DNA of 64,000 bases from Lobosporangium transversale. Taxonomy: Eukaryota. The position numbers and the translations under genes were made by a program. This document shows positions 1 to 64,000 of the stretch, one piece after another. The notes under the pieces are model-generated. The model had not been told where the DNA came from and made no database searches. It was given only the letters and a program-made list of their open reading frames with translations. The first letter of the stretch is position 1. Each line of letters starts with the position of its first letter. The stretch covers positions 248,001 to 312,000 of the forward strand of contig NW_019029004.1 of NCBI RefSeq assembly GCF_002105155.1, in the 5' to 3' direction.

Positions 1-882
<882 letters not shown>

Positions 883-1842
883 AAAAAGTAAACTAGTATA
901 ATGTTGACCATTCATATTCTCCCAAAAAAAAAGAGTTTATTAAAAAAATGTCCATGTATATACTTTTTTCACGATAAGATTTGGTAATTTTCTCACGCTC
1001 CTTTTTGTAGCCATTATGATTTTGGGTTTTAAAAAGCAGTAACAATCACTTCATGAACTTCATAGTAGTGCCATATCTAAGTTATAAATCCCTCTGGATG
1101 TCAACCTTTTTCTTCTTTTTTAAAAAAACTTCGAGGATGACTCTGTACAGATAGATAATCGATAAAAATGGATCGAAGAATTGAGATTCTACAACACTTT
1201 AATGTTACAAAGAATATCGACCTGCCTTGATACCATCTTCAATTTTATATAACTACCATTTCAACTACTGGTTAGGGGAAGCATCCTTTTTTCCTTTTAT
1301 GCGGGGCTTTCCTCCGGTCTACACCCTTATTAGTGTGCTGTTCCCACGGATACAATTAGTTTTCTATGCTCTAACTTTAAACAGACCATGATTCTAGGCG
1401 AAGCACCTAGAAGAATCAGAATGACTATTTAGTTTGAACATCTGGCATGACACTTTGTGGCATTACGCATAATACTTCACAGCATTTAATAATTCCTAAA
1501 GGCCCTAGACTTATCTGTCATGGTCTGACACAACTTTAAGATCGTCAAAGATGTACCATATAGGCCGCTGCGACTTATATGACAACTAAGGTGCTATTTA
1601 GGTGGTAACTCATGGTACCTTTGTATATATTATGCCATCTGATTTGAAATAGAGACACTCCTCTTTGACTTATTGGGCCTTAGTTCTCAAAGGCTAGTAA
1701 GCTTGTTTGTAAAAGATTAGAGTATTGCAAAGTTGTTACGTATTCAACAGTTCGCAGGATCGTTAATACCAAAGCGCGTATCCCACTTAGGAATATTGTG
1801 CTAGAAACAAAAATGTTAAAATTTTCAACCGCGATTTTCTTC

Positions 1843-1898
1843 CATAGAGTGTAGAAAATAAATCCCATGACCCCTGAGGGTCCTTGTTATCAAAAAAA
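1843..1898 (+). mobile_element. About 50-bp 5'-truncated LINE 3' end with short poly(A) and TSD
   Basis: Near-exact reverse complement of 5029-5076, followed by A7; flanked by tcaaccgcgattttcttc (1825-1842) and tcaaatgcgattttcttc (1899-1916). Confidence 0.85.
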
Positions 1899-2574
1899 TC
1901 AAATGCGATTTTCTTCAGAGACCATTATTAGCCGATCACACGCATCATGACACATATTACCCAAGATACAAGTTAGGGTTATGTGAATGCTTTGCTTTGC
2001 TGCATAGAGCACATGAAGCCTCAATATGGGACGCGTAAACAGTTGGGCGTAGAACCGCTTGAAATAGCACCCCAAAAGGCGAATAAATGCCTCTTAAATA
2101 TAATTTTATGGACCCGAACTTTTTAAATACTACGGATGACTGGAACCCTGAAGCTCCATCATGGTCCATGAAGGAAAATGACACTAAAGCACAAACGCAT
2201 ATAAGAACAGCCAAGAAAGGGATGGTAATTTGAATAAAGGATGAGCATGAGATAGAACGCTGGATCATACCCCATAGAATTACTATTTCCTATGTGGCCC
2301 ATTGTGTGGAAACCACGTCCACTGACCCAGATATAACGCTACTGGTTCAGCTTCAAGCTCCTATAACCACTTATAATGCTCAACCTCAATAATTCGTTAT
2401 TTTATCTCCTTTCTAGTTTCAACAATAAACGGTGTGTATCTTCACTGAGTTAAGCTGACGAAATTAAATCCCTATAAGCGTCCCCTACTCAAGGCACCCA
2501 TATCCACAACTCCTTTTTACCATCCTAAAATGAGTCTTCCTCATGCGAAGGAGTGCAAATAAAGGACCACTGAG

Positions 2575-4100
2575 CTTTTTATTGGTAATTGAGGTCCAGA
2601 AGTCGTGAGGCTTTATTAAAACTGATCTCTATAAATGGGTTTCCCTATAGCTACGAGATACTAATTTAGGGCTTTTTAATAGCTACTCTTGGCTGCATCG
2701 TTGTATATACGATACTCTTATTCACAGACCACGTCAGCGTGAGAACCTTTGATGCCTATGAAGCCTGTGATGAGTCCTTTTTATAACACTGCGTCTCTCT
2801 AGTCGAACAATGCTTTAAAACTGAAGGGCTACCTAGTTACATAACCTTTTTTTTGACAACGAGAGCCTGCGAGACCACATAGACTTTATTAATCTGTCAG
2901 CTCTGTAAATGAGTTGCCCATTTCTGGGGAGCATTACTGTGGAAAGAGTAGTCAGGACGTTTTTTTATTATTATTTTTTTTAATAACGAGATCATGTAGG
3001 ATTTATGTGGTCAGGATTTTTTTTTTTGATCCACGAGGCGGATATGGCCTAGGGCTGCTTCAACCTTTTTTTTTTATTTTTTTTTTTTATAACAATTTGA
3101 CTTTCTAAACGAACAACGCTATAAAACTGAAGACCTATCTAGTCCAAAATGTACTTAATGTTCCATCCTCCGGAGAGGATCGCTTTGCAGTCGCCATAAG
3201 CTTAGTCACATTCCCTTAGCTAGTCCTTCGGGTGCGGTGCAACTATTGCCACGGCTCATCACCGTGTTTAACGTCGAAAACATACTGTTGCAGGAAAAAA
3301 AATCGTCTTCATCTTTCCCATGGTTGTTAACCGTCCCTTTCTTAACAAGCTCTGCAATAGAATCTTGTCTGCGGCGGGTGGGTCTAACGTAGGTCCTGGA
3401 CAGCACCTGCCGCGATGCGCACCCATTGCCGTACCATAAAGACAAAAGCCTTCTGCTGCCATAAAGCCGTATCCGTTGCTCCACCCACCTCTTGGTCTAG
3501 TGTGTGGTGCACGTTTCTGCCTCGGTCTCACACCTCGGCCCTTCTCCTTGGCGATGATTTTCTTATAGCGTGGCTTCTAAATCAACTCCGTGGCCTGCTG
3601 CTCAAGGTAGTCAACGAACTTATGAATCACTTTACGAGCGATAGATCGCGCTGTGTGGAATAAAGGACCCCATTCGTTGATCAAACCAAACGGTGTACCT
3701 CGGTAGAGATCGCTGAAGCTTCATTTGAGATCAGGATTTTTTTTTTCTATAAATGGGTTGCCCCATTACTGGGGTCGCAAATAAAGCGGTATCAAATAAT
3801 CGGCCGAAGCCGCATCGTCATACTGCCACAGTACAACATCCTGTTCATAAATCACGTCAGTATTGAGAAGGATTCCTTGGTCCCTGGGGACCTGTGGCAC
3901 GGCTCTACCCTCAGGGCTGGCCCATCTCAGGTTTGTGCTCTTGTGGTCTTTGTTGTGTTTGGTAGTGTTTGGTAGTGGCTGCACGACACTAGCGATCTAT
4001 GCGCGACAGAGCCTCCTCCCTGGCCTAGGGCACTACAGGCCCATACGTGACCGTTGTTTTCGTCTTCAACCTCACAGACACAGCAAACTCGATCTGTAAA
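2575..4100 (-). mobile_element. Stack of degenerate LINE 3' fragments from related families
   Basis: Several poly(T)-headed segments. 2630-2780, 2905-2950 and 3745-3940 resemble the 3'UTR at 4165-4335. The ORF at 3268-3531 ends ADKILLQSLLRKGRLTTM, similar to the LINE C-terminus ADDRVRDSYLGKTKLDVM. Boundaries are approximate. Confidence 0.7.
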
Positions 4101-4107
4101 GAGGGGG

Positions 4108-4857
4108 GTTTTTTTTAATAACTGGGACTCACGAGGTTGCGAGGATTTATTAGAACTAGACTCAACAATTGGGTTGCCCTATTACTAGGGGCGCAAATGG
4201 GGCGTTTTCCAATGGTCGGTCTAAACCGCATCGTTGAACTGTCACTGTACAACATCCTATTCACAAACCGCATCAACATGAATGGCAACTCTTGGTCCCT
4301 ACGGAACCTGTGACGAGCCCCGCTCCCTACTTGGCCTGTTGTGCGCGAAAGTCATCTTCTAGCCGCAGTCCTCAATCATCAAAAAGCGACACCCTCCAGC
4401 CGCTCCATTACTGTCAGTTCTAATTGTTGCCGATAGCTCCCTGCTACTCTTTGGTCAGCTTCCGTCCTGATCGCTTTCACGTCAGCTGTTCGTCGTTTTC
4501 TCAAGGTAGGTCCTAAGATATCACCTCTGCTACGTCTGTGCTGCCCAACACAGGTGCATCCCCTGGCGCGTTTGCTCACAGAGGCGATGCCTTTAGTTCT
4601 TTCCCAGTCGACAGTGACTTTACAGCGTCTGTTCCAGATCTCAGTCCTCCCGATCCCCTCGATAACTTTGATAAATCTGCAAACCACATTTTTTGCAATA
4701 GATGTGGTTGCCTTGAAAGTACTTTTCCAATTCTTGACCATGTCTGTGGGCACCAAACCATGGTAGAGGTCTTGTACTGTTCTGATAGCTCCCTCGCCGT
4801 CGTAATACAATCCGGTCGCCTGTCGAATAGAAGCAGGCAACAGCTCTTGATCTGGAT

Positions 4858-4859
<2 letters not shown>
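4108..4859 (-). mobile_element. 5'-truncated LINE (second family): ORF2 C-terminus, 3'UTR and poly(A); host of later insertions
   Basis: ORF has VQDLYHGL...GRTEIWNRRCKVTVDWER...LTVMERL, paralogous to 5227-6306; T-run at about 4108-4116 with AATAAA on the minus strand. Confidence 0.88.
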
Positions 4860-4888
<29 letters not shown>

Positions 4889-4917
4889 GATAACAAGGAC
4901 CCTCAGGCTCATGGGAT
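4860..4917 (-). mobile_element. Micro-insertion: 29 bp of LINE 3' end plus poly(A), 20-bp TSD
   Basis: Perfect direct repeat acagctcttgatctggataa at 4840-4859 and 4918-4937 flanks a T-run plus gataacaaggaccctcaggctcatgggat. Confidence 0.92.
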
Positions 4918-4947
4918 ACAGCTCTTGATCTGGATAAAGGGTCTAGC

Positions 4948-5011
4948 TTTTTCTTTTTCTTTTTTTTTTTTTTTTTTTTTTTTTTTCGATCGATAAAACA
5001 AGGATCCTCAG
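4948..5011 (-). mobile_element. Second micro-insertion of a LINE 3' end, later split by the large LINE (remainder at 10116-10138)
   Basis: TSD ctggataaagggtctagc at 4930-4947 and ctggataaaggggtctagc at 10139-10157; T-rich tail at 4948-4986. Confidence 0.85.
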
Positions 5012-5226
5012 TTTTTTTTTTTTTTTTTGATAACAAGGACCCTCAGGGTCATGGGATTTATTTTCTACATTCTATGAACAAAATGCTCCAGAAACTATAG
5101 TCAATTAACAGTTATTACTGCACAAACGACAAGAGCCGCTGTATCCATGATTTCATAAACCCTGACCGCCGTGGTTGGTACTCAAAGTCCACCTTTCCGA
5201 CGTGGCCTGTTGCGCAACACGACAAA

Positions 5227-8200
5227 TTATCCGCTATCCATAGTCATCAAAAACTTCATTCCACCTAGCCGCTCCATCACGTCCAGTTTGGTTTTCCCAA
5301 GGTAACTGTCCCGGACTCGGTCATCCGCGATCTTGTAGATCTCTTTTACATTCAGCTTCTGTCTTTGTCTGAGGGAAGGGACAAGGAAATCATTGCTACT
5401 ACGTCTGTGCTCCCCAACACAGTTGCGTCCTCTAGCGCGTTTGCTCATAGCAGTGATTCCACGAGCCTTTTCCCATTCAACGGTGACTTTACACCGTTTG
5501 TTCCAGATTTCTGTACGACCGAATTCCTCTATGGCCTTGACGAAGCGCCCTGCCATATATGTAGCTATCCTTGTTGTTGTTTTGAAGCCAACTTTCCAAC
5601 TCTGAGCAATGGACTTGGGCGTAAGTCCATGGTAAATGTCCTGCACAGACCAATCTGGTGTGTGCTCTCTCTCTTCCTCATCATCACCGTTCCTATCACC
5701 ACGGCGTCGTACTTCTCGCACACCATCGATATGCATCTCCAGAGTTTTCCAAATGTAGTCCTCCTCTGCCGCAGTAAAAGTTGGCTCTTTTGTCCTTGGT
5801 GGGTCTACACCTCTCTCTCTGGCCCTTTGTGCTTGCTCCTGCACTGCTTTCAACTCTTTCTTCCATGTCCTCTCCCCTATCACATTCACATTTTGGATTA
5901 TCTCCTTCCACTTCTCGGCCTGAGTCTCCATCGTCCTTGGACATCTCCAGATGTGCGATGTGTCTTCATCCTCTGTCCCACACACTCTGCAGTTGCCGTC
6001 TTCATAAAGGTCTGGCCTCCAGTGTCTCATATATGACTGTGTAGGCAACATTCCATGGAGTTTCTTGATCCTGTGCGCTCGCTTTTGGCAGTCCGCTGGG
6101 CTGGTGAAGAGTCCTTTCGGTAGGTTGCTATCATGAACAATGTTCATAGTAGCTCGCCAATCAATTTTTGTCCAATCCTTAACATGCTCCTGCGTCCTGT
6201 TCTGAGCGATCCACGTGTGATGTGTACGAGTTGTTGACTGTAACTTAAGGATCTGCCTTAAGTCATCTTCCGCTGGTACACCGTTGAACTTTGCATGGCA
6301 GTACATGTCATTATGCTCCGTTATGTTGATATCCCATAGCTCGCCATAATGTCCATGTTTTGCTGCTTCGTCCGCTTCTTCGTTCCCTCTGTTGCCGGCA
6401 TGTCCTTTGACCCACTCGACCGTGACTTCCGATCCTTGTTGAATAAATGCGGTGATCTAATACGTTGTCGCAACGTGCTATCCACTCTGCCTCGGACCAA
6501 TGCTCGGAATTGAGTCACAACTGCGCTGTTATCAAGTCGGATTGTCATAGGTCTGTTTCGTGGGCTGATAAGTATTCCTGCCAACAAACCAGCTAGCTCT
6601 GCCTTTGTCGAGGATGCGTTGCCTGCTACTCTACCAGATAGCGCAGTGTAAAACTCACCCTCTAGTGTCTGGACTACCACACCAAATGCCATACTTACTC
6701 TTTCAGTGCCAATATCTTTGAGAGATCCATCCGTATAAATGACATTACCCGGCTGGGTATTGTACCGTTCCCTTTGGCGTTGGATTTTCTCCTCGGTATT
6801 GGCACTAATGATAACTCCATTTGTGTCCCTGGCTAGGCCTCTGTTGACTTCAGGGATCACTTTTAGGCACGGTGTCTCGTTGGAATCCAGGTCGACTTTT
6901 GCTCTCCTTAGCAGAGCTTGCTCGCTCAGACCCTCATATCTCCTTGTGTTCTGGGTCCGGCGTCTCCTCGCTTCTTCGCGGGCTCGCATGCGTTCACCAT
7001 GCCTTCGCTCTCGGTCCTGGTGGCGTTCTGCTCTTCTGACTATGGCATCTAACTTTGCTCTTTGTCGCCTAAGATTATGTTCTCTGGTTGCTCTGCGCGC
7101 CTCTTTCATAACAGCTTCTCGTCTCTTTTTCCGCTCCTTCTGTTGATCTAGAATCCACTTAATTCCAATTGGTGGCTCAACAGCTTGATTAGCCGGTGAT
7201 ACTGTCAAAGTTCTGTTCGCTGCCTCATCCTTTATGAATTGGTTGAGTGCACGAATCGCTTCTCGATCTTCGTCTTCTGTATCCCCGTCTACCGAGCTGA
7301 CATAACTACTGTCGCTGTTGCTGTCATCATCACTGACGTCTAAGAGTGCCAGTTTCCTCCTGTTCCATTCTCTTGCATGCCTACCCACATAATCGTTGTC
7401 GAAGCAAAAGTTTTGAAGTTGGTTGAACCAGAATGGCGAAACTTTAGGCCCTCCGTAACGGGTCCTGAATGCGTGCCATGAGATCATGTCCTCCTTATCA
7501 TCCGTAAGTATTTGATCCACAAAGTATACCATACGCTTGGTGAGCGCCTTCCATACGTGTGGTAATTCTCCGTTTAGCCATTTCCATGTCGAGAGAGCGT
7601 TGTGTGGGAGACCAAATTCGGCTGCGATCGATAGGTCGAAAGTAATGTTACGATTCCTCATTTCTTCACAAACATTCGATATAAAGTTGTGGCGATACTT
7701 TTTGACACGATGTGGCTCCAAAGTTGGCGAGACTTCCATCTTATTCCTGTGCTGCAGCATCAGTACTCGTGTCCGACATATCCGTCCCATTACATTGCTG
7801 TCATTAAGTCGAAGCGCCAGGGTAGATATTTGTTCTTCCGCTTGAGCGTTCGCCAAGTCTTTGATGGCATACAATCTATTGTGGTTCATAATGCTGTTTG
7901 GCGTAGTTGATGGCATACGTGCTTTCCGCTTACACAGTGACATATACTTACCAGTCATCTTCTGTAGGAACGTTGGTGGCAACATTTGGGCCGAAATTCT
8001 ATACAGCACCTTTGGGATGAGCACATTATTGACAATATACGTTGTCTGCCGATCTGTCAGGGCTTTGGACCGGAGAATGTTACAGGTCGTTTCTATTTCC
8101 TGCTCCACTATTTGCTGTGTTGCTGTTGGATTTCCTGTTGCTGTGACCCAAACACCAAGAATCCGTACCGATTCATTCTTTTCCACTGGTCGGATCTCTT

Positions 8201-10115
8201 CTGTAGGTGTCCCAAATTTCAGCGTGCTCCTCCTATCCTGCTTGCTGTTGATACAGATGACCTGCGTTTTCTTGGCGTTCACTTCCACCCCGTTAAGAAT
8301 GAAGAATGTCGTTGCAATGTCAAGTATCTCCTGCATATGTGCTTTGGAGTCCGATATCCATGTAGTATCATCCACGAAAGCAAGGCCAGCAACTGATGGT
8401 GTCCCTCTTGGTCCCTCTAGACTATATCCAGTGCTACTGTCTATAATTTCACACAGGAGTGCATCATATGCTATTCTCCATAAAAGCGGACATTCCACTC
8501 CACCTTGATCCAAACCGCACTCTGGATGATACTCGTCAGTTGGTCCGTATTTAGTAATCACCCTGTTCACTTTGGAAATGGCGATGTTTTCACATAGGCG
8601 TATGAACTGTTCAGGGACCTGGAGCCGTCTTAGTCCGCGAGAAAGCATCCCATCGGGGGCGCAGTTGACAGAGTCGAAACACCGTTTCATGTCTTGGAAC
8701 ACAATCCACTGTTCTTTCTTGAACTCTCTTGCGTCTTCCATTGCCGCTTGCAGGATATGGATTGGATCCTTAGTGGTAGTACCTTTAAGAACAGAGAAGT
8801 TTGGTCCTCGTAGAATATCGTGCCTGGCCATGATCGCGCTTAACCTATTTGTTATTACTGCAAACATTATTTTCCGTGCGTGCTCCAACAAAGCTATCGG
8901 CCTTACCTCTGCCATGTTTCCTGACCATTCTGGAGCTTTTGGTATGCAATAGAGGAGCCCCGTCTTCCAATCCTTGGGGACGTCTTCTTGCACGATAGTG
9001 GCACTTATGATTTGGAAGAGGATAAAGAGCCCCTGCGGTCCTTGGTGTTGGATCATTTCGTTCGTAATGCCTGACACACCAGCTGCCTTGTTTTTGGGTG
9101 CATCCAGGACCACAGCTGAAAACTCATTTCTGCTTGGTGGATCCATCAGACCGTCGTACCATTCACTCTTGATCCACCTCTGAGGGCTATATTGCTTCTG
9201 CCATCTCGAACCCGGCTCTAGCGGTTTTGACGGCCTAGGTCCGTGCCACTTGTCGAACCATGCCCGTACCTTCTCTTTAACTTGCTTTTTTTTTTTTTTT
9301 TTTTTTTTTTCCTGTTAACAAGAACCCACAGAGGTGAGGAATTTTATTTCATAATCTCGCTCTAAAGTAATGATATCGCCCTCAACTATGAAACAAGCGA
9401 AACTCTCAAAGTTCGCACGGGATGGCTGTGAAGAGCCAATTCGTATCCATGTTTTTCTCTACCAATGTACACCGTGATCGGTACTCGAAGTCCATCCTTC
9501 CGATGTGGCCTGTTGCGCCCGTGAAAAGCTGCGGAGGCTGGCGTGCCGACTCTAGCTAAGGACGACTTTTAATTTTTTCTATTCGATCAAATCCACTGGC
9601 ATGTGGACCCAAATCTTGCGGAATTGGTCTGAAATTTCTATTTTGGACTCCGTCAAACTTTGTGATCATCGCTGTCCTAGTCAAGTGGGTGGATGGGGGG
9701 ATGTGCTGCCAGATGTACCGCTGGTTCGGCTGGGGGGTGGAATATAAACCTAAGACATGTGGCCAGCCAGGCGACTTAGGGTAGTGCACCCACGATCTTA
9801 GCCTTAGCGGAGAACACTAGGCTGTCTCGGAGAGAAAGTATAAAAACTCAAGCAAATCCCTGACCTGGCACATGTTTGCTTCACTTTATGTGCCTTAACC
9901 AGGACTCGAACCCGGCCCCTGGGCTAGACAGGAGGGTGCCCTGACGAGTATACTACTCAGCCATTGGGGCCTTCTCTTTAACTTGCTGTGGCTCTAGACT
10001 ATTCACTGTGACACCGCCTTCGTCGTCCTGAATCCGGTCTATTGTCACTTTACCTCCACCACGTCCCAGCACTTTGTCTATCATTTTCCCTGTTGCCGAC
10101 TTCAACTCTCCACAG
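5227..10115 (-). pseudogene. Disrupted LINE ORF2 (RT-RNase H-ZnF)
   Basis: The frame continues across the SINE once it is removed (..SLEPQQVKEK|VRAWFDKWHG..GLMDPP). A frameshift near 6445 inside RNase H separates ORFs 6321-9146 and 5227-6306. No endonuclease domain remains. Confidence 0.9.
9286..9970 (-). mobile_element. Full-length tRNA-derived SINE (about 685 bp) with LINE-like 3' tail
   Basis: TSD cttctctttaacttgc at 9270-9285 and 9971-9986; poly(T) at 9286-9310. Head 9970-9891 has A box TGGCTGAGTAG, B box GGTTCGAGTCC and an intact T arm. 9431-9518 aligns with LINE 3'UTR 5131-5215. Confidence 0.92.
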
Positions 10116-10258
10116 CGATAAAACAAGGATCCTCAGGGCTGGATAAAGGGGTCTAGCTTGCATGTATTTTAAAAAAATGCAAATATGGGTCGTGCTCATA
10201 TAGAATGTATTAATATTGATATAATAATATGCTAAAAGTACACCATTCAACAAACCAA

Positions 10259-10329
10259 GAAAGTGTAGTATATGGGTATCATTCCGGCCTTCCAAGCCTG
10301 AGAACCGGGTTCGAGTCCCGGCACTTTCA
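10259..10329 (+). tRNA. tRNA-Gly (TCC)
   Basis: Acceptor stem GAAAGTG/CACTTTC, anticodon loop CT-TCC-AA, T arm CCGGG-TTCGAGT-CCCGG, T5 terminator immediately downstream; one mismatch in the anticodon stem. Confidence 0.9.
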
Positions 10330-11334
10330 TTTTAATAAGCTTCGGTCAAAATTTTTTGGATTAATGACAAGTTTTGATTGGAAACAGAGGGATCGCAAAT
10401 AGAAGCGATATCCAATAATAATAATCGGTCACAACTCCTTTGGCCTGTCGTACGCGAAGGACATCCTTTTGCTGAATTCCCCACCCCTCAAAAATTTATA
10501 GCTTTCCAAACGCTCCATAACCGCCTATTCCATCTGCTGTCGGTAGCTTGTCGCCACCTGCTGGACAGGACCAGTTCTTATCGCCATCATTTCTTTTTAA
10601 CTTTTTTTTTTTTTTTTTTTTTCTGAATGGTACGCGTATTTCTTGGGAGATGTTTGGCAAGGAACAGATACATGTATATATTTTATGTAAACGGATATTT
10701 TTCTCCACAAGCACGCACAGCATGAACGATGACGAGGTTGTCATTTTAGTGATACAACTGGATTCCCGGCGGCTGAATAGCCGCAATCAAAAAATCCGAG
10801 ATGCATTTTCCGAACTCGGCGGTAAATTTGAGGCACTAAAAAAAAAAAAATTTAGTGAGCAGGTTATAAAAAAAGCAAGGACAGAAACTGAGTTCACCCC
10901 CGCAAATCTCTGTCCAGTCATGTTCGAAGGGTTTGTTTACAACTCTACAAAGTGTATTTTCAGATCATCATGTGCTTATGATGAAGCAAAAGACTTCCCG
11001 CTTGGATCTGGTTGGGTTCACTTTATTGTCTCTTGATGTATAAAATCCAGAGTGACATCTAGACATCATGTCGAACATAATGGCATTCTTGACTTTTTAA
11101 TTTTCTGCAGTACTTCAATCCATACTCCTCTCTTTAAAAAAGTAGAAAAAATAAAAAATAAATAAAATTAAAGAAGAAGCCGATAAAAAAAGGCAAAAGA
11201 GATGCCTTTAGGAGACGAAAATGCTTCAATGCACAGACAGAGACGATGGCATCCAGACAGGCACAAGAATGTTAACGTATATTTATAATCTTTATTCTGG
11301 AATTCTAATTGATGGATACATATGATGTGACGAC

Positions 11335-11392
11335 GGGCCATGAAAAAATCTTCATGGGCCACGAAAAAATCTTTAGCGGGCCACGAAAAAGG
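11335..11392. repeat. Three tandem 21-22 bp units GGGCCAYGAAAAAATCTT
   Basis: Read directly from the sequence; third unit is partial. Confidence 0.8.
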
Positions 11393-11760
11393 TGCCTTAT
11401 TTGGCCTGCCGGCCTTGACAGCGTGTGGCTGTCGGAAACTCAACTCAAAAAAATAAACAAAATGTCACACACGATTCTCGCATCCATTGCTTTCACTTTC
11501 ACCGAGCTTCGGAGAAATCCTGCTGTATATATCTTGGTCTGTTTTGCACATCTTTTTTTCTAATCTCTTTTGCTTTCTTCTTTCTTCTTTCTTCTCTACT
11601 CCTCCTCCTTCCTCTCCTCTCACGCGTACGCACGCTCATTCTTTCTCTCCCCACTCTCCATCTCTCCATTCATCCTAATCACGACACATCTCACTCCTTA
11701 TTTAGATCTCGCCCTAGTTTCTTCACTTTCACTGATTTTATTTTTTATTCACATACAATA

Positions 11761-14623
11761 ATGTTCTCCTCCGGAGCTATCTCTCGCACTTGGAAGGTAT
11801 ACTTGAGCACTTCTATTTTCTATTTTATATATATAAACGCTCGTTCAATTGAATCGATCTAGCTCAATCGATTGATATTCGTAGAAAGATCAATTGTCGT
11901 GTTTTATAACATTTGTCGTCAAACAAGCCTTCTAACATGTTACATCATTTTAAAAATGTCTTTTCTCGTGATTTGTAACGTTCTTTAGGCTGCTGCCATC
12001 AAGGCACCCCTCCGCACCTTCGCTCAGGCTGCTGCTGGCTCAGCCCGCAAGGTCCAGATGTCCAACTTTGAGAAGGACCAATACATCAACTACCAGCGCA
12101 TCGAAGATAACCTCGCTATTGTCAAAAAGAGGCAAGTATTTCACGCTATTTATGACTACATAAACATGTCATTCGGAAAAACAAAAAAGAGAATCAGGAC
12201 GATAAAAATCTAACACTAGTTCAATTCTTCTCTCAAAAATCCGGTCATGGCGTTCACTGCTCCATCCCCGCGTTATGAATCGGAATATTTATACTCAACA
12301 GATTGAACCACCCCTTGACTCTTGCAGAGAAGATCGTTTATGGTCACTTGGATGATGCCCACAACCAGGATATTGAGCGTGGAAAGTCTTACCTCAAGCT
12401 TCGTCCTGATCGTGTCGCTTGCCAGGATGCTACTGCTCAGGTATGTTGTAATCAGATCACAAAAGCAAATAGATTGTGACATATGATAGAGAATTCTTTG
12501 TCCGTATGAGAGCCCATTCATCGTAACAGCAATTACAGATCAACTAACAACATATTATTCTATTTTATGACTAACAATATTAGATGGCCTTGCTTCAATT
12601 TATGTCTGCCGGTCTTCCTAATGTCGCTGTTCCATCTACTGTTCACTGTGACCATTTGATTGAGGCTCAGGTCGGTGGTGCCAAGGATTTGTCTCGTGCC
12701 AAGGACATTAACAAGGAGGTTTATGACTTTTTGTCCTCCTCTTGCGCCAAGTATGGCCTTGGTTTCTGGAGACCTGGCTCCGGTATTATTCATCAAATCA
12801 TTCTCGAGAACTACGCCTTCCCTGGAGGTTTGATGATCGGAACTGATTCTCACACCCCCAACGCTGGAGGTCTTGGCATGGTTGCTATTGGTGTCGGTGG
12901 AGCTGATGCTGTCGATGTCATGGCTGATATTCCTTGGGAACTCAAGTGCCCCAAGGTCATTGGTGTCAAGCTTACTGGAAAGATGTCTGGTTGGACTTCC
13001 GCTAAGGATGTCATCTTGAAGGTCGCCGGTATCCTCACTGTCAAGGGTGGTACGGGCGCTATTGTCGAGTACTTTGGACCTGGTGTTGATTCATTGTCCT
13101 GCACTGGTATGGCCACCATCTGCAACATGGGTGCTGAAATCGGTGCTACCACCTCTCTCTTCCCCTACAACTCGCGCATGTCTGACTACCTCAAGGCTAC
13201 CACCCGCCCATACATTGCCGAGTGGGCTGACTCATTCCAGCACAACCTGAAGGCCGATGCCGGTGCCAGATATGATGAGGTCATCGAGATTGACCTCAAC
13301 ACCCTTGAGCCCCACATCAACGGTCCCTTCACCCCCGATCTTGCCACTCCCCTCAGCAAGTTCAAGGATGCTGTCAAGGCTAATGACTGGCCTGCCAAGC
13401 TTGAGGTTGGTTTGATTGGTTCCTGCACCAACTCTTCATACGAGGATATGTCTCGTTCTGCTTCTATTGCCAAGGAGGCTTTGGATCATGGATTGAAGGC
13501 CAAGTCTATCTTCACTATCACTCCTGGCTCTGAGCAGATTCGTGCCACTATTGAGCGCGATGGACAGATGGAGATCCTCAATGCCGCTGGTGGTGTTGTC
13601 CTCGCCAACGCTTGCGGTCCTTGCATTGGTCAGTGGGATCGTCAGGACGTCCCCAAGGGCACCAAGAACTCTATCATTACCTCCTACAACCGTAACTTCA
13701 CTGGACGTAACGATGCTAACCCTCAGACTCATGCCTTCGTCGCTTCGCCCGAGATTGTCACTGCCATGACCTTCGCTGGTGACTTGACTTTCAACCCCAC
13801 CACCGATACTCTTATTGGTGCTGATGGCAAGCCCTTCAAGTTCTCCGATCCCACTGGCAATGAGCTTCCTCCCCGCGGCTACGACCCCGGTGAGGAGACT
13901 TACCAGGCTCCTCCCAAGGAGAAGGGCGATGTTCAAGTTCAGGTTTCACCCACCTCCAACCGTCTCCAGCTTTTGGAGCCCTTCAAGAAGTGGGATGGCA
14001 AGGACATGGAGGACATGCCTATCTTGATCAAGGTCAAGGGCAAGTGCACCACTGATCACATTTCCATGGCCGGTCCCTGGCTCAAGTTCCGTGGTCACTT
14101 GGACAACATCTCCAACAACATGTTGATCGGTGCCCTCAACTCTGAAAACAACGCTGTCAACAGCGTCAAGAACATGTTCAATGGTAAATATGACACTGTT
14201 CCCGGTGTTGCTCGTGACTATAAGGCTAAGAACCAGCCTTGGATTGTCATTGGTGACGAGAACTATGGTGAGGGTTCCTCTCGCGAGCACGCTGCCTTGG
14301 AGGTCCGCCACCTTGGAGGTGCTGCTGTCATTACCAAGTCCTTTGCTCGTATTCACGAGACCAACTGCAAGAAGCAGGGTCTCCTGCCTTTGACCTTCGC
14401 CGACCCTGCTGATTATGACAAGATCGCTCCTTCCGACAAAGTTTCTATCCGCGGCTTGACCACCTTCAAGGAGGGTGTTCCTCTCACCTTGCACGTCAAG
14501 AAGCAGGATGGCTCCTCTTTGGATATCAAGCTCAACCATACCTTCAATGAGGATCAGATCAAATGGTTCAAGTACGGCTCCGCCTTGAACCAGATGGCTG
14601 CCAAGGCCAATGCCCGCGCATAA
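11761..14623 (+). CDS. ACO1: Mitochondrial aconitate hydratase; exons 11761-11796, 11989-12131, 12302-12440, 12584-14623
   Basis: [67 protein letters not shown]-terminal presequence-like segment; strong codon bias. Confidence 0.98.
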
Positions 14624-15134
14624 ATTAAGCGTACACGATAACGACAACACTGTTTTTCTTTTTTTTTTTTGCATTTTCTATTTGTTTCGTTGATTGTTCC
14701 TTTTTATTTTTCTTTTTGCCATCCTGTAATAATAAATAAATAAATAAAAAAAGGCATTTTATCTCCAATGTACTTGAATATCGCGCTAAATTATACACTG
14801 GACAACGCTCTGTGGTATGAAATCTTGCAAATATAGTGATCTGGAGTTGACTTTGAAACAGTGTTGCAAACATTTTGTCATCCATGAAGAAGACAAGATA
14901 TGCAGTTGCAAAACACATGAAGGATTGACTGGGTCATCCATTTAAAGATTTTTAACACGTTCAATTACGTATTTGAGCTGAACCGTTTTTCAGTACAGAA
15001 ATTGCACGTGAGTAACCCCTGCAACACGTTCCGCGTCAACCTTTTTTTTTTTTTTTATTTCCCTCTTTTTTTTTCATCTCACTTTCCATCACTCAAATTC
15101 TACTTTCCCTATCACTTTAAACTCAAATTATACA

Positions 15135-16517
<1,383 letters not shown>

Positions 16518-18414
16518 ACAGTAGCTCTTCCAGACATACTATCATTTTGAATATTTAAAAAAGCTAAAAAAAAAAAAAAAAAAAAAAAAGTCTCGCTTTG
16601 TTTTTGATCAAAATATGGTGTAGAAGAGGGGGTGGTGGAGCTGCAAAATGTTTTTCTACAAGCATTAAATATTGTATGTATTCTTAACAAAGCACCAAAA
16701 CCAATATGATCCTCGAAGCAAGCTTGTTTTATTTAGTTTCGCTATCCATGTGTCATGTGCCATCATTATGAAAAAGTCTATTTTTTTTTTTGCTTACATC
16801 TAAAGAGTGTAACATGTTAAAAAAAAAAAATTCCCCGTGGGCATCTTTCCTTAGTTGTGTAGACCCATGGATGGCACGAGCAATTATACCCCTTACTGTA
16901 TTGAATCAAAAGAGATCGTCCATCATGGTTTAGAACTTTACCATTGTGTTTTATATATATACTATATCTTTATATGTATATATATATTTATGTATTTCTA
17001 TAAGGCCAAAAAAAAAAAAAAAAAAAAATAAGCTTTGGTTATCCCATCTGAGACAAAGGACCAAGTTCATAGTCCTAGGCAGAGGACTAGCTCGCGTTTA
17101 TAAGGAGGGGAAAGGCAAGGCACAAGAAAGACGTCTGTTTTTTTTTTTAAAAAAAAAAAACGATGCTAGTTGGCGATGAATAGAGCAAGGTTAGAGTAAC
17201 ACAGAGGGATTCATGTTATGACGGAGAAATGATAAATGTATACATATATTATACATTCAACAGGTGGAAAGAGATCTCTATCACTGTCAATATCAATATC
17301 CGCAGGACTGTATACGGTACATGTATGGTGCATGTACGTGTATCATATTTATATGACCCATGAATGGATTGGGTTTCGTGGGGCCCCGTCTGGCATGGCA
17401 CCGTAGACTAAAAAATCATATAATCTCAGCAAGTTTAGCTTGCATGTTAACTTATTGGCGAGTTTTACGGTTTGAAAGGATTGATTCTTACTGGGGAGAA
17501 ATTACAGCGTAAGCTTTATGCGACCAAAAAAAAGAGGAAGAGAAAGAGGAAGAGGAAAAAAAAAAAAAAGTATTCTTATTGTCCTTTATTCTTTTGAGAT
17601 TGATCAAGAGTTCATAAATGGGGCCAGAGAGAGATGACGTTCATGGTGAAAGCGATTATATAATTAAGAAATTTCTGAGAGCCTTCAGTTTGAGAATGTT
17701 CCTAAATGAATCAAAGCAATGGTGAATATCGTGGCTTCTTTTTTTTTTTTTTTTTACATTAAATGTTATCGTAAATAAATGCTCGCGTGCTTAATCAGCG
17801 AAATCATAAAAGATATCTAAAGAAGTTTAGAAAGAAGGAGGAGGAGAAGACTGAAAGAACAAAGGAACTGATTCACATGGACAAGAGAAAGAAAAAAAGA
17901 GAGAGAATGTCACCATTACTTCTAGAAGGATTTTTTTTTTTTTGGGCTTGCTAGGGTCAATCTCTTAAAGTCTAAGTAAGGTTTTTTTGTTCCGAGTTCT
18001 GTTAAACTGATCTCGATGGGAAAAAAAAAAAAAAAAAAAATCTCACGCATAAAAAAAAAAAAAAAGCGTATATTTTATAAGCATAAAAAAGATTATCTCT
18101 TGCCTTGCATGTAAAAAAAAAAAAAAAAAAAAAAGTCTACAGTAGTTCAGTTACACAAAGCAGCCTTCGTTTTTTTTGTGTTTATCCCTCATCTCTTTTT
18201 TTTTTCTCCTTCCTTTTTTTTCTTCTTCTTTCTTTTTCTTCTTGTTTCCATGGGACCATGGGAGAGGAATAGTAAAGTATTGAAAGAAAAGAAAAGAAAA
18301 GAAGGAAAGGTGATTGAGCGTACAATTGTTTGCGAATGTGAAAATGGCGAATGTATGTTGTCATAACGCATTTATCCTATGGCACTTCTGGACCCAAGGG
18401 GACGTTCCACCTTT

Positions 18415-18447
<33 letters not shown>

Positions 18448-19302
18448 CTTCCAAAAGGTGTTGTTGCTGAATTGGTATATCGGATAAAAGGGCAAGTTTG
18501 TAGCTGCATGGCCTCGCCCTAATGTTTTTTGCATATGCACCTTTTCTTTTTTTTTTTTTACATTTCAACATGCATGCACCTGGACCCGAATCGGTCTTCA
18601 TGGCCCATGATGTCACCTTACTCTTTACATTATATGTGATTGTATTGATCCATTTATATAAAAAAAATAAATGTCCTTACTTTTTTTTTTTTTTTTTTTT
18701 TTCCTTTCCTAAATGGTTCACGTATAGTTCATATATAAAAATGAAGGAAAGAAAAAAGAATCGAGGCTGGAGACAGTATAAGCAGTATAGATGTTGTAGT
18801 GAAGAATAGGGTGCCCAATGAATATTCTCGTTTACGGTTTAGAGGCAAAATGATGTCGATCAACTCGTTCCATTTATGTGCCCGTACATCACTTGTATAC
18901 ATGTTGTATTTATACGTGGTGAAAAGAAGATGAAAGCATAAAGCATAAACCATATGAAGAATAAAAGTGAGACAATTGATTAGATTATGATATTTATATT
19001 TATATTAATATATACAATATTATATTGTATAATATATATATATCTATATAATATAATATAATATATAGATTATAGATTTATAGACACACATCCTTTTAGT
19101 ACGAGATGCTGACAAGTGCCTGCAGAGTGCAAATACACTCACGGAGGTATGGAAGTAGCACAGAAGGAAAAAGTCCCGTCATTTGCCCCACACCAACAAT
19201 CACACAATCCATGCAAATAAATATATAAAAAGTATTCATTTGTTGATTGCATTCAATTATTCAATTACATGGGTCAATCTTGAACTCCTTTCTTTTTCTT
19301 TT

Positions 19303-19335
<33 letters not shown>

Positions 19336-20472
19336 CTTTTTTGGGTGACAAGATGCTTTCAGTCTATCAAGCTCTAGCGACGCTTTTACAGAAAGCTTGT
19401 GTAACTTTTTTTTTTTTTTTTATTTATTTACTTATTTACTTATTTACTTATTTATTTATTCCTTTCTCCTTTCTTTTTCTTTTTCTTCTCTTTTCCTCTT
19501 CTTGTCTTTGACAGAATCTTTTTCCCTTATTGACAATCATTCAGACCCATTCTCTTACACTTGTCAATTAGTCAATCAAACTTTGTCAACAATCGCACAA
19601 ACACTAAAGACACTAAACAATAGAGCCGCAAACACGATCCAACACCTCTTTTTTTATTTTTCTTTGGCATTGATGTGCCCTTGTATTCCTATATTCTCTG
19701 TGCTTTGAACCCGCCTCATCGTACAAGCCTCTCTTTTCTCTTCTCGTCCTTCTTTATCTCTACGCCGCTTTCACACTTCAATAACTGAATCATCTATCCT
19801 TCCTATTCTAGCCCTTTTTTTCTTTTCTTTTTTTTTTTATTCCTTCACCTTCCTTTTCCTCCTTCCCTTCTCTCTTTCTTTCTCTTTTTCTTTCTTTTTT
19901 AAAATCTTTTTTCAAGGAAAAAAAGAAAGAAAAGCATAGAAATAAAAAAAAAAAGAAAAGAAAAGAGAAATGACCCGAGCAGATAATCTCTGGCATCAAC
20001 AGCTGGCGCTTGGCCCCAGCTTTATCAACACATTAAGTCCAAGTCAGTATGTTCGCAATGGTAAGATAGAATGAATCATCAGCCTTACATAACAACAACA
20101 GTAACAAAAAAACCATGTTCTTTCCTCTCCCTTTCCAATATTCGCCCTCTCTCCACTGTTCATCCAGATCACTCCGATCTGGCGATTCGACCCCACTTTT
20201 TGGAACCAATGTCTTTTTTTTTTTTTTTTTTTTTCTCTTTTTTAAAAAAAAAAAAAAAAAAAAAAAAGAAATTTCTTCTCTCTCTTCTCTACAAGTCTTC
20301 TTTTCCTTCATTCCTCATCCCTATCTTGTCTATCCAATGTCTTTACTCTCCTCTCCACCTTCTTACACAGGCGTATGTATGTCTACATCTTTTTTTTCTT
20401 TTTTTTTTTTTTTTTTTTTTTTCCTGTTTTGTTACCCCGTATTTGATTTTATTTTTGGGTGTTCCTGAATCG

Positions 20473-20503
<31 letters not shown>

Positions 20504-20957
20504 TTTCCGTAAATCTAATAGTCGTGTAGTACAGAAAAGTACTATGGAAACTGAGCTAGACCAGGGTGGTGCATGTACATTGGGGTAGTTACACTGTGAA
20601 GAGAAAGGGTGATAAACAGAAAGAAAGAGGCATTAATCAGGAGTTAAAAGGAAAGAAAGGAAGAAAGGGGAGATCTTCATCTTTGGGTTTGCAACATGCA
20701 AGTACATGTATGTATGCAGAATTTTTTTTTTTTTTTTGTATTCAATCACAAGAACATTGTTATATGCTATACCACGTTTTTTTTTTTTTTTTTTTTTTTT
20801 TTATACTTTTGAAAAGCGATCTACAATCCTGCAATTCAGGGGAGAAAGAAAATATAGTATTGGATCTTCAGAGTTTATTCGTTTATTTCCTCAATTTGAG
20901 ATCTATTGAACATCGCTCCTTTGAGATATGTAGAATAAACGGGAGGATAAACCAGGG

Positions 20958-21011
<54 letters not shown>

Positions 21012-21104
21012 GAAAAAGTGTTCAAATAGAGATGATGGGAGGAAAAAAAAAAGGGTTAGCGTCAAGGAATTGTATTTATGTTTGTTATTATATGCTCCAA
21101 GTAC

Positions 21105-21167
21105 TTGCATAGTTGCATAGTTGCATAGTTGCAAACTTGCATAGTTGCAAACTTGCATAGTTGCATA
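21105..21167. repeat. 8-bp tandem repeat (TTGCATAG/TTGCAAAC), about 8 units
   Basis: Read directly from the sequence. Confidence 0.9.
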
Positions 21168-21642
21168 TAAAGTTCCCCTCTCTCTCTCTCTGACGCCTTT
21201 TTTTTTTTTTTTTTTTCCCTCTGTCTTTCTATGGCTCACAAACATCTCTATCCTTGTTTTTTTTCCACAAAACACGCTAAATATGTTCGCGTTATTTTGA
21301 TCAGAGAGGGCACTAAAATGCTCCTTTTTCATTTTTTATACCGTATCTATGAAAATGAAAATGAAAAAGAGGAAGGTGAAAATGAAAAAATGTTGGATAT
21401 AGCATATCGGAAAATGAGAGCCGAAGCTAGGACGTTAATAGAACAAGAGTGAAAGATGATGTGGATGCAACCGAGCAAGGAAACATTTGTTATTTTATCT
21501 TATTTTATTCCCTACCTTGTGGCTCTCTTTTGTTCATGGATGGGGAGGCTGTTTGTTTCACACACTATCAAAAGGTTTTTTTAGAGGCGAATTTTATCTA
21601 TTCTTTATTATTTGAATTTGATCCGCATTCTCTGTACTAGTC

Positions 21643-21679
<37 letters not shown>

Positions 21680-22356
21680 AGGAGGTGAAAACAATATGGG
21701 GGTTGCAATGCATTAAAATGTCATGTTGTTTACACAGTACTATACATATTATGGATTTCGAATATGGCGCGAAAAAATAATAATAATAATAATAATAAGT
21801 CGGGTTAAAAGAGAGAAGGAGTAAAAAAGGGTTAAAGAGATGGCCTCTGACTGTTCGTCTCGTCACTCTGACTCTTTTTTTTCTTTCTCTCCGACATTTG
21901 TTATTTCATTGATAAAGAAAAAAAGAAAAAAGAGTGGAGTTGTAAAAAAAAAAAAAAAAAAAAGTTGATTTGTTTTGTCTTTCGTAACATCTGTTTGTGT
22001 GTTTGTGTGTGGATGTGTGATTATAATATCATCTGTTTTATAGTAATAATAATAATAATGATAATAATAATAATAACATAATAGTAACAACCAATGTTAT
22101 AATTATTATTGTTGTTATTATTATTAATATGATATATACGTATGGTTGTAAATAATTAGCATACACATTAGTGTAAACTTGGATATATATATATATAATT
22201 ACATTGTTATCTGACAGCATGCCCAAAAATATGACCTCGATTGCTCACTTGCGTCTAACTGAGGGAAGAGGAAAAGCGGGGGGAATACAGTAAACAGTTG
22301 AGCAACAGAGCAAAGAAAAAGAGTTGTTTGTAGCACACGTTGTACAGCACTTGAAC

Positions 22357-22387
<31 letters not shown>

Positions 22388-22423
22388 CTTAAACATGTCC
22401 CACGCACTCTCTCTCTCTCTTTT

Positions 22424-22460
<37 letters not shown>

Positions 22461-22758
22461 CTTTTTAATCTCTTGCCTTATACATACACTAATCTCACAT
22501 TGGCTCCAACTTGGTTCCTCTTCTTTGACTCATTCCTTCTTTCACTCACCCACTCACTCTCTCACTCTCTCACTCTCTCACTCTCTCACTCATGTCTTCA
22601 TTCTTACTGACTTGATTTCTTTTTTTTTTTTTTTTTTTCTTTCTACATTATTTTCTTCATTCCCTTGTCCTTCAACTGACATCCATTCACATTCCCAACC
22701 GTCGCACCTTCTCGCCCTATTCCATCAACACTCCTCTGCTTAAACCTATACTCGTCCA

Positions 22759-25172
22759 ATGCTCCTTTCACCCGTAGACGACCCCTTTCCTAAGCAGCCG
22801 ATCCCTTCCTCAGTCACCTACTCTCGCTTCAGGGCAGTGCTCTTCAACGATCTTTTGGACAATAACCCCGTCAACAGGGCTCGAGCACTTGACAACATCG
22901 TTCAGGTCGTCCTCCAATGGGCTCACATCGTCACCGACAACAATGCCCTGACTGATCTTCTCCGTCCTGGATCCTTCTCAGCCGGGAGCGGCATCCATGA
23001 TAATCTGACCCCGCCCTTTAGCCCCGCAGGTGCAGGCGGTGCCACTTCAATCAAAGGAACACTCTTCCCCGGTAATGCCAACGTATCTGAATTTGAACAG
23101 CAACAGTATCAGCACCTCCATAACACCCTCCCCAACATCATGGATAAGCTCACCATCTCCACCCATCCACACCAACGTAATCCTGTTGAGGACACTGTTG
23201 TGTCGCCACAAACCCGAACAAGAAAGAACTCGTCCATGTCCATGGTCTCATCCTCATCCATCGCTAGTTCACCTGATCATTCAACTTCTTCCTCCGCCTC
23301 AAACGCTGATCTTGTCGGAATCCATCCAACAAACCCCTTTTCATCCTCTCCCCTGAACTCATCCTACCACTTCCAAAATGATCCAGATGTCCACTTCAAC
23401 CGTCCAATGCCGGATAAGCTCTCGCCTTTGGAAGAACGAGTGGCAGAGGTTGATGAGGCCGCTAGACTTTTGCGCCATCACATCTTGACCATTCTCCGGT
23501 TTTCAGTCTGTTGTCCATACAAGGATGTCAAGATCTGTCTTGTTGGTCTCTTGAACGAGCTTGAGGTATTTATTATTATTATACAGCATTTGATGAAACG
23601 AAAACAAAAGCAAAAGCCAAAAAAAAAAAAAAAAAGCACGCAGAGAACGGACCTTTTTATTTTTATTATTATTATTATTATTTTGTTCATTTATTGCTGT
23701 GTCTGTCGTTTATTTTTATGGTTCATTTGCTCATTCGTGCAAAACGTTCTCTTGCTTACGACAGGCCCTCAACATTCCAATCCCTAAACCAATCCACCCT
23801 TCAGCATCGTTTTTTATCGATCCAAAGGATATTTACATGCTTGACAGTCCAGAAAACTCGAGATGCACCTCCCCAACACTCTCACCAAAAGATCGGTCCT
23901 CTTCCTCCTCCTCACTTTCAACATTGCCCGTGACCCCGGCATGTCTTCCACCATCACTAGGTTGTATCCCTGATGAGGCAACCAAGCAAATCATGACCCA
24001 AACCTTTCTCAACTATGGTCGAACCAGCAACCTTTTCCGCATCTTGGCCTTCTTCCCTTCGTTCTGGGAAAAATTTGAGAGCTCTCAAAACTGCATGATG
24101 AACGGACCAGGGCCTATTCCAAAGCCATGGCGGTGCTATGTCGCAATTATGGTAAGCCAGCCAAAATGGTCTTCCATCTCACGTTACATTGATCTGGGAT
24201 AAAAGTGGATTAAATAGGGTGATAACCCGAGCAATATGGGATAGACATGACACCATTATGATATCGAATTGCAGAGCATGACGAACTAACCGTCCACGCG
24301 ATTCCATGTTCCGTTGCAACCTTTTTTTTTTTTTTTTTTTTTTTTTTTTCCCACTTTAGGCGGCATCTCAATATAATTGCCAGTACATGGTCTCAATGAT
24401 GAAGTTGGATTACTTGAGCAGCGGTGGAGACCCTACATGGCTTAATGGTCTCCAATTCACGACTCAAAAGATCAGAAATCTAGCTAAACTGAATGGGTTG
24501 ATGGCTCATCAACCTTGGTTACTTAAACCTAGGCACATTCAAGAGCTGGTCTGTCGTGAGTCGAACCATAACCCACACAATGTCTGGACCATCAGTGAGC
24601 TGGCTCAGGTGATGGTCATTCTCTCGACAGTCCACAGCATAAGTATGTTTGTTGCTGCCTGCGGAATTGTTCCAGAGATTGATATGGTAGGTGGTACCAT
24701 TGTGGATCTCTCAAATGTCCGAGCAAGAAGGAGCCAGGACGAAAGTATGAGTCCCCTGGCAATGCTTCCTTCTCCTCGATCAGACTCAGATTCAGCTGCA
24801 AAGTCCCCTAGTGGCGAGACTATAACCTCCACAGAGCAGACCCAGGATCACGCTACAGGAGACGATATAACGTCAAACTATTTCCACATCACTTTGCCCC
24901 CAGCCCCTGCTAGCAAGAAGACTTATGACGAGGCTACATCCAAGATGCATACTGCAGAGTTGATCAAACGACTGATGATGGAGCGTGATTCAGACTGTAT
25001 TGATGAGGATGTGGAGACTGAGGCGGACGAAATTCAGGATCTAACTGGTCAGAAACTCCCCCCAGGCTTTGAGGAGATTGAGGACAGTAAGTTGCATATT
25101 AGATTAAGCTTTCAAATTATGGCACCGTCTTTGCCTTCCGTCGGCTCACATTTATTTTTGAAATGGCTATTT

Positions 25173-25205
<33 letters not shown>

Positions 25206-25973
25206 GCCTTCCCGGCACCTGAGCCAAAGATCATTTCACCATCTATTTCTACCCCGCTCGCAGAGACAATGTCTAGCCAGGAACAGCCTGAAAAAAAGTT
25301 CCGACCTGTTCAAGAAGATATGAGCCGTTTCTTGGATATGGGATGTCAAATTGAGCCAGCCTTGTTCGACTGCAGGTCCAGCCGATATAAGGTTTATAGG
25401 GTGGATCAATTTAGATGGGAAGACGACGCTTCAGCTTTACTCTCGAAATACCTTCCAGAGCTCAGCGAGACTCTGGAGGATGAGTATGCGGAGACGATGA
25501 ACTTTACAGACCTGAGCTTCTTTGACGAGAATGCAGACAAATACGAGGGTGGTGTCGACACATATATGTTCCGAGAGGCAATTTGGTTCTACACCCTTCG
25601 CTTGTGTGGTCTGCTGAATCCGGAGTACAACTATCGCAACCTATCCAGGTTCTTGAACACGACTCTGGCGGCCTATATCCGTAAAGCCTGCCATGGTATC
25701 ACCATGGTTGAAACTCAGGTCTCTGTGGATGGATCGGATTGTCCCCAGACAACGCAATCTTATCTGTCAGACATCAACAAGATTGATAAGAACGATTTCG
25801 ATAACATGGGTTTTGAACTACGACCTGAGGAGCGTTGCCACATCAACATTATTGTTATGGAGGCTTGCAAGCAAGCTAAGCTCATGTATGCGTTGCGAGC
25901 TCTTGACCGATACGAGCGCAGAGACGAGAATGATGACGAGGAAGAGGACGAAGGAGCCGACGAACGATTCTAA
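22759..25973 (+). CDS. Sestrin (PA26 family); exons 22759-23565, 23765-24151, 24360-25086, 25207-25973
   Basis: GPIPKPWRCYVAIMAASQYNCQY, GGDPTWLNGL, LAKLNGLMAHQPWLL, WTISELAQ, VDTYMFREAIW and EERCHINIIVMEACKQAKLMYALRAL match sestrin blocks. Confidence 0.93.
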
Positions 25974-26518
25974 TGCCATCGCAATGCCTATCTTTCCCAT
26001 TTTATTTTTCTTTGTCTTTTGTATTCTTTGATATTGCCATTATTTTTTCTTTGTTTCTTTTCTTTTTTCTTTTTTCTTTTTTCTTTTTTCTTTTTTTGTA
26101 ATCATGAAAGGCAAAAAAAGCCATTTACGAAAAGCATACATTTGTTGCGTCTTTATGTCACCCCACTCCTTTCTCAAGAGTTTATTGTTCCTTTTTTTCT
26201 TTTTTTGCTTTACATGTTCTGCATATGTTACTTTTTTTTTTTTTTTTTTTTTTTTTGCACATCACGCGTTTTACATAGCCCTCTTTGCTTATACCTCAAC
26301 ACGTATCGTTCATGCCAGTCATTTTTCCTCGTTCCCTTTGAACCGCCATTTGCTTTTATATTATATTTTTATCGAGTTGTTTAATAGTAGTCGATAGTCT
26401 AGTTAGTAATCATATCTTGTCTTTCCTTTCCTTCTATACCCTTTTGTCGAAAAAGTCATTAGTACAAATCTCATAAAATTAGATAAAAAGAGAAACTCAA
26501 TTGATGCTACTTGAATTG

Positions 26519-26553
<35 letters not shown>

Positions 26554-27693
26554 CCCTTGTCAAGATATGAGCATTCATTGACCTGTACAGAATTCGAATC
26601 GTAGAGCGCGAATATCGCTAAAGGAAGCATTTGAATACATTGATGGCAATGAAAGGGGAATCATCAGTATGATCACCGTTTCGGATGAAATTTCATAAAA
26701 AAGATGACAAAAAAAAAAAGAATCATGGATACACAACTTTGCCAATAAGAAATGACCATCTAAAATTACCAGGATGCGCAGATGGCACCGCCCTCTCCTC
26801 CTATCCTAAAAATGCCAGAATTAGCATTTCGTATGACTGATGGACATCATGTATTCCACAACAGGGCGTTGGTGCAATATCGTGACATTGGTTGATGAAA
26901 AGGATAGAAAAAAAAACTTCCTCGGAACATAGAAGATGCTAATGCCACAATACGATGCTTCTGCTTTTTGTCATGGTCATAGCCTACAGCAATACTTAAA
27001 TAGTTTGAACATGACGTTCATAGTCCAAAGAAGTATCAATAGAATACTTTGGTTGCGAGAAGTAACAGTAATCAACTCGGTCATAGCCATGGCAGAATGA
27101 GGGATAAGGATAACAATGCCCACGGATACATGGGCAAAAAAAAAAAAAAAAAAAAAAAAGGAGGTCTAGAAAATGTCGTGACAGTTTGCATCGCCACTTC
27201 GTGTCTTTAATTTTTTTTTTTTTTAGAACGGGGAGGGCTGAGGTTGGAAGCATGCGATCTTTGTCCCAACCAAATTCTCTCGACATCGCAGTCGTATTAC
27301 ACTGATGAATATAAACAACTGCTGTGTTTCCAAGAGCCTTTTTTTTCCTTTCGCCTTGGCAAGCACATGAAGAAGTAGACCTTTCCTCTTCTACTTTTTT
27401 CGCCTCCTTTTCAACTCCTTCTCTCTCTCTCCTCTCCCTTTTATGTGTCTTGTCCTATCCTGTTTATTAAAATTGTCTTGTTCAGCTCAACACAAAGAAT
27501 TCAGCACTTGTGTTGTTGCATGACTCTTTCCTCATCCCATCTCCTAAGCACATCGTTTTACGAACATCAGCTCATTCAACTCACCTTTCTCACACACGCA
27601 CGCACACATACAGAAAAAATCATATTGAGCCAAGAGGCAAACTATCCTTACTAATCACCACTATCACGCTAAATTACCAGTAACACCAGCATC

Positions 27694-30429
27694 ATGCTGT
27701 CAATATTCAGGCCAAGGCGGTTCCTACTGTGTGGTGTCCCCGTCACCTATGAACTCGCACTTCGTCTAGTTCTTCTCTGCATCACAGTTGGGCTGTTGAC
27801 TATTGCATCAATCCCCAAGGTGCGCTCCATTTTAGACCAAGTCAACGTGGTCTCTGTCAGTATGGTGAACACTTCTCGGATTCCTCCTCCGAACACTATC
27901 GTATGTGGTAGTCGATTAGAAACCGTCGATGTTGAGATGTACGACACCGGAATAGCCCATCCTAATGGTACTTTTGGACCTCCTACCGTCAAACCTGTTC
28001 CACCTGGTAAGTACTCATGCTACAGTAAAAAAGGCGCCACCCAATTGAGTTTCCTGAGGGGAAAAAAAAAAATAAAAAAAATAAAAAAAAAAAAAAACTA
28101 TAAACTATAAACTTTATTCTCCACAAGCGTACTTACTATTTTTATATTTTTTGTGGATTTGTAATTACAAAAGAAATGGTAGAGATCAGAAACGCAACTG
28201 AGCTTGATCTACGAGCTCAAGTTGATTGGCCCAAGGAAGGAAAATGCGTTCTTTTTCGGCCTCAAGGCCTTTACTTCGCAAGGCATAGCGAAGAAAACCC
28301 GGTAAGATAGGAGTGAATAGATATCTTTTTTGTGGCTCGATTATGTCAATGCATTCTTACTCATAATACTTTCTTTTCTATATTGGTCCTTTACAGCAAG
28401 CAATGAGTCGCATTATATTTGTGGTTCAAGCTAATGAAACCTTTACGGGAAATGACCCGCGTGGTCTTTCTATCGCTTTCTGGGTAAATAACCATCTGTC
28501 ATCCGCAATATTGTTTTATTATTTATAGGGATATATATCTATATACGATACATCTGCTGACTCACTAACTTCTTAACTTCAACTCTAGAACGACGATGAA
28601 ATTTTTCAAGAGAAAGAACCCATGTGGACTAACATTCGTAAGTATAGAAATATACCACGCCCTTCATAGGACTTATGCAAAGTGACCAATAGCTCATTTT
28701 GTCTTTGCAATATACTTTCTACACGCCTTTTTGGCACATCGTGTTTATTTCTTGATAGCTTCTATCAATACTCTTACATTCGTTTACACCGAGTATATCA
28801 AGCTAAACAAAAAAGACAAGCCCGAAACCCAATACACTCTTCAAAAGGTAAACGAAGGCTTTCTTTTTTGCGCACGTTTATAAAAAGAAGAGCGCCTTTT
28901 CTCTGCGAGCAATTTCCTAACATTTCATTTACATTAATAAATAGCAAAACCTCCTTCCCTCTTTCAAATTCAGTAACCGGGTTATTGGACGATTCATCAT
29001 CTCCCCAGATAACTTTGTTGTCACGAGATACATTGATAAAGCCAGTTATACATGGGTTGATCTTGCGGGTGCTGTTGGAGGGTATGCTTTTATTATTATT
29101 GAGCGGTTTGCTAGGTGCGAAGGGGGGTTTTTTTTTTTTACTTATATTGATACTGACTTGCGCGTTCTGCACGCGTCGCTTCTTCCATATCCCATTATTT
29201 CCCAATAATTTAGTATGGCCTCCATTGCTCTCGCCGTATGGATCTTTTTGTTTGGCAGCGGCAAGTATAAAAGCTGGGGTGTGATGCAACGATACATCTT
29301 GCGGACTTCTCCCAACTCACGCCACCACTACAAAAGAGATGAAATGCCCAAAAGCACTTACGAGACGGCTAAAGACTTTTTTAAGAAGCAGCTTTCAAAG
29401 ATGGATAGCAGTGCAGGCGCAGAGCTAGACAGTATGCCCTTACATGGGTCAACGATGCAGAACCCTCGACGCCTTTCTCAGCGTTACAGTACTATTATGA
29501 ACATGAATACAGCTGCAAATGCTGCTGTAGCTGTTGGGAGCTATGGCAATGGTAGTGGTAGAGGCAATGGTGGAACAGCATATACGGCGGTAAATAATGC
29601 CACACATTTGGGTATTGGTGATGATCTGGATCCTGGTATGCGCAGATACTCTATGGAATCCTCAGGACCTACCAATTATTACTTTACGGAACATGGAGCA
29701 CCAAGGACACAATCGCTGCAACCACTGGCGCCCATCAACGAAGATGAAGATGAAACAGAGGCGCAAGTGAGTGAATTAATTCGACTGATTGATTTGCGCA
29801 TAGATGAGCGCATGTGGAGCTTGGAGAGAACTCTAGCGAGGTATTATTTGGATGGATTTCGTCTTCGGGATTACTCCGTTCCACAGTATCACCTACAGTT
29901 GAATGAAGGACAGGTGCCTGGAGGAAATGGAGAACTTGCACCAAAGTATGAGCAAGGGCGTACTGATTCTGAAATGGAGGTCTTGCATAGCAGCAGCTGT
30001 AGCGACGATAGAAGCAACCAAGGTTTATACTCGCCATCATCCAGCCCATCATCTTCACCACCTATTCCTCCACGGCCTTCAATGGCACACAACTATCAAC
30101 GTTTTGGACAGACATCGTTGCCCACCGCTGTTTCAGACGCTGGTGCCCAGCCTAGGATCACAACAGTTGCGCCAAGCAAGGAAGAAGTCATTGCTATTGA
30201 AAATACATCACCATCATCCCACCCTAGCCAGAATGGCCGCAGAAATTTGGGAGAGTCTGAGCTTCCATTACGTAAAGACATGCGGGGTACGATCCGTAAA
30301 GCTGTGGAGCGGTTACAGAATGAGTGGCCTCAGAGTCGAGCTGCAATGCCAGTACCAGAGCCTTATGTCCCAAGGACACAATACCAAAGTAAAAGTGCCT
30401 CGAACAACAACAGTAGTAATAGTAATTAA
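27694..30429 (+). CDS. Uncharacterised two-TM membrane protein with long disordered C-tail; 7 exons
   Basis: GT-AG exons (27694-28006, 28174-28301, 28397-28483, about 28589-28637, about 28759-28847, about 28945-29081, 29214-30429) join in frame; TM1 LALRLVLLCITVGLLTIASI, TM2 WVDLAGAVGGMASIALAVWIFLFG. Confidence 0.8.
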
Positions 30430-30797
30430 TCATAATATCAGAAGTGAAAGAAACGGGGGAGATAGGATAGGAAGGAGCGATCTCGGCTACACTGGCATCT
30501 CTCCCAGGCACGAAATTCTAGGACAACTTAGAAATGTATATACTTGCTCACATCCCTTTGGGATCTCTCATTAAAAGTTAGATTGTTTTTCAAGCTAATG
30601 CTTTATGTTTATTATTATTATTATTTTTTTTCATTGCCATACATAAAAAGCTGGATCCATCGGCTGTCAAAAAGTAGTTTTGTTTTTTCTTTTCTGATAA
30701 TAACGAATATCCTCGAGATTGTGGGGACTATTAGTACTACTCTATTGATTGTTGTTCAATTGCAAGTAAAGTGGTTTCTATATACATATAATAATTA

Positions 30798-31110
30798 GTC
30801 TTGGCTACATCATCCACAGTGCATCCCTACTCATAACCCACGTCAACATGCGTGATCCCTACGGAGGCTGTGGCGAGAGATCCTGCTTCTTATTCGGCCT
30901 GTTGCGCGCGAAAGTCATCTTCTAACCGCAGTCCTTAACCATAGAAAAAAAATAAAATAAAATAAAAAAAAAAAAAAAAAAAAAAAAGACATTCTCCAAG
31001 TCGTTCCTTTCCAATTACTGTGCGCTAACTCTCTGTTTTACTCTTTGGCAAGCTACCATCCTAATCGATTTCACCTCAACTGCTCGTCATTTACCTCAGG
31101 GGGCAGATCC
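30798..31110 (-). mobile_element. Degenerate LINE 3' remnant, same family as 4108-4859
   Basis: ggcctgttgcgcgcgaaagtcatcttctaaccgcagtcct is nearly identical to 4333-4372; similarity continues to about 31110 against 4388-4515. Confidence 0.85.
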
Positions 31111-31359
31111 TCTCCACTCCTGACACTTTTTTTTTTTTTTTTTTTTTTATTCACAGAGACGTGCATATCTCTAGGGTGCACACACCACACCCATGGGTAT
31201 TTATTCATTTTCTAGTAGAGGGCCTTATACCAGGTAACGACGTATCTATCTATAAGATGGCAAAGGTTCGTTCTAAAAACTTCATATATATCAAAGATTT
31301 ATCGCGTCTATGTGTGGCGCGTTATTGCCACTAATTTCTATTACTAATCTTTACTTTAA

Positions 31360-31816
31360 TTTTTTTCTAGCTAGGCCATCATAATATTGTATACTGTGAA
31401 ATATGCAACAGAGCGCGATGAGTATCGCAGCTCCCACGGCGCTGCCACTTCCAACAGTAATAATTCCAGACTCCTCCCTACTCTAGACTCACCTCCGCTT
31501 ATTAATATAAAGCTAGAATCATGTAGTCTGTAGGATACACGTTACTGCTTGTAGATGAAATAGAGGCTCCGTGCAAATAACTTCATCCTTTTTTTCTAGC
31601 TAGGCCATCATAAAATTGCAACAGAGCGTGATGAGTATCGCAGCTCCCAGGGCGCTGCAACTTCCAACAGTAATAATTCCAGACTCCCCCCTTCACTCTA
31701 GACTCATCTTCGCATATTTCCTTCGAAATAAAAAGCTAGAATCATGTAATCTGAAGATACACGTCGCCGCTTGTAGATGAAGGTGAAATAAGGACCCCGT
31801 GCAAATAACTTCATCC
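31360..31816. repeat. Two diverged tandem copies of a 228-bp unit (31360-31588, 31589-31816)
   Basis: Both begin ttttttctagctaggccatcataa and end ccgtgcaaataacttcatcc, with colinear interiors. Confidence 0.92.
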
Positions 31817-31859
31817 AAAAAAAAAAGTAACGAGAACACACCCGAAATTTAAAAACATA

Positions 31860-31942
31860 TCCGAAAACCCGGATTTGAACCAGGGACCTAGAGATGACAG
31901 ACAAACTACAGTCTCCCGCTCTACCAACTGAGCTATTTTCGG
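31860..31942 (-). tRNA. tRNA-Tyr (GTA) with 10-nt intron
   Basis: CCGAAAA/TTTTCGG acceptor, GCTC-AGTTGGTA-GAGC D arm, GGAGA-CT-GTA-G-[tttgtctgtc]-A-TCTCT, CCTGG-TTCAAAT-CCGGG. Confidence 0.96.
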
Positions 31943-32059
31943 AAGTCTTGATATTGTGATCACAGACAAATATAATATTTACAACTGTGAAGCCCTTAAC
32001 CGCTTACTTGCGTGCTTCAAGTAATTTATACTGTTTGAATCTGAAGATCACGTGTAGTT

Positions 32060-32142
32060 CCGAAAATAGCTCAGTTGGTAGAGCGGGAGACTGTAGTTTG
32101 TCTGTCATCTCTAGGTCCCTGGTTCAAATCCGGGTTTTCGGA
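32060..32142 (+). tRNA. tRNA-Tyr (GTA) with 10-nt intron
   Basis: Identical to the minus-strand copy including the intron; T-rich terminator follows. Confidence 0.96.
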
Positions 32143-32217
32143 TAATCTTTTCTTCTTTTGGACGAGTGGAGTTATTTGCATGGAAGCTCCTTATTAATTT
32201 TTTTTTTTGGATTAATC

Positions 32218-32665
32218 TATTTGGCAACCTAGCTGCCAAATATGATCAGTTTTGAAAACTCTCCTTGGTAGCCCAGCTGCCAAATAACACCCTCATAAAA
32301 AAAGCATTTGTATGGTCTCGTACACACTGCTCCTCCTGTGGAAATAAAAAGAATAAATTATAACGGGGTGTTTCTTTATGGACATGTTGATACCTTGGTG
32401 CTGTAAGCAAAGTCACTCATTTCAAACCCAATAGTTGTCACTCCATCCGAAGCCGCTACCAGGCATCGAAGCGCAACTTATTCATATGGGTTTTACTCTT
32501 TCTGACAAACACTAATATTCGTAATTATATGGTGAGTGCAACAAGGCGTAGTGTGCGGCCGATCAACCGTTTCAAATTAGTTTTGCAAAACACTATTTGG
32601 CAGCCCAGCTGCCATCTAAGTGTATGAAAGTTAGGTGGCTGCCCCAAAAAATAGGCTGCCAAATA
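32218..32665. mobile_element. Putative MITE with 14-bp terminal inverted repeats
   Basis: tatttggcaaccta at 32218 versus taggctgccaaata ending at 32665 (1 mismatch); internal palindromic copies of TTGGCAGCCCAGCTGCCA; no clear TSD. Confidence 0.5.
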
Positions 32666-35091
32666 AAAAAAAACTGCGAATACTGCGACAGTAAATACAA
32701 AGTGAGTGAGTCGGCCATTGCCGGCGACTATACTTGCGAAAATCGAGCCCGAGGTCGATGTGGTTTTTTTCCATAAGTCATAGGACTGAGAAGGTGTAGC
32801 AGGGGTCTGTCGTACTCCTTCATGATCAATCATGATTGTGCAGTTGCCTATTGATGCAGAACTCAGAAGTTGTATGTAGAGACTATCTTTGTGTAAATTG
32901 ATGAAGTATTCATTCCAAAGCAGTGGTTTCAGGAATGGTGGTATAATCAAGGAGGAAAAGAAGATTGGATCAGAACCTTTCTTGACTGTCCCCCACATGT
33001 CGCGCAGCGAGCCAGGCGGATACTCAGCGAATTGACGCAAACTTTCAAGAGACAGTTCGTAGGTTGTTCGTTCTTAATATACCCACAGGCAACGCTGACA
33101 AACAGAAAAGAGACGCTTTGGGGAGATTACTAGGATGGCTAAAGCATCGGTAAACGGTACAAAAAACGATCTAGCTTTCTTTCGTACTGTAATGAAGACA
33201 TACAAGAGGGCAGTCCAGCAAAAGCGGAAAACAAATGAGTCACGATGATGGGCCCTTTGGCAATATAAAAGGCCCACATGTCACTAATGCCAAGAGGGCA
33301 GTCTAAGTGACGTGGGATCAAGAGTAATATGGGGTATCCATCGTCAGCCTCGAAAAGACTCTGGGCAGAATAAGACGCGATGAGTTCTTACCATAGGATC
33401 TTTAAAAAGAAAAAGAAACATTTCATGACAAGAAAACAATGTTACGGTAGAGGTGACTAAAAAAAGTAAAGGCAAATTAGAAGGACAATCCTACGATACG
33501 ATATGTTTTGCGCTAATGTGGTCTTTCAGCAAATAGCAAAGAGCATTGAAGCAGTGATATCCTACCATGCCATGTTCTCTCCTTTTTTGTGCTCATTGTC
33601 GCAGTCGATGCTTTCAGGCACAAAAACGGATTTTTAGTGGGAATCGCAAATAAAAAAAATAAAAATAAAAATAAAAAAAAAAAAATCGCAATGTGGTGAA
33701 AGCAGCTTCATGGGGGTCGAGTTGCTTACCGAGATCAAGGCAATTTGTCCTAAAAAACAAATGGAAATAGACCCTTTCATACATTAAAATAAGCCGCAGT
33801 AGAGAACTCTTTAATTTTATTAGTTGAGGAAAGCCTTTTTTTTTTTTTTTTTTTTTGATGACAAGGAAAAAAAAAATGAAAGCCTTGGTTGTTTCTTGTC
33901 AGGCAGGACTTTGTTCACATGGGTACTTGCACAGCATCTACCAGAGTCAATAGAACGGCGTGAATTTATGACAAATGATGACATCAAAGGCGACGATGGT
34001 CATGTCAGTTCACAGGCAACAGAAGCCACCAATCCTTGATGGTTGCCACTCCACATTTGACAAAAAGTGAAGCGAGGAATAGATTGTTGTAGATTCTGTA
34101 AATTGGGTTTTTTTCATTTTCTTTGTAACCTTATTTCGACCATGCCATGTTATAAATGGATGATAAATAGATCAGCATTGCCCAAATCATTTTCAGAGTT
34201 TAAAAAAAAAGAAATTGGTTAGCGCACAGGAAAGGTAGAAAAGAGTTGTTGTCGCTGTACACTAGTCCCCAGTTCCCGTATTCAACTTGCAGTCGTCCGC
34301 TGAAGACAGCTGTGCTATCAAAGCAGAAAGAATGAGCGTTGATGGTCTGGTTGTAACTGAAAGTGTATGTGTGTGCTGTGAGAGAGCAAATGAAAGGGTT
34401 CCTTGTTTGACAAGTCAGTCACACGTTTTTTTTGTATAAATATCTCTCTTTTTCACACACATACACACTCAACTCTCTTTTCTTTTTACATTTCATTTGT
34501 TAAAGAATATTCACATAAATACTCTCTATTCATATCTCTTTATTACTCATTATTTTTATTTCTTGAATCGTTTTCAATTGAATAAACAGCAACCTGCATA
34601 CTGCGCCATTCATTACCTATAGTCATTCTCTTTTATTATTTTTTTTTTTTTTAAAAAAAAGTTCTTGTCTCCGTAATCAGTTCATCCTTTAATAGCACCC
34701 ACTCATCAGCACGACTCAGCAGCGAGTCAAGTATCGATCCACAAATATAAGGTACAACTGCATGTAATAAGCATAACAACAGCATTTCCGGGATGTGATG
34801 TCACCAACTTTGCCACCAGTTTACATCATTGTGCAGTTTTTTTTTTTTTTTTTTTTTCTTTTTTTTTTCTTTCATATGTTACCGAGACAAAATATTTGGA
34901 AGCATCAAGACGCGTGTCATTAAAAACAAAAATAAAAAAAATCAAACTTTTGTTTAGTTCTTTTGGCACTTCCATAGCATCTGTCGCCTCTATCAAAAGG
35001 GTCGTTATTGACCTATTGACCTATTGTTTGGATTTATATTTATCACAAGGCTCATACTCCTGCAACACACTATATCAGAACAGCTGTAGCA

Positions 35092-37064
35092 ATGAGCGGC
35101 GAGGGCCTTATTCTGGCTGAGGGAGCCAAGACTCCACCACGTAAAACTAAAACCAAATCACACAGTAAGTTCTTTTACATCTTTTTATTTCCTTTCATGA
35201 TGTTCATAATAGAAAATGTATCGTTCGATACCATTTAGTTATCCAGTATTTCAATGCTCATCCATAGAGTGCTCATCTTTTTTATTTATTAATTCTCTTT
35301 TCGGTGATTATTAAAATGGCTTGGGCATAGATGCACCCGATTCTGCTGGCACTCCAGTCCAACAGCGTCGCAGTGATAGAATTCGTAAGAAAATGGCCGA
35401 AATTGTTAAAGATGGTAAGTATTTTATTTATATATATATATACACTGAAAAAATCACGATAAAAAAAAATCTGACATTGATGTTTTTTTTTTTTTTTTTT
35501 TTTTTGGTAAAGCGGGAGAGACAATCACAACCCCACGAGGATCTTACATTCACTCCAAGTTCCCATCACATATGGAATTCCTCGGTAACTCTGCATCTCC
35601 GAGACGAGTTGAATTGGACCAATTCAAGAGAAGGCTTCAGTTTAAGAGCGGTGCGCGGAGCAATCTAATGCTGACAGACGCATATAAGAACTTTGCAAGG
35701 GATGTTAAAGTTAAGGAGTTTCAGGAGGATCAGCGAGACAAACGTAATAATGCCCATTTGAAAAGCCGTGGTTGTAAGTTATCTATTTTTTTTTTTTTTT
35801 TTTTTTGGTGAGTGGAGGATAAGTGGGCATTAACTGTATATTTAATCTCATTTTGTTAATGATAATAATATTATTCCAAAAGTGTCCTTGGCTGCTGTCT
35901 CCAAAACCCGTCAAACCAGCGTAACCGCAGCACAAAAGGAAGGCGAGCCACCCAAGGTACAATTTGTTCCGCGCCATAATTTGCGACCACGTGTGAAACA
36001 GGTTTCTCTAGAAGAGTCGAATTCAGACGTTGTTTTGCATGACGGTACCCTACCCAAAACCACCCTGGAAAGACGCAGGAAACAATATAAACAAATCAAG
36101 TCCCATACAGCCTTAAATTTTACGAGTTGGAAAGAGCGGGACGAACAATGGAGAGCCAAAAGATTGGCGAGCTATCAATCTTCATCCAAGACTGCCAGAG
36201 AGACCGTCCTGTTCAAGAAACGGAATTGTAAGCAGCTTTAAAAGACGCAAATAACATAGGAAGTTGGATATTTTCAAACTGGAGAATTGATTATTCTAAC
36301 CATCTATTTTAAATTTAGTGAACATTTGCGGTTGGGGAAATCCACAAAAAAACCTTGGCAATTATCTTAGTATTTGTTGGGATTATAATTCAGACCTAGA
36401 TGCAGACAAAGATCAGACACTCCCAGAACGTGTTCCATGCATTCTTCAACGTACCAATACAGCAGGAGCAGTTATTGAATCCGGCATGATTTATCATCCG
36501 CAGATTATTGTCAACGAAGAAAAGGATCACTTGAACGGATACTGTTTCACAATCCAGTCAGAACTTGCCTTGAAATTTGAATCAGCACAGCGAGTCTTGT
36601 TTCAACAGGCGAGCGATCTCATCCAAGCCTCCTTCTTTCAATACAATATGGACCTGTCTTTGGATTCAAGTCTTGATGATGGATTTACCGTTGATATTTT
36701 TGTGTCGTCGGCTCCTTCCCAGAATTTAGGTGACATCACAGTCCGAGGGGTGACGCAGTTCATCTTTATGAAGTCGTACATTTATGTCGACAAGATTTGT
36801 GTGGCACAGAAGTATCATAAAATGGGAATCGGGGCTTTTATGATGGAAAGGATCTACAAAATCGCCCGAAAGCGGAACAAGGACATTCTTTTGTACGCAC
36901 TTGGCCCTGTTATAGGTGCATACAAGAAATGGGGTTTCGAATATTGTAAAGAGTGGCCGCCGATCCCCAAGGACATTGGCGTGATCATGCGGAAGCGTAT
37001 TCGCACGGAAGGAGTTAAAGACGAATATGTCGGCTTGGAGTGGGATGGTACAGGATTCTCTTAA
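35092..37064 (+). CDS. GNAT-family acetyltransferase with basic disordered N-terminus; 5 coding exons
   Basis: Last exon has IYVDKICVAQKYHKMGIGAFMM (acetyl-CoA motif A) and AYKKWGF; upstream exons splice in frame; start codon inferred. Confidence 0.8.
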
Positions 37065-37499
37065 GTCACAGCGGTCCGGGCCAACGATACCCATCTTTTA
37101 TTATAGCCCTTGTTTTTTGTCTTGTTTTCGCCATGTATTGCTTATTTGTTTATTTGCTTATTTTTGCTTTGTATCATTATCATTATCATCATTATCATCA
37201 TCATTATCAATGGCATTAATTACTCAGTGTATTCTAATAAAATTTGCGGGGCAAGACCGATTTTTTTTAAAGTGGCTGTGCGTTCTTTTTTTGCAATGAT
37301 TTCTGAGTACGTCGAGCTAGGCCCTCAACACCCTTTTATTTTATTTTATTTTTTTGTATTAAAAAAAAAAAAAAAAAAAGCTTCTTTCAACATCAACAGC
37401 ACTCATAGTTGACTCAGCACTTATTTACACTTCATCTAATCCATTGTTTAGTTTCATTCAAGTCATTGAGAGGGAATCCACTGATCTTACGGATGAGGC

Positions 37500-40400
37500 A
37501 TGTCCATGAACACACAGAGAATGGAAAAAGACGCTTCTGATAAACTAGTCCATGGGACCAGTATTGATTACCAGGAACGTAGGAAGCGTCTGCGACTATT
37601 ACCACCAAGTCCACCTGCTGCACTTAATCCATTTAATGCACCGACTGTGAATGCTCTAGAAGGGATGTTTGAGCGCGTCATGACTATCGCGAACGCGTCT
37701 ACTCAGCCCTTATCGTCGTCTTTATCGTCATCCTTGGGTAGTAATAATAGGAGTGATGGTAGTAAAAGGCTTTTATCAAAGAACAATGAGGAGAAAAGCA
37801 GTAATATACCACAAGAACAAGATACTATTGCCTCATCGCATCCACAGCTAAAGTATCAAAAACCAGCCACGGCCACAACTTACACTGATGATCATCACAA
37901 GCGCATTCCACCCTTCTCGATATGGCCACTGATCTCCAAAGCAGCAATAGCAAAAACAGCATCTGAGTCTGCAGCATCAGTCAATTATCGATACATGTTG
38001 CCCCCCTCTGACGTCAATGTGCCGGTAGCAACAACAGGGAGTAACTCAGAGACTCATCAGCAAAACTCTAGGGCACCTGCTCTAATTGCTCAGCAGCAGG
38101 TCTCAGCCTCAATAGTATTTGCTCAACCTTCCGATCCATTTGGCAAAGAAATGCAAACTGGAGGTAATTTATTCTTAAAGTTGACTTGTTTTGAAAAATC
38201 GTCAATAAGCAATTTCGAGATACTTGACGCTCATTCCTTTTTTGTTCTTTAAAACTCAGCAGTGAACAATGAATCTGAGAGTGATGATGATGTCGTGGAG
38301 CTTTTGTCATCAGATGATGAAGAAAATGTCGTAGAGGAGGCTGAAGAGGAATTTGAAGTAGAGGACGACGATGGCGAGGAATTTACAATAGAAGGCGACG
38401 ATCAAGAAGAAGATGATGGAGAAGACGGAGAGGAGAGCAATGAAGATCAATATGATGAAGAGGAAGAGGAAGAGGAAGAGGAAGATAAGGGGGAACAAAA
38501 CAATTTTGATACAGGTAACACCATTAGAGGTGGATATCCCTATCGTTCTGTAACAGCAGCAACAGCTGGTATCGTATCGTTAGCTGATAGTGATGAAGAG
38601 CAAGACTATAAAGACGACAAGGAAGAGCGAGCTTTAGCTCAGCCATCACATGAGACCAGTTATTTCGAAAATGCAGAGCAGAATCGCGATGATGATGACG
38701 ATGATGATGAAGAGCGGCAGGGAGATGAAGATAGGGAAGAAGAAATTGATGAAAATGAAGAGGATGGTGATCAGGAGGAATGCAAAGAGGTACGGAGAGA
38801 GTATACACGAAGCCGTTGGCAGGAACAAGGGCGAGGCGCGGGATTCTCCAGTCAAGAAGATGATGAATTACAAGAGCAGTACCAGGACGATGAAGCCGTT
38901 CAAGGAATTGATACAGATGTGTGCATAGAATACGAAGGTGAAGATGCAGGTGAAGGCGAGGATGAAGATGAAGGTGAAGATGAAGGTGAAGATGAAGGTG
39001 AAGATGAAGGTGAAGATGAGGGTGAAGATGAAAGTGAAGAAGAAGACGAGGAGGGTGAGGGCACTCAGAATCAAATTTTTGGAGCTGTGCCAAGATCATT
39101 GGAGCCGTTGACAGACTATCATTCACCTGATGACTACGAATCACCATCAGCTTCTCCCGAGCCTGCTAGCGATGGTGTCGTGCTTGTACTGGAGAGCGAG
39201 GATGATGGTACAAAGGATCGGCCTGGACTCGAGCATTCAACTGATGACGAAGATGAGGGGCAGCACGATGGAGGAGTTGAAAGTGTTCAAGAGGAGGGTG
39301 ACTATGAGCCACAAGGCGATGAAGTTGTGGAAGAACATGACGACCACGCTATTGAGCTTGATCCTGGGGTGCATAAAGGAGACAACGAAGGCAATTCCTT
39401 ACAATATGGCAGACTCCCTGAGGAGCATTTTAATGAGCTTATGGATGAAGATCAGCATAGCAAATCTATAGAGCCTATTTCTTCGGACCCTGTGCTGGAG
39501 GATGCAAAAGCCGATGCTGCCATAAGCTACGGGCTTGAACAAATTGCTAGTAATGTTGAAAGGTCTGTGGTCTTCGAAAAAGCCGTAGTTGCTCAAGAAA
39601 GTGTGATGGAAGTAGAAATGTCCAGCATAGCAGGATCTTCTCGAGACCAGGCAGATGGAAATAATGATTTGCAGAACTCACAGTTTCAGGATCTCCATGT
39701 CTCTCCGCTACTCCCAAGCTTTATCGCTGAGGACATTGTAGGGACCGAAGTGGACCTCATCCCGGTGCCCATAGACATAGCCTTGCCTTTGGTGGATATT
39801 GGCCCTTCAATATCTACTAAGGAATTGCATATTTCTGCAGATGTTATGCCGGATGAACCGTCGCAAGGTTCCGCAGCCAATACCACTATGACAAACACAC
39901 CTCCAACTCAACATGCTACGGACATTCAAGAGCCAGAAACCATCGCGTTAGGCTCCATGTCAGCGTCGGGATCCAATGAGCAGGGCGTTCAGCAAGGTAT
40001 TCCAAAAACGCCAGCACAGGAATCTGCACCATCACCAATAAGGTCTGAATCTGGACACGGTGGATCCTTACTTGACCAATTACGAGCGGTTGCTCGTGAA
40101 GAAAGGATTTCATTGCCACAAGAAGATGATCAACCGCATGATATAGCAGATGATGGTATCCTCCCTCAGGCATTTCCTCTTCTATCCGGGAGTATAGGTC
40201 AGTTTAGCAAAGCAGGATCACCCCTACATCTCTCATCAACTACAGAGGTAGGAGAAGAAGCGATAACAGTAGCTGAGGAAAACGATTCTGTTTCGCTCTC
40301 ACCGACTCTACCCCGTCGTACAAGACCAGTAAGACAGAGCACGATTGCACAAACAGTTCGTGAAGGCAAGGCATTTCTGGACAAGGCCGAGGCACGGCAG

Positions 40401-54549: not shown

Positions 54550-56022
54550 TATGCCTTTTGCCAACGAGAAAATTATCTGCTCTAGAGTTGTTTCAAAGAC
54601 ACATGTTTTACTTATTGATTTGTGTATTTTGTTGTTTGTTATTGCAATGAGCCAGAATCCTGTCGCGCAGTGCATATCGTTTTTAGAGATAAAAAAAAAA
54701 AGCAAAAAAAACAAGTTAAAAGATAATCTGGCAGTGAGTGCTTGCGCAGCTCATCATATACACAGGTACAAAGGAAAATAGTATTCCTGATCTCTCAGCA
54801 ATCCAACGTCAATGCAAGTTTTCCAATTGTATCGGATGATAAACTAAGGCTTTTCATAAGCTTATCATAGATCCATTGATAGGGAATTGAATTGCAAGGA
54901 TCCGCCTCTTTTAAAAGTACTGATGACTCCCACATGGAAAGTCGTGCGCAGTTTAGGTTCGAGTGGCTATTTGTAAACATCCATTGTCCTCCACGCAAAC
55001 TTTAAAATTATAGGATGGTTAAATGGTTGAAAGGATACTCGGCTCCGTGTTTATTCAACATTCACTCAGCTCTTTTCTGAAGTCTATCCAAGATAAGAAA
55101 AGAATAAGAAGGATAGAATGTGTTCGTGACCATATGAGTACGTGTGATGTTACCAGTTATGATTAATCAAAAAAAAAAATAAAATAAAAATAAAAAAAAA
55201 AAAAAAAATAGAAGTTGTATGGCTGTTGAAAGAGATTGTAAGCTTAGCGTGGTCAAGTTATATTTGTATATTAGGGAGCCGGGAATGGATTTATCCATGT
55301 GAACAGTAAACTTTTTAAACTTAAAGGATAAACGAAAAACGGGTATTGAAAACCTTTCCGAATGAGCTGGATTTAATAAAAAAAATGTACATGTACTTGT
55401 AAATAGACGAAGATACAAACACCATATTGTCAGTTTACTGAACAGGCAATTGGAGAAGCTGTTTTGACACTCGTTGAAGACTACACGTACCATGCTTTGC
55501 CTGCCACTCGCACATGACGAAGGGACAGACCAATAATTGAATATTCGTATTATTTTAATCGCCTACAATGGGTGTCAACCTCTTTTACTCTTTTAGAACT
55601 TGAACGTTGCAAATTCTTCCAAATACAGGAAAAGATACAAATCTTTGTAAACCTCTGAAGATGGCAGAATTGCCAGGAAGTGGCATCCTAAATCAAAGCT
55701 TACACCATCCACCTTGTACTTGCAAACAATTAAATTCGGAAAAAAGGCAAAAAAGAAAAAGTGTCGAACTATTGAGCAGCCTCTTACCCAACATATTTAT
55801 ATTCAGATTTTCCAATGAACTGCAAGCACTGAATACCTTGAAACATTTTTTTCTACAGAGTAAGACATTTTCGATAAAACGACTGAGCCAGGAATTGAAG
55901 GGCCGATGTTCTGGTAAATTCAGCTTGTGTTTAAAATGACGAATCTGAATACAGATTATTGGTTTGGTCATCAAACACCCCGTAAATGTCATATTTCTGC
56001 CTTTTACTCTTTTACTACAGTC

Positions 56023-56127
56023 CTTCCAGCAACTTCTCGCGTCTACTAGAAACAGGAGCGGAGGAAGACTCCATGACTTCATTTATATTCCATGAAGTCA
56101 TGAACTGACATCCCAAGTCTATAAAAA
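56023..56127 (+). promoter_or_regulatory. Putative degenerate heat-shock element (56023-56052) and TATA box (56120-56127)
   Basis: TTC-nn-GCA-nn-TTC-nn-GCG-nn-TAC-nn-GAA in exact 5-bp phase, then TATAAAAA, upstream of an Hsp40 gene. Confidence 0.5.
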
Positions 56128-56347
56128 ATGCCACCATTAACAAAGCACATTTCTCTCTTCTTCCCCCCCTCCTTCCTCAACTCCACTTTTTCACACACAC
56201 AAACATCTTTCTTCGCACAAACACATTCATACATTCATACATACATTCATTCATACATTCATACATACATTCATATACATATTCCAATAATAGAAAGATA
56301 ATACATCTCGCATCAGAACTCCCAAACACAACAACTGTACAGCAACC

Positions 56348-57475
56348 ATGGGAAAAGATTATTACAACATCCTCGGCGTATCAAAAGATGCAGACGAAGA
56401 TCAGATCAAGAAGGCATATCGTAAACTTGCTCTAAAATACCATCCTGATAAGAACTCAGCTCCCGATGCCAAAAAGATGTTCCATGACATTTCAGAAGCC
56501 TATGAAGTCTTGAGCGATAAGAACAAGCGTACCATCTTTGACCAATATGGTGAGGAGGGTCTTAAGGGCGGTGCCGGCCCCGGAGGCCCTGGCGGACCTG
56601 GTGGTGCCGGTGGTTTCCCTGGCGGGTTCAGTGGCTTCCCTGGTGGTGGTGGACACACTTTCACTTTCACTTCTGGAGGTCCTGGCATGGGAGGAGGTGG
56701 ATTCAGACCAACGGACGCAGAGGACATCTTCAAACAGTTCTTCTCATCCTTTGGTGGTGGCGGTGGATTTGCAGATGATGATATGCCCGGATTCAGTACG
56801 GGTACAAGATCCGGTATGGGTGGTATGGGAGGCATGCCTGGTGGCATGGGCGGCATGGGAGGAATGGGAGGAATGGGTGGCATCCCTGGTATGGGCGGAC
56901 GAGCCCGGGCACAACAACAGCAGCAACAATCTGCACCCGAGAAGCCGCCAGCGCTGGTCCGCAACCTAGTCGTCTCGCTCGAAGACTTGCTCAAGGGTGT
57001 TACCAAGCGCCTCAAGGTCACACGCAAAGTTCGTGATGGATCAGGACGATCCACCGACAAGATCCTTACCGTTGATGTCAAGCCCGGCTGGAAGGCTGGC
57101 ACAAAGATTCGTTTTCCCAATGAAGGCGATGAGTTGGCCAATGGTGCCACACAAGACATTGAGTTCATCATTGAAGAGAAGCCTCACCCGACATTCACTC
57201 GTCGTGGCGATGACTTGATCGTTGATCTGGAGCTCACACTGCTAGAAGGTTTGACAGGGTTCTCAAAGACAGTCAAGACCTTGGATGGACGGACGTTGCC
57301 AGTTTCTGCTTCGCGTGTGATCCAACCCGGTCAAGAGGAGCGGTTCCCCGGCGAAGGAATGCCAATCTCTAAAAAGCCTGGACAAAGAGGCGATCTCATT
57401 GTCCGCTTCAATGTCAAGTTCCCTAAAGAGCTTACATCAGCGCAAAAAGAAGGCCTCAGGAAGATTCTTGCATAA
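56348..57475 (+). CDS. SIS1: Class B Hsp40/DnaJ chaperone, intronless
   Basis: J domain with HPD, G/F and G/M regions, [13 protein letters not shown]-terminal domain, no zinc finger. Confidence 0.95.
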
Positions 57476-57759
57476 GAGAAACTTTTTTTTCTTTTCCTTT
57501 TCCTTTAATTCTCCTTATTTGTTTGCTAACCTCTCATCTCTACTCCATCCTTTCACCCTATTTTTTCCAGCGGGACTTTTTTTGGTTTTTTTTTTTTTTC
57601 ATTTGTACCTGTAAATTCTCCACCACCTCTCCTCCTTGTAAATAATATCAATAAATAAAATAAAAAAAGATCATGATAAACATCACTTTTATTTTTGCAT
57701 GAATACAGAAAGTTAAACATGTCATATAAAAAATCCAGAGATGGGAAGGGAGTTAATTT

Positions 57760-58730
57760 TTATGTGTCGTATTCTGGAGGAACTACCATGGTTTCAAAAT
57801 CCCAATAGAATTGGATCGCATCCACATAACCCTCATTGTCTTTGTTACTACTGGTTCCACTATTAGAAAGAGACATATCTTGGCCTTGACCACGGAGGCG
57901 ACCCGCCTTTGGAACCCGACCAGTTTCCTTGAAGCCGAGACGGCGCCACAATCTGATAGAGGCTATATTCGAGACAAAGACCAGATTGAACATGGAGGCC
58001 TTGTAGCCGATGACAGGGACGATTTTCAAGAATGCCTTGCCAAGGATCTGCCCGATACCAAGACCGCGATGGATAGGGTTGACTACGAAGCCTCCGTTAC
58101 AAATCTATCAAAAAAAAAGGGTAAAATTTAGTGTCACCAACAATGTCATCAAATACTCTGCCTTTTTGCCTGAATACTTACGTGGGAACAACGGCCCTAT
58201 TGGCAAAACAATATCAGAAAGAATAAGTGCACAGCCAGAGGAATAGATCAAAACATTGTGTTCCTTTTTTTTTTTTTTTTTTTTTTTTTAATTCTATTTA
58301 CAGGGTAATTAGGCTTAATGTAAAAGAAGCCTAAAAGTTCCTCCTCCCAATCCTCGGTACTTCTCAATGGAACATCGGACGCTTGCTTATAATTGCCCTT
58401 GACTAATACAAATGAATCTCCAGAGAAGAAGTAGTTTTCAAAATGGGTTTCATCCAAGGCAAACTCCTGAGGATAAGTATCACCACGCTCAACTTCTCCG
58501 TTGAATACTTGATGCATAGTCTCTACTAAGGTATGATGCGTAGCACCTGATAAAGAATAGATCTGTGACTCATTGTCAAGTGTTTCCTTTTGAGAAGCAA
58601 TGCGGAACAAGGTTGCATTCTTTCCATTTCCTTGGGCTTCATTGCTTCGGCATGTCGCATGGCGAGGTAAGACAGACGAGAGGCTGAGCCCAGAGACAGG
58701 GCGGGCGATGGTACCGTAGGCAGATGACAT
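57760..58730 (-). CDS. Mpr1-like GNAT N-acetyltransferase; exons 58730-58302, 58196-58182, 58104-57760
   Basis: GDTYPQE, LGFFYIKPNYP|GRCSH|ICNGGFVV, RGLGIG, YKASMFNLVF, LWRRLGF, GRVPKAGRL. Confidence 0.9.
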
Positions 58731-58878
58731 TGGTTAAACAAGCAAACAGCAAACAAGCAGGCATGGTTTTTTGTAGTTAAATATCATGTGATCGTAAGCT
58801 TGCATTCCAGCATTGTATGATGTTTCATTCAAAGCTTAGAATTAGTTTAGCCCAAGAACATCATCAGTGCAACAAGGG

Positions 58879-61800
58879 ATGAACAAAAATCTTAGCAATT
58901 TTTTCGGCCGCTCATCTCCTCCTTCTACCACGGAGCCTGATGACTACGATGACGATGGTAGTAAGGAGCATACTGGACTACTCTCACAGAATCACCAGTC
59001 AAAGCGTCATAGCGAGCACGATAGTCCTCATAATCTTGCTGAGAAATCTTCAAACGTTGGCAATGATGACAGCTATTGTGAAGGGAATACAAGCATACTT
59101 CATTCATTTTACGCGTCGCCAAAGGAAACAATAATACAGCGAAGCCAAGCCTCTATTCCTGGATCGTCTTCGAGTGGTATGTTACACTGTTCAATATCGA
59201 ATCTTAATTGCCCAAAAGAAACCTGCGATGCTTCTAACTAAACGGTTAGGACCTCTGACGGCTCTATTATAGACCAACATAGCGGCAGGGGTTCGTCAGT
59301 GTTTAACGACGATATTCTACAGATGTGGCGCCACGGCAAAGATAACGATGATAAAGGCAGCGGTCCATCTGATAAAAGACAAGGACTACATTCAAGCCTC
59401 ATCATCGAGGACGCATCTCCTCCATTGCCTAGCCATCCCTTTGTTTCTCGTGAAGACCTGAGCGCAAGTCAGCGTTTCGGCATGGATAACATCTCTGAAG
59501 GCGGTAAGAGTTTCATTTGCTTTTTTTTTTTTCTTTTATCTTTCTGTTCATTTTACTGTAGGATCTACTGTCTCACTGCCAATATAAATCCATCATGTAT
59601 TCGATGCTCTACAGCATTTGCTGTCCCGTCGAGCCTGTCGAATTCACAGCATTTACTACCACTATCAGAAGGAATAGAGTTGACTGGAATCAATGTCAAT
59701 AGTACCTCTAATGCCAGCCATACAAGTGTACATACGGCTACCAACGATACTGTTCCTTCAGATCCGAAAAAGAAGCGATGGGGACCCAAGACACAAAAGG
59801 CAGCGGCAGGTTTAGTCGAGCATTCAACTGAACATCCTCCACTCATAGATCACCAACTATCACATCCACCCAAACAGAAACCAATAACGAACAGCACGCT
59901 ATTTTACTCTACGGGTGTACAACTTGTTCCTACTGAAGGCCCACATACACAGTCAAATTCTTCTTCTTCCAAAGTAAACAAGGACTCACGGCCCAACTCT
60001 TCAACTTTTGAACTGAGATCAACCCCCTCTTCCAGTACAGGTTTTGTGTCTGGACTGTCTTCACTCAGAAATTCTATCATGATACCAGCTCTCCCATCTA
60101 ATAATAATAACTACAAGAGCAATAAGACAAGTAAGGCGGGCTCTGGATTACAAAATAATTCTCTAGCAGTTTCACAGAGCAGCCTTTTGGAATTTGCAGA
60201 CGATCATGAGCCATCAAAGCTGCGTTGGGGATCTCCCGAAAATTCATCATCTCTCGCAGAGTCCCCGTCTATATCATTCTTCCGAAATGGTTCTTTACCT
60301 TCAAGAAGGAATTCTGGTTCAAGCAGTGCCCACTCAGACAGAGGACATGAAAGACCCACGAGAGAGAGCTATGGCTACAGTGCAAGTCCCAAGGCCCATG
60401 CATCCCCATTTGATGTTGGTTTGGGCCATAAGCTATCCACATCTTCTTCCGTAGTGGCTGATCGAGCATCCTCTTCCAGACGACAGCGAGTGGCTAAACA
60501 TAATAAGGCGGCTCATTCACTCTCAATCCTTGAATCCGAATTTCAGCAACTGATACAGAAGCAGGGTCAACTCTCAGCTCATAAAACGGAGTTATGTAAG
60601 GAGTTGTTGTCATTATACAGTCGGCGGAACATAGGTGAACAGAAGCAGGAGGAAGCGGCCAAAGCGGAGCAATTTGATGATGCGGATACTGCAGCGACCA
60701 CAGTTTGTGTTGTTCAAGAACGAATACAGAAACTCGAGGCAATCTATGCCAAGACAGATGGGGAGCTTTGGAAGTGCAAGAAACGACAGGATGAACTCGC
60801 AAAGTCTATTTCAGAAATGCATCAGGAAGTACTACAAGAAATGGAGCAGATGCAACAAGCCCGAGAAAACGAGATAGCAGACTGCCGTGCAAAGATGAAT
60901 AAGGCTTTTGACCGAGAGATGGATAGGATTCAAGCAGAGAGGGAGGAGATAGAGAAGGAAAAGAGTGATATTGCGCTTGGCCAGGATTTCTTGGAAAAGA
61001 ATGAAGCCGAGCTATTGGAGCATATGGAAGAGGAGACCAAGACCGAGCAGGAGGAAATGAATGATTTGATTGTGAAGCAAAATGCTACCCGGGTAATGCT
61101 CGTCTTTCTTGCTACTCTTTTTGAATAGCCACTATGGTCCTTATATATTTTACTCATTCTAATCGGTCAATTTGATCTTTTCCCTTTATTATATTTTCAA
61201 ATGTGAATTCAGGCCGAGATTCAAGAGTTGACACAGAAGCTGGAGCTGCTGAACAGTAAAGACAAAGAACTGACTCGCAATATTAATATGCTTCAAAAAA
61301 AGATCAATGCAATTGTTAAACAATTTGACGATAAAGCCAGTGAGGCTTCACGCGAAAAACGAGAACTGGAGCGTCGGCAATTATATATTCAGCGAAGGAC
61401 ACAGGATCTCGAACGTCAAGAAGCTGGCGTCCAAAAGACAGCCCATCAAGCCGAAGCTGCTCAGAAGGAGGTTCAGGAAGAAATTAAAAATATTATCTTG
61501 CAGCGAGACCGTCTTGAGCAGGTGAGAAAGCTCTTTGAGGTAGAGCGAGTTACCTTACAAAAACTGCGTCTGGAGGAAGAGGCTTTCCGAGAGAAGGAGG
61601 CTGGCTGGAATATGCGGGCCTCTAGTTTAATGGAGGAATTGAAGGGGCATGAAGCAAAGATTGAGGCACTAACGAGCCGGAGTTCTGCAGACCAGAAAGC
61701 GATCTCTGATCTGCAACTAGCCCTGGAAGCAACGCAAAAACGCATGGGAACGATAGAGTCGCTCAAGGCGCTATCAGTCCAACGTCGCGATTTTAAGCAG

Positions 61801-62604
61801 GCCTCACGGTGCTCGAGTGAACTTGCGAAATGCCGGGACACAATTGGACAGCAACAGGCAGAGCTAGAAAAACTGACAATTAGGATCAGTGAGCCTGGTG
61901 TACAAGAACAACTTGAAGCATTGCGGCAAGAGTACGAGAAGGCAAGGACGCATGCGAGGAATGAGGAATCTAATTTGTCTAAAGAGATCCAAGAGGCGAC
62001 AGCTGATATTCTTTCCAGGCTGGATGCATTCGCTACAGTCTCATCCACCGCTGGTTCAGAGGATAAACAGCTCAAAAAGGATGGAGATGTTGTTGCAACA
62101 ACGGACGGTTGTAATAGTGCAGAACACTCTACTGCTGCCGCTGACCCAAGGGTGGCGGCTCCTGCGGCGATGGGTCAACTTTCTCAGTTGGTTCTTGATG
62201 AATTGCGACGTGAGATCAAAGATCTGCAAGAACTATCGCGGATACGGTTTGGGCGAGAAGAAGTAGTATTAGTATCTGCTTTTTTAGTGCAACCAGCGAA
62301 TCATCCGACAACATCAACCGACACGCCAGAAGAGAATAGCGCCGCTAGTACTGCTGTAACGGCTGTAATAGAAAACACTGAAACTAAAAAGCTTGCACTT
62401 GAACGCGACATTCAAGCCGCAGTTGCCGAAGAAAGTTACGAAGCGGCAGGTAAGGTTTACTAATTGTTATATTCAATTTGTTTTTAAGCACGGCATTGAA
62501 CATTGTATGCGTTTTATGCGTTGTTCATTAATCGACGAATATTTACATACATCTTTTGTTTTCAAAATATAGCGGAGCTACAGGCACAGCTTGATGCTCT
62601 GTAA
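58879..62604 (+). CDS. Long coiled-coil protein with UVR (UvrB/UvrC)-like motifs; about 5 exons
   Basis: ORFs joined by GT-AG introns; Ser-rich N-half, heptad-rich C-half; C-terminus LERDIQAAVAEESYEAA|AELQAQLDAL. Confidence 0.8.
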
Positions 62605-63203
62605 AAAGAACAATGATTCCTTTTTTCTTTTACCTTCCTTATACCCACACACCAAATTATTGTAGCGCAGTAATTAAATAGTATGTCAGAATGACTCAGA
62701 GAAGGCTAATGAAATGTATTCAAGGTACCAGGCACAAAAAAAGAAGTTTTTTAAAGCCAACTACTTCTTGTTTTTTTTTTTTTTTGTCCGGCACTCCTAA
62801 TACAGTACTGGCGTAGTCCTGACACACATGGTGCACATAGCATAGTGCATCAATATTTTCGTACTGGGTACATGTAATGTGCTGCGGGTAGATGAAAAAG
62901 AAAAGGGTCACATGATACAAAGCACGTCTTTTTTCAGGGCGGGCGGATCAGAAAGAAACAAAGAACCACCAATTGTTGTGTGCTTTTGTAAAAATATCTT
63001 CTCTTCTCTCTTTTCTTTTTTTTTTTTTGTCATCAATAACCCTCCTCATTAACAGCTAGAAGAAACAAATATTCGCATTTACTGTTGAGACTTTCCTACA
63101 ACATACCATAGAAGAAAAGAAAAAAAAAGCTTTAAGAACAGCGTGTTACCAGGACACAAAGACAAACAACACAACTCCCCAGTCAAAAGAAATCGGATTC
63201 ACC

Positions 63204-63920
63204 ATGTCATCTCCAACAACCATTAAAGCTGGAATTGCGCTTCCGCCCAAGAACCCTCACAAGTAAGACAAATTGGATTATTTATGAGTGCTTTGCAGTG
63301 GAAAGAAAGAAAGAAATAAAGAATCATCTTTATGGATACAGGTCCATTATGGTACTAACGACATTTGAGCACTGTGCTACATCGTGATACTGCAGGGTTC
63401 CAATTCCCGGTCAGCGTAACGTGTTGATTACCTCTGCCCTACCTTATGTTAACAACGTTCCCCACTTGGGCAACATTATCGGCTCCACTCTTAGTGCAGA
63501 TGTTTATGCAAGGTAAAGAAAAAAAAGTAGTAGATGGTGCTACAACTTCTGTTTTTAATCTTTATTTCTCATTTTTTTTTTTTTTTATTTTTTTTTTTAT
63601 TTTTTTTTTTATTTTAAAAAAAAAAGGTATCAACGTGTACGTGGTATCAATGCACTCTACATTTGTGGTACAGATGAGTATGGTACTGCAACAGAAACCA
63701 AGGCGTTGTCCGATGGCGTAACATGCCAGGAACTGTGTGACAAATACCACCCAATTCATAAACAGTGTTATGAATGGATGGAAATTGACTTTGACAAGTT
63801 TGGAAGAACTACGACCGAGGAGCAGACAAAGATTGCACAGGACATTTTCATGAGATTATACGAGCGTGATCTCTTAGTCGAGGATTCTATGCCTCAACTC
63901 TATTGTAGCCAATGCGATAG
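63204..63920 (+). CDS. MES1: Cytosolic methionyl-tRNA synthetase, 5' part (continues beyond window); exons 63204-63262, 63396-63512, 63627-63920
   Basis: [20 protein letters not shown] (HIGH-type motif), [22 protein letters not shown]. Confidence 0.96.
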
Positions 63921-64000
63921 GTAAGAGACAAGCAAGAAGCTTTTTACTAGGTTGGGTTACTCTTTGTCTCAATTGAGATAAGGAAGATACTGACTCTACT

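Follow-up and report, generated by a model that had tools for sequence, protein, structure and literature searches.

The Locus and Its tRNA Genes

A tRNA-Gly(TCC) gene on the plus strand at 10259–10329 (ARAGORN; Rfam RF00005, 51 bits, E 5e-8) is preceded, in the 64-kb window that is the whole stretch of DNA analyzed here, by a stack of about 12 broken element copies, LINEs and one SINE, all of them oriented away from the gene. The tRNA gene is the proposed anchor of these elements. The T-run-headed pieces, 12 by an eye count from the list, span 2576–9310, and profile searches of the window placed every stack piece with a family-profile match on the minus strand. In reversed-window controls the long profiles gave no matches and the short ones only matches with E >0.5. 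Pure tails were 17–29 nt long near tRNA-Gly and 5–12 nt farther out, a gradient which fits stacking with the younger copies nearest to the tRNA gene. The window also carries a pair of identical, divergent tRNA-Tyr(GTA) genes at 31859–32143, with 115 bp between them (ARAGORN, Rfam).

Copies Nearest to tRNA-Gly

Element B (5012–10115, minus strand; Pfam, tblastn) is a 5′-truncated LINE of about 4.4 kb without the SINE nested in it, the whole insert measuring 5.1 kb. It contains the end of the tower region, RT (RVT_1, E 5e-22), RNase H (RNase_H, E 2e-6), a CCHC finger, the 3′ UTR and a 17-nt poly(A), and covers residues 476–1887 of the full-length relative P0001 at 57–69% (tblastn). The copy is dead: its reading frame is broken near 6450, and ORF1 and the endonuclease are missing, the latter because of the 5′ truncation. 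Contig loose ends showed that longer B copies run past 10117 and carry extra letters at 6450. Its target-site duplication (TSD), identical at 21 of 21 positions (4991–5011 and 10116–10136), was made from the body of an earlier insertion, stub A, and places the TSD edge 122 bp and the 5′ junction 143 bp from the tRNA-Gly +1.

The first-pass annotation did not list a 684-bp SINE that is nested in B with its own TSD (9286–9969, minus strand; TSD of 17–18 bp, 9269–9286 = 9970–9987). It is built of a tRNA head with A-box- and B-box-like motifs, a conserved middle, a LINE-derived 3′ tail (77% to the B 3′ UTR over 88 nt, E 7e-11) and a 25-nt poly(A), and is homologous to a SINE in the metagenome relative L001 (E 1.4e-7). 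With these boxes, the LINE-like tail, the poly(A), the TSD and its repetition it has the attributes of a tRNA-derived SINE; against Rfam the head gave no RF00005 match and a weak one to the tRNA-like mascRNA (E 1.9). The 3′-end hairpins of B and the SINE were no more stable than those of shuffled sequences (z −0.5 and 0.3). The SINE entered the tRNA-proximal 130 bp of the 4.4-kb element B, and its 5′ junction lies 289 bp from tRNA-Gly. Contig depth was about 80 over B versus 10–12 on the flanks in run X2 and 69–104 versus 10–11 in run X4, and 206–339 over the SINE in run X2; this indicates that both are repeats and gives no copy number.

Stub A (minus strand) was split by B into a tail part at 4948–4990, with an interrupted poly(A) of 39 nt, and another 23 nt at 10116–10138; the stub matches the B 3′ end at 14 of 15 positions. 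Its 5′ junction is 120 bp from the tRNA-Gly +1, and the right copy of its TSD (10139–10159), 99–101 bp from +1, has one G more than the left copy (4930–4949) within a G run. Stub D (4860–4917, minus strand) consists of a 29-nt poly(A) and 29 nt of a B-family 3′ end, flanked by a 20/20 TSD (4840–4859 = 4918–4937). Thus the three TSD pairs described earlier all exist, the one beginning at 4930 being imperfect by that single G, and the tRNA-proximal edges given for them are correct: 99–101 bp for A, 122 bp for B and, were D the first insertion, 112 bp for D, with a 5′ junction at 132 bp. While this arithmetic holds, the D-first order is doubtful; D probably arrived after A, because it is identical to the young B at 28 of 29 positions, while the TSD of A has suffered an indel. 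If so, the TSD edge of D was 197 bp (before B) or 5.3 kb (after B) from tRNA-Gly, and D, like the SINE with its junction at 289 bp, probably falls outside the narrow band.

Older Copies and Pieces Elsewhere in the Window

Element E (4109–4785, minus strand; E 7e-93 in an nhmmer search whose profile came from metagenome loci only) belongs to an older subfamily, 69% identical to B, and retains the end of ORF2, the 3′ UTR and an 8-nt tail. By coordinate arithmetic, no more than about 186 bp separated its 5′ end from tRNA-Gly before A, B and D arrived. Beyond it, at 2576–4108, profiles and tails revealed at least seven 3′ pieces with tails, from at least two subfamilies, on the minus strand, with pure T runs of 5–12 nt and ORF2 matches at 3271–3720 and 3930–4178, which bears out the earlier statement that decayed fragments lie farther out.

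The rule of a single orientation upstream of a tRNA gene was found to hold for the profile-matched stack pieces and to have exceptions outside the stack. Stub F (1843–1904), a young B-family 3′ end matching B at 47 of 49 aligned positions, lies on the plus strand with a 12-bp TSD (1831–1842 = 1905–1916); Rfam found no tRNA near it, and when it inserted, tRNA-Gly lay about 3 kb away or more. An old family piece lies 110 bp downstream of tRNA-Gly (10439–10593, minus strand; nhmmer E 8.7e-15). Its decayed tail may extend to the tRNA-Gly terminator, in an alignment that is not significant. The third piece, an old 3′ end with a decayed tail (about 30700–31108, minus strand; loci-only profile in nhmmer, E 5e-12), has its 5′ end toward the tRNA-Tyr pair, at a distance of 751 bp from the 3′ end of the closer gene and 950 bp from the +1 of the plus-strand gene.

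The last two are the sole other old pieces in the 64 kb, at distances of 110 and 751 bp from a tRNA gene; with 11% of the non-ORF window DNA within 900 bp of a tRNA gene, the chance of this for two old pieces is about 0.01. A three-piece probability of 0.0013 was set aside, as it is based on a collapsed stack, which flatters stub F. The T-run-headed stretches from 10623 and from 31149 gave no match and were not counted as elements. In about 24 kb of other non-ORF window DNA the profile searches detected no copy.

Classification of the Element

The ORF2 of full-length relatives gave Exo_endo_phos and RVT_1 matches and, like the window copy, has RNase H, and the closest PDB match of the relatives was human L1 ORF2p (E 2e-19), ranking over R2. 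Together with the poly(A) tail, the variable-length TSDs and the 5′ truncation, these assign the family to the APE-type (L1-like) elements. RNase H is reported in Proto1 and plant L1 (PMC4640811). The ORF1 of the relatives matched RRM and CCHC domains, as expected of an RNA-binding protein, and the predicted ORF1p model (pLDDT 76.5) resembles tandem-RRM proteins, with RRM-type folds only and no targeting domain among its matches. A match of ORF1 to TBP was ignored since it covers low-complexity stretches. Intact relatives are P0001 (1887 aa) as well as L001 and L007, the latter two with open ORF1 and ORF2.

Relatives in Metagenomes

Relatives were found at 18 metagenome loci, 11 of which reach 5′ of ORF1; three of these have readable non-element DNA upstream, the other eight being uninformative on the flank. 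In two of the three informative relatives, both full-length and from soil DNA, a tRNA gene lies head-to-head upstream: tRNA-Cys 154 bp before the conserved 5′ motif in L004, and tRNA-Glu 147 bp before it in L007. Some of these 147–154 bp may be element 5′ UTR. The third, L013, an old and broken relative, has no tRNA within 4.6 kb upstream (ARAGORN, Rfam), and Rfam found no degenerate tRNA upstream of L001, L003, L008, L009, L011, L012 or L013. Intron-tolerant, low-threshold ARAGORN calls were rejected as noise, except for the confirmed L007 gene. Assuming genomes of 40–50 Mb with 200–400 tRNA genes, the chance of at least two such tRNA-linked loci is 1e-6 to 5e-4. L004 and L007 represent separate branches of the RT clade of the window element (10 rows, SH-aLRT 99) in a tree made up of search matches, one of them an Entomortierella protein; no tRNA link was seen in the sister subclade L008–L012. 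The host is probably a member of the Mortierellaceae.

The position- and orientation-specific targeting proposed in the first-pass annotation therefore gains independent support from L004 and L007, but it is not strict: F, 10439–10593, L013 and the SINE at 289 bp show that it is leaky. Three loci have what position-anchored stacking predicts, namely a homologous SINE located 22 bp before the LINE 5′ motif in L001, a poly(A) run 47 bp before it in L012, and an older copy behind the element in L007. No TSD was detected at any of the six full-length loci searched for one, and the 3′ flanks of L001 and L005 are weak evidence because both end in apparent assembly joins. Viral contigs and genome contigs yielded no relatives; one candidate from the genome contigs, L019, was dropped as a chance pattern match within a bacterial gene.

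Target Sites

The TSDs of the window are 12, 17–18, 20, 20–21 and 21 bp long and, with the poly(A) tails and 5′ truncations, are marks of target-primed reverse transcription. The five nick-aligned sites have no common motif (mean 6.1/25 versus 6.4 for random sites; 69% of 5000 random sets scored as high), and no BLAST match was obtained between the tRNA-Gly, -Cys and -Glu flanks, in agreement with the earlier remark that the TSD sequences differ. Among the joints listed (15 of 38) from the contigs of four runs over window positions 900–11100, none represents an empty site or skips B, the SINE or the stack; such contigs show presence, not absence, and the window itself may derive from one of the four runs.

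Proposed Explanation and Alternatives

The stack is best read as head-to-tail, partly nested dead copies of a fungal endonuclease-RT-RNase H LINE and a partner SINE, and since the window stack and two relatives share their placement, the family probably aims about 100–155 bp upstream of tRNA genes, pointing away from them. Each new copy, landing nearest to the tRNA gene, would push older copies outward. The element RNP could be tethered by the Pol III machinery (TFIIIB/TFIIIC or Pol III itself), with nicking beyond the TFIIIB footprint, little sequence preference, and a position near the first upstream nucleosome. We infer such direct tethering with only a slight leaning in its favor; that a tRNA-specific chromatin feature guides the element with no direct contact is unlikely. 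Through its LINE-like tail the SINE probably makes use of ORF2p, and it would thereby inherit the LINE target. The surviving copies reflect selection as well as targeting.

A stack could also grow at its first copy, with the tRNA gene a bystander, if elements favored earlier copies or poly(A)/T tracts, as in the case of Candida Zorro3. The nesting invites such a reading, for B lies in the tail of A, the TSD of D ends about 10 bp from that tail, the SINE lies within B, two other SINE 5′ ends are joined to LINE ORF2 in run X1 (9968–4601 and 9968–6565, among the joints listed), and the piece downstream of tRNA-Gly adjoins a T run. It is nevertheless improbable: nicking did not occur at A/T tracts; the window has well over 100 A or T runs of at least 9 nt, yet outside the stack family tails are confined to F and the vicinity of tRNA-Tyr; the 5′ ends of L004 and L007 pass through unrelated flank directly to different tRNA genes; and the position of B and the SINE at the tRNA-facing end is left unexplained. 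We consider it just as doubtful that there is no active targeting, and that a loose bias to open intergenic chromatin is combined with the persistence of tRNA-adjacent copies as little harmful. Selection alone predicts neither the 120–155 bp band at three tRNAs nor the single orientation, and about 24 kb of other non-ORF window DNA is free of detected copies, even if the exceptions (F, the downstream piece, L013), the narrow distance at only three tRNA loci, and the fact that all data are surviving copies accord with it. Sequence-specific insertion at a motif that happens to occur in tRNA flanks, as by Tx1-type elements such as Dewa, Keno and Mutsu, is very improbable and already largely refuted, since the conserved target sequence of such elements is absent here; the overlap of the D and A targets (8 nt) speaks for it, the dissimilar nick contexts and tRNA flanks against it.

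Comparison with Known Systems

The preferred reading, tRNA-directed insertion, was compared with systems described in the sources cited below. TRE5-A/B/C of Dictyostelium discoideum are non-LTR elements found upstream of tRNA genes, with many isotypes represented (PMC5911963, PMC5391098), in the opposite orientation, without a target motif and with tandems at one tRNA gene; the window, L004 and L007 share the position and orientation, with exceptions. TRE5 elements insert 40–54 bp from the mature tRNA, whereas here the TSD edges lie at 99–122 bp and the 5′ junctions at 120–155 bp, and their ORF2 is APE-RT-ZF without RNase H, whereas the fungal ORF2 has RNase H. Unlike in TRE5, the fungal copies nest, a tRNA-headed SINE takes part and the host is a fungus. 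The fungal family is not a TRE5 member. TRE5 ORF1p binds TBP/Brf1/Bdp1, and an intact B box is required; this mechanism is not simply transferable, because the distance here exceeds 40–54 bp.

Closest in domain layout are the APE-RT-RNase H elements NLTR-A of D. purpureum and NLTR-B of P. pallidum, which lie upstream of tRNA genes at 2–6 and 39–64 bp, respectively (PMC5006619), distances that differ from those found here; the fungal system acts at about three times the distance of TRE5 and NLTR-B. None of the matches to the fungal family carried a dictyostelid name. Ty1 of Saccharomyces cerevisiae inserts into nucleosomal DNA within a window that lies upstream of Pol III genes (PMC5911963), and the junctions at 120–155 and 289 bp are likewise about one nucleosome apart, in one case only. 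Ty1 is, however, an LTR element with an integrase, whereas the fungal LINE shows one orientation only and bears the hallmarks of target-primed reverse transcription. Grem-LINE1 of Mucor circinelloides (pericentromeric, with no RNase H among its listed domains; bioRxiv 10.1101/706580) and Zorro3 of Candida albicans (poly(A)-flanked, without TSD; PMC3956500) resemble the family as fungal L1-like LINEs with a location bias and a zinc-knuckle ORF1, but the accessible text describes no link of either to tRNA genes. The reviews, as far as available, place tRNA-upstream non-LTR elements only in dictyostelid amoebae, all fungal cases being LTR elements, and our literature search found no fungal tRNA-upstream LINE.

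Significance

We put at even chances that these copies represent an undescribed Mortierellaceae lineage of RNase H LINEs in which Pol III-guided targeting evolved independently of the amoebal TREs, at a new register farther from the gene (about −100 to −155, and a second one a nucleosome beyond), and which also brings a conserved family of tRNA-headed SINEs to these sites. If this is true, Pol III targeting would have arisen independently once more, this time in a LINE of a culturable fungal group, and the longer distance would point to a different tether or to a choice at the level of the nucleosome. The intact relatives (P0001, L001, L007) make it testable outside Dictyostelium how target-primed elements recognize a protein landmark instead of a DNA motif. 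A co-targeted SINE, if confirmed, would place the address in the LINE proteins, and such elements would be candidate tools for safe-harbor insertion.

Insertions Upstream of tRNA-Gly

The window is fungal, with many genes, abundant poly(A)/(T) runs and three tRNA genes, namely tRNA-Gly(TCC) at 10259–10329 and a pair of identical, divergent tRNA-Tyr genes at 31859–32143. The stack of LINE and SINE pieces upstream of tRNA-Gly, flanked by aminotransferase and aconitase genes, is a real feature. The three TSD pairs reported in the first-pass annotation were all present, two of them perfect and one with a single-G difference. Stub A, a poly(A) tail plus ~27 nt, lies with its TSD edge 99–101 bp from the tRNA start (10259); for its 5′ end the distance is 120 bp. 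Element B, a 5′-truncated LINE (5012–10115, minus strand), was inserted later into stub A (TSD edge 122 bp, 5′ end 143 bp), and a 684-bp SINE (9286–9969, minus strand) with its own detectable TSD was inserted into B (TSD edge 271 bp, 5′ end 289 bp). For stub D, another short tailed 3′ piece, the TSD edge would have been 112 bp from the tRNA if D came first, 197 bp if it came between A and B, and 5.3 kb if it came last. The first-insertion distance of ~112 bp proposed earlier therefore holds for the first of these orders, which appears less likely because D is identical to B in all but one of 29 bases and only the TSD of A is decayed.

Farther from the tRNA lie element E of an older subfamily (4109–4785, minus strand) and, beyond it, at least seven older tailed pieces out to 2576, on the minus strand where profile matches exist. 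All stack pieces with a profile match were on the minus strand, in agreement with the single orientation described before. Pure tails measured 17–29 nt close to the tRNA and 5–12 nt farther out, which fits the outward ageing of the stack. Directly after the tRNA-Gly terminator, a segment (10330–10438) aligned loosely with the 3′ end of the LINE family (not significant by nhmmer), as might be left by priming of an old copy at the T run of the terminator.

The tRNA-Tyr(GTA) genes bear introns and form an inverted repeat with a 115-bp spacer, adjoined by a tandem duplication of ~230 bp (31360–31816, 79% identical). At 31127–31215 a 22-nt T run is followed by two minus-strand hairpins (z −2.0), which may represent the tail of a different family of non-LTR elements.

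Element B, the SINE and Their Relatives

Element B encodes RT and RNase H and aligns with residues 476–1887 of the 1887-aa ORF2 of a full-length relative (P0001). Judged from its sequence, B is dead, since ORF1 and the endonuclease are missing, the SINE splits it and the RNase H region contains a frame shift. Contigs from three runs contained copies extending past the 5′ break of B and gave greater depth over B; near-identical copies are therefore present elsewhere. The closest named relatives were found in Entomortierella parvispora, with 67% across the RT region, and Haplosporangium gracile, which makes a host among the Mortierellaceae likely. In full-length relatives ORF1 contains RRM domains plus a zinc knuckle, and ORF2 (1.9–2.4 kaa) combines an APE endonuclease, RT and RNase H with a CCHC motif; the best match among solved structures was human L1 ORF2p. 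Between RT and RNase H, ORF2 of this family carries a long charged, variable insert (window 6900–7400), a candidate targeting or tethering region. A distant relative (P0008) gave a weak OTU-like protease match between RT and RNase H (Pfam E 0.0015, under the cut-off).

By inspection against the usual consensus, the SINE head shows A- and B-box-like motifs, and its tail is 77% like the 3′ UTR of B. A homologue lies immediately upstream of the full-length LINE in metagenome locus L001 (E 1.4e-7). The SINE family has conserved middle blocks, without Rfam match, common to window 9311–9969 and L001:15–911. At L001:912–930, between SINE tail and LINE 5′ end, 18 nt repeat the element's own 3′ end in inverted orientation, through either a template switch or an assembly artefact.

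A single scan of metagenome contigs yielded 18 loci, 7 beginning inside the element and 11 extending 5′ of ORF1. In two of the latter an opposite-strand tRNA gene stands at the contig start, tRNA-Cys 154 bp (L004) and tRNA-Glu 147 bp (L007) before the conserved 5′ motif. L013, an old copy interrupted by stops, had no tRNA in 4.6 kb upstream, and L001 and L012 had another tailed sequence in the same orientation 22 and 47 bp upstream. In the remaining six, either the sequence stops no more than ~300 bp from ORF1 or the 5′ end is unmapped. The tRNA geometry was thus seen in two of three informative loci (2/11 by strict count), with a chance probability of 1e-6 to 5e-4 assuming genomes of 40–50 Mb and 200–400 tRNA genes. 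In an RT tree (111 rows, hits covering <340 profile positions excluded; IQ-TREE in quick mode, with SH-aLRT as the only support measure), B, L001, L003, L004, L007 and the Entomortierella protein formed one clade (support 99) in which L004 and L007 branch separately. A TSD was found in none of the six full-length contigs searched and two full-length contigs end in likely assembly joins, so the contigs may be mosaics; the evidence of their 3′ flanks suffers more from this than that of the unique 5′ flank joining element and tRNA.

Probable Targeting and Its Alternatives

Targeting of the LINE family anchored to tRNA genes is the probable explanation. The window holds just two other old family pieces, one 110 bp downstream of tRNA-Gly and one 751 bp from the tRNA-Tyr pair; beyond the stack, 11% of the non-ORF sequence (26,685 bases) is within 900 bp of a tRNA, and the chance for both pieces to lie so near is roughly 0.01. 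Against strict targeting stand stub F (1843–1904), a plus-strand piece of B's young subfamily with a 12-bp TSD, at least ~3 kb from the tRNA when inserted; the downstream position of the piece near tRNA-Gly (10439–10593); the lack of a tRNA upstream of L013; and the SINE and probably stub D, outside the narrow distance band. The 15 of 38 contig joints listed showed no empty site.

Self-attraction of the elements is unlikely. Selection contributes to the pattern, because all data are surviving copies; as sole cause it is equally improbable. A sequence motif is very improbable: five nick-aligned 25-mers agreed at a mean of 6.1 positions versus 6.4 in random sets and the Gly, Cys and Glu tRNA flanks had nothing in common, so the shared target motif, named in the first-pass annotation as contrary evidence, is absent from these sites.

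Comparison with Known Systems and Proposed Mechanism

TRE5 works like the window system, but the cut here is farther from the tRNA than the 40–54 bp given for TRE5-A, whose ORF1p contacts TBP, Brf1 and Bdp1 (PMC5911963). The window family differs from TRE5 in both distance and domain, and the predicted ORF1p model contained no targeting domain. NLTR-A and NLTR-B share its APE–RT–RNase H layout (PMC5006619); NLTR-B works alike, but the distances of both differ from that found here. Tandems without nesting are reported for TREs (PMC5391098), other tRNA-linked non-LTR elements (Dewa, NeSL-1_TV, LIN15/25) are sequence-specific (PMC3706591, PMC4640811), and the sites named for fungal LINEs are poly(A), telomeric or pericentromeric (PMC3956500, PMC7175516, 10.1101/706580, PMC11952901). 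Full-text literature searches, with most subscription papers and Repbase outside their coverage, returned no fungal tRNA-upstream LINE.

Tails, variable TSDs and 5′ truncations, its established marks in APE-type LINEs, indicate that insertion proceeded by target-primed reverse transcription. The elements would be anchored to the tRNA gene, as distance and orientation at three isotypes suggest. Since the cut lies beyond the position of TFIIIB, which is nearer the tRNA gene, this family may either use a longer tether or, like Ty1, be directed to the first nucleosome upstream.
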